Sequence record: NC_042098.1
Reading direction: 5' to 3' (one strand)
Length of the DNA stretch: 64,000 nucleotides
Made by a program: the position numbers and the translations under genes
Shown here: piece by piece, positions 1 through 64,000 of the stretch
Numbering within the stretch: the stretch's first letter is position 1
Layout: each line of letters opens with the position of its first letter
The notes under the pieces: generated by a model
What the model was told of the DNA's origin: nothing
The model's input: only the letters and a program-made list of their open reading frames with translations
Database searches by the model: none

Positions 1-3000
1 TTGCACACCGCCTTTTACCGCTTCAGCAGAATACTGCGCTTGTTTGACTTGTGCCTTCAGGTTATTCAGGTGGTTTTGAACAACAGAGGCATCATCATTA
101 AGTTCACCGGTTGACCACGGCGAGGTCTTAATGGTCCAAACAGAGATCGCATTCACGCCATCGCTGTATTTGGCATTGGTCATCGCTGTCGCTGCAGCGA
201 ACTTCAACTCAGGTGGCATCTTCGGTACAGCAAGCGTCGGTCGACTGTCTCCGGTCTGGGTATAGACCGTGCTGGCAAACGCTAAGTACGCCGGTAAGAA
301 GCGACGAGTAAACCATGGCTCCCATGATTTGTAAGACCACTGGTTGGATGGACTCAAGCCAAAGCTTGCAGCAACAACCCGGTAGATGTCTGAGGCTTTA
401 CCGTCAAACGTCGCACCATTATCTGCAAACTTGATCTTGTTCGCCATCACCAGTTCCAACTGCAGGAGTGTCGACACACGATCAACATCCAACGTTGGCA
501 GGCCATACACTTTCATACGCAGCGCAGTGAGATCATCCATCGGCTGACCGGCTTTAGGCAGTAAGCCACCTAAGAGATCCCCGGCACTGACCACAGTACG
601 ATCACCGGTAAACCACGACGACTCTTTATGGCCAACCGTTTTCAGCTCAGGGATATCACCATTTGGATTAATGGCTTTGACCATGTCACTGCTGAGTTCA
701 CGGCTGGAGGCAACCTTATCCATCCCGGTTGCAAAGACCGACGCTGATTTCCCTGTGGTCATCTTCTGAGCTTTGTTGCGCAGACGATCTAGCACATCTT
801 TTACCAGCGCTTCGGTCTGTTTGCGATCAGTTGCATTCAGATCCGGGAAGATACGGCCGGTAAACATGTACGGGTGATCAGATGACTCATCGAACTGTTG
901 TGCGCGTTTGGCGATCTCGTACTTCGCAGCTTCATCCGTCGACTTATCCAGATCCATGAAGGCCTGGCTTGGGAGGACTTGTTTCGCCACAGCTTTGTGG
1001 GTCAGGTAAACCGGCTTGAAGCGATGCAAGAACCAACCCGCGAATTGCTCCACTTGATCACGGTCATTCGGGTCATCAACAAACAATGAACCGAGTTGTG
1101 CGATTGGGGCTTTCGGGTCGAGTGAGGCATAGCCATCATCGGTGGTTTTGACATACGGCTCTAACGCTGCTTCCAACTTCAGGATGGCCGAGACATGACT
1201 GGAGTCATTATCCGGGACACCATACTGACGCAGGCGCATCTGCTGCAGTAAGCCCGGGTCATTAAACCAGGTGTATAAAGAACGACCGATAGCGCCGCCC
1301 CCTAATGCACCAATGGCCCCGCCAGCAATAGCACCGATGGCTGTACCAACAACTGGCACGACTGAACCGATAGCGGCACCCATCGCTGCACCACCCAGAA
1401 TACCACCAACACCGGAGCCAGCTGCTTCTGCCACACCTGCGTTATCACCTGCCTTGTACGAATCCCACGCTTCCAGTGCTGAGACCCCGGCTGTGACAAT
1501 TCCGCCACCTTTGACCAGTAGCTTCAGGTTACCGGCAACACCACGACCCAACATACCGCCTGTACGACCAACGATACCTCGGCCGAGACCACGGACACCA
1601 CGGGCAGCTTTGCCGGCTAAACGACGGATCAATCCACCACGTGGACGAGGGCCACCGCCACCGTCACCACCGCGGTTACGACGACCACCCCGACGCCTGC
1701 GACGCCTGCGACCGCCTTCCTCTTCACCGCCCTCATCATCATCACCGAGCGCATCGCTGAGTTCATCCATGACGCCTTTGCCGCCGGAGATCACACTACC
1801 GATCCCTTTGACAATATCACCGATCCAACCCAGCCCTAAGAACTTGGCCAGCCCACCGAGGATACCGAACTCCTTGATACCGGAGACCAGACCAGTAACG
1901 GAGGAGAACAACCCTGCCACCAATCCAAACAGTGTGGTGGGTTTCTCCTTGTCTTTGGCGTGGTCATCAGAGTCATGTGCGTGTTGGGCTTCTTCACGTT
2001 CTTTCTTCTGTTGAGCACGACGACGAATCAGATCAGCAACCGAGTTATTGCGCACCCCATCGTGATCCGGGTCACTGGCATCTTCCCGTTTCTTATCACG
2101 CAACATCCGCCATAAGCCACGAGTCGCTTTGAAGCCTAATACTGCCGGCATGACAGTAGTCCACTTCGCAACAGTCAAGACAGGGCTGTTGATGTTCGGT
2201 AAGCTTTTGAAGACTTTACGAATCAACCCAGATGACTTGCCTTGGTTACTCATCCGACCCGACAGTTTACGCAACCACCCCTGACGCTCATTCACCGAAT
2301 CCTTCATAATGTCAGGATCACCGGTCACTTGCGCAATGGTGGCATCTTTGGTCGCTGTTACGCTATCACGCACAGAGGCCAGGACACCGATGGTTTCACG
2401 CAGCAAGGCATTGTTATCAAGTTGGGCCTGTACAATCGCTGCCGTCTCTGAGGCACTGCCCGCATCCGGTGCAGTAATCCCTTCAGAAGGTAAGCGAGTG
2501 CGTGAAGCCCGATCCGCCGTACCGTCATTGAACACACCAGAGGAGCGTACGACTTCTGCTTCCTGAGCAATCTCTGAAGCTGCCTCTTCTACAGCTTGAC
2601 GACCAAAGCGACGTTGCAGTTCGGTGGTGGCATTACGCAACGCTTCCTTGCCACTGGATGCCGCATTCAACAGCGCTTGTTTCACCGCACTGGTGTCTGG
2701 ACGGACTGAGTTGATCTTGCCAAACAAGTTACTGGCGCTTTCACCCATGTTACGCAATGAATCACCCAGACCGCCACTACCGCCTGCAGCGCCTGCCGCA
2801 GCCGCGCCACCAAAGCCGTTTACTCGATCGCGCAGACTTTGGCCAAGGCTATTATCCAAACGACGAGCAATACGATTAACAGCAACCTCCCCATATCGCG
2901 CACGAAGCTGCTGAAGCACCACTTGATAATATTCCGGACTGTTAGCTCGGGCTTGGGAAAGTTGTGCACGGATCTCCTCCTCTTGTTCACGGGTGAGTCG

Positions 3001-5238
3001 ACCCCGCAGGTTGCCCAGACTGTCTGTTACGCCACGACGCAGGTTATCCAGCGTCTCACGCCCCATCTCACCAAGTTCTGCTCCAGGGTTAACATTACTG
3101 CCGCGTTCATTGGAATCTTCCCCTTCACGATCAGGACGATAGTTCGGGTTAGCAATGAACTTCTGCATCATCTCCCAGTACATCTCGTGGTTAAAGACAT
3201 CCTGGCCATTAACCCGTTTGATGACGCCCATGTCTTTGAGCTGTGCCCGACTACCACTGTTGGCCATGGTATTCAGTGACTGCTCGACATTCGGCATATA
3301 CTGCGACTGGGCCTGCATAACGTTAGACAGGTTGTTACGCATCTGTGCCAGTTCGGGTGCATCGCCAATCTGATAATCACCAAAGGCTTTGGCCCGACCG
3401 GTTGCTTCCCGAGTGTCGAAACGTTTGTGCAAGAACTCATTGATCTCCTGCACTGCTTCTTTATTGGCATTGCCCCAGCCACTGGACTTCAAGTAGGTGT
3501 TGACGTTGAAGCCATCACCCGCTTCAGCATCCCGGGCAAAACGCATCGCTAATGCCACACGGGCATTGGGTGAGAGCTCCTGGTCGGGGTCGAGGGTTTC
3601 CACCATGGTATTGAAGGAACCTGCGGCCGAGGAGAACTCATTGCGATTAAAGATCGACGAACGCAGATCGACGTTCGCCCGTTTCTTGGAAGTGAAGCCA
3701 CCCTGGATGTGGTTGAAGTGCACTTCCGACACCGACCCGACATCAGCTTCCAGTTTATTGGCAATCGCCGTTTGCTGGGCGAGTTGTTTAGTCAGTAAGC
3801 CTGGAATCACCTCCACCAATGAACGCCGTGACATCTGATCCCAGACAGCCGGTTCAGTCAGGTCTTTCACGCCAGGGTTGTGCAACCGAGTACGGTTACC
3901 CATGGAGGCTGGTAATTGAAAGAGGGCGTTATTCAGGAAGGGGTTGACGACGCGCTTTTGTAACCGCGTGTGCCATTTATTCCCCTCGGCATTCGGATCG
4001 AAGTTCTCATCAAACGACTGACGGTTACGTAACCAGCCATTGATCAGACCCGGTGCCGCATTTGAGTAATAGCTTAAGTCATGGCCCATGCGGTTCAGAC
4101 CCGGGTTACGCGACAGTGCAGGACGGGCTAAAGAGGAAAGCATCATCGGCAACATACCGACCAGTCCTTGACCCGCCATCTGTCCGTAGTCACGGGCACC
4201 AAGCGAGCGCCCCATCATGCGGGCCTGTTGTGCACCCATCATGGCAGCACGAGCAGCAGCAATGCCACCCGAGGCGCGGTGGTTCATATCCTGGCTACGC
4301 TGATCCACCATGTTAAAGACGTTGTCAAACAGCCGGTTACCGAATTGCGAGACTGTGCCGCCTAACCCACCCAGTGCACGTTTACGAATCAACTCACGGG
4401 CCGAGGTAGAATGACTCATCTTTTCAAAGTCAGTTAAGCCGGTGTTCTTCACCAGACTTGACATGGCATCCAGACTGCGTTTGTAGAAACGTTCTTGCAT
4501 CTTGCCAATTGACAACTGCAGTTTATACGAACGGTACTGGAGCTCTAATGACTTGCGCTGGTAGTTGGCAGTGAACTGCTCATTAAAGCCAACGGTACGG
4601 GCTGTGAGGCGATGGATGCCTTGCATGAAGGCTAGACTGTCTGCAGAGACGCTCGCCTGTCTGGTGGCGACTGCGGCGGTCTGTGCCATGCTCTCTTTAT
4701 GCAGGGCCACAGCCAGCTGACTCGACTGCAGCGTAGCCTGCTGTAGCATGGTGACGTAGTCGTCGTTCTCGTTACCGGTTGACCCGTCATCCAGACCGGG
4801 GTCAGCGGGCTTGGTGCTGGAGACCGAATAATCGATGTCTTTATTCTCAGCCCAGACTTCAATTTGCTTTAAGACCTTCTCCGGCAATTTCCCACCGTAC
4901 ATCGATAATGCATCGAGGGTTAGGTCTTTGATGTCATTGACAGAGTTACGGGTATTACTTTTAACTTTATCGTATAGGTCATCTTTGAATCTTGCTGCGC
5001 GATCTTTTGCATCAAACGCAGGCGAAAACGATGCGGGTAACAAAGAGCGAATGATACGCTGAGGAGTGCCTTTAGTGAACACTTCCTCTTTGGCACCAGT
5101 CCAAAGGCCTGCGGCGAACTCACGAATCGCCCCGCCTTTACCCTTCTTCTTCGTACTTGCATCGTCACCGAAATCGAAGTCAAAGTCCAGGTCAAGGTCA
5201 CCCAGATCTTCGTACTCGACTTTGACATTCTCGGCCAT
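1..5238 (-). CDS. Tape-measure / tail-associated lysin protein (phiKZ gp181-like), N-terminal part; runs off the left edge
   Basis: ATG at 5238 (MAENVKVEYEDLGDLDLDFDFDFGDD...). The frame was open in every segment I translated, down to base 1, and the ORF track missed it because its stop is outside the window. Helical and Ala/Gly-rich, with a Gly-zipper segment (GSGVGGILGGAAMGAAIGSVVPVVGTAIGAIAGAIGALGGGAIG). Divergent from the vRNAP beta' gene, as gp181/gp180 are in phiKZ. Confidence 0.85.
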   Translation of the reverse strand, partial: MAENVKVEYEDLGDLDLDFDFDFGDDASTKKKGKGGAIREFAAGLWTGAKEEVFTKGTPQRIIRSLLPASFSPAFDAKDRAARFKDDLYDKVKSNTRNSVNDIKDLTLDALSMYGGKLPEKVLKQIEVWAENKDIDYSVSSTKPADPGLDDGSTGNENDDYVTMLQQATLQSSQLAVALHKESMAQTAAVATRQASVSADSLAFMQGIHRLTARTVGFNEQFTANYQRKSLELQYRSYKLQLSIGKMQERFYKRSLDAMSSLVKNTGLTDFEKMSHSTSARELIRKRALGGLGGTVSQFGNRLFDNVFNMVDQRSQDMNHRASGGIAAARAAMMGAQQARMMGRSLGARDYGQMAGQGLVGMLPMMLSSLARPALSRNPGLNRMGHDLSYYSNAAPGLINGWLRNRQSFDENFDPNAEGNKWHTRLQKRVVNPFLNNALFQLPASMGNRTRLHNPGVKDLTEPAVWDQMSRRSLVEVIPGLLTKQLAQQTAIANKLEADVGSVSEVHFNHIQGGFTSKKRANVDLRSSIFNRNEFSSAAGSFNTMVETLDPDQELSPNARVALAMRFARDAEAGDGFNVNTYLKSSGWGNANKEAVQEINEFLHKRFDTREATGRAKAFGDYQIGDAPELAQMRNNLSNVMQAQSQYMPNVEQSLNTMANSGSRAQLKDMGVIKRVNGQDVFNHEMYWEMMQKFIANPNYRPDREGEDSNERGSNVNPGAELGEMGRETLDNLRRGVTDSLGNLRGRLTREQEEEIRAQLSQARANSPEYYQVVLQQLRARYGEVAVNRIARRLDNSLGQSLRDRVNGFGGAAAAGAAGGSGGLGDSLRNMGESASNLFGKINSVRPDTSAVKQALLNAASSGKEALRNATTELQRRFGRQAVEEAASEIAQEAEVVRSSGVFNDGTADRASRTRLPSEGITAPDAGSASETAAIVQAQLDNNALLRETIGVLASVRDSVTATKDATIAQVTGDPDIMKDSVNERQGWLRKLSGRMSNQGKSSGLIRKVFKSLPNINSPVLTVAKWTTVMPAVLGFKATRGLWRMLRDKKREDASDPDHDGVRNNSVADLIRRRAQQKKEREEAQHAHDSDDHAKDKEKPTTLFGLVAGLFSSVTGLVSGIKEFGILGGLAKFLGLGWIGDIVKGIGSVISGGKGVMDELSDALGDDDEGGEEEGGRRRRRRRGGRRNRGGDGGGGPRPRGGLIRRLAGKAARGVRGLGRGIVGRTGGMLGRGVAGNLKLLVKGGGIVTAGVSALEAWDSYKAGDNAGVAEAAGSGVGGILGGAAMGAAIGSVVPVVGTAIGAIAGGAIGALGGGAIGRSLYTWFNDPGLLQQMRLRQYGVPDNDSSHVSAILKLEAALEPYVKTTDDGYASLDPKAPIAQLGSLFVDDPNDRDQVEQFAGWFLHRFKPVYLTHKAVAKQVLPSQAFMDLDKSTDEAAKYEIAKRAQQFDESSDHPYMFTGRIFPDLNATDRKQTEALVKDVLDRLRNKAQKMTTGKSASVFATGMDKVASSRELSSDMVKAINPNGDIPELKTVGHKESSWFTGDRTVVSAGDLLGGLLPKAGQPMDDLTALRMKVYGLPTLDVDRVSTLLQLELVMANKIKFADNGATFDGKASDIYRVVAASFGLSPSNQWSYKSWEPWFTRRFLPAYLAFASTVYTQTGDSRPTLAVPKMPPELKFAAATAMTNAKYSDGVNAISVWTIKTSPWSTGELNDDASVVQNHLNNLKAQVKQAQYSAEAVKGGVQ

Positions 5239-5280
5239 GTTAACACCTTTATCAAGTTGCTGCTAAAAGGATCACTCATC

Positions 5281-6897
5281 ATGCGGTCAGCATTACTACC
5301 TTTTAACATTAAGATTACTGACTCCAAGCAGATCCCCTGGAGAATGATGCGACCCGTTACGTCGCTCGATATTTACGACGGCCTAACCACTGAGCTGAAC
5401 GATAACGGTCTGTACTCAATTCCCATTTTTGGACGCGTTGGATCGGAAGAACGTGATGAGCGATTTAGCTACATCCACATCAAGTGCGCCGTGTTCCATC
5501 CTGATATCTTCCGGGCACTGACTGCATTAAAGCAGATGTACGCAGGGATTCTCTCCGGTAACGTGTACGCGACATGGAGCGAGGAAGAGAAGGACTTCAT
5601 AAAATCTACCCCGCTTGATGGCGACACCGGTTTTTCCTTCTTTGTTAAACATTGGAAAAGCATAGAATTTAAGCAGACTGGCTCGCCGGCCCGTAGCGAC
5701 AAGATCGCCCTGGTCGAGAAGTTCAAGGATGTGGCCCTCTATCGTAACATCCTGGTCTCACCAGCAGGTATCCGTGAAATCCAGATTGATGAGCGCGGGC
5801 GCACCATCGAGAACGAAGTCAACTCCCTGTACCGTAAGTTATTGTCAGCCGCGAACACCATCACTGATGATCCTTCTGCCGCCGATACCTCACTGTATGA
5901 CTCGGTGCGTTGGTCATTACAGAACCGCTTCAATGAGATCTACAAAAGTTACGCGGACATGCTGGAAGGTAAACGCGGGATCTTACAACAGAAGTGGGGT
6001 CGTCGTCGTATCTTCAACGGCACCCGAAACGTCATCACGGCCGCCCCTATCGGTACAGCCACACTCGGTGCGTTAAACTCCCCGCACATGAATGACACCC
6101 AGATCGGTCTGCATGAACTGGCCCGTGGTGCATTGCCGTTAACCATCCATGGTTTATTGAATGGTTGGCTGAAGCATGTCTTTAATGACGGGACGCGGAT
6201 TCAGGTCATCAACCCGAAGACCCTGAAACAGGAGTCGGTGGAAGTCGACATCCCGACCGTCACCAAGTGGACAACCCAGGAAGGCCTGGAGAAGCTTATC
6301 GCGGGCTTTAAAGATGTGACGTTGCGTAACAAGCCGATCACCATCCAAGGCCGCTACATCGGTTTGGTGTACGCTGACAACGATCATTTCCGGGTGTTCG
6401 GGGATATCGATGAATTACCTGCTTCGTTTAATCGCGAGCTGGTTCATCCGATGACCTACACCGAGTTACTGTACCTGTGTTTGTACCAACGCTGGAACAC
6501 TCTTTATATGCTGGTTACTCGTTACCCCATTACGGGTATGGGGTCGGTATATCAGACCAAAGCGTTTGTGCGCACAACCATCAAATCCAGCGTGAAGATC
6601 GAACTCGATGCCGAATGGAAACCCATTCCTGGCGCGTACGCTACCGCCTTCCCGATTCACGATCGCTTTGCTGAGTTCATGGATTCGCTTTCAGTTCACC
6701 CCAGTCGCCTTGGCTTGCTCGGTGGTGACTACGACGGCGACACCATGTCAGCAACCATCCTGCTCGGTGATGATGTCCTGCGGGAATGTGCGATGCTGCT
6801 CTCACGGCGTGAATCGTACATTACCGGACGCGGCGAGTTCTTGATCGATGTCACCAATGAAACCTTGGACTTTACCCTCAAGGCGCTGACTTCTTAA
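5281..6897 (+). CDS. Virion RNA polymerase beta' subunit, catalytic part (phiKZ gp180-like)
   Basis: N-terminal GLYSIPIFG; LEGKRGILQQKWGRRRIFNGTRNVIT (beta' GKxGR...R.VI region); catalytic GGDYDGD. Likely start is the ATG at 5281 (track start 5257). Confidence 0.92.
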   Translation: MRSALLPFNIKITDSKQIPWRMMRPVTSLDIYDGLTTELNDNGLYSIPIFGRVGSEERDERFSYIHIKCAVFHPDIFRALTALKQMYAGILSGNVYATWSEEEKDFIKSTPLDGDTGFSFFVKHWKSIEFKQTGSPARSDKIALVEKFKDVALYRNILVSPAGIREIQIDERGRTIENEVNSLYRKLLSAANTITDDPSAADTSLYDSVRWSLQNRFNEIYKSYADMLEGKRGILQQKWGRRRIFNGTRNVITAAPIGTATLGALNSPHMNDTQIGLHELARGALPLTIHGLLNGWLKHVFNDGTRIQVINPKTLKQESVEVDIPTVTKWTTQEGLEKLIAGFKDVTLRNKPITIQGRYIGLVYADNDHFRVFGDIDELPASFNRELVHPMTYTELLYLCLYQRWNTLYMLVTRYPITGMGSVYQTKAFVRTTIKSSVKIELDAEWKPIPGAYATAFPIHDRFAEFMDSLSVHPSRLGLLGGDYDGDTMSATILLGDDVLRECAMLLSRRESYITGRGEFLIDVTNETLDFTLKALTS

Positions 6898-6908
6898 TAA
6901 GGTGTCCC

Positions 6909-9900
6909 ATGATTCTTTATAATGCTTTCTTCCGTCGAACTGTAGTGCGCAAGAAAGAACAGATCTTTGGCCCGCGGTTCTTGCAACTGTCACAGTTTGA
7001 ATTACCCCGTGGGTCATTGCTTCATTATATCCCAACGGATCTGACTGAACAGGGGATTGAGAACAACGACCTGTTGATCAACCGTTACAGTGATGACATC
7101 TATATCGACCACGTACCACAGATCCAAACGCCGTTGGGTAACCCGCAGCGTAAACCGATCTCCCTGATGCCTGCGATCAAGCGTTATCACAACACCCACC
7201 GTCGCTTTAAGCTGGTGCGTAACATCAACTCCGTGATCCGCAACAAGCTGTACATGATCGTGGAGAACTACGCCATTGCACAGCATCAGTTGGTGTATCG
7301 TCCGGCCATGTATTCCAACTACTACCGTTGGTACAACATGCAGTACACGGTGATGCACAACATGACCCGGCTGCAAGGTGAGTCAGATCGCAACCAGTTT
7401 GTCTATCTGCCGATTCCTGCTTCGCTGCCACAGCTGGCCCAGCTGAAGATCTACGAAGAGCGTCTGTCTGCAGGCCTGGATAAAGTCAGTAATGGCACCG
7501 GACTTGAGAACTTCGATGACCTCAGTGCCGAAGCACGCATTGGTTACGCCATGGAAGCCATGCTGGAATACCAGGACACGGCGGACCTGAGTCAACCAAT
7601 GGCCCGTGACCAGGCGATGGCTTTCCAGACCCTGGTGATGAACGCCACCAATGACACAGTGAACCTGGCACAACGTATTCCCGGTTACTACAACGGCGAT
7701 GCAGGTTCCGTGCTGCGGGTCGGGATGGAAGCGTTGGGTGCGTATGCCTCGAAGGTGATGAACTTCACCCCACAGCTGTCCATGGCGGTGATGAACCGTT
7801 TACGTACGCCGGCGGATTACTGGTTCATTCACTTCTGGATGTGGCTCGGTAATCAACGCGAAGCCTCGCTGTTCAGTATGCTTGACCACGACAAGCTCGA
7901 TAAGATCCACTTGGTGCTGGGTAACGTTGGTGCGTACTCCGTCATCCGTTTGGATATTCTCGATCAGTGGCGTACTGAGATCTTAAGCAAGACCTCAAAC
8001 CCTGAAACCGCGGTGCAGAACTTCCGTAAACATATCCTGAAGTTCTTGACCCGTCTGTTTGATGTGAAGAACGGTAACGAACTGGTCATTGAACATCTTG
8101 ATGATGGAGCGGATGCACATGAGGTCGGTGAAGAAGGTCAGGAGATTGCGCCGGAGCAGGGCAGTGTGGTTCCGCCAACAGCAGACACCGGACTATTCGG
8201 TACTGAGCTTCCAACCCTGGACGACCCCGCCCCTGTCGTTGCGCCTAGCACTAAGAAGGGAACAAGTAAAGGAAAAGACATTGGTTCTGCTCTGAACGAC
8301 GAAGAGCCGATCGATGCCGTTGACCTCTACGAAACCCGCACTTTAGCCGATGACATCGATGACGATGAGTTTAACCACGACACTGAGAGCCGTCGGGGTG
8401 AAGCAGCAGCCTACACCGACATGACCACTAATCCGGAAGACGGGGTGTTGCTCTATCTGGAGCGCCTGAGCGATGCCGGTGTGTTGACGGTGGCGGAATA
8501 CAAACGCTTCCAGCAATTGGCCGTAGCGTATAAGAACATCCCCAATCCCGTGGGCGAAGGGACGTTAGCCGACCTGATGATTATCGACCCGTCAAAGGTC
8601 ACTGACCTCGGTGGTCTCGATGCCCCGGACTCAATCAGTATTATCGATAAGGGCTTACTCAAATCCTCCACCAAGGACTTTGATAAGAACTACATCAAGA
8701 ACCTGATGGAAGCGGATATCCTCAACGCCGTGTTGTCGATTCAGAACTCCGGTGTGGCGATCATCGATTACCAGCGTGAAGAGAAGAAAGACGCCCGCAA
8801 CAGCTACGTGGTTTACAGCGTGCAGGTGCAGCCGGTTGGCGGTAAAGTCACTACCCTGCGTTTTCGTGTCCCGAAGCTGAATGAAGATGGCACCTCAGTG
8901 GTCAATGGCGTGAAATCCCGGCTGCGTAAACAACGTGTGGATATTCCGATTCGTAAAGTCTCTGCCAGCAAAGTCTCATTAACCAGTTACTACGGTAAAC
9001 TGTTTATGGAGCGCTCTGAACTGTCGGTACACAACTACAGCGAATGGTTATCACGGCGTATCAAAGCGCTGGCGATTGCGGATACCCCAGAGATCACCCG
9101 TCTGGTACTGGGTCGCTCCTTTGATCCTAAGGTACGTGTCCCGCACCTGTATGCGATTCTGGCTTCGCAGTTCAAAGGCTTCCAGTATCTCGATTACACC
9201 TTCAACTTTAACCGCCGGGAAATGGTGGCGGTGTTTGGTGAAGAGGTGATTGAGAAATACGCTGAGAACCGTTTTGTGGTCTGTGGCATGATCGAAGACA
9301 GTCCGCTGTTGATGGATGATAACGGTACACTGTATCAAGCCAACAACGACGTGTTGTCAAACCTGGGTGATTTCGAAACCTTAATTGGTCTGGATGTTTC
9401 CAAGGCACCGATCGAAACTGTGGTGTTAGGGGTGTTCCGTCAGAAGGTACCGATTGGAGTTATCCTCGCGTACTACTACGGTCTGGGTGCGATGATTGAG
9501 CAGTTCAATCTGCAGGTGCGTACGGCTAACCGGGGTGAGCGTTATCAGCTGACCAAAGATGAACGGGCGATCTTGTTCAACGATGAAGTGCTGATCTTTA
9601 ACCGTACCGATCGTCTGGGTGCGATGTTACTGAACGGCTTTAACTCGTATGCCAAAGAAGTCAGTCGCTTCTCGCGGTATGACTTTGACCGTAAGTCGGT
9701 TTACCTGAACGTGCTCTCTTCTGCGGGCATGGGTGTGCGGTGGTTACGTGAGTTCGATCTGATGCGTGAGATGTACATCGATCCGATCACGCGTGAAGAA
9801 CTGCTGAAGATGAATGCGCCGGTGAAGTTTGATCTGCTGCTGGTTCATGGCACGAAGATGCTGCTGAATGATCAACACATTCGTGAGACCTCATTCCGTG

Positions 9901-11492
9901 AGCAACGTGTGCGTGGTGCCGAGCGTATCTCGGGTGCTATCTATCTGGAACTCGTGCGTTCAATGCGTATCCAGAAAGCGCGTGCTACGTCATCGAAGGT
10001 GGGCTTGGAATTACACCCAGATGCAGTCTGGTTTGATTTGATGCAGGATACCTCCGCGATTCCGGTCGAAGAGTGTAACCCGATTCACAACATCAAAGAC
10101 ATGGAAGTGATCACGTATGGTGGAAGCGGTGGACGTACCTCACGTTCCATGACCAAGCCGACACGTGAATACATCAAAGACAACATGGGGATGATCTCTG
10201 AAGCTTCGGTCGATAACGCCGATGTAGGGTATACCGCGTACATGTCGATGGACCCGTTGATGACCGACCTGCGAGGGAACACCCAAGCGGCGACCGATGA
10301 CACCAGTCCGACGCATATCGTGTCAACCTCGGCGTTGTTAGCCCCAGCGGCTGACCGTGATTCACCGAACCGTACCAACTTCATTTCGATTCAGCACTCC
10401 CAGGCAATGTATGCGGACGGGTATCAAACCACCCCGTATCGTACTGGCGCTGAGCGTATGATTGCACACCGTGCCTCTAAGCTGTTTGCCTATGCAGCGG
10501 AAGAAGATGGTGTGATTACCGAGATCTCTGCGAAGCACTTAATGGCGCAGTACAAAGATCGTCGGGTTGGGGTCGAGCTCGGGATTCGTTACGGCAATGC
10601 TTCCGGTACCACGTATGTGCATCCGATCATCACCGACATGGCGGTAGGGCAGACGTTTAAGAAAGGTGACATTCTGTGTTGGAACCGAAATTACTTTGAA
10701 CGTGATTTCATGGAACCGATGCAGTGCTCTTGGAAGGCAGGGGCGATGGTGCGGGTTGCATTAATGGAAGAAGAGTTTACCTTTGAAGACTCCTCGGTCA
10801 TTTCGCAAACCACTGCCAAACGTCTTGGAACCCGGACGGCGAAGCCAATTGCTATTACAGTTGACTTCACTCAAGAGGTGCGTAACTTACTCCCGGTCGG
10901 CACGCAAGTAGACCCGGAAACTATTTTATGTACCCTGGAAGATCCAGTCACGGCGAACCTTGGGCAGTTTGATGACGAGTCATTCGACAGTTTACGAATC
11001 CTTGCCAACAAAAACCCGAAAGCCAAAGTTACCGGTGAGATCGCAAGGATCGAAGTAACGTATCGCGGCAGTGTCGATGACATGTCCGAATCGTTAGGGT
11101 TGATCGCGAACCGCTCTGACCGTGAACGCACTAAACTCAATCGTCAGCTGGGTAACAATGAAGCGAACACCGGTGAGTCATTGACACCGATTCGTGTTCA
11201 AGGGACTCCACTGGAAGCCAACCAGGCGATCATCGAAGTTTACGTCATCACCCCAATGCCGACACTGTCAGGCGATAAAGGGGTGTTTGCTAACCAGATG
11301 AAATCCACCTTCGGGTCGATCATGCCAGATGGTATCACGACCGCCTCCGGCAAACGCCTGGATGCGAAGTTTAGTAACAAGAGTATTGCCAACCGTATGG
11401 TAACCTCTCCTTACGTGATGGGCACCACCAACGTCCTTCTTGACACCATTACCCGTAAAGCCTGTGCGATGTACAAACGTCTCAAAGGTTAA
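6909..11492 (+). CDS. Virion RNA polymerase beta subunit, large part (phiKZ gp178-like)
   Basis: 1527 aa. Beta-like motifs RKQRVDIP, DRDSPNRTNFISIQHSQ, FEDSSVIS, GDKGVFANQMKS, LDAKFSNKSIANRM. Adjacent to the beta' gene. Confidence 0.92.
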   Translation: MILYNAFFRRTVVRKKEQIFGPRFLQLSQFELPRGSLLHYIPTDLTEQGIENNDLLINRYSDDIYIDHVPQIQTPLGNPQRKPISLMPAIKRYHNTHRRFKLVRNINSVIRNKLYMIVENYAIAQHQLVYRPAMYSNYYRWYNMQYTVMHNMTRLQGESDRNQFVYLPIPASLPQLAQLKIYEERLSAGLDKVSNGTGLENFDDLSAEARIGYAMEAMLEYQDTADLSQPMARDQAMAFQTLVMNATNDTVNLAQRIPGYYNGDAGSVLRVGMEALGAYASKVMNFTPQLSMAVMNRLRTPADYWFIHFWMWLGNQREASLFSMLDHDKLDKIHLVLGNVGAYSVIRLDILDQWRTEILSKTSNPETAVQNFRKHILKFLTRLFDVKNGNELVIEHLDDGADAHEVGEEGQEIAPEQGSVVPPTADTGLFGTELPTLDDPAPVVAPSTKKGTSKGKDIGSALNDEEPIDAVDLYETRTLADDIDDDEFNHDTESRRGEAAAYTDMTTNPEDGVLLYLERLSDAGVLTVAEYKRFQQLAVAYKNIPNPVGEGTLADLMIIDPSKVTDLGGLDAPDSISIIDKGLLKSSTKDFDKNYIKNLMEADILNAVLSIQNSGVAIIDYQREEKKDARNSYVVYSVQVQPVGGKVTTLRFRVPKLNEDGTSVVNGVKSRLRKQRVDIPIRKVSASKVSLTSYYGKLFMERSELSVHNYSEWLSRRIKALAIADTPEITRLVLGRSFDPKVRVPHLYAILASQFKGFQYLDYTFNFNRREMVAVFGEEVIEKYAENRFVVCGMIEDSPLLMDDNGTLYQANNDVLSNLGDFETLIGLDVSKAPIETVVLGVFRQKVPIGVILAYYYGLGAMIEQFNLQVRTANRGERYQLTKDERAILFNDEVLIFNRTDRLGAMLLNGFNSYAKEVSRFSRYDFDRKSVYLNVLSSAGMGVRWLREFDLMREMYIDPITREELLKMNAPVKFDLLLVHGTKMLLNDQHIRETSFREQRVRGAERISGAIYLELVRSMRIQKARATSSKVGLELHPDAVWFDLMQDTSAIPVEECNPIHNIKDMEVITYGGSGGRTSRSMTKPTREYIKDNMGMISEASVDNADVGYTAYMSMDPLMTDLRGNTQAATDDTSPTHIVSTSALLAPAADRDSPNRTNFISIQHSQAMYADGYQTTPYRTGAERMIAHRASKLFAYAAEEDGVITEISAKHLMAQYKDRRVGVELGIRYGNASGTTYVHPIITDMAVGQTFKKGDILCWNRNYFERDFMEPMQCSWKAGAMVRVALMEEEFTFEDSSVISQTTAKRLGTRTAKPIAITVDFTQEVRNLLPVGTQVDPETILCTLEDPVTANLGQFDDESFDSLRILANKNPKAKVTGEIARIEVTYRGSVDDMSESLGLIANRSDRERTKLNRQLGNNEANTGESLTPIRVQGTPLEANQAIIEVYVITPMPTLSGDKGVFANQMKSTFGSIMPDGITTASGKRLDAKFSNKSIANRMVTSPYVMGTTNVLLDTITRKACAMYKRLKG

Positions 11493-11513
11493 CGGCGCAA
11501 CTGCAAGGTGATA

Positions 11514-12230
11514 ATGATGAACAAAGACATTTTAGAAGTCCAGCAGATGTTAATCGGCGGTGGCTTCAATGTCGGGAAAGCAGGTGCAGACGGTCTCTAT
11601 GGCCCGAGTACTCGTGAAGCCCTTCGTCAGTGTATTGCCAAAGCAACCACCGGTGGGGCCGCAAGCCCCACCACTCCTATCGTTAGCACTGGCGATAGTT
11701 ATGACCTGGCCTGGAGTGCAAAAGTCACTCCAGAGTTTTGTCGTAAGGTTGAGCACATGGCACAAGCACTGCTACTGCCCGCTGATGGCGCCAACAACTT
11801 CATGGCCTGCATGGCTTTTGAAACCGGCGAAACCTTCAGCCCCAGTATTCAAAACGGCGCCGGTGCACCTTACTATGGTTTGATTCAGTTTGGTGCCGAT
11901 GCAGCTATCGATTTGAAAACCACCACTGATGCACTGCGTAAGATGTCAGCGTTTGATCAGCTGGATTACGTGTACGAGTTCTTCCGTCCGTATGCTGGCA
12001 AGCTTAAAACGCTGAGCGACATCTATATGCGTATTCTTTGGCCACGTGCTGTTGGGCAGCCAGAGTCGTATGAGTTGTGGAACAAAGTCAGTCGCCCTAC
12101 CACCTATCTTCAAAACCGCGGTTTGGACATCGACAAAAATGGTTCGATAACCAAAGCCGAGGCTGCGCAGATGGTGACGGCAAAATTAACGCGTGGCATG
12201 CAACCACAATTCCGTCGCAAGTTAACATAA
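11514..12230 (+). CDS. Modular endolysin: N-terminal peptidoglycan-binding domain plus lysozyme/transglycosylase-like catalytic domain
   Basis: VQQMLIGGGFNVGKAGADGLYGPSTREAL (PG_binding_1-like DGxYGxxT), then MACMAFETGETFSPSIQN...YYGLIQFG (catalytic Glu and GLIQF of the lysozyme-like fold). Confidence 0.85.
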   Translation: MMNKDILEVQQMLIGGGFNVGKAGADGLYGPSTREALRQCIAKATTGGAASPTTPIVSTGDSYDLAWSAKVTPEFCRKVEHMAQALLLPADGANNFMACMAFETGETFSPSIQNGAGAPYYGLIQFGADAAIDLKTTTDALRKMSAFDQLDYVYEFFRPYAGKLKTLSDIYMRILWPRAVGQPESYELWNKVSRPTTYLQNRGLDIDKNGSITKAEAAQMVTAKLTRGMQPQFRRKLT

Positions 12231-12254
12231 GTTTTTATCAGTAAGGAGAGGTGT

Positions 12255-12455
12255 ATGTCACAGGTTAGCCTGTATGATAACGCAAACGTCGTCGCGAACA
12301 TCATCAGTGTCACTGCTGCAGTGCATGAAGCTGTCGCCGGCAATGAGATCGCTGCATTGAGTTCGCCAAAAGACCCGGGGGCGTTAAGCTACCTGATCGC
12401 TGCGAAGCTGCAAGCGCGCATGGCTTCAATGATTGCCAACGGAGCCAATAAATGA
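12255..12455 (+). CDS. Small hypothetical protein (66 aa)
   Basis: Strong RBS (AAGGAGAGG); stop overlaps the next ATG. Confidence 0.7.
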   Translation: MSQVSLYDNANVVANIISVTAAVHEAVAGNEIAALSSPKDPGALSYLIAAKLQARMASMIANGANK

Positions 12456-13990
12456 TCAGAAAAAATGAAGCTGCTGCCGGTGTAGAACTGGCACAGTTAC
12501 TCACCCGTTCTGGTGTGAGTTTAGTTGCTCAGGACAACCTGCCACTGGGCGCCCTGCGTCTGGCCACGGAAGTGGTTACACCTGTTAGCGATGATGATGT
12601 CGAAGCCACACTGGTAAATCGCACGAAAGCGGTGATGCTGGGTGGAGTAGAAGAAGATGGGTCACCGCGCATGATTCCGTCTGAACACGGTTATGCCAAA
12701 AGTCGTCTGGTTGATGCGATGGCTGCCGGTGTAAAAGCGGTGATCAGTGCGGCTCGTACTACGGTCATTCCGTTGATCCGCAGTTCACACGATGCGGTGG
12801 ACAAATATGTCGCTGAGAAAACTGACCCGCTGGCGATGATGCCGGACCTGGCCGTTTACAACTATGACGCGGTGTGGGATTCGCAGATCGTCGATGGTGT
12901 GGTTACACACTACGCACAAGTAGCGCTGGTTGGCATGCCGATCGTTAGCCTGCCCGATCTGAGCGATGAGCAATTGGCTGAGCTGGTCTCTTCTGGTTCA
13001 TCTGAGCTGCGTGACTTTGTTCAGCGTCTGACTGCGTCTAAGCCGGATCTGGTACGGGCGATCTATCAGGTGTGGTTCCAGGGTGCAGCGGTGTCTGATT
13101 CGGATGACTTCAGTTATCTGAGCCGCTCACTGACGGTGACTGCGGATGCACGTGCGTTGGCGATTACCGGTAATGATCCACTGGATGTGCGTCGTTCGTA
13201 CGAACCTATCGTGCTGGCGTATCTGATGGCTGACAACCTGTACAACAACCCGGTTGCGGGTTCAGGTCTGGGTGCTGATCGCTATGCCATGGTAACGTCT
13301 GCCTTCCGGGCGCACTTTGCCAAATGCATGGAGCGGATCTATCGCGTGCGTTCCGGTAACCTTGATCGTAAGATCCTGGTCATTAGCATGCCGGTGGTTG
13401 ACTCTTGGCGTTCTTATGCGCTGACCGGTGAACGTCTGCTGATCAATGGCGATGTGTATAAATGGTACCTGGAAGCCGGTGGGTCGGTGGAAGCGCTGGT
13501 TGGGAACTGCTATACGGAGCGTTCTATTAATGCCCGTACTATCCTCGACGCCAAAGACCGTCTCGAAGCGGAGTTTGCGCGTATTGGTAGCATGGCCAAA
13601 TCCATTGCGGTCACTAACCTGCACACGCTGACTATCCAGGGTATTTTGAACGTGGTGGAAAACCATGTGGTCAACGAGATCGATATCGAAGCGTGGGATA
13701 AGATGTACAGTAAGTACAACTACACCACGACCAAGAACGATGCGATCACGGATGTGCGTCATTACTTATCTTCTATTCAGAACGTTTCGACGTATGAAGC
13801 AGTGGATAATGTCCTGACCTATATCTTCGCCTCGATGATCTACGGTCCGCTGGAAACTGCGCCGTTCATGCTGGCCATGGCAACGTACCCTGATCAGACG
13901 CTGTCGCCACGTGAGATTGCGGCCCATGTTGAAATCGACATGGTGCTCGACAACCTGCTGAACATGACGTACTACCGCGGCCTGCGTTGA
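12452..13990 (+). CDS. Virion head protein (phiKZ gp177 / SPN3US gp243-like by synteny)
   Basis: 512 aa ORF in the conserved position between vRNAP beta and beta'-C/protease. Function inferred from gene order only. Confidence 0.6.
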   Translation: MIRKNEAAAGVELAQLLTRSGVSLVAQDNLPLGALRLATEVVTPVSDDDVEATLVNRTKAVMLGGVEEDGSPRMIPSEHGYAKSRLVDAMAAGVKAVISAARTTVIPLIRSSHDAVDKYVAEKTDPLAMMPDLAVYNYDAVWDSQIVDGVVTHYAQVALVGMPIVSLPDLSDEQLAELVSSGSSELRDFVQRLTASKPDLVRAIYQVWFQGAAVSDSDDFSYLSRSLTVTADARALAITGNDPLDVRRSYEPIVLAYLMADNLYNNPVAGSGLGADRYAMVTSAFRAHFAKCMERIYRVRSGNLDRKILVISMPVVDSWRSYALTGERLLINGDVYKWYLEAGGSVEALVGNCYTERSINARTILDAKDRLEAEFARIGSMAKSIAVTNLHTLTIQGILNVVENHVVNEIDIEAWDKMYSKYNYTTTKNDAITDVRHYLSSIQNVSTYEAVDNVLTYIFASMIYGPLETAPFMLAMATYPDQTLSPREIAAHVEIDMVLDNLLNMTYYRGLR

Positions 13991-13997
13991 TTAAATC

Positions 13998-14735
13998 TTG
14001 GATGAAAACATGGACCTGTCTAAATTAATACGTGATAAAGATCGGGTCCGTGCCAACCTTGTAAAGCTTGACGACAACTCAGTAGTTGCAAAAGGGGGAT
14101 GTAAGATTTACATCCCTGGTCGTTATGTCAACAAAGGGCTGGCAGGGATCGGCGACACGATCTGGACGGTGGGAATCTTTACCATCGTGACTGACTCGGG
14201 CTTTTATTGTACTGCGCTGGGGCCGGCAACCATTACGCTGGACCCGACTGATATTCGTCAAGTGAAAGTGGATGGTAACCCGTACTACGAGTTCTCTTTT
14301 GAACCCGGAGCGACGGTAATCCAATCTACCATCGTTGGTAAAAACGATCGTCTGATCGGTCCGTTGTTTAATGAGTTCCTGATTAACGGGAACGTGCCTT
14401 ACGGGTTTAATCTGCTGGACCTGATCAAGTTGTTCAAGTTATCACAAAAGTACTGTGGGTTTACCATGGGTACGAACAACCAGATCTTCGAAGCGATCGT
14501 TAACATCGTGGCACGTGATAGCAAAGACCTGAACAAGCTGTATCGCTATACGGTGAACTCGCTGGATGAGATCTACACCAATCCGCCAACCATTATTGGG
14601 CTGCGCAATGCGGCGAAGACCTCAACCAATACCGTGGCGAAACTGGTGGGGAGTTATTTTGCTGACGGTCTGGTCTCTGCCTTGATCAGCCCGTCTGATC
14701 GTGTTGAAGGCGTAGAAGAGATTCTGAGGAAATAA
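13998..14735 (+). CDS. Virion RNA polymerase beta' C-terminal subunit (phiKZ gp176 / SPN3US gp244-like)
   Basis: C-terminus IGLRNAAKTSTNTVAKLVGSYFADGLVSAL...EEILR resembles the beta' C-terminal clamp region. Lies just upstream of the protease gene. Confidence 0.7.
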   Translation: MDENMDLSKLIRDKDRVRANLVKLDDNSVVAKGGCKIYIPGRYVNKGLAGIGDTIWTVGIFTIVTDSGFYCTALGPATITLDPTDIRQVKVDGNPYYEFSFEPGATVIQSTIVGKNDRLIGPLFNEFLINGNVPYGFNLLDLIKLFKLSQKYCGFTMGTNNQIFEAIVNIVARDSKDLNKLYRYTVNSLDEIYTNPPTIIGLRNAAKTSTNTVAKLVGSYFADGLVSALISPSDRVEGVEEILRK

Positions 14736-14737
14736 CT

Positions 14738-15439
14738 GTGGACAACACTACGGCGATTAGCATCAATAACTTTTTGGACTTGTTCCCGAACACCATCCGC
14801 AACAATGTGGAGATCTTACAAGCCCCGGAAGGCGGTGAGGTGGTTTTCCATATTAGCACTAACCCGAAGATCAAGTTGTTTGAACCTCGGGTCTCTCGCC
14901 GTACCATGAATAAAGAAGACCGTAGTGTTCCTCGTATTTCTGCTGCTGCCACGTTAAATGGCTGCCTGTCTGGATACGCTGCGGCGATCTATGATTGGGA
15001 AGGGGTGTCTGCAGGGTGGGTCGGTGGCTGGAAGATTTACGCACTGACGTATGACATTGCACTAAAACCAAATAAAAAGATTCTGGCGGATGCAGAGAGC
15101 ACAGAAGAGATTTGGCTTGTCGGCTACGATAAAGAACACCGGGCTTATCCCGCTGTCCCGATGGGTGAGGTCTTTTTTGTTTCGGTTGCTCGTCAAACTA
15201 CCGGTGATAAGAACCGACCGCGCAAGACGGCAGTCGTGGCTTATCTGCGGGTTGGTGAAGGTTACACTTTGCCGTTGAACAAAACTACGTTATTACGCTC
15301 GGGCTTTTACCAGATCACGTATAACGATTATTACCAGGCGATGGATGTACGTAATCCTCAGGACATAATCGTTAAGCCGATCTCAGCTGCCGTTTACGGT
15401 GAGTATAAAAAACTCGATGCCGGGCTACTGAGCTTCTAA
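14738..15439 (+). CDS. Hypothetical protein (233 aa)
   Basis: GTG-start ORF tightly packed in the operon; no motif recognised. Confidence 0.7.
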   Translation: MDNTTAISINNFLDLFPNTIRNNVEILQAPEGGEVVFHISTNPKIKLFEPRVSRRTMNKEDRSVPRISAAATLNGCLSGYAAAIYDWEGVSAGWVGGWKIYALTYDIALKPNKKILADAESTEEIWLVGYDKEHRAYPAVPMGEVFFVSVARQTTGDKNRPRKTAVVAYLRVGEGYTLPLNKTTLLRSGFYQITYNDYYQAMDVRNPQDIIVKPISAAVYGEYKKLDAGLLSF

Positions 15440-15460
15440 TCTTTACTTCTCGGTGAAATC

Positions 15461-16249
15461 ATGCCAGCGAATATTTCTTTTACTTGCCAGACCCTGCGTG
15501 GCACAAATAAAGCAGGCCTGTTGAAGCCGGATGAGAATGGGTATTACACTGTTCTTCTGGGTGGGTTCAACTTACGTAACGAGATGGGGAACTTCTATCC
15601 ATTCAACAAATACCTGGAAGAGATCTTTAAAGCCAGCTCGACCTTTATGCGTCGTGTTGAGCGCGGTCACCTGCGCGGTGAGATGGATCACCCCCAACCG
15701 TGGAAGGGAATGACGGAGCGGGAATGGTTCAGTCGTCTGCGTAAGATCGACATGGGGAATGTTTCACACCACATCCGTCGCGTGACCCTGGACTTCCAGA
15801 ACTACCGGAGTCAGCATGGCGAAACGATGGTGGCGGTGCTGGGTGAAGTCAAACCAGGTGGCGGCCCAATCGGTGATCGTTTAAAAGCCTCGCTCGATAA
15901 CCCGGATGAAGACACCTGCTTCTCCATCCGTACCCTGACCCTGGACCAACCAATGGTGACGGGCGCCTGGCGTAAGGATGTCTATGAACTGGTCACCTGG
16001 GACTGGGTGCCTGAGCCGGGTGTGCGTAATGCCACCAAGTATCACTCCCCGGGCCTGGAGTCGTTCCAGGAATACCCAATCAGTGCACAGACGGTACAGG
16101 ATGTTCTGGCGACCGGTAATAATGGTGCAATGGGTTACGGGCTGGAATCCGGCGGTAGTGACATGGTAGGACTGAACAACCTGATGAAAGACTATGCAGT
16201 CGCACCGGGTCAGAAAATCCTGACACGTAAAGCGCATCTGCGTTGGTAA
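15461..16249 (+). CDS. Prohead (head maturation) serine protease (phiKZ gp175 / SPN3US gp245-like)
   Basis: LRGEMDHP (catalytic His), CFSIRT (catalytic Ser), VTWDWVPEPG (Asp region); T4 gp21-like. C-terminal tail has GLE self-cleavage-like sites. Confidence 0.88.
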   Translation: MPANISFTCQTLRGTNKAGLLKPDENGYYTVLLGGFNLRNEMGNFYPFNKYLEEIFKASSTFMRRVERGHLRGEMDHPQPWKGMTEREWFSRLRKIDMGNVSHHIRRVTLDFQNYRSQHGETMVAVLGEVKPGGGPIGDRLKASLDNPDEDTCFSIRTLTLDQPMVTGAWRKDVYELVTWDWVPEPGVRNATKYHSPGLESFQEYPISAQTVQDVLATGNNGAMGYGLESGGSDMVGLNNLMKDYAVAPGQKILTRKAHLRW

Positions 16250-16253
16250 TCTG

Positions 16254-16282
16254 AAGAGGGGGCTTCGGCCTCCTCTTATGCC
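16254..16282 (+). terminator. Hairpin plus TTATGCC terminator
   Basis: AAGAGGGGGC-TTCG-GCCTCCTCTT then ATGCC, right after the protease stop. Confidence 0.75.
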
Positions 16283-16346
16283 GTCTGTAAAATTTAACGG
16301 GGATTGCCCTTAGTATGTACAAAAACCCAACAGGTAGGAAACCGTC

Positions 16347-16850
16347 ATGATTGACCTTCCCCACGTGCTGGCAAAGTCGATCTTTGCTATGCATGATCTG
16401 GCGCGCTTCGTTGAACGCTATCAGAGAGCCCACAGTGCCATTGTAACGACGTATAGCAATGCAGCCATGGCTTTGGATGTCTCTGAGAAGAAAAGCCGTG
16501 ACAACGTGTTAGCGGCGCTTTTAAAGGATATCAACATTATCCTTATTGGCAACCCCGATACACAACCCTGGCCGTTGGTCGATATGAACCCGTATCACAT
16601 CGGTCTGGCGTTCCGTCATGAGATGCTGAACCTCATGATGCAGGATGACATCGGCATGGAGCAGCTTAACCTGTTCATTAACAAAGTGTACTTCCCTGCG
16701 TTGGTATTAAAAGACCTGCAGACCATTTTGTTAACGCAAGGTAAATGCCCGCTGTATGACAAAGCGGTGGTGGATGCGATGGCGGGCTTAGCGCACCAAG
16801 CGGCTTGCTTGCGAACCAACAACGCATTAGAGGTACCGAAAGATGCCTGA
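16347..16850 (+). CDS. Hypothetical protein (167 aa)
   Basis: RBS GTAGGA; ORF. Confidence 0.7.
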   Translation: MIDLPHVLAKSIFAMHDLARFVERYQRAHSAIVTTYSNAAMALDVSEKKSRDNVLAALLKDINIILIGNPDTQPWPLVDMNPYHIGLAFRHEMLNLMMQDDIGMEQLNLFINKVYFPALVLKDLQTILLTQGKCPLYDKAVVDAMAGLAHQAACLRTNNALEVPKDA

Positions 16851-17016
16851 GCAGGATTTAGCTTTACTGGTGAAAATGATCGCTGCAGGATACCAGAGGC
16901 AGATTGAGGCGGAACGCTTCAATGGCATGAGTCCGAAAACCCTGCACTTAAAAGCACTGCGTCAAGCGGCGGATGAGATGATCAACCCCGGGGTGATGGA
17001 TTCAAAAAAATCATAG
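16843..17016 (+). CDS. Small hypothetical protein (57 aa, MPEQDLALLVKMIAAG...), below track cutoff
   Basis: ATG overlaps the previous gene's end; RBS-like AGAGGT; TAG at 17014-17016. Confidence 0.55.
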   Translation: MPEQDLALLVKMIAAGYQRQIEAERFNGMSPKTLHLKALRQAADEMINPGVMDSKKS

Positions 17017-17019
17017 CCC

Positions 17020-17027
17020 TATATTAC
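17020..17027 (+). promoter_or_regulatory. Early (vRNAP) promoter motif TATATTAC
   Basis: Exact match to the phiKZ early promoter consensus, upstream of an early-type gene cluster. Confidence 0.65.
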
Positions 17028-17102
17028 CCATGTGCTTTATACACTAAGTGTAAACACTATCGATAGCCATACACAAATTAACCCGTAAAAGGAAACTGTC
17101 AC

Positions 17103-17549
17103 ATGAGCAAGACCACTACTGAAGTCAACGCAGCTACCCGTACTCTGGCCGACTCACTGAAAGCAGCAATGACCGGCGGCGAGAAAGGTAACTATGCAAC
17201 GACTGAAACCTGGTATGCAGAAAACCTGCCAGAAGGTCTGACCATCGAACAGCGTCAGAAATTCCAGGAGCATGACACCACTGTGCTGGCAGCCGCCGCA
17301 TTGGCACTCGGTGAAGTGAGCGTTCCTGCAATGAAAGAAAACGGTGACATCACCGAAGCGACTGTTGCAGTTAATGTCGGTCATGACCGTATCACCGCAT
17401 CGGTGCTGCGCGATTACACCAACGGCAAAGAACAGTATCACGGTCACGTGATTGCGGCGTATGAAGTTAACAGCGCCGGCGCGAACAGTGGCCAGCTGGG
17501 TATTGCACTGAGCACCGTGCGTTCTCTGGCCGACGAACTGCTGGGTTAA
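17103..17549 (+). CDS. Hypothetical early protein (148 aa), probably highly expressed
   Basis: RBS AAGGA; strongly biased codon usage (CTG/ACC/GGC); downstream hairpin CATGGGAAG...CTTCCCATG. Confidence 0.8.
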   Translation: MSKTTTEVNAATRTLADSLKAAMTGGEKGNYATTETWYAENLPEGLTIEQRQKFQEHDTTVLAAAALALGEVSVPAMKENGDITEATVAVNVGHDRITASVLRDYTNGKEQYHGHVIAAYEVNSAGANSGQLGIALSTVRSLADELLG

Positions 17550-17721
17550 TCACTAACCCAAACTGTAACCATGGGAAGCCTAGACACCTTCCCATGTTAA
17601 ACATCCCTGGCTGCAATACTGCAGTCATTCACTTATAAGTGCGAAGTCAACTCAAGCACCCATAAGCGAACCGAAGCATTCGAAAAATAGACAAAGTAAT
17701 CAAAGGTATGGTCCGGAAACC

Positions 17722-19194
17722 GTGCCTTTCTTTACTGTGTTTAATTCCGAACACGGTACTCACCCTCTGCATTCAGAAAGAATGCCAATTGAAAGGATAA
17801 AGTACATGAAACTTAACATCTCTGCGAACATCATCAAATCCCCACTGCATGATGAGTTTGTGATCGCTGATCGTATCCAACTTGAAACGGACAACCTGTC
17901 TATCATGCTCAATGCGGTAGACATTAACGTTCCAATCGATAACATCAATACCGGGACGTACGGTAAGTTCAGTTATGAAGGTCGTCAGAAAGAAGGCAAC
18001 TGGATGAGCTACTGGGTCAACGTGAAAGCGAAAGACCTGATTGAACTGTACCCGCATGTTCACGCGCATCAGGCAGGTGCAGTGAGCAATCAAACACCTT
18101 ACGACTTCCAACTGACTATCGGTCATGGTATCGAAGCTCACAAGTTATTTGAGCGTGACACTAATCAACCTGAAAGTCGTTACATTGAAATGTATGGAGT
18201 GGAAGCCGGTAATGACGAGTTGGCTGTACGACAGGTGCTGAGTGCGCTTGCTGGTCAGTTACTGACCACGCATCGTGCTAACGCGCATTTCGTGAACATG
18301 GTCGGTGTGCATATTGCCGAGCAACTGATCCAGTTGGGGATGACTCACTTTAAACAAGGTGATATCAAATTCAATGGATTCCTGAAAACCCACAGCGGTC
18401 TGGTTCAAACTGAACGCTTGTGGCGTTTAGGCAACCCGGGTACCAGTAAACTGTCGCTGCGTCAAACTCTGCTCACGCAACAAATCGGACCTAACTCACG
18501 CACTACACATTTGATCAATCTCGATGAACATCATGTTTACGGTATCGACGGCAAATACCAGCAGCCGAGCGGCGGCAATGGATCAGGTATGATGAACACC
18601 AATTCATTTATACCTGGTCAACAGCAACAGATGATGATGCAACCAGAAGGTTATCCAAGTCAGCAGTTTGGTTACGGTATCCCTCCGCAGCATCAAATGG
18701 GGATGAACAACAATGGTTTCATGAACAACCTGAACTACCAGCAGATGCAACCGCAGTTTGGCGAAGGGTTGCGTAAAAAGTTACCGGGTATGGCGGAGTT
18801 GAATGTGCTCCTTGGTAGAACACAAGCGGGTACTGATTTGCCTGAGTCCATGGACGGTTTACATCAGCAGGTACCTGCCGTCAACAATCGTTCTCTGGTT
18901 GAAAGTGATCTGGGTCCACGTAACGAAGATACACCGATCCGTGGTAAGGTGAAGTATATCGAAGTAGCTCCTGTCTTGATTACTGAAGATAGCGCATCAA
19001 TTGTCAACGATGGTAGCCATAACGCATATGGCGTGTATCGTCGTGAAGAACTCGGTGGCGGTAACCTTGCCGTGCATATCGGTGACTTCCTGGACGGTGG
19101 GCTCGCTGTAGCGTACGCAACCAAAATGGGTAAGTTCTTCAATGTTGATGTCGAAGACTATGTTAGTCCTGCGCCTGCAGAATATAACAAGTAA
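17722..19194 (+). CDS. Hypothetical protein (~460-490 aa) with a Q/M/N/G-rich low-complexity segment
   Basis: Long ORF; true start probably a later ATG (about 17780 or 17806). Confidence 0.75.
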   Translation: MPFFTVFNSEHGTHPLHSERMPIERIKYMKLNISANIIKSPLHDEFVIADRIQLETDNLSIMLNAVDINVPIDNINTGTYGKFSYEGRQKEGNWMSYWVNVKAKDLIELYPHVHAHQAGAVSNQTPYDFQLTIGHGIEAHKLFERDTNQPESRYIEMYGVEAGNDELAVRQVLSALAGQLLTTHRANAHFVNMVGVHIAEQLIQLGMTHFKQGDIKFNGFLKTHSGLVQTERLWRLGNPGTSKLSLRQTLLTQQIGPNSRTTHLINLDEHHVYGIDGKYQQPSGGNGSGMMNTNSFIPGQQQQMMMQPEGYPSQQFGYGIPPQHQMGMNNNGFMNNLNYQQMQPQFGEGLRKKLPGMAELNVLLGRTQAGTDLPESMDGLHQQVPAVNNRSLVESDLGPRNEDTPIRGKVKYIEVAPVLITEDSASIVNDGSHNAYGVYRREELGGGNLAVHIGDFLDGGLAVAYATKMGKFFNVDVEDYVSPAPAEYNK

Positions 19195-19219
19195 TTAGTT
19201 TCCTGATAACAATAATAAC

Positions 19220-19242
19220 GGCCCGGGGTAACACTTGGGCCG
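19220..19242 (+). terminator. Hairpin after the 490-aa gene
   Basis: GGCCCGGG-GTAACA-CTTGGGCC; further hairpins with U-tracts follow to about 19360. Confidence 0.5.
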
Positions 19243-19394
19243 AGCTGTCTTTTTCCGCCATGGGGGGTTTCTGTTCCCCCTCTTTTTTTTTATCCTAATT
19301 CACAAAGAGGTAGCCGGCAATGACCGGCTGCCCTTTCATACCACTCTTTTTTTTTTATTAAGATTACACACAGCATCCTCAATAGGTGACCATC

Positions 19395-19790
19395 ATGAAT
19401 GTTTGGACTATCCAGATCGCTCGATGGAAACTGGCTAAAGAGCGTAACATTGCTTTTCTTGATACCACTGTTAAATCTGCAAAAGAGTATGCCTTTCTGG
19501 CCCCGACCTGGAAAATGGTCATGGATCATAAACAAGGCAGTCTCTCAGATGCAGACTACACGCAACTTTACTATGAGTTGTTACGTGCTCGCTATCGTGA
19601 GAACCGACAACCTTTTTTAAAGCTGTTTCATGACTTTACTGACCAGGATATTGCCGTGGCGTGCTTTTGCACTCCCGGTCATTTTTGTCACCGTCATTTG
19701 CTTGTAGATATTCTACGCGCTATAGCCGTTAGTGAACATATACCGTTTTGCTACAAAGGTGAACTTACTTTAGGAGAACACGTCACATGA
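19395..19790 (+). CDS. DUF488-like protein
   Basis: WTIQIA...DTTVKS...FLAPTW...Y...Y...L...ACFCTPGHFCHRHLL matches the DUF488-type CxC...CHR pattern. Confidence 0.6.
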   Translation: MNVWTIQIARWKLAKERNIAFLDTTVKSAKEYAFLAPTWKMVMDHKQGSLSDADYTQLYYELLRARYRENRQPFLKLFHDFTDQDIAVACFCTPGHFCHRHLLVDILRAIAVSEHIPFCYKGELTLGEHVT

Positions 19791-20173
19791 GCGACATCAA
19801 TCAGGCGTACACACGACTACAGGGATCAACGGACTTACCCACGGGTGAATTGATTAACCCACCGAAAGGGTGCCCGGGGATTACCGCACAGGTCGTCTTA
19901 CGTCTGTTTCACAAAGTCAATGGATTGATCATTTACACGGAAGAGGTTCCAATCACTGTATTGAACATGCGGTGTTGCGAGATCTCAATGTACATGTTTA
20001 TGAACCCGGTACTGGAGCATACTGCCGCTCCGTTAACACCCAGTCTTTATATGGTTGGTAATAACGTGTTCTTAGACGTGGAAGTGCAGCTTGATCGTAT
20101 GGCCCTTTCCTCCGGGGATGTCGGTCGTTATTGTCAGGCGATGTTTTACCAGCAGTCCCTCAAGAGTAACTGA
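19787..20173 (+). CDS. Hypothetical protein (128 aa)
   Basis: RBS AGGAGA; ATGA overlap with the previous gene. Confidence 0.7.
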   Translation: MSDINQAYTRLQGSTDLPTGELINPPKGCPGITAQVVLRLFHKVNGLIIYTEEVPITVLNMRCCEISMYMFMNPVLEHTAAPLTPSLYMVGNNVFLDVEVQLDRMALSSGDVGRYCQAMFYQQSLKSN

Positions 20174-20237
20174 ATTCAAATAAATTCAGGACTATATCAC
20201 TTACGTGAGTAATAATAAGATAAAAAGGTTTTGAGCT

Positions 20238-20678
20238 ATGAGTGTAGCAGGTTCTATCTTAGCCTGGATCAATAATCAAATTGATCGGTTTGCCGACAGT
20301 CAGGAAGCCCAAGTCTGGACCGCCATTATTGTGCTGTTCTTTCTGTGCTTGCTTGTTAGTGAATTGCGCACTGTGCGACAAACCGAAAAGTTTGAAAATG
20401 GCTTACGTTTATTAATTGGGAAATACAATCTTTATTCACCAGAGGATGTCGAATCACTTAATCAACGCGGTTATGATTTGTTTGAGCTGTATGTTGAAAG
20501 CTTGACAGAATGTAACATCCCGGTCTATGACCGTGAGCGAGAAGAAGAGGAGTTTATGAAAGGCTTCTTCCACGGTTATGTGATCGGAAGACGTGTTATG
20601 GCCAAAGTGCATCCTGACCCAAGAGTTGTGGAGTGCTTTGAGAAAAAGTTTTACAAGTATCTCGGCGATATTCGTTAA
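20238..20678 (+). CDS. Hypothetical membrane protein (146 aa)
   Basis: One hydrophobic helix (VWTAIIVLFFLCLLV); preceded by TATATCAC at 20193-20200. Confidence 0.65.
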   Translation: MSVAGSILAWINNQIDRFADSQEAQVWTAIIVLFFLCLLVSELRTVRQTEKFENGLRLLIGKYNLYSPEDVESLNQRGYDLFELYVESLTECNIPVYDREREEEEFMKGFFHGYVIGRRVMAKVHPDPRVVECFEKKFYKYLGDIR

Positions 20679-20680
20679 AC

Positions 20681-20728
20681 CGGCATAAAGGCTAGCATTC
20701 CCCAACGGGAATGCTAGCCTGCTTATGC
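20681..20728. terminator. Bidirectional hairpin terminator flanked by GCATAA / TTATGC
   Basis: AGGCTAGCATTCCC-AAC-GGGAATGCTAGCCT between convergent genes. Confidence 0.8.
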
Positions 20729-20738
20729 TGCTTTTTTT

Positions 20739-21614
20739 TTATCGAGTCGGAGTGACTTGATTGTTACGGGCGTCTTCAACATCCTGCGCGTAACCGGCTT
20801 TGATAGCCTGGACGTCAGCAGTGATCTGCTTCATGCGATCTGGCAGGTCCTGCGTGTACGGGTTGGCATTCAGAGGTGCGGTGTCTTTCAGGATCTTCGC
20901 AGCCAAGTTGTCCACAGCAAGGTTCATGATGAACGTGCCGGTAAACTCGATGCTGTGTACCCAGTCCGCTGCGCCTTGTGATTTATCAAAGCGAGACTCA
21001 CGGGTACCTGAAGATTTCGGACGCATGTTCACGCCGAGGTAGGCGTTGATCACTTCCAGGCCCGTTGGGTCAGATTCCACATACAGACAGATCATGGAGA
21101 TCATATCCGGCAGCAGATCTGTCGGTGGGTTTGGATAAGTCATGATCAGTGGACGCTTAACGTCAGGGTCCATGATGAACAGACGAATCCACCACTCGAA
21201 CAACGTACCGTGCGGGAAGCCGTATTTTTCACCGATCTCATGTACTGGGACCGGCTGCTGTTGGGTGACGTTACCTGGGTCGTGCTGTTCAGCACCGGCA
21301 CCGCCGGCAGGCTGAGTGAAGTCATCAACAGTCAGTGCACGCTGGAAGCCCGTAATGGTACGGGTGTGTTTTTCCATCACTGTCTTGATGTGACCGTGCC
21401 ACAATTCAGGGTGATCCAGGTAACGAATAGCACCTGGCGTTTCGAGAACGAAACAGCGCAGTTGCTGCTGGCGGAAGCCGGCGTTATCAACGTAACGTGC
21501 GAGGTTGGCGTTGAAGCCAAAGTAACCGCCCGTGAGGGCGTTTACCATGGTTGCGTTCGTGAACGCTGCCGGACCGACGCCAGACTGGGCGACGCTATCA
21601 GTAAAACGTGGCAT
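20739..21614 (-). CDS. Tail tube protein (phiKZ gp30-like)
   Basis: 291 aa, immediately downstream of the sheath gene; beta-rich; biased codons. Confidence 0.78.
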   Translation of the reverse strand: MPRFTDSVAQSGVGPAAFTNATMVNALTGGYFGFNANLARYVDNAGFRQQQLRCFVLETPGAIRYLDHPELWHGHIKTVMEKHTRTITGFQRALTVDDFTQPAGGAGAEQHDPGNVTQQQPVPVHEIGEKYGFPHGTLFEWWIRLFIMDPDVKRPLIMTYPNPPTDLLPDMISMICLYVESDPTGLEVINAYLGVNMRPKSSGTRESRFDKSQGAADWVHSIEFTGTFIMNLAVDNLAAKILKDTAPLNANPYTQDLPDRMKQITADVQAIKAGYAQDVEDARNNQVTPTR

Positions 21615-21615
21615 A

Positions 21616-23703
21616 TTACACTAAGTCCTCTTGGTTACGTGAGACGACCGTGAAGCTGCCGATGTACATGCCTTTATTGAAGGCAGCACTTACCTCACAG
21701 GAGTAGCGAACACGGCTGTTCTGGTCAGCGATGGTCCGGAACGAGTTCACGCTAATAACTACGCGGTTGTCGTAACGGTCTTTCGTCAGGTTTTCCAGAA
21801 TGCGGTTGAGTTCAGACAACGTCTGTGCGGTGGTGCGACGGGTATCGGTACCGAGCATGCGATAAGCGATCTGACACTGCTTCTCGATGTCCACACAAAT
21901 GGTCAGCGCGATTTCATCACGCAGCACAGAGGATTCGGTATCGTACACGGTCTGCACATGCGGAACGTACGCCTGACGACGGTTGTACGTCTGTGCGTAG
22001 TTCAGGCCCAGGCCCCACTCGGTATTGCGTACTTCGTTTGGTTCCCAAAGCGCGTCCATGTTTTTCATGAGCTGCACTTTGTTGTTTTCTGCTGCATCAT
22101 ACGCGAACGCATTCTTCAGCACGCCGTCACCGCTACCCGCATACCGTGCACGCTTGTAGGCGTGGTCCAGCAGGTGTGGATAGAAGTCATCGCTGTCTTC
22201 AGACGCCAGTTGACCTGACTGCATGAAGAACACCGCACGGCAGGTTGAGGTACCGTACAGAGATGACTCTGGGAACAGCATGGCGTAAGAACGCAGCGAT
22301 GCAGCCATGGAACGTTGCTCCAGGCTTGACAGACGGCTACCGCCAGCGATGTAGGTGCCCACGTAGACAGTGATGTCTTTGCGTTTACCCAGCAGGCTGA
22401 TCAGTGACTTCTTGGTTTCCAGGCTGTAGCCCGCATCCCAGTAAGCCGATACCGGATAACGTGCGTCATCCAGCATTTCAATCCCTTCCAGACCACCGTA
22501 GTTATCGAACTGCTGTTTACACAGCGCGTCGTATACGGACGTTGGGGTGATCGCTTTGCCATTGGCATCAACACCAGACAGCTTACCGTCAGTGCCGCCT
22601 TCTGCGTAGTAGATCGCGGTGTCATTGAGGTTCACACCGCCATCTGCTGTACCTTGCAGACGGAACGCGTAGTACGGTTGCCCGTAGAAGTCTACGCCGC
22701 CAATCAGGTTGATCTGATGTGCTGCATTGGTGCCTTCAGCCAAACCGGGGTTCAGCGGCTGCTCCAGTGCATAGATCTGATTCAGGACCTGGTCGAGGTT
22801 GTCATGATAGACAAACAGGTTGTCCATCGGGCCTGGCATCGGGGTGGTGCCATCATCGCCGCTGTTTGCGTAATCTTTAATACGCAGCTGCAGACCGTAC
22901 TTGGTGTCAGTTGAGGTATCAACCACATCGCGACGGAAAGCAAAGTTGATCGCAGAAGCACGATCCTGGGTCAGCTTCACCACGGCAGTAGACTGCGCGT
23001 TCGGACGCTCGTAGAAACGCAGGCGATAGAGCTGGCTCAACTGGTCAACAGCAACATTGACATTCAGCGGATCAGAACTCTTCGCGCTAGGTGCCCACAG
23101 CGACACGCCGACGTTGTTACCGAAAGCCCCTGGTGATGGCACTTCCAGATCGAGGAGGGGATAGAAGTCAGACTGAGTGCCGCTACCGGACATCAGCTGG
23201 CCTTTCTTCTTCTCACCGGCACCGATTGCTCGGGTTACATCACGGTTGATCACCAGACGACCCAACATACCGTTGGTGGTAGTGTCAGCTTCGACGTAAG
23301 CGCCATTTTCATCTTTGACAGCATTGCCGTCTTCATCGCGCTCGTAATCTTTGATGACGTCCGCTACCAGCTCAATCCCCAGAGTGAACATAGCAGGCTT
23401 AACGGCATCCGCTGGGACCACACGCTGAACGATCAGGGTGTTTGCTGCCTGTGCAAAGATGTTCGCAAAGGCAGAGCCCATGGTGAAGAACTTTGACAGG
23501 TGGTTAAAAGTTGCAGAACCATACAGGGTGGTCAGTAACGTCGGGTCGATTAACTGCGGGTCAAGCGAACCACGCTCTGCCAATAAGTAGACATGCGGAA
23601 GGTGCTGGGGATACACCTCGGGCACGGCTACCGGTGCCAGTACGGACTCGTCCCGAATACCATTCAGGATGAACCGCGGTGCACCGTTGGAGATATTTGA
23701 CAT
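21616..23703 (-). CDS. Tail sheath protein (phiKZ gp29-like)
   Basis: Starts MSNISNGAPRFILNGIRDES...PQHLPHVYLLAERG; C-terminal YWDAGYSLETKK and DRYDNRVVI. RBS GAAGGAGA supports the ATG at 23703. Confidence 0.85.
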   Translation of the reverse strand: MSNISNGAPRFILNGIRDESVLAPVAVPEVYPQHLPHVYLLAERGSLDPQLIDPTLLTTLYGSATFNHLSKFFTMGSAFANIFAQAANTLIVQRVVPADAVKPAMFTLGIELVADVIKDYERDEDGNAVKDENGAYVEADTTTNGMLGRLVINRDVTRAIGAGEKKKGQLMSGSGTQSDFYPLLDLEVPSPGAFGNNVGVSLWAPSAKSSDPLNVNVAVDQLSQLYRLRFYERPNAQSTAVVKLTQDRASAINFAFRRDVVDTSTDTKYGLQLRIKDYANSGDDGTTPMPGPMDNLFVYHDNLDQVLNQIYALEQPLNPGLAEGTNAAHQINLIGGVDFYGQPYYAFRLQGTADGGVNLNDTAIYYAEGGTDGKLSGVDANGKAITPTSVYDALCKQQFDNYGGLEGIEMLDDARYPVSAYWDAGYSLETKKSLISLLGKRKDITVYVGTYIAGGSRLSSLEQRSMAASLRSYAMLFPESSLYGTSTCRAVFFMQSGQLASEDSDDFYPHLLDHAYKRARYAGSGDGVLKNAFAYDAAENNKVQLMKNMDALWEPNEVRNTEWGLGLNYAQTYNRRQAYVPHVQTVYDTESSVLRDEIALTICVDIEKQCQIAYRMLGTDTRRTTAQTLSELNRILENLTKDRYDNRVVISVNSFRTIADQNSRVRYSCEVSAAFNKGMYIGSFTVVSRNQEDLV

Positions 23704-23905
23704 TTCTGTCTCCTTCACTATCGATAGTTGTTTGTTTGTCACTTGGGTGAAACTTAAGCTTGCCTTAATTAAGGGCTACCACATACGTCCTGATTACCCG
23801 GGAGTAGAAAGTAAATGGTATGGTTCACTATTAGCTTTAACCCTAGCAGTGCCATAGAATAAAGTGTTATTCTTAACATATTTGCCTATAGAGGGTTTTC
23901 TCCTT

Positions 23906-24868
23906 ATGTTTAAGTCCCCTTATGATACCACCACGGCACGCTGGACGCCGGGTCTGGAAGGTATCCGAAAAGAATTGCGGGTAGCAAAAATCGAACGACG
24001 TTTAACATCCGCATCCACGCCGCTTCCAGTGAGTGACCCTCTAGGCGCCTCTCCTTCTCCTAGCGATAAGCTGTGGTATGTCGTGTCAGGTGTGCCTGGA
24101 AACGAACGCATTCCACCGTTTATGCATCCACTGGAATTTACCGATACGTTGGGTCGCACCAACATGGCCATTGATTTGCGCTCCGCTATCGGCATGGCGC
24201 CGGACGGTCGTACTCTGGTTGTGCGTAACCGCAATGGTCAACTCGATGCTGAACAACTGATCATCCGTCTGAAGGCAACCGCCTACTGGATGTTGGAAAG
24301 CAGTGGTCCTCGTGACCTGATGAACTTAAGTGGTGTCCCGATGCGTATCTTTGCTCGCTGGATCACTGAGAACATCTCCCGTCGGGTTGGTCTGGATTAC
24401 GATGCGGTTCCCCGTTATCTGGTTTACGCCTCCTGGTACTACTTCTGCCTGTTCTTTAATAAAGAGCAGATGAGCGATGACCTGCGCCTGATTGCCATCA
24501 ACAAGATCGCCACTCAAGGCGGGCTACGTCGTGACATCGTGGCAGACGTGTTGCAGGATGTCGGTTACGTCGGCAGCATCAGTGAGTTCTGTGAAACGGC
24601 ACAAGCGGTCGTTGGTGCAGATCAGCTCAGCCTGGTTGACGTGAAGACGTTGATCACCTTGGCCGGTAATGCCTGGTTTGGTCAGAATGCCAAAGAAGGT
24701 GGTGGGGTTGCCCTCGAGTATCCACCGCTGTTCCTGTCCATGCTCTACGGGGCGATGGGGAACAAGGCGTATCGCAACACCGCCATCGGTACCATTGCCG
24801 ATCGCAAAGATTACCAACGAGACGGCGCCGTGTTCACGCGAGCCTTCGTAGGAACGATTAACGATTAA
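23906..24868 (+). CDS. Virion structural protein (phiKZ gp28-like by synteny)
   Basis: MFKSPYDTT start, divergent from the sheath gene. Confidence 0.6.
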   Translation: MFKSPYDTTTARWTPGLEGIRKELRVAKIERRLTSASTPLPVSDPLGASPSPSDKLWYVVSGVPGNERIPPFMHPLEFTDTLGRTNMAIDLRSAIGMAPDGRTLVVRNRNGQLDAEQLIIRLKATAYWMLESSGPRDLMNLSGVPMRIFARWITENISRRVGLDYDAVPRYLVYASWYYFCLFFNKEQMSDDLRLIAINKIATQGGLRRDIVADVLQDVGYVGSISEFCETAQAVVGADQLSLVDVKTLITLAGNAWFGQNAKEGGGVALEYPPLFLSMLYGAMGNKAYRNTAIGTIADRKDYQRDGAVFTRAFVGTIND

Positions 24869-24879
24869 GCGGGGTGTGT

Positions 24880-27432
24880 ATGACAAGTCCGTTAGTGGAA
24901 AATGCGATTGAATACGCATGGGCTAACCCACAAGCGGATAGACAACACGTTCTACGACTGGCAAGGGTGTCACGTGATGTCGGGGCTATGAACCACACCA
25001 GGGTCATGCGCATCGACATTCCCTTGCCAACACGAGAAGAAGTCTATCACGTTTTTCAGATCGGACAGAACCACCCTTGGGAGTGGAACTTTGGTGAGCG
25101 CTACGTCACCCCGATCCCTTTTGAAACTTGGGTTCCGTTAACCGAGTTGAACGAAAAGCAGTTGCTGGTCAGTAACGTTTACATGGACAACGGCGTACAG
25201 TTTCCGAATGCGGGCGTCTATGTACGCTTGCGCTATGATCATAACATCATTGTCGCAATCAAACCATTCGCAAATATGACCGTCCCGCGTAACGTGCAAG
25301 TCTACCTCCGGGTGTACTCTAACGCCTACCTGGAAGACGCGGTATTGGGTGATGATGCAATCCAAAACTTTGGTGGTGTCATGACCGATGCGACTAAAGT
25401 CCTCGATTGGCAGAACCGCTATCTGGCCTTAAAGCAGGCGCCGGGCTTAGCACAGGCTTTTGTTAATGGGGTGCTGGTTGACGATTTCCCACCGGGCAGT
25501 TACCGGGCGCGTGATTGGGTCGATGTGCGTTACGACGCTACCGTGCGTAAAGTGGTGGACCTCAACATCAGTGACTTGCCTTCTTTTATGTCGACGCAGG
25601 ACAAGAAGCGTAAGTACATTGTGCATCCGCCGCGCGGCAGTGATGACTTCGATGTAATCTACCATGATGACATTGACTTCTGGTTAATCGGCCCAGACGG
25701 CAAAGGGATCTACTTCCACCGTAACTTACCTGATGCGGTTCGTATGCTGACCCATCGTGATTATGCGCTGACCGTTGCCTATGTCTCAAATGCCATTGTC
25801 AATTTCCCGGCCTGGGAAGATGTCTCAAAACTGAAGCTGCGGGCGGTAATGCGTCGGGGTGGTCGTGAGAATACATTGGTGCATGAAGCCCATCGTTTAC
25901 GGGAAATGTACAAGTTACCCGACTCGGTGATCCTGCAAGCCTTCCAGGGTATCGATTCTACGCTCCCAGAGTGGTCTGCAGACGGTTTAGAGCAATCTTG
26001 GTACAATGTACTGCTTGGAACGCCTTATCCCTTCCTGGGCATTCCTGTGGTGCGTGACGCCTATGGTTACAATGCCATGACCAAAGTGATGGCAACCACC
26101 CCGATGGCAACCGCGACAACTGGCCTGGGACAGGTCGCTACCCTAGCGCCGTCGTTACGGGAGAACGCCACGGTCTACGAGTATGACAAGGATGGGTTAT
26201 ACCTCGGCAGTCAATACTGGTCAGCCGGTGCGCGTTACATTGCCAAACATGCCAACTGTGCGTTGATCGAACCGCGTAGCGGGAAAGCCAGCAAGTCCTT
26301 AAGTTATGTACTGGGTAATGACATGGTGCCGTTGAAGAAAGCTTACGGCTACCGGCTATACCAAGCGCATTGGACGGGCGGTGTGGTGGATGAAACCACC
26401 TGGGTTGATGTGACCGATGATGCCACGATCGCGAAGGTGGACAATGGGGTGGTGAGTTGGTTGCATAACCCGGTCCGACGTGTGGGGTTGGTGTTGTTCA
26501 ATGACATCTTCCTGGGGTATGACTTCACCCTGAACTACGCCGACAAGTCGTTGTCCTTTGCAGTGACCCATACATGGCCAACCGGCGGATTACTCTCACC
26601 CTTCCCGTTGGGGCAGATTGAACTGATCATGAATCAGCGCTCGCTGATCCCTGGGTTGGATTACTTCGGTAAGTTCCCGCGCTTTGTGGTGGTGAACAAA
26701 GAGTACATCAATCAGGACGGTGCACAGAACTTTACCTTGCGCTGTACCGGTTATCCTCAGAAAGACCTGACGCCACAGCCGGTAAACGAAGGTGGCTGGA
26801 TGATCTTTAATCAGATCTCGGCCAACGACGTCTATAACCTGCGTGATGACCGAACGGTGCGGTGTATTCTGCGCGGGCGGGTAGTACCTAAAGAGACGTT
26901 GGTGTTTACTGAAGACCTGATGGCACGTGCGGTACCAGCCGCCAGTAATGGCGATCCGTATCACATCAGCAACGTCATGGCGTCTGTGCGGGAAGTCAAC
27001 GACTACGAGACCTATCCGTTGCGGGATGCCTCGGTGGATCTGGATAAGCGTCTGTCAGCTTATCTGACCGCACATCGCCCACAACCTGATCTGGGTAACC
27101 CGGCACCGATCGCTGACAAGTATGTCCTGTACTCGCCGTTCTTGTGCAAGCTTATCAATGACATCCGTTTGAAGGTACTGGTTATTGGCAACGGCTGGCA
27201 ATCTGATCAGAACCTGGACAAGATCATCACACCGTATAAATGGTGGTTAGATTTTGACCCGGCGATCAAAGATGAGATGGACTGGACGTATATTGAAGTG
27301 CATCCGCATAACGAGGTGAATCCGATTGCGGTCACGGCAGTTGAGTACGCCTTCCTGAACCGGGTCATTGCACTGTATCTGAGTAGCCGTGTTCAGTTGT
27401 CTGGACATCTGACGATTAAGCAGGATACCTAA
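24880..27432 (+). CDS. Virion structural / baseplate-associated protein (phiKZ gp27-like by synteny)
   Basis: ~850 aa; conserved position between sheath and terminase. Confidence 0.6.
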   Translation: MTSPLVENAIEYAWANPQADRQHVLRLARVSRDVGAMNHTRVMRIDIPLPTREEVYHVFQIGQNHPWEWNFGERYVTPIPFETWVPLTELNEKQLLVSNVYMDNGVQFPNAGVYVRLRYDHNIIVAIKPFANMTVPRNVQVYLRVYSNAYLEDAVLGDDAIQNFGGVMTDATKVLDWQNRYLALKQAPGLAQAFVNGVLVDDFPPGSYRARDWVDVRYDATVRKVVDLNISDLPSFMSTQDKKRKYIVHPPRGSDDFDVIYHDDIDFWLIGPDGKGIYFHRNLPDAVRMLTHRDYALTVAYVSNAIVNFPAWEDVSKLKLRAVMRRGGRENTLVHEAHRLREMYKLPDSVILQAFQGIDSTLPEWSADGLEQSWYNVLLGTPYPFLGIPVVRDAYGYNAMTKVMATTPMATATTGLGQVATLAPSLRENATVYEYDKDGLYLGSQYWSAGARYIAKHANCALIEPRSGKASKSLSYVLGNDMVPLKKAYGYRLYQAHWTGGVVDETTWVDVTDDATIAKVDNGVVSWLHNPVRRVGLVLFNDIFLGYDFTLNYADKSLSFAVTHTWPTGGLLSPFPLGQIELIMNQRSLIPGLDYFGKFPRFVVVNKEYINQDGAQNFTLRCTGYPQKDLTPQPVNEGGWMIFNQISANDVYNLRDDRTVRCILRGRVVPKETLVFTEDLMARAVPAASNGDPYHISNVMASVREVNDYETYPLRDASVDLDKRLSAYLTAHRPQPDLGNPAPIADKYVLYSPFLCKLINDIRLKVLVIGNGWQSDQNLDKIITPYKWWLDFDPAIKDEMDWTYIEVHPHNEVNPIAVTAVEYAFLNRVIALYLSSRVQLSGHLTIKQDT

Positions 27433-27434
27433 TA

Positions 27435-29153
27435 ATGAATGATTTATCAAAGCTGTTTTCTAACTCACCGGTCAGTGCGGTCGTCACAGCACCGACGGTG
27501 CGGACTGAAGCGGATAAGTGGGCGGTCTGGAATCGGGATGTGATCTACGTCCCGGGCGTCCCGGTTACTGCCACCAAGAACTACATTGTACCAAAGCCCG
27601 ATGATTTGATCTGGGACAAGGCACAAGGCTGGTTCTATGTGTCGCACGTTGACCTGGAAGGTGATCTGACTTCTACCCTCGAGCCATGGTCACCAGCGAT
27701 GACAGAAGGCGGTGACACGGATGACTTGGTGGTGCTGGGTAATATCTCCCGACTGACCTCTGAGTTCATCATCTGCGCCATTGACTATTCACAAATGCCA
27801 CCGACCATGATCGTGGATGACCGTATCCAGATTAATGGGTCGAAAGCCAAGTACGCGAAAGTGTTCCTGGGAACCGACATCGGGAAAACGGGTCAGGTTG
27901 TCAGTTGCATGTATGACAGCTCCGGGAATGTGGTCAGTGAGAATATCCCGTTGGAGTTGATGGCACTGCCGGGGATGATCAACAAAACCATTCGTCGGCC
28001 TGCAGTAGCGAACTGCACAACCACGATCCCCGATGGCGAACTGCTCTCCTTGGTGGTGTACGATGATCAAGGGGGTTGGATTCCACCGGTGTACCGTATG
28101 GTAGCGCAGAACTCTGCGTTTGTGCGTCAAGCTGAATCAGGTCAGAAGTACGTCAAGGGTATTCAGTTACTCTCGCCGTTTGCTTCGAGCAGCAACCCGT
28201 CGCTGTTAGAGATCCCGGTGAATGTCAATGGTCTGGCATCGGTCGAGATGCGTGGACGGGTCTGGTACAGTGACAACACCTACAAAGATCTGTCGGTCGA
28301 CGGAACCAAGATGGTGTTGAACGGTGCACGGGAATACATCCCAACCATCGTGGGCCAACGGGCGAATGTAACCCTGACCTATTTCCTCTCCAGTGATGAA
28401 GCAGCAATCTCTGCCAACCCGGGTGAGATCACCCATGCGGACGAGACCTACGACATCACCACCGTGGATGCGGTTGGGGCTTACTCACCGAAGCTGTACG
28501 GTTATCCGGTCTGGGACAATGCAACCAGCACCTATCGTTTGACCTGGTGGTTGTACAACCTCGATCGTCAGATTGCGTATGAAGTCACCAACAAAGTGGA
28601 TCTGGCGGTGAACAGCCCAGCCTTTGATCCGGCATTGTATGGGACGGTGCAGCATCTGAAAGCCGCCGTGACCTTGTCACAGGTCGACAGTCGCTTTAAA
28701 GCCTATCGTCATGTACAGGCGATCGACATCACCCTGTATCAAGCCGCAACGCTGAATGGTACGGCGTGGACGGTTGGGTTTGATCCCGGTCAAACGCCAC
28801 AGTTCGGTCCAGGTCTGAAAGCCACCATCAAATCGATGGCTGCCAACAATCGCCGGATGCGGATTGATGCCGGTATTGCGACATACGCCGACTGGTTAGA
28901 TCAGCTGTACTACAACATCCGACCGCTGCGTGCTGTAAACTCAGAGACCAAAGCCCCTGAGCCTACACACTTTATTCTCTACATTGATGACACCCATGAA
29001 TACCGCTTCCCGATTGCCAACTGGAACCAAGACCTTCCGGTCGACGTGAACGTAGACAACGGTCAGTCTGTATTCGTGAAGTGGATCAAAGCGGACTCAG
29101 GTAACACTGAGCTGCAACTGGGTATCTCTTCCCTGGTAGCGAAGACAGCTTAA
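27435..29153 (+). CDS. Virion structural / baseplate-associated protein (phiKZ gp26-like by synteny)
   Basis: 572 aa beta-rich ORF directly before the terminase. Confidence 0.6.
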   Translation: MNDLSKLFSNSPVSAVVTAPTVRTEADKWAVWNRDVIYVPGVPVTATKNYIVPKPDDLIWDKAQGWFYVSHVDLEGDLTSTLEPWSPAMTEGGDTDDLVVLGNISRLTSEFIICAIDYSQMPPTMIVDDRIQINGSKAKYAKVFLGTDIGKTGQVVSCMYDSSGNVVSENIPLELMALPGMINKTIRRPAVANCTTTIPDGELLSLVVYDDQGGWIPPVYRMVAQNSAFVRQAESGQKYVKGIQLLSPFASSSNPSLLEIPVNVNGLASVEMRGRVWYSDNTYKDLSVDGTKMVLNGAREYIPTIVGQRANVTLTYFLSSDEAAISANPGEITHADETYDITTVDAVGAYSPKLYGYPVWDNATSTYRLTWWLYNLDRQIAYEVTNKVDLAVNSPAFDPALYGTVQHLKAAVTLSQVDSRFKAYRHVQAIDITLYQAATLNGTAWTVGFDPGQTPQFGPGLKATIKSMAANNRRMRIDAGIATYADWLDQLYYNIRPLRAVNSETKAPEPTHFILYIDDTHEYRFPIANWNQDLPVDVNVDNGQSVFVKWIKADSGNTELQLGISSLVAKTA

Positions 29154-29164
29154 CTGTAACACAT

Positions 29165-29208
29165 CAGGCCGGTGGGGGTGGCCTCACTGGTCTGGTTTCA
29201 CTTATGCG
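29165..29208 (+). terminator. Hairpin plus TTATGC between the structural gene and terminase
   Basis: CAGGCCGGTGGGG-GTGG-CCTCACTGGTCTG, then TTATGCGG. Confidence 0.5.
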
Positions 29209-29210
29209 GA

Positions 29211-31415
29211 ATGCTAACGATGATCCTCTATGCGAACGATTGGATTAAATACCAAACCCAACCGCATGTGCATTATGAAACCCGTAACGATTCCTTTCGT
29301 CAGATGGCATCCAAGTATCATGAGATGGGTGTTAAGAACTGTCTGTTCCATCTGTCGTTGTTCAACCGCACATTGATCGGGGTAGATCCACACAGCCCGA
29401 ACTTAACGCCTGAACAGAAAGCGGCTATCGCGATCGAGTGCACGCAGAACTTTTGGTATTTTATCCGTGAGGTTATACGCATCCCCGTAAAAGGGGTAGA
29501 AGGCGGTATCAGTTATATCGCCAACCGCGGTAACCTTGCGCTCTCCTGGCTCTACCTGTGTCACATCGACACCTTCTTAATTCAGCCACGTCAGACCGGT
29601 AAGTCGGTCTCGACGGACTGTGTGATGTTGTGGTTGATCTATTTCGGTTCTTTGAAGAACACCTACTCGCTGATCACCAAAGGCGACTTGCGTGCAGAGA
29701 ACATCAAGCGTATTAAAAGCATGCGTGACATGCTGCCGCCGTATCTGATTGTACGGGACAAGAAAGACCCGGATAACTCAGAGTGGATCGGGTATGCCAA
29801 ACTCGGGAACGTTTACAAAGCGGCGATTGCCCAGGGTAACGAGACCGCAGCCAACAACCTTGGCCGTGGTATTACCACGGCCACCATCCACATCGATGAA
29901 GGCCCGTTCCTTTCGTTTATCGACATCACGGTTCCGGCAGCACTGAACGCCACAACCAACGCCCGTCGTTACGCTGAAATGAACGGCACGCCTCACGGCA
30001 ACATCTTTACTACAACAGCCGGTCGACGCGACTCCCGTGAAGGTAAATACTTCTACGGCATTCTGCAGAAAGCCGCCACCTGGTCAGAGATCTATCTGGA
30101 CTGTGTTGACTTTAATGAACTGTCTGAGCTCATCATGAGTAACAGCGGGTCAGCAGCACCGGCGGTGAACATCACCATGTCGCACCGACAACTGGGGTAC
30201 ACTGACGAATGGCTGCGTAAAGTTATTGCCCAGAACCAGAACACCAAAGACTCCGCGGAACGTGACTATCTGAACCGTTGGACGTCAGGTAACTTGACTT
30301 CGCCTTTATCCATTGCACTCAACGAAAAGGTTACGGCCTCGATGCGTGAAGTGGTATGGGAGGAGATCACCCGTCAGAAGTTCATTATCCGTTGGTATAT
30401 TTCCAAGCGTGATGTGGAGGCGAACAAAACGCTGACGCACTACGTCATTGGGATGGATACCTCCGATGCCACCACCACCGGCGATGGGATCACTGTGGTG
30501 ATTCGTGATATCCGCGATATGGGTGTGGTCGGTGTCATGAACTTTCGTAACACTAACCTGGTTCCGGTATCCCAGATGGTGGCTGAACTGTTGATCACGC
30601 ATGTCAACTCCACCTTGGTTATCGAACGTAACCGTGCACAAGGTCTGATCGATCACCTGTTGATCGAACTGCCGAAACGGGGCATTGATCCCTTCAAGCG
30701 TATCTACAACACGCTGGTCAATGACCAAACAGTGCGCCGGGCTGAGTTCATGGAACTTACCCAAACCAATCTCGGTCAGCGTACACAAGAGTTCTACGAT
30801 TCCAAACGTACCTGCTTTGGTTTCTGGACAGGGGCACAAACCCGTTCGTTACTGTACGGTACGGTTCTGCAAGAGTCCGCTAAACAAACCGGTTACCTGG
30901 TGCGTGACGCCGAACTCATCAGTCAGATCACCGGCCTGGTTGCGAAGAACTCGCGTGTCGATCATAAGTCAAACTCCCACGATGACCTCGTGATTGCCTG
31001 GCTTCTGACCTACTGGTTTATCACTGAAGCCCGACACCATGATTTCTACGGCATCAACACCGGACAAGTCATGTCGGTTAAAGAGCGTACCCAAACCTTC
31101 AGCCCGCAAGAAGAGGCGTGGCTGGATCAACAGGAACGCTATCGTGAAGAGTTGGCCGAAATTATGGAACAACTCAAATCAACCTCAAACCCAATGCTAC
31201 TTGCTCGTCTTGAGAAGAAACTTGTGTTTGTGAAATCGAAGATCGTCGCCACTGACGAAGCTGCCGTGACGGTCGATCAGTTATTGCAAGAAGCGAAAGA
31301 AGCGCGTGCACTGAAGGCGCGTACTGAACGTGTCAATAATTCACCGCTCCGTCGCAACATGGGTTACCGGCCACCAAGTGCGCGTCGTGCGTACGCTGGC
31401 GCTGGATTCTTCTAA
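29211..31415 (+). CDS. terL: Terminase large subunit
   Basis: Walker A QPRQTGKS, Walker B IHIDEG, coupling motif TTTAG, nuclease IGMDTSD and HDDLVIA. Start is the ATG at 29211 or 29220. Confidence 0.93.
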   Translation: MLTMILYANDWIKYQTQPHVHYETRNDSFRQMASKYHEMGVKNCLFHLSLFNRTLIGVDPHSPNLTPEQKAAIAIECTQNFWYFIREVIRIPVKGVEGGISYIANRGNLALSWLYLCHIDTFLIQPRQTGKSVSTDCVMLWLIYFGSLKNTYSLITKGDLRAENIKRIKSMRDMLPPYLIVRDKKDPDNSEWIGYAKLGNVYKAAIAQGNETAANNLGRGITTATIHIDEGPFLSFIDITVPAALNATTNARRYAEMNGTPHGNIFTTTAGRRDSREGKYFYGILQKAATWSEIYLDCVDFNELSELIMSNSGSAAPAVNITMSHRQLGYTDEWLRKVIAQNQNTKDSAERDYLNRWTSGNLTSPLSIALNEKVTASMREVVWEEITRQKFIIRWYISKRDVEANKTLTHYVIGMDTSDATTTGDGITVVIRDIRDMGVVGVMNFRNTNLVPVSQMVAELLITHVNSTLVIERNRAQGLIDHLLIELPKRGIDPFKRIYNTLVNDQTVRRAEFMELTQTNLGQRTQEFYDSKRTCFGFWTGAQTRSLLYGTVLQESAKQTGYLVRDAELISQITGLVAKNSRVDHKSNSHDDLVIAWLLTYWFITEARHHDFYGINTGQVMSVKERTQTFSPQEEAWLDQQERYREELAEIMEQLKSTSNPMLLARLEKKLVFVKSKIVATDEAAVTVDQLLQEAKEARALKARTERVNNSPLRRNMGYRPPSARRAYAGAGFF

Positions 31416-31459
31416 CCCGCTTGTACATTGTGACATAGTTCACTAACTATATAAGGGCT

Positions 31460-31792
31460 ATGTCACAATCCAATCGCGAGGTAATCATGGTGGACCCGAA
31501 AGAGCTAGAAGTCCTGATGGGTTTAATCCGGCAATTAGAGCACTCGCCTTTGCCGCAGAACCCATCCAACATTTTGCAAGAAGGGATGTCCGAACTGGGC
31601 GATCGAATCATTAATAAGATCCGTCGTCACGTTACCGGTCCTTATGGTTATACCAATGCAGATTTTGTCAGTGTAATGCAGGCGCACGGTTACAGTGTGC
31701 TTCCGCTACTGCAGGATCTGGTTTGCCCGACTTTATATGGACTACCCACCACCAAAGGGATGATTCAGGTTAAGCCGATGCATATGCACTAA
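31460..31792 (+). CDS. Hypothetical protein (110 aa)
   Basis: ORF with AAGGG RBS; terminator downstream. Confidence 0.6.
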   Translation: MSQSNREVIMVDPKELEVLMGLIRQLEHSPLPQNPSNILQEGMSELGDRIINKIRRHVTGPYGYTNADFVSVMQAHGYSVLPLLQDLVCPTLYGLPTTKGMIQVKPMHMH

Positions 31793-31806
31793 CCTGAACT
31801 TGATCA

Positions 31807-31842
31807 GCATAAGGAGAGGGCAAACGCCCTCTCCTCTATGCC
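31807..31842. terminator. Bidirectional hairpin terminator flanked by GCATAA / CTATGCC
   Basis: AGGAGAGGGC-AAAC-GCCCTCTCCT between convergent genes. Confidence 0.8.
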
Positions 31843-31869
31843 GATTAAAAATCGAGTCGTGCTGATCAG

Positions 31870-32310
31870 TTACTCTGCCGGAGCCGGCTGAGGGGCTGGA
31901 TCGTTTGGTGCACCTACAGGCGGCTCACCGGCAGGCTGTGGTTGTGGATCTGGTTTAGGATCAGAACCCGGAACCGTAGGCGGTGGATTACTTTCAGTAC
32001 CCGCGCCCAGCTCACCTTCTTCGTGTGCTTCTTCTTTTGCCTGCAGCAGCTGCAAACCTTCAATACCGTTGGAGAGTTTGGCAATCAAGGTATCAATACC
32101 TTCCATACCGGAACCAACTGTAAAGATGTCAGGGTACTTGGCAGCCATGCCAGATTGAATCAGGTTACCGGTAGGGTAATCCATAGACTCTAAGCCGGCA
32201 TTGACGAAGCCTGTCTTGTATTGACACAGCGCATCCAGGTCGGCCTTGAGTTCTTCAATCCCTGCACCGATATCAATCGGCTTACCCGACTTGGTCGTTA
32301 GGATAGTCAT
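31870..32310 (-). CDS. Head protein made largely of a protease-cleavable propeptide plus a Pro-rich tail (146 aa)
   Basis: Four G-[ILM]-E motifs; N-terminal ~75 aa paralogous to 32373..33338. Confidence 0.65.
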   Translation of the reverse strand: MTILTTKSGKPIDIGAGIEELKADLDALCQYKTGFVNAGLESMDYPTGNLIQSGMAAKYPDIFTVGSGMEGIDTLIAKLSNGIEGLQLLQAKEEAHEEGELGAGTESNPPPTVPGSDPKPDPQPQPAGEPPVGAPNDPAPQPAPAE

Positions 32311-32372
32311 GTTTAAACCTCTCTATTATAAAAAAGGAGGGCCAAAGCCCACCACATATATATTAGCCACTT

Positions 32373-33338
32373 TTACTTAATAGAGGCTAAGATAACTGCT
32401 TCGAGTGCTTTTGCAACCGAGAGCAGGTTCTTAGCTGCTTCTTCTGCAATGTCCGATACCGGGAACGTCAACATTTCCCAGTGAGTGCGGTCGTACAGCG
32501 CGTCTGACAGATCTTCACTGGCGATACCATCATAGTCGCCGATATCACTCAGACCACAGTTGATGCGCAGATCTTCAGCAACCTCTTCCATCTGGTTGCC
32601 GTGGTCAAACAGATCGAGAATCAGCAGACCGGCTTTCGTTAAGTTTTCTTTGCTTAGTGCAAAGATCTTATCGTTGTCGCCTTCCAGCTTATACGTTGGG
32701 AGTGTGCGGTTGATTGACTTACCCGGTCTTTCAGGCAGGGCTTTGACCAGGTCAGCTTTCACCGCAGACGCTGTTTCTTCAGTGGCGCTTTTGGCTTTGG
32801 CAATGAAAGGTTTAACTTTCGCCCAGTAATCCTTGGTTTCTTTTGCGCTGGCATTGACCGCGTCTTTGTTGAACTTAACGAGATCATTGATCTTTGCAAC
32901 AATCTCATCGTAGTCTTTAGCGCCGCCGATCAGTTTAACAATAGGGGCGATAGACACACTGCCTTTGGCACCGGTTTGTGCTTCTGCCCATTTTGGGTCA
33001 GCGTAGGTTTTCTTCACCTCGTTGATCACCGCCATGGTTTGCTTTTCAATAACCGGCTTGGCTTTGCCGCGCGCTAGCTTCTTCAGACCAGCAATGCCTT
33101 TTTTCAGGCTTTCGATCAAACTACCGATACCTTCAATGCCGCTGCCAAGCTGAAAGGCCTGTGGGTATTTAGCCGCCATACCAGACTGGATCAACAATCC
33201 GGTTGGGTTATCCATCGACTCCATACCCGCATTAACAAAACCATGACGGTATTGCTCTAACATCTTGACATCTGCCTGCAGTTCTTCCATACCGGCGCGC
33301 AGAAGATGAAGTTTAATAAATGAATCAGTAATAAGCAT
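32373..33338 (-). CDS. Internal head (ejection / inner-body-type) protein with propeptide (321 aa)
   Basis: AGMEE, AGMES and SGIEG motifs in the first ~70 aa, followed by a Lys-rich helical body. Confidence 0.7.
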   Translation of the reverse strand: MLITDSFIKLHLLRAGMEELQADVKMLEQYRHGFVNAGMESMDNPTGLLIQSGMAAKYPQAFQLGSGIEGIGSLIESLKKGIAGLKKLARGKAKPVIEKQTMAVINEVKKTYADPKWAEAQTGAKGSVSIAPIVKLIGGAKDYDEIVAKINDLVKFNKDAVNASAKETKDYWAKVKPFIAKAKSATEETASAVKADLVKALPERPGKSINRTLPTYKLEGDNDKIFALSKENLTKAGLLILDLFDHGNQMEEVAEDLRINCGLSDIGDYDGIASEDLSDALYDRTHWEMLTFPVSDIAEEAAKNLLSVAKALEAVILASIK

Positions 33339-33347
33339 GATTAACCT

Positions 33348-34697
33348 TTACGAAGTATAATGTTGCATGGAGAGCGCACGGATAATAACATACAGGAACA
33401 CCCCAACGCGCACCGTGGCGATTGTTGCAGGGGCTTTAATGCCAGTGGCGATCTTCACCAGTTCATCTCCTGCTTCACGCATCTTCAGTACCGATGCATT
33501 GGAGGTTCGACTGGAGCGATAGGCACCGCGCATTTTGGACACCACATCCGGGAAGTCATTCAGACGCAGGTTCTTCTGGCTGATGTACTCAAACAGATGC
33601 TGGATGGTTTCTGACAGCAGTTCGTCAATTACCCCGTCTTTATCATAGCGGTAGTTCTGCGAGATAAACTTCAGGGTATCCGAGAGCGGTTTCTCGGGGA
33701 TCGTGTTGTTGGAGCGCACCACCATCTCCAGGAGCTCAGGGCGATACCAGTCTGACTCAACCCCGACGATGTTCTTGATGTAGCGCACATACTTGGTGAC
33801 CGTCTTCTCGACATCACGGATATGTTTGACCCCATCGAGTTCGACGGTGTTTTTGCCTTCTACCACTAACGCTTCTTTGAGCTTCACGGTGTGAAAGACA
33901 TTGTTGATCGAGTTGACCACATCACGCAGACGGTCCTGCACATCCCCCACCATGTAGACCACGGCTTTGTCATCTACCATGCGGACATAGGTTTCGTAGT
34001 GAATACCGGTGCCTTTGGTGATGATGGATTTCGAACGCGCATCGATCAGTGCACCCCAGGAGCCGTAGACCTTTAAGTCAAACTTCTTCGAAAGTTGCTT
34101 ATAGGTTTCCATGGCCACGGACTTGTTGGCCGGGTACGGGTAATCGTGGTTCAGAATAGATGACAGGTTTTTGTAGTGAAAGATGCGCACCACATTCATC
34201 TTCGACTCTTCGATCTCCGCAGGTGATAACCCAACCGCTTCGTTGTGCAGAATGTGTAACAAGTACGGCATGCACTGGTTAAACATGTCGCCGGTGACGT
34301 GGAACTTCGGGTTAACGAACTGGGTGCCGTGAACATCGGCAGTCAGATCCACTTCATCGCAATCCATGATCGTATCAAACCACTCGTTACGATCTGACAC
34401 GGTAAACTTGATCGGGTAGACCCCAATCAGGTTCGAACCAAAGAAGTCGATATGGTCCTGATTCTTGGTACGAAACCGGCTGGCGTATTTGGCCAGGTTC
34501 AGGGCTAAGGCTTTATCGGCAACGAGCGTGGGGCAGTTCTTTTTGAATGCCTCTTTGATCGTCATGCCATTACCGGGACCAAATCCTAAGGCTTCCAAGC
34601 CTGCGGCTACATGAGCATAGCCCCGACTGTAATCGATTTCATCCTGGATCAGCCGGTTGTCAAACGGGAAAAACCCGGTCAAGAGGCTAGCTAACAT
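33348..34697 (-). CDS. Conserved phiKZ-like virion protein (449 aa)
   Basis: AGLEAL at residues ~32-37; co-oriented with the head-protein genes. Confidence 0.6.
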   Translation of the reverse strand: MLASLLTGFFPFDNRLIQDEIDYSRGYAHVAAGLEALGFGPGNGMTIKEAFKKNCPTLVADKALALNLAKYASRFRTKNQDHIDFFGSNLIGVYPIKFTVSDRNEWFDTIMDCDEVDLTADVHGTQFVNPKFHVTGDMFNQCMPYLLHILHNEAVGLSPAEIEESKMNVVRIFHYKNLSSILNHDYPYPANKSVAMETYKQLSKKFDLKVYGSWGALIDARSKSIITKGTGIHYETYVRMVDDKAVVYMVGDVQDRLRDVVNSINNVFHTVKLKEALVVEGKNTVELDGVKHIRDVEKTVTKYVRYIKNIVGVESDWYRPELLEMVVRSNNTIPEKPLSDTLKFISQNYRYDKDGVIDELLSETIQHLFEYISQKNLRLNDFPDVVSKMRGAYRSSRTSNASVLKMREAGDELVKIATGIKAPATIATVRVGVFLYVIIRALSMQHYTS

Positions 34698-34731
34698 AAT
34701 GGTTCCTTAATATTGAAGATATTGTCAAACC

Positions 34732-34739
34732 TATATTAT
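34732..34739 (+). promoter_or_regulatory. Early promoter motif TATATTAT
   Basis: AAACC-TATATTAT upstream of the accessory + strand cluster. Confidence 0.55.
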
Positions 34740-34777
34740 CCATCTGGTAGAACATTAACTAATCAAGGACATTGGTC

Positions 34778-35635
34778 ATGAAAGTATTAACCTTAAGTGA
34801 ATTCGCTGAATTCCTGAACACCACACCGGGCACTGATCAGCTGCAGTTTGCCATCATCCCCGGACAAGTCATGACAGGTGATAACAACATCACCATCTTT
34901 GCCAAACGTGAACAGGGGGTGAACTACCTGCTCGAGCACACTTACAGCAAACCGGTAAATGTGGTTGAGATCACCGACCCGAAAGTCAGTGCAGTTATTA
35001 CCGCAGCTTGTCAGGATGACGAGGCGGATTGTGTACTGGCGTTCAACATGAAGTTCGACAGTATCGCTGAACTCATCCCGGCACATGAACTGTCAGTAAA
35101 AGAATCGATCAGCGTGTTCGCCAGTAAGTTAGTTGAGAAGCTGGCGGTAACAACCCCAGTGGTTTGCCGTGCAATTGACACCACCACACTCGTGCCCCGT
35201 AATGGGCTGGACTTGGTGCTCAGTGCGGCACACTGCATAAACCTCTCATTGATCGCGTATCAGTGGGCTGGGGAAACCGTCGTTGTCATTGGAAAAGGCT
35301 TTAAGGAAGAAGTGGTACTGGACCTGGTGCGTTTTGATGCCGAGAAGCGTCATGCGTTCTTCTCCGGAATCGTGGCAGGGAAGCCCATCTATCAGCGCGT
35401 GGTCATCGATGAAGTGATGTTCAAAGGCGACCGGGCTTTCTTGAAGTGGGTCTCGTGCAATAACGTCGATGCCAGTAAAGGCGGGTCATTGTGGTGGGTG
35501 CGTCACATGGGTGTCTCGTTACATGACGAGAGCAACAGCCTGACCTTGAAAAACCCGCACATCTCGATCCGCGGTCAGCTCGACAAAATCCCTGACGAAT
35601 ACGACTTCGTCAATAACCGTAACGTCATTCTCTAA
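34778..35635 (+). CDS. Hypothetical protein (~285 aa)
   Basis: RBS AAGGA, ATG at 34778. Confidence 0.75.
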   Translation: MKVLTLSEFAEFLNTTPGTDQLQFAIIPGQVMTGDNNITIFAKREQGVNYLLEHTYSKPVNVVEITDPKVSAVITAACQDDEADCVLAFNMKFDSIAELIPAHELSVKESISVFASKLVEKLAVTTPVVCRAIDTTTLVPRNGLDLVLSAAHCINLSLIAYQWAGETVVVIGKGFKEEVVLDLVRFDAEKRHAFFSGIVAGKPIYQRVVIDEVMFKGDRAFLKWVSCNNVDASKGGSLWWVRHMGVSLHDESNSLTLKNPHISIRGQLDKIPDEYDFVNNRNVIL

Positions 35636-35644
35636 GAGGCAGTC

Positions 35645-36118
35645 ATGATTCCAACAAAAGCGCGTTTTGTAAAAGACATCACTGCGGTGCTCGAACACCA
35701 CCAGGTCGAAGACACCACTGTGCGGGTCTTTGAAACACAAGCCGGTAAACCTTTCCACCTGGCGATTGAAGCGGGTGTCTCGGGCGAGATCACGGACTAT
35801 TTGGTGATCAACAACAACTACGCCAAAGAGATGGTTGTTGCCTGGTTGCGTAACACCTCCGTCAATGTCTGGCCATACAGCGAAATGGACTATTCGCAAG
35901 AAGGGGTCATCAAAGCGATTATCAAAGTAGATGATCCAAGCTTTGGTGACCAGGATTACAAAGTCGCCCATTATGTCCGTGCGGCTCTGCGCTCTGCCAT
36001 CAAACATGGCGATAACGTCTGGTTGTCTACCAAAGCCGGTGCATTGCCAAGTGCCGGTACTGCATCGGGTACTATCGGGGCATCTGGCCCAGTCAGTCAA
36101 ACCCGCGCTCCACTGTAA
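35645..36118 (+). CDS. Hypothetical protein (157 aa)
   Basis: RBS AGAGG. Confidence 0.7.
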   Translation: MIPTKARFVKDITAVLEHHQVEDTTVRVFETQAGKPFHLAIEAGVSGEITDYLVINNNYAKEMVVAWLRNTSVNVWPYSEMDYSQEGVIKAIIKVDDPSFGDQDYKVAHYVRAALRSAIKHGDNVWLSTKAGALPSAGTASGTIGASGPVSQTRAPL

Positions 36119-36150
36119 GTTCACCCATTAACCTTTAGTAAGGATTTATC

Positions 36151-37410
36151 ATGCAACAGTCAACTTCCCTCGGCGCTCTGCTGGACCACGCTTACCGTAT
36201 GGGTGACATTCACCTGATCATTCGTGTGGGCGAACTCGCCACCACTGTCGTTATCCCACACCGTAAAGCACGTCACGCCTGTATCGCGTTGCTGGAGTTC
36301 TTTGACCGCAATAAGGTACTGGTTCAGCGGGTACTGGATCGCAGCGGGAATACCATCGACATCACGCTGGATGATTTCCAACATGAAGCCACCATCCCGG
36401 GCTATGATCGCGAGCACTACCTGAAGACCCTGACGCATCGGGTGGAAGCCATGGCTGCACCGGATGATGTTACTGAGCAGACAAACCAAAACGCAGGCAT
36501 CTATAACCCACATGCTGGGTTTGAGAAAGCCGCGGCAAATGTTGCGCAGTTACTTACGTCAGAGCGGCGTTATGCGTTTGTCGATCACATCGGATCTGTG
36601 GTGGGTGACGGTATGGTCCTGGTGCGTCGTAGTGACCTGCCAAGTAATGTCCAGAACGTAACAGAAATCACCGATCCACGCTGGCTCAGTATGTTGGTGG
36701 TGAACGAATCTACTTTCGAACGTTTACCGGCAGGGCGTGAAGTCTACGCCTATGCGCAGGCGACACGTCTAGGTGATTTGATCAATCTGCTGGGTGAAGA
36801 AGGTTTCGCCATCGACGGGATCAGTTATCCGTGGGTGCATATCGTACGCAAAACGGATGTGGTGCGTGATGCACGTTCAGTGGAGTGGGGTCAGGTTGCG
36901 GATGAACTGACTAACGCTGAAGGGCCAGTGGATATTCGGCAGACATTCGGCTCTGGTGCACCGAACCCGTTCCTTCATGAAGATGGGAGTGTGCGCGGGT
37001 TACTGTTCTCTGGCCAGCCACAGACTTACCCAGAGCATCCAGCAACACCTGCTGAACCAGTCGTGACCAAGCTGGTCGAACACGGTATGACCCGTCAGTA
37101 CGGGTCCGTGACTCCACCACGGACGGTAACCACCTCACCATTGGGTACACCGGCGAGTGTATCGAGTGAAGCGAAGTGGGCAGCAGCCATTGCTGCAGTA
37201 GTGGCAGAGGGTTATGAGTTCCGGGATAGTAAGGAAGACATCAATCCTGAGTTGTTCAAGATTGCCTCAACGATGAGCTACTGGGCAGGATGCCAGGGCA
37301 GTGATACTCTCCAGAAACGAGATGAGGTTGTCTCTACACCGGAGCTGATGATGCTGCTGGCAGGTAAGCCTTCTGGCAGTACTGTTGATCACGAAGAGAA
37401 TGACGAATAA
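36151..37410 (+). CDS. Hypothetical protein (419 aa)
   Basis: RBS TAAGGA; hairpin+TTATGC terminator at 37421-37453. Confidence 0.78.
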   Translation: MQQSTSLGALLDHAYRMGDIHLIIRVGELATTVVIPHRKARHACIALLEFFDRNKVLVQRVLDRSGNTIDITLDDFQHEATIPGYDREHYLKTLTHRVEAMAAPDDVTEQTNQNAGIYNPHAGFEKAAANVAQLLTSERRYAFVDHIGSVVGDGMVLVRRSDLPSNVQNVTEITDPRWLSMLVVNESTFERLPAGREVYAYAQATRLGDLINLLGEEGFAIDGISYPWVHIVRKTDVVRDARSVEWGQVADELTNAEGPVDIRQTFGSGAPNPFLHEDGSVRGLLFSGQPQTYPEHPATPAEPVVTKLVEHGMTRQYGSVTPPRTVTTSPLGTPASVSSEAKWAAAIAAVVAEGYEFRDSKEDINPELFKIASTMSYWAGCQGSDTLQKRDEVVSTPELMMLLAGKPSGSTVDHEENDE

Positions 37411-37420
37411 GTAAAGCTAG

Positions 37421-37453
37421 GCAGGAGGGGGTAACCTCTCCTGCTCTTTATGC
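37421..37453 (+). terminator. Hairpin plus TTATGC terminator
   Basis: GCAGGAGGGG-GTAA-CCTCTCCTGC...TTATGC. Confidence 0.7.
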
Positions 37454-37755
37454 TTTTTTAATTTTTGTCAAATATAGTATTATGCAATTCTAGTAATTAA
37501 CGACACGGTAAAGTATACTTATAAGGAGAACAGGCCAGCAATGGGGGAAACCTTTAAGGATGGGGGCTTATGCTGATATATATTACAGACAGTATTAACA
37601 GTGATATATTGAGTATATCAGCATACCGATAAGTAGCCTTATAGCTGTCAATAATCATTATCTATTATAATCCAGAGAGAACACCCTCTTAGAACAAAGA
37701 TATAATAGATAATCATTAACCTGTAATCGGATAAAAAAACCGCGAAATTGAAACC

Positions 37756-37781
37756 GGGAGGCTGAAGCCTCCCTTTATGCC
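37756..37781 (+). terminator. Hairpin plus TTATGCC
   Basis: GGGAGGC-TGAA-GCCTCCC-TTTATGCC. Confidence 0.65.
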
Positions 37782-37924
37782 TGTTTAGTGTATTTTAGTA
37801 ATTCATGACTAGAGTGGCTAACAGTATGAAAGTATTTAAATCTTTCACCCGAGCTAAGGGTAACGTAGAGGTTTAGATATATGCTGATTAAATTTTAATT
37901 AAGATTAAGAGAAGGATCGTTATC

Positions 37925-38350
37925 ATGACAGATCTCAACAAAGACAACTTAATGAAACCCGGGGATGTGAAAGCCTTGTTTGCCAATAACGAGCATGTCA
38001 ATCTCCCGACGTTAGTCAGTGAAGTCCGTGGACTGTTTACCCTGTTGTGCAATGAACCCGAGAATGCTCGCTTCTTGTGGTTTCCGGATCATGCTTCAGT
38101 GCTCTCCTGGGTGGGGCAGTTCAGCGTGCAGTTGAAAGTCTATTTCAGCGGTGAGATTGAAGTGAGCATCAATACCGAGCTGGGGGCGTCAGTGATTGGC
38201 CAGGAACGGGCGAATGCGTTGGTGTTTGTTGATCGCATCTTACCCCTTACAGGTTACTACGCCAACATCACCCATTGGCCTGCCAAAGAGGGGCACGGTG
38301 AGATCATCCTGATCCAGTACTTACTGAAGGCGCCGTCCGCTGACGTGTAG
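37925..38350 (+). CDS. Hypothetical protein (141 aa)
   Basis: RBS GAAGGA. Confidence 0.72.
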   Translation: MTDLNKDNLMKPGDVKALFANNEHVNLPTLVSEVRGLFTLLCNEPENARFLWFPDHASVLSWVGQFSVQLKVYFSGEIEVSINTELGASVIGQERANALVFVDRILPLTGYYANITHWPAKEGHGEIILIQYLLKAPSADV

Positions 38351-38364
38351 GGTTATAACTATGG

Positions 38365-38760
38365 GTGATTCCGTCCTTGAGTCACACCACTCAACCTGCA
38401 CACGGCCGAGACATACGCACTATGATAACACAACCCAATGTCAGATTAACCCCCGAGGACACGCAATACCGAATCTACCTGGCAAATGACTTAGGTCTGG
38501 ATTCCAGCCCAATGCTCCATCTGGAGTGGGAAAAAGGACGTAATGAGTATTTAATTGGAGACCTCATCCTGGCACGCCAAGGTGACCATTTTCTCCTGTC
38601 GATCAAAAGCTGTCGTCGTAAAACTGTCATCGCTTCTGCCAAAGTTTTAGATAACGGCTCAGTGGGCATTTATCTAAACCAGTGCTTTAGCAACATGGCC
38701 AACAAAGCAGAATTGGTGTTGAGTTTACGCGACGCTGTGACGCGATACCTCTACTGTTAG
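38365..38760 (+). CDS. Hypothetical protein (~113-131 aa)
   Basis: ORF; start uncertain. Confidence 0.6.
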   Translation: MIPSLSHTTQPAHGRDIRTMITQPNVRLTPEDTQYRIYLANDLGLDSSPMLHLEWEKGRNEYLIGDLILARQGDHFLLSIKSCRRKTVIASAKVLDNGSVGIYLNQCFSNMANKAELVLSLRDAVTRYLYC

Positions 38761-38868
38761 TCGTCGTATATCTTATGAAATAGACTCCTTCGCCCGCCTC
38801 CTTCTTCCTGAGGGTCGTGGGTTGAAGGGTCTATGCCGATCGATATGTAATCTAATAAATTTTGTATC

Positions 38869-38876
38869 TATATTAC
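38869..38876 (+). promoter_or_regulatory. Early promoter motif TATATTAC
   Basis: Exact motif following a hairpin+CTATGCC terminator. Confidence 0.65.
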
Positions 38877-38949
38877 GAATAGGTAATTGTTGGCCAACAA
38901 CATGACAGCATTTTTATGACTGTCTTATTAACCCCCCGGAGTTGCTTCT

Positions 38950-39495
38950 ATGATGAACGAAGATTTTGTCGGTACTGGTACTTATTACAAGACCGCTGTT
39001 GAACAACCAGCTGTACCGACCGTGCCGGCAAGTGATGCACAGATCGTCGAGTCAAGCACCAAGTTTGAAGCATGGTTAGCCTCCGTGGGTTGGCCGGCAT
39101 GCAAACGCCCGCGCAGCTACCCGGCGGTGGTGACCTTCTATAAAGGGAAGGCATCCACCTTTACTGCCATTGAGATCAATACCCGTACCCGCTACTACCT
39201 GGCGATCCAGCGCATCGCGGCAAACTATGCACACCTGGTCAAAGCCGAGCCGAACAAACGTCACCGGATCATCTTGCGGGGTTCATTACTGACCAGCCGT
39301 CTGGATGGACGGGTCGCAGTGGTACTGGCTGATCAAGATGTCACTGACCTGGTCGTGGGTATCGCCTACAACAAAGTCAGTGTCGTGTTTAATCCACAAT
39401 CGTTCATCAACGCCATAGAGGACATCGATAACAGCTTTCGCAATCAAAACAAATGGAGCTGGTCGATTGGGCTGGAGATTGTGACATCCCGTTAG
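38950..39495 (+). CDS. Hypothetical protein (181 aa)
   Basis: ORF downstream of the early motif. Confidence 0.7.
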   Translation: MMNEDFVGTGTYYKTAVEQPAVPTVPASDAQIVESSTKFEAWLASVGWPACKRPRSYPAVVTFYKGKASTFTAIEINTRTRYYLAIQRIAANYAHLVKAEPNKRHRIILRGSLLTSRLDGRVAVVLADQDVTDLVVGIAYNKVSVVFNPQSFINAIEDIDNSFRNQNKWSWSIGLEIVTSR

Positions 39496-39507
39496 TAGGA
39501 ATTGGTC

Positions 39508-39909
39508 ATGGAACATTTAACTTTTGCTGATCTCACTGCTGATCAGTTTACTGCTTTACTTCAGACCGTTACACACCGTGTAACCATTCATTGTCCCGAT
39601 AAATGGCTCTGGGTTGATTCATCTGCAAAGCAACCGCAACTTGTGGTTTCTACGCGCTTTTCAGATAAACGCAATCCTTCGGGCTGGGCGCCCTACCTTA
39701 CGCGACTCAATCTTCCTTCAGATGTCGAGGTGACATCAGTGTCTGTCCTTTGGATAGAGAAGGCAGATTGGTTCTTGTATGAAGTAACTGGGGTTGATGC
39801 ACAGGGGAGCTTGTGCCATCAGTTTATCAAAGCTACAGTGCAAGGGGAAAAGAAATACAAGACCCACGCACTGTGTCTCTATCGGGATCGTCTCACATTA
39901 CAGGAGTAA
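39508..39909 (+). CDS. Hypothetical protein (~133 aa)
   Basis: RBS TAGGA, ATG at 39508. Confidence 0.68.
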   Translation: MEHLTFADLTADQFTALLQTVTHRVTIHCPDKWLWVDSSAKQPQLVVSTRFSDKRNPSGWAPYLTRLNLPSDVEVTSVSVLWIEKADWFLYEVTGVDAQGSLCHQFIKATVQGEKKYKTHALCLYRDRLTLQE

Positions 39910-39914
39910 ACCTC

Positions 39915-40187
39915 ATGAAACTAACTTTATGCCAGGCCAACGGGTATTCATTGATTCACCCGGCGTACCACAGTCACACCCCGAAGAACAACGTCGTGTT
40001 GGCGGAGGGGAAATTATCCTTTAAAGACAACCGCTGTTTCCTCGGCACCAAAGAGATCGGTCATGTGCTGGCGAACGGCAACGTACAGCTGAACACCGAT
40101 GTGGTGCTGCCCACCCTCGGCTTTGTCACTGGGTTGCGTAACCAGATCCGCTTCCTGCACAAAACCATTGCTCGTCAGCTTCATTAA
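39915..40187 (+). CDS. Hypothetical protein (90 aa)
   Basis: RBS CAGGAG, ATG at 39915 (track start 39813); hairpin+TTATGC terminator at 40195-40227. Confidence 0.65.
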   Translation: MKLTLCQANGYSLIHPAYHSHTPKNNVVLAEGKLSFKDNRCFLGTKEIGHVLANGNVQLNTDVVLPTLGFVTGLRNQIRFLHKTIARQLH

Positions 40188-40532
40188 GGTCACAGGGGGT
40201 AGTTGGACTACCCCCTCGCCTTTATGCTCTCTTTTTTTTTGTATTTAATTACACAAGAGAGCATCGTATGTAGGTCAGTCGTGACCACCAATAGTGACAA
40301 CAACTAAATTAAGTTCACCAGTACTCTTGGCGGGGGATGTGTCAGTAACGGTACGCACCCCCGTTCCTTTTTTATACCGCACCCAAATTCCCGAACAGGT
40401 TGAGCAGATCACCCAGGTCACGTTGTCCTAGCAGCGTACTTACGGCGCCCGTCGTATCAGACACCCCCTGCGTCTAAGTTTGACCCGATCTGCTCGACCT
40501 TCCTTATCTACCACTACCCTAAGGAACCTGCT

Positions 40533-40853
40533 GTGAGCGATGATATCAAAGTAACCAAACAACTGACCGTGTCCGCCCCTGAGCACGGTATCAAGGTACA
40601 GATCGACGCCCTGGCATTAAAGGACGATGAACACGCCGATCCTGAGCAGTACCGGATCATCTCAACCGCGATCGCTGAAACTGGCGGTGAGCCGTTGACG
40701 GAAGGTGAGTTCAATGATTTCCGTCGTTATGACGAAGAAGGCCGTCTGCTGTTCTCCTTCTTCCCGGCCAGTGGCATCCTTGAGATTGCCCACGGCTACG
40801 ACAACGAGATCGACCTGACTGTGGTTGTTACCCTGCGTGAAGTCGCTGCGTAA
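40533..40853 (+). CDS. Hypothetical acidic protein (106 aa)
   Basis: RBS TAAGGA, GTG start. Confidence 0.7.
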   Translation: MSDDIKVTKQLTVSAPEHGIKVQIDALALKDDEHADPEQYRIISTAIAETGGEPLTEGEFNDFRRYDEEGRLLFSFFPASGILEIAHGYDNEIDLTVVVTLREVAA

Positions 40854-40964
40854 TGCCTTGCTCAGGTTTAGGGGTGCGGCGTAACAGCCGCACTATCTCC
40901 GTACGGGAGAAACGACGCCGTACTGCGCTCTATCGTGCCTTAGCTAAAGCTAGAGAGGTGTGCG

Positions 40965-41204
40965 GTGGAGCGAACTGAACTTATGGCCGGCGGGGAATAC
41001 ACCCACTATAAAGGCGGTTGCTACAAGGTTGTTGGGTTTACGAACCTGCATGCAAAAGACAACCCGCAGTTTATCCCGCAAGTGGTGTATCACTCGATCA
41101 GTCCGAACGACCCCCATAACTGGTACTCGCGTCCACTGAGTGAGTTCCTGGAAAAGTTCAGGCCAATTACGCCTGAAGATGTGAAGGCCGATATCGGTCT
41201 TTAA
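40965..41204 (+). CDS. DUF1653-like small protein
   Basis: GxYxHYKGGxYKV...VVY...WxRPLSEF pattern typical of DUF1653. Confidence 0.72.
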   Translation: MERTELMAGGEYTHYKGGCYKVVGFTNLHAKDNPQFIPQVVYHSISPNDPHNWYSRPLSEFLEKFRPITPEDVKADIGL

Positions 41205-41279
41205 GCACGACCCGGCTTACGAGCCACGGTGTTACGACACCACCTTTAACTACTACTCTTAACTACTAAGGAATGACTA

Positions 41280-42419
41280 ATGTCCATGATCGTGAAAATC
41301 ACCTCGGGTGAAGATAAAGCTGACAACAATGTGAGCAAAGGGTTTGAACTGATCCCGGTAGCGGCCGGTATGCGCACTGCCTTTGAGCGCGATGAACAAT
41401 CCCGCGCCTGGTTTAAGTTGTTCAATACGGATGCAGAAGGTATTGAACAGCAACTGCTCACCCGTCAGGTACTGGGTAACGTCTATGTGATGGAAGCCGG
41501 TAAGACTATCGCCAGTTTCTCCTCGGCCGATATCAGTGATATCCGGACGTCAGCAGAAGGCACAGTGTTCTTGAGCAGCCCTGCCAACGGTATCAGTAAC
41601 CAACCTTATACCGAGCCTGCTATCTCTGAGCTCAACGTACTGGGGTATAATGACCGCCTGCACGACTATACCGAGCTACCTTTCATCACCTCAGAAGAAG
41701 TGAATGATGCCCGGGTGTTTAAGTTTCACGCCAACTCAGAGCCAGAAGTCTGGTATGTCAATGCCGATAAAAAGTGGCAGCTGCATGAGCAGGCAACACT
41801 CAACCATCGTCAGTCTGGCGCAGCACCCGGTGATCGCGCAGATGTAGAAGAGTTTGCCAAGGAGCTCACCCCGGTCGTATTTGGCAGCACCGACGTTTCA
41901 GCCAGCAATGATAACATGATGTTTATCAAAACGTTGGCGGCGACGGTGATGACTGCACACGAGAAGAACGCCATTGACTACATGGGTCTGGAATTACTGT
42001 CAATCATTCGAGTGCCGTTCTCGCGCTTAAAAACGCTGGAAGAGTATCTGCGCGTGTGCAAGTATCCGGTGCTGTGTAAGTTCGCCACTGAAGGTACACG
42101 TATTGTGAGTTACCATGTGCGGGCGTATGAGCCAATCAATGACATCCTGCCTGGTACCGAGCTTCTGCTCCAACGTCTCAAAAGCGAACAGAAAGGCCTG
42201 GTAAAGAACCTGGTTGATAAGATCGTTAAGTACTACCGTGCGGATTGCACCGTCGTACCGGTCGAGCCCAACCTGGTTTTTGATGCACTCGAGGATCGGG
42301 CGCTGATTGAGGAGTTCAGACGGTTGCTTAAAATCCAGCTGGACTTCATCATGAACGATGACGGTCATTGCCATACCGCAGTGATCAGTTATCCGAGTAT
42401 CATCCGTATGGGTGCGTAG
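41280..42419 (+). CDS. Hypothetical protein (379 aa)
   Basis: RBS TAAGGA; no recognised motif. Confidence 0.78.
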   Translation: MSMIVKITSGEDKADNNVSKGFELIPVAAGMRTAFERDEQSRAWFKLFNTDAEGIEQQLLTRQVLGNVYVMEAGKTIASFSSADISDIRTSAEGTVFLSSPANGISNQPYTEPAISELNVLGYNDRLHDYTELPFITSEEVNDARVFKFHANSEPEVWYVNADKKWQLHEQATLNHRQSGAAPGDRADVEEFAKELTPVVFGSTDVSASNDNMMFIKTLAATVMTAHEKNAIDYMGLELLSIIRVPFSRLKTLEEYLRVCKYPVLCKFATEGTRIVSYHVRAYEPINDILPGTELLLQRLKSEQKGLVKNLVDKIVKYYRADCTVVPVEPNLVFDALEDRALIEEFRRLLKIQLDFIMNDDGHCHTAVISYPSIIRMGA

Positions 42420-42459
42420 CAGGTATTTGTAAATAAATACTAGATATCTGCTATTACTA

Positions 42460-42715
42460 TGTAAACTACGACGCTCCGAAAATCCCCCAAGATAAAGGAG
42501 TCATAACCTCTCCGTTATGCGCCTCGTAGTTTTCTTTTGAGACAGGCAAGGACGTCGACTGGGTTCAGCTGATACTGTAAAGTGTTGCTGTGTGTGCCCG
42601 GTCCCTTGCCGTCTCCTTTTTCTCGATTTGTGCGATTCTCTTCCAGGCTGTTCTTACCTGATCTCGTGTCAGGAAACAGATCGAAGACAGACATGCGAAT
42701 CAACTTTGGTAGTGC
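42460..42715 (+). ncRNA. Candidate structured sRNA (three long hairpins)
   Basis: AAACTACGA/TCGTAGTTT; GAGAC-A-GGCAAGGAC/GTCCCTTGCCGTCTC; GATTC.TCTTC...GAAGA...GAATC. No credible ORF. Confidence 0.4.
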
Positions 42716-42772
42716 CTACTATATACACACTTAGCTATAAATTTTACTCAAAAGCAATATTAAGGATGACCC

Positions 42773-42940
42773 ATGGACAAGCAGAGAGAAGATTCTATCG
42801 TTGAGATGATGACACTCGCTCAGCGATTAAATAACTTAGTCGTTGGAATGCAAGTCCGCAAAGCCCAGTTAACGTCAGGTTCCGCCAAAGTCGTCGCTGA
42901 TGCAATCAGCAAAGCGAATGTGAAACCTGAGGATCACTGA
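42773..42940 (+). CDS. Small hypothetical protein (55 aa, MDKQREDSIVEMMTLAQRLNNLVVG...), below track cutoff
   Basis: RBS TAAGGA; amphipathic helical sequence. Confidence 0.62.
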   Translation: MDKQREDSIVEMMTLAQRLNNLVVGMQVRKAQLTSGSAKVVADAISKANVKPEDH

Positions 42941-42944
42941 GGTA

Positions 42945-43285
42945 GCCGTAAACGTAGTGGGTATGGTGGGGATCAATGATAGCCCTGCTCGGTGAGTTTG
43001 TTAATCCCCGCCGTATCGCTTCGTAGAACACAGGGTCACTCATGACGTGGGGAGTGGCATAAACACCTGGGGTAGAAGTCCCAACTGCATCCAAAATTCA
43101 ATGACGCCTGTCACAGCCGCTTAAGCGCGCAGAAGATGACTTGTGTGCTCTGTGGCGATACTCGGACTTGCCAGCCTGTGGGGGCGGAGTAAAGTCTGGG
43201 TGTTAGCCCGCTGCCATGTTACCACGTGAAAGTCGTGGGGGCGTCACCCTATTAGATCGATCGCTGACAGTACGTGTTTATGCTT
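42945..43285 (+). ncRNA. Candidate structured RNA with T-loop-type hairpins
   Basis: TGACGCC/GGCGTCA long-range helix; CCACG-TGAAA-GT-CGTGG; ends near TTATGC at about 43278. Confidence 0.35.
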
Positions 43286-43328
43286 ACTTGCTTCTCTGGT
43301 TACGCTAACCTATCGTGAGGAGATAAAC

Positions 43329-43625
43329 ATGAATCTGTATATAGTCAAACGTGATGATAGAGCTGTGGATTTCGAACAGTGTGCGGGGATGGTGGTTGCT
43401 GCGTCGTCTGAGGATGAAGCTTTGCGATTGCACCCGATGGTTCTTGACTCTAGCCACCCAGACAATGCTGAGCGGCACCTGGCTGAATCGGCGGAGAACT
43501 TCGAGGATGGTACGTTGTACGGCTGGCCTAGCCAGGACCGTTTTCACGAACTGACCATAACCTTGATAGGAACCACACACTTGACCGTTCCGCAAGTCCT
43601 GTTACACGACTATAAAGGCGGTTGA
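43329..43625 (+). CDS. Hypothetical protein (98 aa) of a common phage type (vVVaAxSEDEAlrlHP)
   Basis: RBS GAGGAG; hairpin GTCCGGG-GTAATA-CCCGGAC downstream. Confidence 0.75.
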   Translation: MNLYIVKRDDRAVDFEQCAGMVVAASSEDEALRLHPMVLDSSHPDNAERHLAESAENFEDGTLYGWPSQDRFHELTITLIGTTHLTVPQVLLHDYKGG

Positions 43626-43744
43626 TCTAAGTCCGGGGTAATACCCGGACACCCTATTCTGTTTTTCAGTACATCACTGGAAGATACTATCGAGAGCAGC
43701 CACTCCGATACTCTAACTTATAAAGTTTAAAAAGGATAATAACG

Positions 43745-44398
43745 ATGTCAACCGAAATGACCATTTCTCGTGCACTGGCTACAGTGAAGTCTTTGAATGT
43801 CCGCATCAAAGATATCTCTAAAAAGCAGGTGCTGATTCTGCCAACCGCCGGTACTGGCGACATGCAATCGGTGATCAACAACAGCATCACTGTTACCGAT
43901 GCTGAAGCCGCCATCCAGAATAACTGGAATGCGCTGAACGACATGATCAAAGTGCGTAACGATATTCGTGCGAAGATCATCCTGTCGAACGCCACAACCA
44001 AAGTGACCATCGCCGGTAAAGAATACACCATTGTTGAGGCATTGGACTTCCGCAACTCCCTGGTCGAAAAGAAAGACACGGTTGAGTGCCTGAAGCGCAA
44101 CTACGACTCCACAATGAAAGTTCACCGCCAGCAGGGCGACATCTACGAAAAGCGTTTAAGCGATGTGCGCTCCGAAGCCCTGGCCTCCGGCAAGAAGTTT
44201 GATGAAGCCAGCTTGAAGACCTTCACCGATCCAATCGATGTGAAGATGAAACCAGGCCTGATCGATCCTCTGGGTATCTCAGCAGTTATTGAGAAGCTGG
44301 ACAAAGAGATCGCTGACTTCGAACTTAACGCCGACTACGCGTTGTCCGAATCTAACGCAACGACCAAGATCACTGTTGAACTTGGTAACATTGCTTAA
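43745..44398 (+). CDS. Coiled-coil protein, DIP1984/DUF6847-like (217 aa)
   Basis: MTISRAL...I..SNATTKV...TIVEAL...LSESNATTKITVEL: internal SNATTK repeat and all-helical heptads. Family assignment is from memory of the pattern and needs an HMM check. RBS AAGGA. Confidence 0.6.
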   Translation: MSTEMTISRALATVKSLNVRIKDISKKQVLILPTAGTGDMQSVINNSITVTDAEAAIQNNWNALNDMIKVRNDIRAKIILSNATTKVTIAGKEYTIVEALDFRNSLVEKKDTVECLKRNYDSTMKVHRQQGDIYEKRLSDVRSEALASGKKFDEASLKTFTDPIDVKMKPGLIDPLGISAVIEKLDKEIADFELNADYALSESNATTKITVELGNIA

Positions 44399-44445
44399 TC
44401 CGTATTAAAAGGCTTGTCTTCGTTTGACGAAAGATCAAACACCGC

Positions 44446-44483
44446 CTTCCTATTTGGCCGGATGGAAGTAAAATAACCGGCCA
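44446..44483 (+). ncRNA. H-type pseudoknot 1
   Basis: CTTCC(44446-50)/GGAAG(44464-68) and TGGCCGG(44455-61)/CCGGCCA(44477-83), with A-rich loop TAAAATAA. Confidence 0.5.
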
Positions 44484-44494
44484 GCCATTATACA

Positions 44495-44560
44495 TCTGTA
44501 GGTCGCAGGTTCGATTCCTGTCGGGGTGAAACCCGTAGCTCAGTCGGTTAGAGCAGCAGA
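44495..44560 (+). ncRNA. Circularly permuted tRNA-like module (T-arm, loop-closed acceptor stem, D-arm); Y-RNA/YrlA-like topology
   Basis: TCTGT-AGGTC-GCAGG-TTCGATT-CCTGT-CGGGGTGAAACCCG-TA-GCTC-AGTCGGTTA-GAGC-A-GCAGA: every tRNA arm has canonical length but the halves are swapped. No anticodon loop and no CCA. Confidence 0.8.
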
Positions 44561-44603
44561 ACAACTGCTTATGCTAAAAGCAATGATCTTTGGGATCATC
44601 AAT

Positions 44604-44632
44604 GGTGTACTGTGAGCACCTTGAAATCACAG
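44604..44632 (+). ncRNA. H-type pseudoknot 2
   Basis: GGTGT/GCACC stem; loop CTGTGA(44610-15) pairs with TCACAG(44627-32). Confidence 0.5.
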
Positions 44633-44633
44633 G

Positions 44634-44757
44634 TCTAAAGCTTAAAGCTATAACGTATAATGACTAAAGCTCTAAAGGTTTAAACTTATAACGTTAAAAA
44701 GATCTACACTCCCTGATGACTGTGTTCGTCGGGCTATAACGCTAAAACCTTTTAAAC
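44634..44757 (+). repeat. Degenerate 7-8 nt A-rich tandem repeats (YYWAAAG / TATAACG)
   Basis: TCTAAAG CTTAAAG CTATAACG TATAATG ACTAAAG CTCTAAAG GTTTAAAC TTATAACG TTAAAAAG ... CTATAACG CTAAAAC TTTTAAAC. Confidence 0.7.
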
Positions 44758-45492
44758 AAATCCTGGGTATTCCTCCGCTGTGAGGATGGGTAATGTGGAG
44801 TGTGGTCTGCCACGTATCGCCGCCAGGCTGTCTTGCGGAGACAAGTCTTTCCCTTTTGCAATAGGTGACCTAATGACAGGCACTGCATTAATGATCATTG
44901 AGCAACCACAACCGGAATTCAATATCCCGTTGAGGTCGCCTTATCCTGCCCTTCATGACGTAAGGTTTTCTATGTTCCCTGTTATGGGTGAGCCTGAGAA
45001 CGAAGGGTTTGAACAAGATTCAGAAACTGACGCATTACATTGAGGAGATTCAATCGCGCAGGTTCTTAACCGACTAAAGCCAGGGTGACTTGTGTTATCT
45101 TGGTAAAAGGTGAACGCGTCGTTACAGCGCATACGACTGAATGGGCCGATCCCCCCTTCGGAGTAATATTAGCCCAGATCCATTGCACACCGATAAGTCA
45201 ATGGCTAGCCAGACACACAAAAAAACTATTATGCTTCGACAGATGGTAGGTGCCTGATTACTACAATTCGATTCGATACCTCAACTAAAAGGCGGACACA
45301 AGGGCCGTTATGAGTGAAGCACCAGGAAACTATACCTTGGTAAGGCCCCAGGTTTTTTATCCTTACCAAGGTTCTCTTTCTTTTACTGCCTGATAATGGG
45401 TGGATGTCTTAGTCACCTTTCTTTCACAGAGGCAACAACCTAAGGCGTCTGCCCGCCCTATAACCCGAGTCGTCTAGCGACAAGACACCGTC

Positions 45493-45573
45493 AGACCCAT
45501 TTGGTAACAGCCTAACTTACCTGTTACCCAACCTATGACGGAAACAGGTGGTTCAACTCCACCTCTTGGGTCT
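45493..45573 (+). ncRNA. Second tRNA-like element (7-bp closing stem, 8-bp hairpin, T-arm)
   Basis: AGACCCA/TGGGTCT; GGTAACAG/CTGTTACC; AGGTGG-TTCAACT-CCACCT. Confidence 0.5.
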
Positions 45574-45649
45574 TAGGTATTGGCTTAGGCAAACTCCGTC
45601 GCGGCTTTACCCTCAATAGGCTGCGTTGCGTAAGTCAGTACCGTGCTGT

Positions 45650-45805
45650 GCGTCGTACTCCCTGATGAGGCGCCCGACGTTAAAAGGCACGAAACGGGGA
45701 CAGAGGATACTCCATCGGTGATTGCAATCAACCACGCTGGGGTTTATACAGGCACTTGAGAGACACGCTGGTTTCTCGTTGCCTGTCCCTTTGTCCCGTC
45801 GGAGT
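45650..45805 (+). ncRNA. Type I hammerhead ribozyme
   Basis: Stem I ACTCC/GGAGT; core CTGATGA (45662-68) and GAAA (45691-94); stem II closed by G-C; stem III CGGGGACAGAGG/CCTTTGTCCCG; GUC cleavage triplet at 45798-45800; loop-II CGACG pairs with upstream CGTCG. Confidence 0.82.
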
Positions 45806-46208
45806 CCCTTGCGTTCCTGGAGGGATGACACCGCGTTAAGACTGATCCCCTTAACGAAGTTGCAATAGCCGGGGGGTGTTTCTTGCAAAGGTTACTCACA
45901 GCAGACTGCCTCCGCCAATTGCGGATGGCTTAGGCCCTCAGCCCGTCAGGAAGTTGTCGTTGAATAAATGACAGCTGGACTAGGGTTGCATTATAACCCG
46001 GCAAATGTGCAGCCTGTTTTTTCTTCATGTGTACCTGAACCGGTTCAGGAGCCTACAGATGAGGGAACGACGGGAAGCATATTGCTACCGATCATTTGCT
46101 GTGTGACCGGGCCAAGGATGGCATATACCGGAACCAGTAGTCGTATTCAGCGCAGGTGCGCTTTCTCTTCCTTATCTTGTGGTTAAACCGCACCTGTCTG
46201 GATCATAT

Positions 46209-46237
46209 GTGCCGGGGTCACACCTGGCGCTTATGCC
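46209..46237 (+). terminator. Hairpin plus TTATGCC closing the non-coding locus
   Basis: GTGCCGGG-GTCACA-CCTGGCGC-TTATGCC. Confidence 0.6.
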
Positions 46238-46263
46238 GTCTGAGTTGTATCCTTTTTTACTCC

Positions 46264-46271
46264 TACATTAC
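46264..46271 (+). promoter_or_regulatory. Early promoter motif TACATTAC
   Basis: One mismatch to TATATTAC; upstream of the 46314 cluster. Confidence 0.55.
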
Positions 46272-46313
46272 GAAGCTGATATACCCATCAATTCAATTTA
46301 AAGGAGTTTAGTT

Positions 46314-46736
46314 ATGAAGAACGTTACTATTGCTATTGGTCGTAATCCGCTGTCCAACCAGAAATGGATTCTGGATCAGATCGTGAGTCTGGTGAAGTCC
46401 GGCAAGTCCGACATCTTCATCGTAAATACTGACTCACGGGTTTCCACTGCGGTACTCAATGCCTTGAAAGAGTATACGAAGGATGATGCGGAATACACTC
46501 GCTTGGTTGCTGAGAACGGTGTCATGTTCCACACAACCGAGACCGAAGATCTGCAAACGCTGGATGATGCTAAGATGAACAGCCGCTCGGCGATTCTGGC
46601 CAACATGCTGTTCAGCCTGCCATTGGTCAAACAGTGTCGTGATCTGGCCCGTCACCATGTCCCGGTCTTTGTGAGTGCCACACCTGCCATGTCTGGTAAG
46701 GTGCCGGCTTCCGCCCATACCAAGTTCCTCGATTAA
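46314..46736 (+). CDS. Hypothetical protein (140 aa)
   Basis: RBS AAAGGAG. Confidence 0.78.
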   Translation: MKNVTIAIGRNPLSNQKWILDQIVSLVKSGKSDIFIVNTDSRVSTAVLNALKEYTKDDAEYTRLVAENGVMFHTTETEDLQTLDDAKMNSRSAILANMLFSLPLVKQCRDLARHHVPVFVSATPAMSGKVPASAHTKFLD

Positions 46737-46745
46737 GGATAGCCC

Positions 46746-47207
46746 ATGGTAAATCACCTGTGGGGTCAGTTGTCGGAGCGTGCCATCCGCGCTGCTGCTA
46801 CTGACCTACGGTTGAAGCCTGTAGAGAGCCTGCCCATGTGTTGGGCAGAGCTCCTCTCCATCGGGATCACCAAACCCCTTGGACGCTTTGACGTTCTTAC
46901 CCATATCGGCCGTCGTCCTGAGCTTCACTATTTAACTGTGTTAGCAGAGGAAGGTGTCCGTTTCATCGATGTGTTAGCGGAAGATACTGATGCCCGTCAC
47001 GCACATCGAGCTCGAGCAAACGCAGTCTGCTATTATGACAAAGATCAGAAGCCGCAACTGTGTTGGTTATACCTCTCCCGTGGTGAGTTAACGGAGGGGA
47101 ATTTTAGTCGTGCTGTGCGTGAAGGTATTCATCGTGTCGCTGGGAAGTTCCCGGAGGACACCAACACTCACTTCTGTGATCTATCGGGATTGACCCATGC
47201 TAAGTAA
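46746..47207 (+). CDS. Hypothetical protein (153 aa)
   Basis: RBS TAAGGA. Confidence 0.72.
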   Translation: MVNHLWGQLSERAIRAAATDLRLKPVESLPMCWAELLSIGITKPLGRFDVLTHIGRRPELHYLTVLAEEGVRFIDVLAEDTDARHAHRARANAVCYYDKDQKPQLCWLYLSRGELTEGNFSRAVREGIHRVAGKFPEDTNTHFCDLSGLTHAK

Positions 47208-47339
47208 AAAGATTATGACTGAACTGCGCCGTCGGATTAATAAAGGCAATAAGCCTCAGCAGTCAGGTCGTTTGACCCATGTTCTTGTAGACAGCAAGTC
47301 TACAGGCTTTAAACCACAATAACGTTTCTCGGTGTCCTC

Positions 47340-47885
47340 ATGACTCAAACACAAAGTTATTCCGTTAATGCCTTTGACGAAATTGTCATCACCGCTACCC
47401 GTCACGCGTCCAACCATATTCACTACCGATTCGCAACCCCTGGGGAAAAATCGGTAGTGATCCATGCGTTTGACTCAACCACAGAGCTGACCACCCAGGA
47501 GGCCTTTAAACGGGTTTATGCCGAACTGGCACACTGGGTAGGGGTTAAGGCCGATTATGATCACCTGCAGCGTAACGATGCCATTCCGTTGCTGATTTCG
47601 GTGGCCCGTGATCTGTTCGTTGAGAACATCTTCAAAGACATGAAAGATCTCAGCGGCGAGTTCCTGCACAATGGCGTGTCTGTCAACTGGAAACGCACGT
47701 TGATGATGGATGTGTTACTGACCAGTTTTGAAACCCAGGTAAGTGACCATATCAGCGAAGATGGTTTGGGTGTTCGGACGTATTCCAAGATCGAGCTGCG
47801 CACCCACTCGAAAGAAGACAACCTGTCACCAAACCTGCAGTACGCGGAATACGCGGGGGTATTTGATCGTGGTCCAACTCTCTAA
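47340..47885 (+). CDS. Hypothetical protein (181 aa)
   Basis: ORF in the co-oriented cluster. Confidence 0.68.
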   Translation: MTQTQSYSVNAFDEIVITATRHASNHIHYRFATPGEKSVVIHAFDSTTELTTQEAFKRVYAELAHWVGVKADYDHLQRNDAIPLLISVARDLFVENIFKDMKDLSGEFLHNGVSVNWKRTLMMDVLLTSFETQVSDHISEDGLGVRTYSKIELRTHSKEDNLSPNLQYAEYAGVFDRGPTL

Positions 47886-48441
47886 CTTCGCCCATCCTGT
47901 TAACGCGGTTAATACGCAGCAACAGTTCGAGCTGTTTACGATCACTACCCTGCAGTTGCATGGCGGGAGTGTTTTCCATCGGGTGACATTGCCTTTGGAT
48001 GGACACCCTACTGAGATCGCATTGTTTGCCCAACCCACGAAGATGTCACATGTCGATGTGTTGCGCACGGTGCACGATCTGGTGTTTCTGTGGATTCCGC
48101 CAGTGACTGATCCGCGGGGGTTGATCATGGGCCATCGTGATTATATCCTCAATCTCTGTAAAGAGACCTTGCGGGTTGTTGCAGGTGTGGGTAGCTGGCC
48201 AGTCCCAGCGTTTAATAAACAGGATGTCACGGATAACGGTGTGCTTCATTTGTTGCGCTACTATGATCCGATAATGGATCGTATCATCACTCAGGTGGTT
48301 GGTACACCGCCAATGGATCTGGATGATCGGGATATGCGCCAGGATAAGCAAGGGGCAGGGCTTGTCGCCTTCTCACCCTCTTGGCTTGACCCCGGGCCTT
48401 TCACGGCACAGGATCACAACTACGGCGTTGCTGATGCATAA
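47743..48441 (+). CDS. Hypothetical protein (about 190-230 aa; start uncertain, probably near 47866)
   Basis: ORF fills the gap up to the terminator; the 5' part of the track ORF overlaps the previous gene. Confidence 0.6.
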   Translation: MTISAKMVWVFGRIPRSSCAPTRKKTTCHQTCSTRNTRGYLIVVQLSNFAHPVNAVNTQQQFELFTITTLQLHGGSVFHRVTLPLDGHPTEIALFAQPTKMSHVDVLRTVHDLVFLWIPPVTDPRGLIMGHRDYILNLCKETLRVVAGVGSWPVPAFNKQDVTDNGVLHLLRYYDPIMDRIITQVVGTPPMDLDDRDMRQDKQGAGLVAFSPSWLDPGPFTAQDHNYGVADA

Positions 48442-48444
48442 AGC

Positions 48445-48484
48445 GGCATAAGAGGAGGAGCGTTTGCTCCTCCTCTGTTTATGC
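48445..48484. terminator. Bidirectional hairpin terminator flanked by GCATAA / TTATGC
   Basis: AGAGGAGGAGC-GTTT-GCTCCTCCTCT between convergent genes. Confidence 0.8.
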
Positions 48485-48496
48485 TCTTTTTTTTTG

Positions 48497-49348
48497 TTAT
48501 CGTTTAGGGACACTCATCCGAATCGAGCGGTGCTTACGGAGTTTGTCTGACCACGCTGCTGTCTTCTTCCATCGGGTTTCCAGGAAGTCGGTGTAGTTGT
48601 CCACCGCATCAGCATAGCTTTCAATGGTGTCTTTAAACGCCCCGAGTTCCACGCCGCCCACTAACGCCCCTTGGTCAACAGGAATACGCAGACGTTGATA
48701 GATGTAGGCTTTCACCGCATAGTTCACCAACTGCGAGAACCGAGTGTAGGCCCGGACCGGGATGTTAGTCATCTCTGAGTCGTTTGAGACAATACAACGT
48801 AGGGTCAGCATGTTCGTGATCATTTGGGTTTCATAGATCGCTACCATGTTCTGACCAATCAAGGCTACGTTGGTCATCTGAATCTCAGGAGCCGGGGAGT
48901 AGGATTGCAACATCTGCTGCATACCCTGGGTGATCGCCCCATTACTGCACCCCATGTTCATTCCACCGGTATACCCGCCAATCCCTGCGCCACCGGGTAC
49001 GCCAAATAACGCATCGGGGTAACCGTACATCAAGGAGAGAATCGAGGTGATCACTCGCCCGCCGGTTAACGACTTCGGTACCCGAAAGACCGTGGTGAAG
49101 TTATCGGGTTGAACATACTCCACATCCCGTAAGGGTATGATGACTTCTACCCCACCCACGACGTCACAATCACGACGCACTTTGGCATCGATCACTTTCG
49201 TACGGATGGCTTCATTAAGTGAAGTGTTGAGAACCTGACGAACGCCAGTGTGGTAGTAAGCAACATCATTGGTCATGAACGCTGCTCTTAACAAACTGGG
49301 ATCAAAGTTCCACATCACGTCATTAATGGCATGATCTATCGCGCTCAT
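48497..49348 (-). CDS. Conserved phiKZ-like protein, probably virion-associated (283 aa)
   Basis: Divergent from phuZ, as in phiKZ-like gene order; RBS AAAGGTG. Confidence 0.6.
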   Translation of the reverse strand: MSAIDHAINDVMWNFDPSLLRAAFMTNDVAYYHTGVRQVLNTSLNEAIRTKVIDAKVRRDCDVVGGVEVIIPLRDVEYVQPDNFTTVFRVPKSLTGGRVITSILSLMYGYPDALFGVPGGAGIGGYTGGMNMGCSNGAITQGMQQMLQSYSPAPEIQMTNVALIGQNMVAIYETQMITNMLTLRCIVSNDSEMTNIPVRAYTRFSQLVNYAVKAYIYQRLRIPVDQGALVGGVELGAFKDTIESYADAVDNYTDFLETRWKKTAAWSDKLRKHRSIRMSVPKR

Positions 49349-49436
49349 AATCGCACCTTTGTTACATTCTACATGGATGTATGTATATATGTTGAAAAAC
49401 TGATCTCATAGAATTTAACCAACGGAGCAATATCAC

Positions 49437-50411
49437 ATGTCAAAACGTTTAACCCGCATCTACGCTTGTGGCGGTGCTGCCATCAACATCACCGCGGCGC
49501 AGAAGGACCAGCACGATCAACTGGGCTTCTCTGACCTCAGCGTATCGCGTATCGATACCTCGGATAAGAACATCAAACCAGGCATGTCACCGAACAGCGT
49601 CTACATCCTGGAAAACGCAGACGGTTCTGGTAAAGAGCGTAAGCACAACTACAAAGCGATCGTGGCCTCACTCGAACAGATCCTGGCGATGCACAAACCG
49701 GGCGACTACAACATCGTCATGATGTCAGCCTCAGGCGGTTCTGGTTCGGTCATCGGTCCGGTAATCATTGGTGAGCTGCTGAAGCGTAAGATCCCAGTGG
49801 TTGCACTGGTTGTGGGTACCATCGGTTCTGAAACTGAAACGCAGAACTCCATCAATACCCTGAAGTCCCTGGCCGGTGTCTCTGAAGCCCAGAAAGCCCC
49901 ACTGGTGATGTCGTACTTCCCGGTGAACCAGCACTTCGATCAGCGTGAAGTGGACAAGCAAGTCCTGACCACCATGACGCTGCTGCTCAACCTGTTCGAC
50001 TCGAAGAACATCGAAATCGATTACAAAGATATCGTGAACTTCCTGAACTACACCAACATCCGTAACACCCGCCCTGGCCTGGTTGGCCTCGAAACGTACA
50101 ACGACGACGAACTGCAAACCATCGCTGGTACCTCGCCGTTGTCCATGGCGTCAGTGTTCAAAGATGATAACCGTCCGTTCCTGCCGGTTACCCCGGACTA
50201 CCATGCCACCGGTACCCGTGACCAGGACATGAAAGATGAACGTATGCAGTTTAACGCGCACTATGTCATTACCTCAGCGCCGGTTAAAATGGCGTTCGAA
50301 GATCTGAACAAACGTATGAAGCAGATCACTGATCAGCAGCATACTCGCGGCCAGAACTTCAACCTGCTGGGTGATGGCGACCAGGGTGACGATAACGGGA
50401 TGTTCCTGTAA
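49437..50411 (+). CDS. phuZ: PhuZ phage tubulin
   Basis: YACGGAAINI (T1), IDTS, GSGKER, tubulin signature SASGGSGS, acidic C-terminal tail ending DDNGMFL. Confidence 0.93.
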   Translation: MSKRLTRIYACGGAAINITAAQKDQHDQLGFSDLSVSRIDTSDKNIKPGMSPNSVYILENADGSGKERKHNYKAIVASLEQILAMHKPGDYNIVMMSASGGSGSVIGPVIIGELLKRKIPVVALVVGTIGSETETQNSINTLKSLAGVSEAQKAPLVMSYFPVNQHFDQREVDKQVLTTMTLLLNLFDSKNIEIDYKDIVNFLNYTNIRNTRPGLVGLETYNDDELQTIAGTSPLSMASVFKDDNRPFLPVTPDYHATGTRDQDMKDERMQFNAHYVITSAPVKMAFEDLNKRMKQITDQQHTRGQNFNLLGDGDQGDDNGMFL

Positions 50412-50558
50412 TCCACTGAGCCTCTCTATTATATGTAACCGCTGCTGCAACACTCCTCTGTCTGGGTTTTCTGTATTCCTTTTACCAGAGATGAGTGAAG
50501 CGTTACATTTCTTCCGTGACCATGGCTGCTAGCGGGAGAGGCTGTTTAAAGAGCGAAT

Positions 50559-50590
50559 CCCCTCCACCGTTTTGGTGGAGGGGTTATGCC
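50559..50590 (+). terminator. Hairpin plus TTATGCC
   Basis: CCCCTCCACC-GTTTT-GGTGGAGGGG-TTATGCC; TACATTAT early-type motif follows at 50610-50617. Confidence 0.75.
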
Positions 50591-50713
50591 GTCAAAAATA
50601 ATTCAAACCTACATTATAATCACGAGCAGTACCAATTACTTTCGTACATTAACGTACTATTATTTAGGGCATAGCCCTTTTATAGTTGGATGTATGACTA
50701 GGAGCTTAACACC

Positions 50714-52003
50714 GTGAACTACAGCACAGACAATTTTATTATCGACGTTGGTCAGTATATTCCAACCATCATGTTTCGCGCACCGTACCTGAACGGTAAG
50801 CCATTAACCCACGAACAAACGTATTGTATTTTCGCTGCCATCCACGACGAAATCTTTAATGAGACATTCCCGTGGGCCCACATTAACAACAGTTTAGAAA
50901 CCGCCTTATCAACGGTGTATGCAGACTACCCTTTATTTACTCTTGGTGAACCACGCTATTGGCGTTTTGGGCATAACGGCTATGAGATCTATCGCCCAAC
51001 TCAAAATGGCTTTAATTACATGGATGCTCCGCATGGACGTTTACCGCAGAACCCACCACGTGGGTCGATCTTTAAGATTGCCGGGGGACGGGTCTATGCA
51101 GAGTGGTTAAGCGCGTTTGTCACGAACACCTTGTTTGGTATTCGTAACCGACTCCACGACGAACTGCTCCGTTTCGTCGGTACGGCTGCGGATTACGAAT
51201 GGCACTTTGAGTATGTGTCAAACGGAATTTTCTATACCAAAGTTTCTAAGAACCCATTAGTCACCCAACCGGTGCATGTCAAGCTCCAGGCAATGACTGA
51301 AGCTGAGCAGATACAACAGGCGATTTCAGATCTTCCAGATGTTCGTCAACCAACCGTAGGGAATGCGGTGGCGGTGAATCTGGATATTCGTGCACACAGC
51401 AGTCTCGAACGTATCCCTGAAGTCTGTGGTTATTTGCAACAGCTGATCATGCATGCACGTCAGCATCATGCACCACTTGAAGTGAAGGTGATCTATCACA
51501 GCAAAACCTACTACGATAAAGTGGTCAGCTTTGCGCGTGGGTTTATTGAGCAATATCAATTGCCGGTGAAGCTCGCCTTCAAAGAGCAATGGGTGGATTT
51601 GCAACAAGCTCACCCAGCCTCCCTGGGCGCTGTATCGGTATCTTCTGACATCCCTAGCATTAAAGATATAGAGCGTGACCACGATCGTCTGCGTGAAATC
51701 CGTACCCAGCTGATTCGTAATAACGCCCTCAGCCCCTGGTTGACACAAGAACTGTTGGCAATTGCACCAGGCTTGTTTAGTAAGAAGATCTCCGATGAAG
51801 AGATGTTCACCGCCATGATGACAACGGACTGGGGTGTAAACAACAAAGGCCGCCGGGTAGATGCTACTCGATTGAACCCGATGGTGATTGGGGCAGTAAT
51901 CTCCATTGATCGTCAGTTAGAAGGGGAAGCATTGCCACAGGTTACTCAACCACAACACCAACTTCACGTGTTACATGAGATCAACTGGAATAATGTGCGA
52001 TGA
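50714..52003 (+). CDS. Hypothetical protein (429 aa)
   Basis: RBS AGGAG, GTG start. Confidence 0.75.
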   Translation: MNYSTDNFIIDVGQYIPTIMFRAPYLNGKPLTHEQTYCIFAAIHDEIFNETFPWAHINNSLETALSTVYADYPLFTLGEPRYWRFGHNGYEIYRPTQNGFNYMDAPHGRLPQNPPRGSIFKIAGGRVYAEWLSAFVTNTLFGIRNRLHDELLRFVGTAADYEWHFEYVSNGIFYTKVSKNPLVTQPVHVKLQAMTEAEQIQQAISDLPDVRQPTVGNAVAVNLDIRAHSSLERIPEVCGYLQQLIMHARQHHAPLEVKVIYHSKTYYDKVVSFARGFIEQYQLPVKLAFKEQWVDLQQAHPASLGAVSVSSDIPSIKDIERDHDRLREIRTQLIRNNALSPWLTQELLAIAPGLFSKKISDEEMFTAMMTTDWGVNNKGRRVDATRLNPMVIGAVISIDRQLEGEALPQVTQPQHQLHVLHEINWNNVR

Positions 52004-52356
52004 ATGCCAATGTGCTTCTGATCGATCTTAAACCGATAGTCTATCAGTGGTTCACACCAGAACAAGCCAATGACAGTGACTTGCACATGGCAATAGATGA
52101 TCTGGCCACCTGGGCAACCAGCACGGCGGTGGAACAGGAATGCGACACCGACCTGATTGGCCCGACCTTCTTCCTGGTCAACTCAGGTTGGCAGCATGAC
52201 CAATTGCAAGCCATGATCGATACAATGGCCAAAGTAGTAAGAACGATCTACCTGACCCAGTCCACTCCCGAATGGCGTAGCGCCGGGGTGAAACGTATTC
52301 AGGTAGATCAATTCTATCTGATGACCGTTAAGCTGGGGATTGATCCATATGTCTGA
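52000..52356 (+). CDS. Small acidic hypothetical protein (118 aa)
   Basis: ATGA overlap; begins VLLIDLKP. Confidence 0.72.
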   Translation: MNANVLLIDLKPIVYQWFTPEQANDSDLHMAIDDLATWATSTAVEQECDTDLIGPTFFLVNSGWQHDQLQAMIDTMAKVVRTIYLTQSTPEWRSAGVKRIQVDQFYLMTVKLGIDPYV

Positions 52357-52711
52357 AGTCCTGTCCCGAACCAAAGCCATCGTCCCGTGCGGTGAGCTGC
52401 TCGGGTCTTTGAAACGCTACCCTGGCGTGAGTGATGAAGCAGCCCATGCTTTTATCACCGCCGGGGCGGTACATTTATTCCACGACCGTTATGTTGATCC
52501 CATCCTCAGTGTAGATGACCTGGCGTTAATTGGGGAGACCCGGGCCAGCGTTTTGACCGGTTTAGCGTACGAGTGGTTGCATGATCAGTTCACGATCATT
52601 CACAACGACATCAAACGACACGTCAAGCACTTTGACGAGTTGCGTGCCGACGACTACAGCTGGGAGGGGGATTGCATACATCTTGACTTGTCGCTTTACG
52701 ATGAGGACTAA
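52340..52711 (+). CDS. Small acidic hypothetical protein (~120 aa)
   Basis: Tightly packed ORF. Confidence 0.7.
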   Translation: MIHMSEVLSRTKAIVPCGELLGSLKRYPGVSDEAAHAFITAGAVHLFHDRYVDPILSVDDLALIGETRASVLTGLAYEWLHDQFTIIHNDIKRHVKHFDELRADDYSWEGDCIHLDLSLYDED

Positions 52712-52714
52712 CCT

Positions 52715-53299
52715 ATGCAGCAGCAGGAACTTACAGTACACCCGTTTTCACCCGCTTTTATTCCCCAGCCTATACACACACCGTTTATAGTGGATACGCC
52801 AGACTTAATATCATGGCTGAAGGCGCCAGTCAAGGGAGATCCTAATGACCCTGACCGGATTGATACCACCAGTATCTATGTTCCACCGGAGGTTGAAATG
52901 AAACCCGTCGCTATCATCGATTTGTTCGGTTTATCCTGGACAAACCACGGCGGGCTACTGACCATGTTCTCGCAGGTAAACCTGTTTGATCTGTTTGTCG
53001 AAGTGATCCACAAATCCCTGGGTCAGCCGTCTTACAACCTGTATCTGTTGAACGAATGGATTGAGGCGATGATGGGCGTGGGGGATTACTTCGATCCTGA
53101 GACCAACCTCCCACAACCGTCAATGGAAGAAGTCATGGTGATGCAGGATGCATTGATGCGGATGTTCTGTGACTTCGTGGTTAACAACCAGAGCTTTATC
53201 ATGAAAGTGCTTCAGCCGCTGTTAGTGAATCAGGCTGTGGATACGATCAGTCTGCAGCAATTAAAAGCAGGTGGCAGTATTGTCGTTAATTTAGGGTGA
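52715..53299 (+). CDS. Acidic hypothetical protein (194 aa)
   Basis: RBS GAGGA. Confidence 0.72.
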   Translation: MQQQELTVHPFSPAFIPQPIHTPFIVDTPDLISWLKAPVKGDPNDPDRIDTTSIYVPPEVEMKPVAIIDLFGLSWTNHGGLLTMFSQVNLFDLFVEVIHKSLGQPSYNLYLLNEWIEAMMGVGDYFDPETNLPQPSMEEVMVMQDALMRMFCDFVVNNQSFIMKVLQPLLVNQAVDTISLQQLKAGGSIVVNLG

Positions 53300-53307
53300 G
53301 GTAAGAA

Positions 53308-53691
53308 ATGAATACGCTTGTCGTATTAGACCTGAAACCCAGTTGGGTATATCTTCGGGCGTGTTATGACCGCAGTACGGCTAATACCCTGATGATTCCC
53401 TTCGACCGTTTTCTGGAGATTGTCTTAGAAGCGTACACGGCCGAGTTAAATAAGCCGGGGAGTTCGGATGTGATCTTGGAAGCCCTGGTTGACTTTGGCG
53501 AGCTCCAACCGATGATCGATCAATCGGATATGGTGAAGCGCGAGATCTGTATGGCATCCAATGTCATCGACGAGCAGCTGACCTATGCGATGGCTGGCTA
53601 TTTTGGCGTGGAGTATTTAGGCGGGGTATCACAGATGCGGATTACCCCACATCGAACCTTAGAAGTGTATTACGGTAAGGAGGTCACATGA
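53308..53691 (+). CDS. Small acidic hypothetical protein (127 aa)
   Basis: RBS GAGGT; begins LVVLDLKP. Confidence 0.72.
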   Translation: MNTLVVLDLKPSWVYLRACYDRSTANTLMIPFDRFLEIVLEAYTAELNKPGSSDVILEALVDFGELQPMIDQSDMVKREICMASNVIDEQLTYAMAGYFGVEYLGGVSQMRITPHRTLEVYYGKEVT

Positions 53692-54116
53692 GCATTACCC
53701 GCGTGTCGTTGATCTTCAATATCATGCCGGATGCCGAAAAGCGAATGTATGAAGGTGTGCGAAAAACACTGACGGATGTGGGTGAGGTTGACCGCAACAC
53801 CCTTGTCTATCTGGCACTGAATGAATTAACCCTGGGGCGTACCATCGCACACACCCCAACAATGTCTATGGCGGCGAAGATCCCGGTGATCTTTCCTCAG
53901 TACTCATACACCGCGCATGAAGCCATCAAGCAAGCCGTTATGGTTGTTGCCTCTGAACTGTACAAGGAGTTCTTTACCATTCTGGAAGGCGCCCACATGA
54001 GTTACCCCGCCGTGCTGTCACAAGCCGGTATCAGTGGGTGTTCGGTGAGCACCATCTTTGACAGTCATGAGGAGCCACGGCCATGCAACTGGCAGTACTC
54101 GAGTTCACCCCAATAA
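53688..54116 (+). CDS. Hypothetical protein (142 aa)
   Basis: RBS AAGGAGGT; ATGA overlap. Confidence 0.72.
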   Translation: MSITRVSLIFNIMPDAEKRMYEGVRKTLTDVGEVDRNTLVYLALNELTLGRTIAHTPTMSMAAKIPVIFPQYSYTAHEAIKQAVMVVASELYKEFFTILEGAHMSYPAVLSQAGISGCSVSTIFDSHEEPRPCNWQYSSSPQ

Positions 54117-54664
54117 TGCAGGACATCCAGACCACCTTGACTACGATGAGCAACATGGTTGTTAATCATGTGCAAATCACTCAAGCGGTCTGTGCTGGGT
54201 TTCCCGTGAAAGCCAGTTCAGCCAGTGAGCTGGATGTGTTGATCAGCAATACCCCAGGTTATCTCAGTCAACAGGATATCGAGAAGGTGCACCTGTGTGG
54301 TGAGCTGATCTTTGATTTCCTGGTTCAGCAACTGCAGCCCTATGCAGTACCTCGGTTGTTGCGTTACGGTTGTCCTGGCTTTTTCCAAACTCAAGGTTAT
54401 GTCCTGATGTCGCAATATCACGACGACACCTTCTTCAAAGAGTTTGTGAACATCCAGGCGAACATCACAACCCAGCAACTCCCAATCAGGAAACTGATGA
54501 CATTGGAACAGGTGGCTGAAAACAGTGAGATGCGGATAGCCGAGCTCACTGCAATGCAGCTTAGCGGGGATAACAGCGTTGAAGTACATCGGCAAATTGC
54601 CAGACATCAAAACTATCTCGATCGGTGCTCCGGTGAGATGGCGAAGATAAGAATAAAACAATAA
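54083..54664 (+). CDS. Hypothetical protein (193 aa)
   Basis: RBS GAGGAG. Confidence 0.7.
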   Translation: MQLAVLEFTPIMQDIQTTLTTMSNMVVNHVQITQAVCAGFPVKASSASELDVLISNTPGYLSQQDIEKVHLCGELIFDFLVQQLQPYAVPRLLRYGCPGFFQTQGYVLMSQYHDDTFFKEFVNIQANITTQQLPIRKLMTLEQVAENSEMRIAELTAMQLSGDNSVEVHRQIARHQNYLDRCSGEMAKIRIKQ

Positions 54665-54683
54665 CAGCAAAGAAGGTTTGCAC

Positions 54684-54986
54684 ATGGTTATCATCGACCG
54701 CAATCCAGAGTTTGAACATATCGTGGATGCCATCAAGCACCTGATAGACCCTGACGCGCCTGATGGTGCGTCTGTTAAAAGCATTAACGATGTTATCGAT
54801 GACCTTCGCCACCACTACCACATGCGGTCGAACATTGTTGATATGGACCCGGACATTGCAGCATTGCATGAGCCATTTTATGTGGCACTTAACAATCTCT
54901 TAATCCGGTATGGTTTTCAAGAAGACCAGATCATCAATTTCATCATCAGTGATAAGCATGCAAACTTTGTGCTTATCACAACGTAA
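54684..54986 (+). CDS. Small acidic hypothetical protein (100 aa)
   Basis: RBS GAAGG, ATG at 54684 (MVIIDRNP). Confidence 0.68.
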   Translation: MVIIDRNPEFEHIVDAIKHLIDPDAPDGASVKSINDVIDDLRHHYHMRSNIVDMDPDIAALHEPFYVALNNLLIRYGFQEDQIINFIISDKHANFVLITT

Positions 54987-54997
54987 CACTTGGGAGT

Positions 54998-55423
54998 GTG
55001 CACGTGTCAAAAAGCTATGCAGATCTCGTCAAGGGCGCGATCGTCGACTTTAATGTGGTGGCGCCAGATATCCTGGGCGAAGGGTTTACCTCATGTACGG
55101 TCAATGGTCGCTTTGATGCCGATACCGCTAACCTGCTTGGGTTGGATGTCCAGGCGAAACACCAGAACCTGTACCCGCTGGTGAAACCCCAAGGCATCCC
55201 GGATAATCCTGATAGCTACGACTTTATCAAGGTAACCAAAACCAGTGGCGCGCAAGCGATCCTGTGGCTACCCTGGATTGTCGAATCAACGATCGCCCCG
55301 GTCTCTCGTAACAAGATCAATGTGGTGATTGAAGACGTGGGATCAAAAGACATCGCTGTGGTTAAAGCCGCACTGGAGTCTAACGGTTATCTGAATGCAG
55401 TGGTTACCCTGATTGACAATTAA
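54998..55423 (+). CDS. Conserved phiKZ-like hypothetical protein (~140 aa)
   Basis: RBS GGGAG; sits just before the DNA polymerase gene; hairpin+TTATGA at 55432-55458. Confidence 0.68.
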   Translation: MHVSKSYADLVKGAIVDFNVVAPDILGEGFTSCTVNGRFDADTANLLGLDVQAKHQNLYPLVKPQGIPDNPDSYDFIKVTKTSGAQAILWLPWIVESTIAPVSRNKINVVIEDVGSKDIAVVKAALESNGYLNAVVTLIDN

Positions 55424-55548
55424 TAATAAACGCCTGTGGGTTTCCACAGGCTTTATGACCCACTTCTTTTTTTTTTGTTATCAACTATTTCCTTACATGG
55501 ATCGTCTAATCATTTAGAGAGTTAAGCCAGCGCTAAGGATATCCTGCC

Positions 55549-57660
55549 ATGGATTTATTCATTAACCACCCGAGTGAGTATAAACGCGATTACCGTATTT
55601 ATCATCACTACGTTGAAGGAAAGGCACTTGCCATTTCCAAGATCACCGGCCGTCCGCTTGATGAAGCACGTGAGTACGTTACCCGTGTTACCGGCGAGAC
55701 CGGGAAGTTTGCGTTACAAGATCCCCGGGTTAAAATCCTGGTGCGGAACAAAGTGGGTGACCGTGAACTGAAGTACACCACCTTTAATAAGTTTCTGAAG
55801 GCCGTAGAGGACCGTGGTGCGATTTTATCGCCGAGCCTGACTGCTTACCTACATCCGAAAGAGAAGGTCTCACAATACGCTGTATCGACTGATAAGAACA
55901 TCAAAGCGCGTAAAGTGATTAAGCATGAGATGTTCATCGCCGAGCAACGCGGCGACATGGTGACCAAGAACGTAAAAGAGATCATGCAGACTGGGCGTAA
56001 GCTCACCAACAACGGAATGTCCGGCGGGTTCTGTACTGCATCGACGCCGTTCTTCTGCCGATCAGCCCACAGCTCACTGACCTCCTGCTGTCGTAGTGCT
56101 ACCAGTTCCACCAATGCCTTCAACGAGAAGTTCTTGGCCGGGAACCGCCACTACTACAGTCCCGAGATTACCATTGAGTCGATTACTACGCTGATCCGTT
56201 TCAGTGACCTGGAGAAAATCCAGGCGGTCATGACCGAGTTTAATCTGCAAGCACCAACCGTCACACAGACCATGGCCTGTATCTATCGCAGTACTCGGCG
56301 CTATTGGTCTGACAAGTACTTCATGGGGGTGATCTTAAAACTCATTGAAGGGTTGACGGATGTTGAACGTGCAGCCTTCATGTTTGTCTCCGATCTCTAT
56401 CACCTGCGTGAAGTCAACCCGGACTTTGTGCGCAAGTTCTTAATCGATCTGGCAGAACGCAGTGAAGAACAGCTGGCTGACGATGTGAAGATGAAGGATG
56501 GGGATTGCCGTATCCTGGCAACCATGAAGTGTGCGGACGATATCGCGCGTATCGGGACAAAGAACCTGGAGCACAGCGAGGAGTTCAAAGCACGCCTGAA
56601 AGCGAACTATGTATTGAGTGAACGCAACATCACGCAATATGAATCGTTCATCCGTGCTTTCTTTGTTACCAAGAACACCCCGACCAGTATTGCCATGATG
56701 CCGCACCATGTGCGTGAAGTGGTATTGGCATCCGATACCGACTCCTCAATCTTTACCGAGCAGATCTGGATTGACTGGATTCAGCCAGACTACTCCAAAC
56801 GCCAGGAACGTATCCAGGTAAACGCCGCAGTAACTTTCCTGATCTCGCAGCAGGTCGTGCATTTACTGGCAATCGTTTCCGGTAACATCGGGGTAGCGGA
56901 CGAACATCTGTTCCGTCTGGCAATGAAGAACGAATACTACTTCGAAACGTTTGTGTTGACCAATATGGGTAAACACTACTTTGCGACCCAGGCTGCCCGT
57001 GAAGGGAACTTCTTCCCGAAACCCAAGCTTGAGCTCAAGGGTGTGCACCTACGCAACTCTAACGTACCGAAAGAGATCCGAGACCGCGGTAACAAACTGA
57101 TCAACGACATCCTGGATAAGTCCAACGTCAATGAGCAGTTCTCGGTGGTAGATCTGTTAAACCAGGTTGGGGATATAGAGCGCTTCATCATCAACTCCAT
57201 TACCAAAGGCGAGACGATCTTCTTAACCAAAGCCACGATCAAGGATAAGGGGTCTTACGCTAAACCGTACAGTTCAAACTACTACCACTACTGTATGTGG
57301 CAGGAAGTCTTTGCTGAGAAATACGGTCAAGCACCGCCATTGCAATACATTGGCCTGAAAGCTAAGTTGGGTCTGAGCTCACAAACCGCCGTGAACGATT
57401 GGCTGGACAGCTTAGACGACCAAGCCCTGGCTGAGCGTATGCGTAAGTTCTTAGTGAAGTACGGCAAGAAGTCGATCACCCAGGTGGTCATGCCGGCAGA
57501 TATCGTGATGAACATGGGCGTACCGCCTGAGATCATTGCCGGTATCGATCTGCGTAACCTGATCATGGAGAACCTGTCCATGGTGTATTCGTGTCTTGAA
57601 TCGCTAGGTCTTTATTACGTAAACGACAACGCAACCAAACTGGTATCTGACGAACATTAA
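55549..57660 (+). CDS. Family B DNA polymerase, polymerase-domain subunit (phiKZ gp50-like)
   Basis: KLTNNGMSG (motif B variant), LASDTDSSIF (DTDS motif C), KHYFA...LELKGV; no exonuclease domain apparent. Confidence 0.88.
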   Translation: MDLFINHPSEYKRDYRIYHHYVEGKALAISKITGRPLDEAREYVTRVTGETGKFALQDPRVKILVRNKVGDRELKYTTFNKFLKAVEDRGAILSPSLTAYLHPKEKVSQYAVSTDKNIKARKVIKHEMFIAEQRGDMVTKNVKEIMQTGRKLTNNGMSGGFCTASTPFFCRSAHSSLTSCCRSATSSTNAFNEKFLAGNRHYYSPEITIESITTLIRFSDLEKIQAVMTEFNLQAPTVTQTMACIYRSTRRYWSDKYFMGVILKLIEGLTDVERAAFMFVSDLYHLREVNPDFVRKFLIDLAERSEEQLADDVKMKDGDCRILATMKCADDIARIGTKNLEHSEEFKARLKANYVLSERNITQYESFIRAFFVTKNTPTSIAMMPHHVREVVLASDTDSSIFTEQIWIDWIQPDYSKRQERIQVNAAVTFLISQQVVHLLAIVSGNIGVADEHLFRLAMKNEYYFETFVLTNMGKHYFATQAAREGNFFPKPKLELKGVHLRNSNVPKEIRDRGNKLINDILDKSNVNEQFSVVDLLNQVGDIERFIINSITKGETIFLTKATIKDKGSYAKPYSSNYYHYCMWQEVFAEKYGQAPPLQYIGLKAKLGLSSQTAVNDWLDSLDDQALAERMRKFLVKYGKKSITQVVMPADIVMNMGVPPEIIAGIDLRNLIMENLSMVYSCLESLGLYYVNDNATKLVSDEH

Positions 57661-57667
57661 TCTCCGT

Positions 57668-57725
57668 CGGCATAAAGGCCTCTTAGCGGGATAACCCCCG
57701 CTAAGAGCGCCCTTTTATTTATGTG
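57668..57725. terminator. Bidirectional hairpin terminator
   Basis: GGCATAA...CTCTTAGCGGG-ATAAC-CCCGCTAAGAG...TTATGT between convergent genes. Confidence 0.72.
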
Positions 57726-58831
57726 TCTTTGCCGGTGATCATATTCTGGATATGGGTCAGCTCGTAATCGATGGTGTTCTTGACCTTGCTGGTTAAACCA
57801 CTCAGATAGAAGGTGTTGTCTGACCGGATGCGTTGAATGGCGTGCAAGATGGTGTTAAAGTTCGCGCCCTCTTTTCGCCGTTTAAACGACACCTCCAGCT
57901 CCACCAGGAAATCGATTACCCAGGTACGGGCAATGATCCACGCCCAACGGTTCTGTCGCATTTCCATGTCAATCGGTAACCGGATCGCATCATGCCCGTT
58001 TCGCCAGACAGTGGGGATATGCAGTAACACCGCTTCAAAGAACCGCTGACTGCGTTGGAGCTCCACCACAGTTCTAACAATCACCTGATCGGTGATGGCC
58101 AGTTCATCGTTGAGCCAGAAGCTTTGTCTGACATTGCGGGTTTCCCGTAAGTCATTCTCATAGCGACCGATAAAGCGATTGAAGATGGCGATGTCATTGT
58201 GGGACTTGAGCAGGTTGGGGATCGGATACTTGGTGACGAACAGATAGGGCGCGGGTGCTGTTGCGCCATCTTTGGTTTGCTCACGCAACCACATCAAGTA
58301 CTGCAGTGCTAATAAAGGAATGTTGATACTGAGTACCGCTATCCCTGAGCCGCCTAAGTCATGCTTCTTACAGAGCAAGCCGTAGTAGGTGACATTATAA
58401 GGATGGCGATGGACTTTGATCGGTTCCGCATCTTGCCAGTTATACAGCATCTCCGGTTTAAACGGTTCAGAGTTGGTGATGATGATCTCATCTACCGAGT
58501 CGTCGTAGAACTGAGAGCGCACGATGGCACCAAAGCGTGTGGCGCTGGTTAAGTTGAATTTATTACCATAGCGGTAATCCACGGCCCGTAGGTCATCGTA
58601 GTACTTTCGTACATTATCGAGAGATAATTGTGTAAGACTGCCGCCTGGTAGTGGTAACTCCTTTATGAGCTTCACCACCAGATGGTTATTCAATATGGAA
58701 TTCTCGTTTGACCGCCAATGGTTAAGCGCACGTTCCATATTGCGATGGGAAATATCGACAAGTCTTTTGTGCAGCGGCGTCAACATGCTACCGTAATTGG
58801 TAGTGACGTCAGAGGCAAATAGGTTAAGCAT
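57719..58831 (-). CDS. Conserved phiKZ-like protein (370 aa; gp52-like by synteny)
   Basis: Minus-strand gene between DNA polymerase and chimallin; RBS AGAGGT. Confidence 0.6.
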   Translation of the reverse strand: MLNLFASDVTTNYGSMLTPLHKRLVDISHRNMERALNHWRSNENSILNNHLVVKLIKELPLPGGSLTQLSLDNVRKYYDDLRAVDYRYGNKFNLTSATRFGAIVRSQFYDDSVDEIIITNSEPFKPEMLYNWQDAEPIKVHRHPYNVTYYGLLCKKHDLGGSGIAVLSINIPLLALQYLMWLREQTKDGATAPAPYLFVTKYPIPNLLKSHNDIAIFNRFIGRYENDLRETRNVRQSFWLNDELAITDQVIVRTVVELQRSQRFFEAVLLHIPTVWRNGHDAIRLPIDMEMRQNRWAWIIARTWVIDFLVELEVSFKRRKEGANFNTILHAIQRIRSDNTFYLSGLTSKVKNTIDYELTHIQNMITGKDT

Positions 58832-58976
58832 ACGACCTCTATTGACTATATGTAAAAGTGTACATGGCTCGAGTATATATTATGTAAGAGGTCACACTCT
58901 TGACTCCCTGTTCACGCAGGGGGTCGAACTGAGGGTAATGCTGCCTCAAAAGGTAAATTCAAAAAAATTACAAGTC

Positions 58977-58984
58977 TATATTAC
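58977..58984 (+). promoter_or_regulatory. Early promoter motif TATATTAC upstream of chimallin
   Basis: Exact motif; a second TATATTAT lies at 58876-58883. Confidence 0.65.
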
Positions 58985-59053
58985 GTATGTGTATAGAGTA
59001 ATCTATGCAACATTAGCTAATGTAAACTTGCAAGTAAATTAAAAGGAATCGGT

Positions 59054-61189
59054 ATGAAAACTCCTGAAGGCGAAAACAAGGCACAGGGTCAGCAGCCATC
59101 TGACCAGCAGCAGCCTAACAATTCGGCAATGGGTGATGCGCTACTACAAGCGCAACAGAGGCAGAGTCAGCAGCCACAGCAGCAGCAAACTCCGCCTCAA
59201 CAAGCGCCGCAGTCAGCACCTCAACCAGTGCAAGCAACAACCCAGCAACAGCAACACACCCCACAATTTCATCAGACTGCAGGTAACAGCACCGTGAACA
59301 ACACAACTAACAACACCAACACCGAACAACAGCAGCCGCGTCAGTCACGCATTTACGGCATGAACGAACGCCGTTCTCGTATCTTCGACGCGACCGCGTT
59401 TGGTGAAAACTTTAAGATCGCGCTGGAAGCGACCAAAGAAGTGCTGGAAGGCTACGAAGATAAAGGTTTCAACAAATCTTTCTTCCTGGTTCCTGTTGCT
59501 GACGCAACCCTGCACTGCAATGGCCTGGCGTATGCGTCTGTGTTCAACTTCGGCGGTAGCACCAAAGCGATCGTCTACACCCTGATGCTGGAAAACACCG
59601 GTTCTCCACTGAAGCCACAGCGCGGTAACGATCCACTGACGGGCGAACCGTTTGAGATCCCACGCATGACCGGTTCTCAGTACGACAACACCTACTGGGC
59701 TCGTGTAGCACAGCTGGTCGCGCACCGTGTTGGTAACAACGCAGAAGTGCTGGATGCTGGCGCCTGTGTGGTGCACGCTGAGATGAAGTGGGACGACAAG
59801 TCTGCGATCAAACAGCTGCTGAACAACGCAGAAAACGCCACCATGGCGTATGCGAACAGCCTGTCTGGTTACCGTATCGAACCACCATTCAACATCGCGC
59901 AGGAAGTGGACCCGAACATCGACCGCATCACCGCGGGCTTTAACTTCAATCCACAGCCGCTGTTCACTGTTGATGGTCAGCCGATCCGTAACGACGTCGA
60001 AGTGAAACTGTCTGCTTACGCAGAAGGCGCAGGCCAGGTTCAGACCACCGAAGCCATCACCACCGTGAACGGCTATGTTGAGCTGATCGCTGCACCACAG
60101 CAGCAGATGGGTTATCAGCAGCAGATGATGATGGGTATGAACCCGCAGCAGGCGATGCAGTTCTACCGTCGCTTCTACCCGCAGTTCACCATCACTTCAA
60201 CTGGTACCGGTATCTCTAACGCACAGGGTCCTGAGTTCCAGCTGCTGGCGCTGTTCGCTGCTTCACTGATTGGTGAAAACAGCAACTGGCACCATGCGTT
60301 TGCGCCGAAGATGGTAAACGGTGTCGATATCAACGATATCGGTGCGATCAACTACGAACTGAAAATGGGTCTGGAAAGCCCAGATGACCGTCCGAAGAAG
60401 ATCATCACCAAAGACCACAGCTTCACCACGCAGGCTCTGCATCAGCTGCTGTACACCGCATGCCACGAATCCATGTCAATCGCGATCGACATCGAAGAGA
60501 CCGGCACGCGTACCTGGGTTAACTCCATGCTGCTTCTGGCTGGCGGTCAACCAAACGGTAATGCTGCAGCACTGAGCCCACAGGGTCAGCAGGCGCACAA
60601 AGCGATCATCCAGGCGGCGAACAACCTGACCAACGGTGAGTTCAGCAAACACTTCACCGATCAGAACCAGCTGATTGCTGTACGTGACGGTACCCGTATT
60701 CAGGGTGGTTTCTACGTCTCTAAAGACAACCATCAGAAAATGGATATCCGTAACGTCGACCTGCTGGCGGTTCTGAACTTCGTCGGTGAAACTGATCCGC
60801 GCATCGTGGAAGAGTGGAAAATCATCACCAGCTCTACTTCTGGTATGTCTACTCCGAAACGTGTCGCGCTGCGTCAGCAGAAACTGCAGCAGCTGCTGGG
60901 TGAGTCTTTCGTCCTGAAAGCTTACTACGAGCGTGTAGTGATCAACTGGGCATTCATGGATGCTCTGCGTAAAGCAATCACTGCAGCAGGCCTGATCGTG
61001 CGTCCGGAAAACACCAACATGCAGTACAACGTACAGAGCTACGGCACACCAATGGCGCAGCTGTACGGCATGCCTACCAACATCGGCAGCTCACTGCAGC
61101 AGGGCGCTTACGCAACCGACAACCAAGGTCGCGTAGTGAACATGGCAGCGTTCCGTACTGGTGGTGCATTCGGTACGTTCAACGGCTAA
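59054..61189 (+). CDS. chmA: Chimallin (ChmA), major nuclear shell protein
   Basis: 711 aa with strongly biased codons, directly upstream of nvRNAP beta' as in phiKZ gp54/gp55. Fold-typical stretches (VYTLMLE...P, YPQFTIT, LLALFAA, GPEFQLL) and an aromatic/Gly C-terminal tail. Confidence 0.85.
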   Translation: MKTPEGENKAQGQQPSDQQQPNNSAMGDALLQAQQRQSQQPQQQQTPPQQAPQSAPQPVQATTQQQQHTPQFHQTAGNSTVNNTTNNTNTEQQQPRQSRIYGMNERRSRIFDATAFGENFKIALEATKEVLEGYEDKGFNKSFFLVPVADATLHCNGLAYASVFNFGGSTKAIVYTLMLENTGSPLKPQRGNDPLTGEPFEIPRMTGSQYDNTYWARVAQLVAHRVGNNAEVLDAGACVVHAEMKWDDKSAIKQLLNNAENATMAYANSLSGYRIEPPFNIAQEVDPNIDRITAGFNFNPQPLFTVDGQPIRNDVEVKLSAYAEGAGQVQTTEAITTVNGYVELIAAPQQQMGYQQQMMMGMNPQQAMQFYRRFYPQFTITSTGTGISNAQGPEFQLLALFAASLIGENSNWHHAFAPKMVNGVDINDIGAINYELKMGLESPDDRPKKIITKDHSFTTQALHQLLYTACHESMSIAIDIEETGTRTWVNSMLLLAGGQPNGNAAALSPQGQQAHKAIIQAANNLTNGEFSKHFTDQNQLIAVRDGTRIQGGFYVSKDNHQKMDIRNVDLLAVLNFVGETDPRIVEEWKIITSSTSGMSTPKRVALRQQKLQQLLGESFVLKAYYERVVINWAFMDALRKAITAAGLIVRPENTNMQYNVQSYGTPMAQLYGMPTNIGSSLQQGAYATDNQGRVVNMAAFRTGGAFGTFNG

Positions 61190-61220
61190 TCCGGCGTTGT
61201 AAGCAAGCAGTAACATGAAC

Positions 61221-61254
61221 GGGTAGGCGGGAAACCGCCTACCTTGTTTATGCC
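61221..61254 (+). terminator. Hairpin plus TTATGCC
   Basis: GGTAGGCGG-GAAA-CCGCCTACC...TTATGCC. Confidence 0.78.
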
Positions 61255-61294
61255 CACTTTATTTTTTAGTAGTACGTAAAAAGGAAAACCGGTA

Positions 61295-62782
61295 ATGATG
61301 CATGAAATGCAAGCAGCGCAACCGGCACTCGTGCAAGAAGGTGGTTTGACAGCGGTTGTGGGAAACCATGACCAACACTTCTTCATGTTGTCGCGTCCAC
61401 CCATCATTGCTAACGACTATGACCTCTCGATCGAAGCTGACCGACAAGCCCTGAATAACCATCTGCGGGTGAGTTATGATACGGACATGTTCAGTGTCAA
61501 GCCGAAGTGTCAGTGTGGACATACCAGCGGCGGTGATAAAGTTGGAAAGCTGTGTGTAAAGTGCGGCACGAAGGTCACTACCGTAACCGAAGAAGAGATT
61601 GAGTCTCAGCTCTGGTTACGCAAGCCTGAAGGTGTAAAGGGCTTCATTAACCCACAGTTATGGTTATTGTTCTTTGAACCGTTTAATGTCAAAGGGTTCA
61701 ATCCAATGGAGTGGTTTGCAGACCGTTCCTATACTCCAGCCAAGGGGGGTATGGATTACAAGAACAAAGATGTGTACAAAGTCTGCGCGGACATGGGTAT
61801 CGAACGAGGCATAAACTCCTTGTACGATAACTTTGACGCTATCGTAACAAACCTACTTAACTCTCCGGTCGTGCGTGATCAGGTCACGTCACAAGAAGTG
61901 CTGCGTCAACGTTCTGATTTGTTTATTAAATACCGTGATCGTTTCTTCTGTGAACACTTACCGATGCCCTCCAAGCTGATGTTTGTGGTGGAATCCAATG
62001 CAACCGGTCGCTATGCTGCCCCTGAGATGAAACTGGCTCTGGATGCAGCGTTAACCGTCTGTTCAGCAAAACGCCAACTGCATACGGTGCGGGATGTGCG
62101 CTTTAATGAAAGCATTGCGATTAAAGTGGTCCGTCAGATCTCGAAGTTCTATGCGACACATGACAGTGACAACTTTGCGGGTAAGTTAGGGTTACTGCGT
62201 AAGAACATTGCTGGGGCAAAACATCCGTGGACCGGTCGTTGTGTGATTACCTCGCACACGGGCGACCATGACATGGATGAAGTGATCCTACCACGTTGTT
62301 TGGCGATCCCGATGTTGAAATACCACATCATCAACAAACTGCGTCGTCGGAACTACACCCCAACACAATGCCTCAAACTGATCCAGGCGGGTATTAAGCA
62401 AACCATCCCAGTGATCGATGAGGTGTTAGATGAACTCCTCGCAGAAAGCCCTACAGCGTCGATACGGGTATATGTGCAACGAAACCCAACCCTGCGTTGG
62501 TTATCGAACCGCCGGTTCCATTGCCGAACCATCAACCGTGATCCAAATGACATCAGTATCCGTATCAGTACCTTATCTATCAAATCCTCGAATGCGGACT
62601 TTGATGGCGATGAACTGAACGTGATGTTACAACTGGATAACGTCTCAGCGAACTATGCGGAAGCGTTCGGTTCACACAACTGTGTGCTGGACATGAACAC
62701 CCCGCTGAAGATCTCTGGTGACGTGGGCCTGCCGGGTACATTGATCTCGACCATGAACCGTTGGATGTACAGTAACGACTAA
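61295..62782 (+). CDS. Non-virion RNA polymerase beta' N-terminal/catalytic subunit (phiKZ gp55-56.1-like)
   Basis: Zn finger CQCGH...CVKC, GKLGLLRKNIAG...GRCVIT, QRNPTL, catalytic NADFDGD. Confidence 0.92.
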   Translation: MMHEMQAAQPALVQEGGLTAVVGNHDQHFFMLSRPPIIANDYDLSIEADRQALNNHLRVSYDTDMFSVKPKCQCGHTSGGDKVGKLCVKCGTKVTTVTEEEIESQLWLRKPEGVKGFINPQLWLLFFEPFNVKGFNPMEWFADRSYTPAKGGMDYKNKDVYKVCADMGIERGINSLYDNFDAIVTNLLNSPVVRDQVTSQEVLRQRSDLFIKYRDRFFCEHLPMPSKLMFVVESNATGRYAAPEMKLALDAALTVCSAKRQLHTVRDVRFNESIAIKVVRQISKFYATHDSDNFAGKLGLLRKNIAGAKHPWTGRCVITSHTGDHDMDEVILPRCLAIPMLKYHIINKLRRRNYTPTQCLKLIQAGIKQTIPVIDEVLDELLAESPTASIRVYVQRNPTLRWLSNRRFHCRTINRDPNDISIRISTLSIKSSNADFDGDELNVMLQLDNVSANYAEAFGSHNCVLDMNTPLKISGDVGLPGTLISTMNRWMYSND

Positions 62783-62833
62783 ACTTATGGCCAGGGGTAA
62801 TTCCCTGGCCTTATTACCGACGGGATATTTTTT

Positions 62834-63481
62834 ATGGATAATTTGCTCGAAAGGGGACGGTTTCTTCTTGAGAACACCGCAGCCGCCATGAACCCTTATC
62901 CTTACACGATCATTTTCGTCACCACCCCAATGGATTGGGATGCCGTGGTCACTGCCATGCATGCTAATGATCCTGCAGCAAACATCATTAAACATAAAGG
63001 ACAGTTCACGACCCAACGTGATTACCAATATGTCATTTATCGAGATGAACATTGGTATATCGCTGCCGCGAACATGGGAAGTCTACCTTACAACCATTAC
63101 TACACCGGTGCGATGCTCGGCATTGCCATGGACCTGGGGCATGAGATTATTATCGATATCAGCAACCGCATCGGGAATGACGCGACTGCGGCCCCAGCGA
63201 TAACGGCGATCATGCACGATTGGTTTATGGTTAACTGGCGGGAAGCTGTGTGCGTGACCCACGAGAACTACCTGGCGTTTATTCCGGACGATGATTACTT
63301 GTACTTGAGTAACAACAAAAAGATACTCGGGCAGGTGATTCGCGCACAAGAACAACTGGGATCACCTTTAGCATTGACGTCGGCGTTACAGCGTGAGTGT
63401 CAACGTCTGATGAACACCCAGGTGGTGATCGCACCCACAGGCTGGAACGCTACTACGTATTACAGCGGAGGTGAGGTATGA
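62834..63481 (+). CDS. Hypothetical protein (215 aa)
   Basis: ORF after the hairpin GGCCAGGG-GTAAT-TCCCTGGCC. Confidence 0.68.
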   Translation: MDNLLERGRFLLENTAAAMNPYPYTIIFVTTPMDWDAVVTAMHANDPAANIIKHKGQFTTQRDYQYVIYRDEHWYIAAANMGSLPYNHYYTGAMLGIAMDLGHEIIIDISNRIGNDATAAPAITAIMHDWFMVNWREAVCVTHENYLAFIPDDDYLYLSNNKKILGQVIRAQEQLGSPLALTSALQRECQRLMNTQVVIAPTGWNATTYYSGGEV

Positions 63482-64000
63482 CGTTTGCTGAAGCTGAACA
63501 GTATATTTACAGTCTCAGTCAAGACGGCGGGGTCTATAAACAAGGGTTCATCTTTGTGTTTGATCCCGAGTCGTGGGATAAGGTGAACAGGGCGTTGGAT
63601 ATCCTGGACAATAACCGCGGGATCTGGGGGAAGAACGTTGGACAGTTCACCACCGCCGGCATGACGTCCTACGGGCCGGTGTCAGCGAGGCTTAAAGGGT
63701 ATATCGTTATTGCCGTCCATTTCACGGGTGAGCGTAAGCTGTTCAATCCAGGGTATCTGCAGCATGTGTTGAATACCGCCACCCATGAGTTGGTCCATGC
63801 TGCTCAGTTCGCTGTTCGGGCGCAGAGCTACCATGATCCGTTGATTGCTGTAGAACCACTGGCTTACCTGACCGGTTGGTTAATGGAGAAATGGATTTAT
63901 GCAGTGTGGGAGAAGTTTAACGTCACCATCTCAGTAACCCCTGCTACTACCGGTCCACTGTCGTACAACATCCTGTTTGACCTGTTGTATCGGTTCAATG
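63478..64000 (+). CDS. HExxH-containing putative zinc metallopeptidase-like protein, 3' truncated
   Basis: RBS GAGGT and ATGA overlap; ...TATHELVHAAQF...EPLAYL...; open to the window end; absent from the ORF track. Confidence 0.6.
   Translation, partial: MTFAEAEQYIYSLSQDGGVYKQGFIFVFDPESWDKVNRALDILDNNRGIWGKNVGQFTTAGMTSYGPVSARLKGYIVIAVHFTGERKLFNPGYLQHVLNTATHELVHAAQFAVRAQSYHDPLIAVEPLAYLTGWLMEKWIYAVWEKFNVTISVTPATTGPLSYNILFDLLYRFN

Follow-up and report, generated by a model that had tools for sequence, protein, structure and literature searches.

A predicted pseudoknotted type I hammerhead ribozyme beside a tRNA-like RNA in Erwinia phage Desertfox

A complete type I hammerhead ribozyme, whose core, stems and pseudoknot can be read directly from the sequence, is predicted at positions 45651-45805 (+ strand) of the window, that is, the whole 64-kb stretch of phage DNA analyzed here. 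Its cleavage, which would be independent of proteins, would probably part a tRNA-like RNA from the structured leader of the downstream operon. On sequence grounds the element is a member of the known class of pseudoknotted type I hammerheads (PMC3088659), because its core, its stems, its open stem I and its pseudoknot match those of the class. What is new is the instance itself, the signature of its subfamily, the link to tRNAs and tRNA-like RNAs, and a conserved domain in stem III.

Source phage and genomic locus

The source of the window is Erwinia phage vB_EamM_Desertfox (MG655268, Agricanvirus), whose record is 100% identical over the 1.6 kb around the ribozyme; a window coordinate equals the MG655268 record coordinate minus 124000. 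The same 1.6-kb stretch shows at least 99% identity to 15 other E. amylovora Agricanvirus phage records and 81% identity to Erwinia phage AH06. A Pfam scan of the window ORFs identified a chimallin gene (59054-61189) and a PhuZ-like tubulin gene (49437-50411), and further genes of the window encode phiKZ-type virion proteins, a divergent family B DNA polymerase and an RNA polymerase beta'-like piece. Since the window encodes chimallin, the PhuZ-like tubulin, phiKZ-type virion proteins and these polymerases, Desertfox is classified, from its predicted proteins, as a jumbo phage of the phiKZ-like kind that has the chimallin and PhuZ genes known from nucleus-forming phages.

About 1.9 kb of ORF-poor sequence surrounds the ribozyme, bounded on its 5' side by gp202 (43745-44398, + strand) and on its 3' side by gp204 (46314-46736, + strand), whose start codon is at 46314. 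The GenBank features of this region amount to one small ORF, about 0.6 kb upstream of the ribozyme, and in 15 of 17 records the ribozyme core is devoid of any GenBank annotation; the ribozyme as such is annotated in no Agricanvirus record. The genome papers of these fire-blight biocontrol phages report no noncoding RNA here (PMC6690015), and a search of the literature for hammerheads in jumbo phages or Erwinia phages found nothing relevant.

Relatives of the element comprise AH06, two uncultured Agricanvirus-like contigs (L022 and L053) and five minimal forms (L005, L012, L021, L034, and L038), which together with Desertfox give nine distinct sequences from at least five unrelated phage backgrounds. 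L022 and L053, the latter from a 287-kb contig, are syntenic with Agricanvirus at 67-73% identity and possess a long insert in stem III. The minimal forms L005, L012, L021, and L034/L038 have in common only the 34-nt core, stem II and loop II, and their stem III is a hairpin of 3-5 bp.

Architecture of the predicted ribozyme

The core was judged by the acceptance criteria C3 U4 G5 A6 N7 G8 A9, G12 A13 A14 A15.1, and U16.1 H17 (PMC3088659). All 13 positions of the hammerhead consensus core are present in Desertfox, together with three core-adjacent pairs. On the + strand, the segment CUGAUGA (C3 U4 G5 A6 U7 G8 A9) occupies positions 45662-45668 and is invariant in nine of nine distinct sequences; GAAA (G12 A13 A14 A15.1), at 45691-45694, is invariant in all relatives; and GUC (G16.2 U16.1 C17) is found at 45798-45800, with U16.1 at 45799 and C17 at 45800. 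Position 17 is C, U or A among the relatives and never G, as H17 demands. The core-adjacent Watson-Crick pairs are C2.1-G1.1 (C45661-G45801), G10.1-C11.1 (G45669-C45690) and A15.1-U16.1 (A45694-U45799), the last being followed by the C15.2-G16.2 pair. The 10.1-11.1 and 15.1-16.1 pairs are retained in all relatives, while 1.1-2.1 is always paired yet covarying. The sequence and its covariation thus confirm what the preliminary description had read, namely a type I hammerhead with all core nucleotides in register.

Three helices surround the core, with stem I open and stem II conserved in sequence. Stem I is formed by the 5' strand ACUCC (45657-45661, + strand) and the 3' strand GGAGU (45801-45805, + strand), and covaries in five of five pairs (ACUCC/GGAGU, UUUAAA/UUUAGA, AUUAA/UUAAU, and AGUUA/UAACU across relatives). 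Stem III joins 45694-45706 to 45788-45799 (+ strand) through 12 pairs, including A15.1-U16.1, with one bulged G among G45696-45699 and one G.U as irregularities; 98.5% of its cells are paired in the alignment described below, and both sides have changed in 6 of the 12 pairs. Both helices are those named earlier, when stem III had been given as 11-12 bp.

Stem II and loop II together span 45669-45690 (+ strand), where GCC (45672-45674) pairs with GGC (45686-45688) and loop II reads CGACGUUAAAA. Stem II of Desertfox is less tidy than first implied: the G45669-C45690 pair is followed by a G.A mismatch and a bulged C, and only then by GCC/GGC. The 10.2-11.2 pair is U-A in eight of the nine sequences, among them AH06, which has a U-A pair at the position of the Desertfox G.A, and G.A in the Desertfox clade. 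Because a G.A and a bulge stand beside the closing G-C where the relatives have U-A, the cleavage rate could be lower in the clade of E. amylovora phages.

Loop II and the stem I side are joined in a tertiary contact, a 5-bp pseudoknot in which the 5' strand CGUCG (45651-45655, + strand) pairs with the complementary CGACG of loop II (45675-45679, + strand); G45650.U45680 is a possible sixth pair. This helix would keep the 5' extension of stem I and loop II in contact. The pseudoknot is 100% paired in the nine distinct sequences, with double changes in three of its five pairs (CG/AU, GC/CG, and GC/CG/UA), so that the pairing first noticed in Desertfox also holds in its relatives. Among hammerheads, pseudoknots are known from all three types, and fast cleavage depends on them (Perreault et al., 2011, PMC3088659).

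Since the core fixes the register, scission is predicted after C45800, between C45800 and G45801 on the + strand. This is the site proposed in the preliminary description, and as a prediction it is supported by sequence and covariation.

Distribution and conservation

Distant copies were sought by pattern scans of IMG/VR and JGI metagenomes, which brought up the minimal forms as well as L022 and L053. The metagenome scan yielded only L012 plus a duplicate, and most of the 53 matches to CTGATGAG..GGCACGAAA proved to be other hammerheads or chance; the pattern matches L008-L011 are likewise chance matches in coding sequence. Among GenBank phages the ribozyme is confined to Agricanvirus, and scans of 185,579 species-representative genomes of bacteria and archaea revealed no copy. 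The distant jumbo-phage contig L004 has a gp202 homologue and nothing equivalent to this noncoding region.

MAFFT could not align short and long forms together, placing their 3' halves wrongly; for this reason a covariance-model alignment was used. The model was built from Desertfox and AH06 with the hammerhead structure, leaving out the pseudoknot helix, and was searched over the loci already collected. It recovers L022 and L053 at 97 bits and the five minimal forms at 36-46 bits (E<=3e-7), and on 49 control loci it accepted only four weak, pseudoknot-less hammerheads. A search of the window with the same model returned nothing besides the known ribozyme.

In the model-guided alignment of the nine distinct sequences, which for these pair counts is fitted to the model structure except at the pseudoknot, 94.8% of the pair cells are paired and 25 of 48 pairs are doubly changed. 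None of 500 shuffles reached this level of pairing and covariation, and controls in which the structure was slid gave at most 44% paired cells and at most nine pairs with double changes. AH06 illustrates the pattern: it keeps the whole core, and replaces the pseudoknot pair G45655-C45675 with U-A and an A-U pair of stem III with G-C. These sequence comparisons show that the predicted ribozyme fold is under purifying selection. Since the core is invariant, the pairs covary, and the pseudoknot is 100% paired outside the model, the Desertfox element is, as judged from its sequence, a genuine hammerhead under selection and no look-alike. The predicted subfamily is small and phage-restricted, and is recognized by a stem II of the form UWGCC...GGCAC and a loop II that consists of the five pseudoknot nucleotides and then UUAAAW.

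Flanking RNA structures

Directly upstream of the ribozyme, fold and covariation define a tRNA-like cloverleaf (45464-45570, + strand) with a 6-bp outer stem, a D-like arm, a long anticodon-like arm, and a T arm whose loop is UUCAACU. In the RNAalifold consensus of four lineages, compensatory changes fall in the outer stem, the base of the arm and the T arm; neither ARAGORN nor the Rfam tRNA model calls a tRNA at 45464-45570. A long and partly covarying hairpin (45576-45642, + strand) lies between cloverleaf and ribozyme, and the region holding both has a fold z-score of -4.5 versus shuffles. Further upstream there is a strong terminator-like hairpin with a T-run (45335-45384). Right after it, AH06, L006/L013, L022, and L053 carry a P-loop gene of 170-172 aa (phrog_2586), which is absent from Desertfox and RAY. 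A relaxed-descriptor match in L006 (189-288) lies inside coding sequence and was set aside as chance.

About 1.1 kb upstream of the ribozyme, at 44497-44560, a match to RF02553 at 44.5 bits reveals a circularly permuted tRNA-like domain of the YrlA type. The T arm, the closed acceptor stem and the D arm are present (model positions 23-87), and the acceptor hairpin covaries in AH06 and L053. The score falls short of the gathering score of 69, nothing in the element matches model positions 1-22 and 88-114, and tandem tRNAs, too, can reach about 30 bits when searched with the model. Of 30 window ORFs scanned against Pfam, none showed a TROVE domain.

On the other side of the cleavage site, the ORF-poor and block-conserved leader (45806-46313, + strand) extends for about 510 nt to the gp204 start codon. 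In a three-lineage alignment it shows covarying hairpins directly after the cleavage site, and the reading frames of the small ORFs within 45806-46313 are not conserved. The repeats CTATAACGNTAAAA and the motif TTTTTACTCCTACATTA were considered as promoter-like elements; they are not repeated elsewhere in the window, so that no promoter consensus can be drawn from them.

Minimal relatives are found within phage tRNA clusters or shortly after them. In L005 the ribozyme starts 11 nt after a tRNA-Met and a tRNA-Arg, in L038 it follows a tRNA-Lys/Asp/Met array by 335 nt, and in L021 it lies inside a cluster of seven tRNAs; no tRNA was found in the 2-kb contig of L012. As a rough control, seven of eight pseudoknot-less hammerheads (L015, L025, L028, L042, L054-L056, and L061) are not beside tRNAs; the exception is L028, a related type I hammerhead without pseudoknot located 4 nt after a tRNA-Glu. 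In the Agricanvirus lineage, the predicted tRNA-like cloverleaf stands in the place of the tRNAs.

Proposed role of the cleavage

From the sequence we infer that the ribozyme is active and that the + strand is transcribed. The gp202-gp204 interval is presumably transcribed from left to right, both flanking genes being on the + strand. The ribozyme would fold co-transcriptionally and cut between C45800 and G45801. The upstream piece would comprise the cloverleaf (45464-45570), the hairpin, and the whole ribozyme with its three-way junction, and would end in a 2',3'-cyclic phosphate; the downstream piece would start with a 5'-OH and contain the structured leader of about 510 nt and the gp204-gp208 genes. 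Were RNase P to cut at the cloverleaf, the freed RNA would be about 340 nt long. In the minimal relatives, the same ribozyme would act at the ends of true tRNA arrays. Because the ribozyme cuts itself, no protein would be needed for separating the tRNA-like RNA from the next operon.

The earlier proposal that the ribozyme defines the 3' end of the upstream structured RNA is plausible, given that a covarying cloverleaf and hairpin lie immediately 5' of it and that minimal relatives are situated in or after tRNA clusters. Because its cleavage site is at its own 3' edge, a type I hammerhead would leave a trailer on the upstream RNA, some 55 nt long in the minimal forms and some 150 nt in Desertfox; thus, the hammerhead alone would give no mature tRNA-like 3' end.

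A tenable, if less probable, interpretation is that the cut mainly serves the gp204-gp208 mRNA, whose stability or translation would be altered by a structured 5'-OH end, the upstream fragment being a by-product. The 510-nt leader is indeed block-conserved and covarying, with a hairpin right after stem I, and both L005 and L012 have, 200-240 nt downstream of the ribozyme, a homologous gene (in L005 amidoligase-like) and a leader motif common to the two. Moreover, the processing of RNA of mRNA length has been proposed for phage hammerheads, and a 5' end has been mapped at a haloviral hammerhead (PMC3088659). This interpretation is inseparable from the separation of the tRNA-like RNA, because the chemical event is the same, but it accounts neither for the association with tRNAs and tRNA-like RNAs nor for the conserved domain of stem III, which the upstream fragment retains.

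A fuller reading of the separation model, which is unlikely on present evidence, considers the cloverleaf-hairpin-hammerhead unit (about 340 nt, 45464-45800) as a possible dedicated, stable noncoding RNA. The ribozyme would then be its 3' domain, sealed by the 2',3'-cyclic phosphate, and the conserved stem III loops would bind a factor of phage or host or gate the cleavage. Together with the YrlA-like element, this unit would constitute a tRNA-mimic cassette of the nucleus-forming Agricanvirus-like jumbo phages. Such a cassette, if real, might for instance decoy host tRNA-directed enzymes or serve them as an adaptor, and would mature independently of host RNases.

The stem III insert

The insertion of about 80 nt with internal hairpins that had been noticed in stem III is 81 nt long (45707-45787, + strand) and is conserved with covariation. 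The MFE folds for Desertfox and AH06 both give a three-way junction, with hairpin IIIa at 45709-45743 (+ strand), whose conserved loop is CAUCGGYGAUUG..AUCAACCACG, and hairpin IIIb, from the same folds, at 45748-45786 (+ strand). The insert helices (5-7) are 86-94% paired in AH06, L022, and L053, with double changes in 11 pairs. The insert is kept in four lineages at 67-81% overall identity, and the sequence of the IIIa loop is nearly invariant. It is missing from the minimal relatives and is thus not needed for the fold. The 81-nt domain is a conserved add-on module.

Such a module might belong to a gated ribozyme, in which a protein, an RNA or a small molecule bound to the IIIa/IIIb loops controls the formation of stem III and of the core. 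The conservation just described, with covarying helices, nearly invariant loops and a fold that can dispense with the insert, speaks for gating. Nevertheless, it is quite improbable: stem III has 9-13 bp and is stable without the insert, so there is no obvious need for such control, and the Rfam search of 45440-45815 gave no aptamer match for the insert. No conserved long-range complement of the IIIa loop was found either, since the sole candidate partner, AACCAC/GUGGUU with the T arm of the cloverleaf, shows no covariation in L022 and was dropped. Furthermore, the phage hammerhead L028 has a different, unrelated 52-nt insert at the same place of stem III, from which it follows that long inserts are tolerated there in the hammerhead class and may have no further significance.

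Detection by Rfam and by descriptor

The preliminary description had proposed an Rfam hammerhead covariance search as the means of detection, and here it failed. At the gathering score the whole window gave no hammerhead match, and neither did a 2.5-kb slice and a 376-nt slice (45440-45815) at E<=10; accordingly, the Desertfox element does not reach the Rfam gathering score for the class. Even the minimal relatives score only about 10 bits. For L012, RF02275 (Hammerhead_HH9), the only matching model of clan CL00010, scores 10.1 bits versus a gathering score of 52, and its alignment places the core correctly. The failure of the Rfam models concerns the peripheral elements and the long insert, and no defining chemical feature.

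A hammerhead descriptor run over both strands of the 64-kb window gave exactly one match, the 45651-45805 site. No second ribozyme was found in the window by Rfam, by the descriptor or by the custom covariance model. A second ACTCCCTGATGA, at 44709-44720, was considered as a partner ribozyme; it is without GAAA or stems, AH06 has ATTCCCACGCGA there, and it was discarded as chance.

The missing Rfam match and the imperfect stem II of the Desertfox clade would suit a chance look-alike, or an inactive relic without present function. This is very improbable in view of the invariant core and of the compensatory changes in all helices and in the pseudoknot across nine sequences, and because only 2 of 200 dinucleotide shuffles contained any descriptor match with much weaker stems allowed, an expectation of about 0.01 per window.

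Cleavage by a hammerhead leaves a 2',3'-cyclic phosphate and a 5'-OH, ends such as those joined by RtcB; cuts by RNase P or RNase E leave a 5'-phosphate. That the ends are made for ligation, i.e., for RtcB-type joining, circularization or splicing of the released RNA, is suggested by their being RtcB substrates and by the YrlA-like element 1.1 kb upstream, as Salmonella YrlA genes are in an operon with rtcB (PMC7790460), but it is very improbable and the earlier idea to this effect finds no support: the one self-cleaving motif in 64 kb offers no second compatible end, a cut by RNase P or RNase E would give a 5'-phosphate, a terminator-like hairpin and in some strains also a protein gene stand between the YrlA-like RNA and the ribozyme, and the Pfam scan of 30 window ORFs gave no RtcB, RNA ligase or TROVE domain.

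Comparison with known systems and significance

The closest known systems are the pseudoknotted type I hammerheads, some of which, in phages, have been proposed to cut polycistronic RNAs (PMC3088659). The Desertfox element has the identical core, the three-stem junction with open stem I, and the phage intergenic site of these ribozymes, as well as the 5-6 bp pseudoknot that replaces a loop-loop contact and the proposed processing of long phage transcripts. Unlike them, its subfamily has its own stem II/loop II (UWGCC-N5-UUAAAW-GGCAC), is missed by the Rfam models and is tied to tRNA or tRNA-like genes, and the Agricanvirus-like copies carry the conserved 81-nt three-way-junction domain in stem III.

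The theta ribozymes, minimal HDV-like ribozymes adjacent to phage tRNAs, have a proposed role in the processing of tRNA 3' trailers (Kienbeck et al., 2024, PMC10879173). They resemble the present case in being small self-cleaving RNAs that act in cis downstream of phage tRNAs, with a proposed protein-independent separation of the tRNA. Theta ribozymes have an HDV-like fold and cut at their 5' edge, directly at the tRNA 3' end, whereas the type I hammerhead cuts at its 3' edge, stays on the upstream RNA, and is found in other phage groups and hosts. No HDV-like match was found by Rfam in the window. By this comparison, the Desertfox hammerhead would be only a functional analogue of the theta ribozymes.

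tRNA-like structures also serve as RNA processing signals elsewhere, as in MALAT1-mascRNA, which is cut by RNase P. The phage cloverleaf is similarly a tRNA mimic inside a longer transcript and beside a defined cleavage event, predicted in the phage, with the difference that the adjacent cut would be made by a ribozyme. The 44497-44560 element, in turn, shares with YrlA (RF02553; Chen et al., 2014, PMC4201824) a circularly permuted tRNA-like domain with covariation; it differs in scoring below the gathering score, in its unmatched Ro-binding stem, and in that no rsr/TROVE gene occurs among the scanned window ORFs.

The Desertfox element does not overturn what is known of hammerheads, being an unannotated and fairly ordinary member of a well-known class. 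It adds an unannotated predicted catalytic RNA to the fire-blight biocontrol phages, and brings to light a hammerhead subfamily, missed by Rfam and linked with tRNA or tRNA-like genes of phages, in parallel with the theta ribozymes and with a different fold. Furthermore, it marks a gene-poor and heavily structured RNA locus of about 1.9 kb in a jumbo phage of the nucleus-forming kind, where RNA processing free of host proteins may be useful.

tRNA-like elements upstream of the hammerhead ribozyme

A circularly permuted tRNA-like domain resembling YrlA, a bacterial Y RNA-like RNA, lies upstream of the Desertfox ribozyme at 44497-44560 (+), comprising a T arm, a hairpin-closed acceptor stem and a D arm, and is enclosed by a larger covarying fold (about 44430-44690, +). 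Its acceptor hairpin changes from CGGG/CCCG to UAGC/GCUA in Erwinia phage AH06 and in the uncultured Agricanvirus-like contig L053. The Rfam YrlA model (RF02553) gives the domain 44.5 bits against a gathering score of 69, the match being limited to model positions 23-87, and no gene for TROVE/Rsr, the Ro protein partner of YrlA, was seen among the window ORFs scanned. Sub-threshold YrlA matches call for caution, since in L005, an uncultured phage contig with a minimal ribozyme relative, the boundary between two ordinary tRNAs in tandem (12555-12623, -) obtains about 30 bits from this model, the parts matched being the T arm of the first tRNA and the D arm of the next.

The interval that separates the YrlA-like element from the conserved block following it contains, at 44640-44750 (+), three local copies of YUAUAACGNUAAAA, interspersed with UAAAG motifs; they are partly kept in AH06 and L053, and no copies were found elsewhere in the window.

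In a second tRNA-like cloverleaf (45464-45570, +), the T arm looks canonical (AGGUGG-UUCAACU-CCACCU) and the anticodon-like arm is very long. The cloverleaf shows covariation across four lineages; neither ARAGORN nor the Rfam tRNA model called it. The genome paper (PMC6690015) reports a tRNAscan "tRNA-Asn" in some sister phages, the site of which was not located here.

Hammerheads and tRNA genes in other phage contigs

In phage contig L028 (IMGVR_UViG_3300017917_002401), a type I hammerhead devoid of the pseudoknot (6460-6680, -), with an unrelated 52-nt insert in stem III, starts 4 nt beyond the terminal CCA of a tRNA-Glu encoded by the phage. The hammerhead of the 110-kb uncultured phage contig L021 lies 540 nt downstream of a permuted tmRNA-like gene called by ARAGORN (1764-2181, +; tag peptide ANDESFAPLALVA), which sits in a phage tRNA cluster.

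Regions flanking the ribozyme

The ORF-poor leader of roughly 510 nt located 5' of gp204 (45806-46313, +) retains conserved blocks at an overall identity of 67-81%, and contains covarying hairpins (for example GUUAAG/CUUAAC to GUUGGG/CCCAAU); Rfam gave no match to it. A palindromic terminator-like hairpin lies within it at 46149-46162 (+), the 3' half of which could alternatively pair with CCGCACCUG, located about 30 nt further downstream.

Positions 45335-45384 (+) hold a strong hairpin (CCUUGGUAAGG/CCUUACCAAGG) that, together with a T-run, resembles a terminator. Immediately 3' of it, AH06, L006/L013, L022 and L053 carry a P-loop protein gene (phrog_2586, 170-172 aa), absent from Desertfox, where the insertion point is at about 45385, and from phage RAY; this distribution represents a presence/absence polymorphism within the RNA-rich region.
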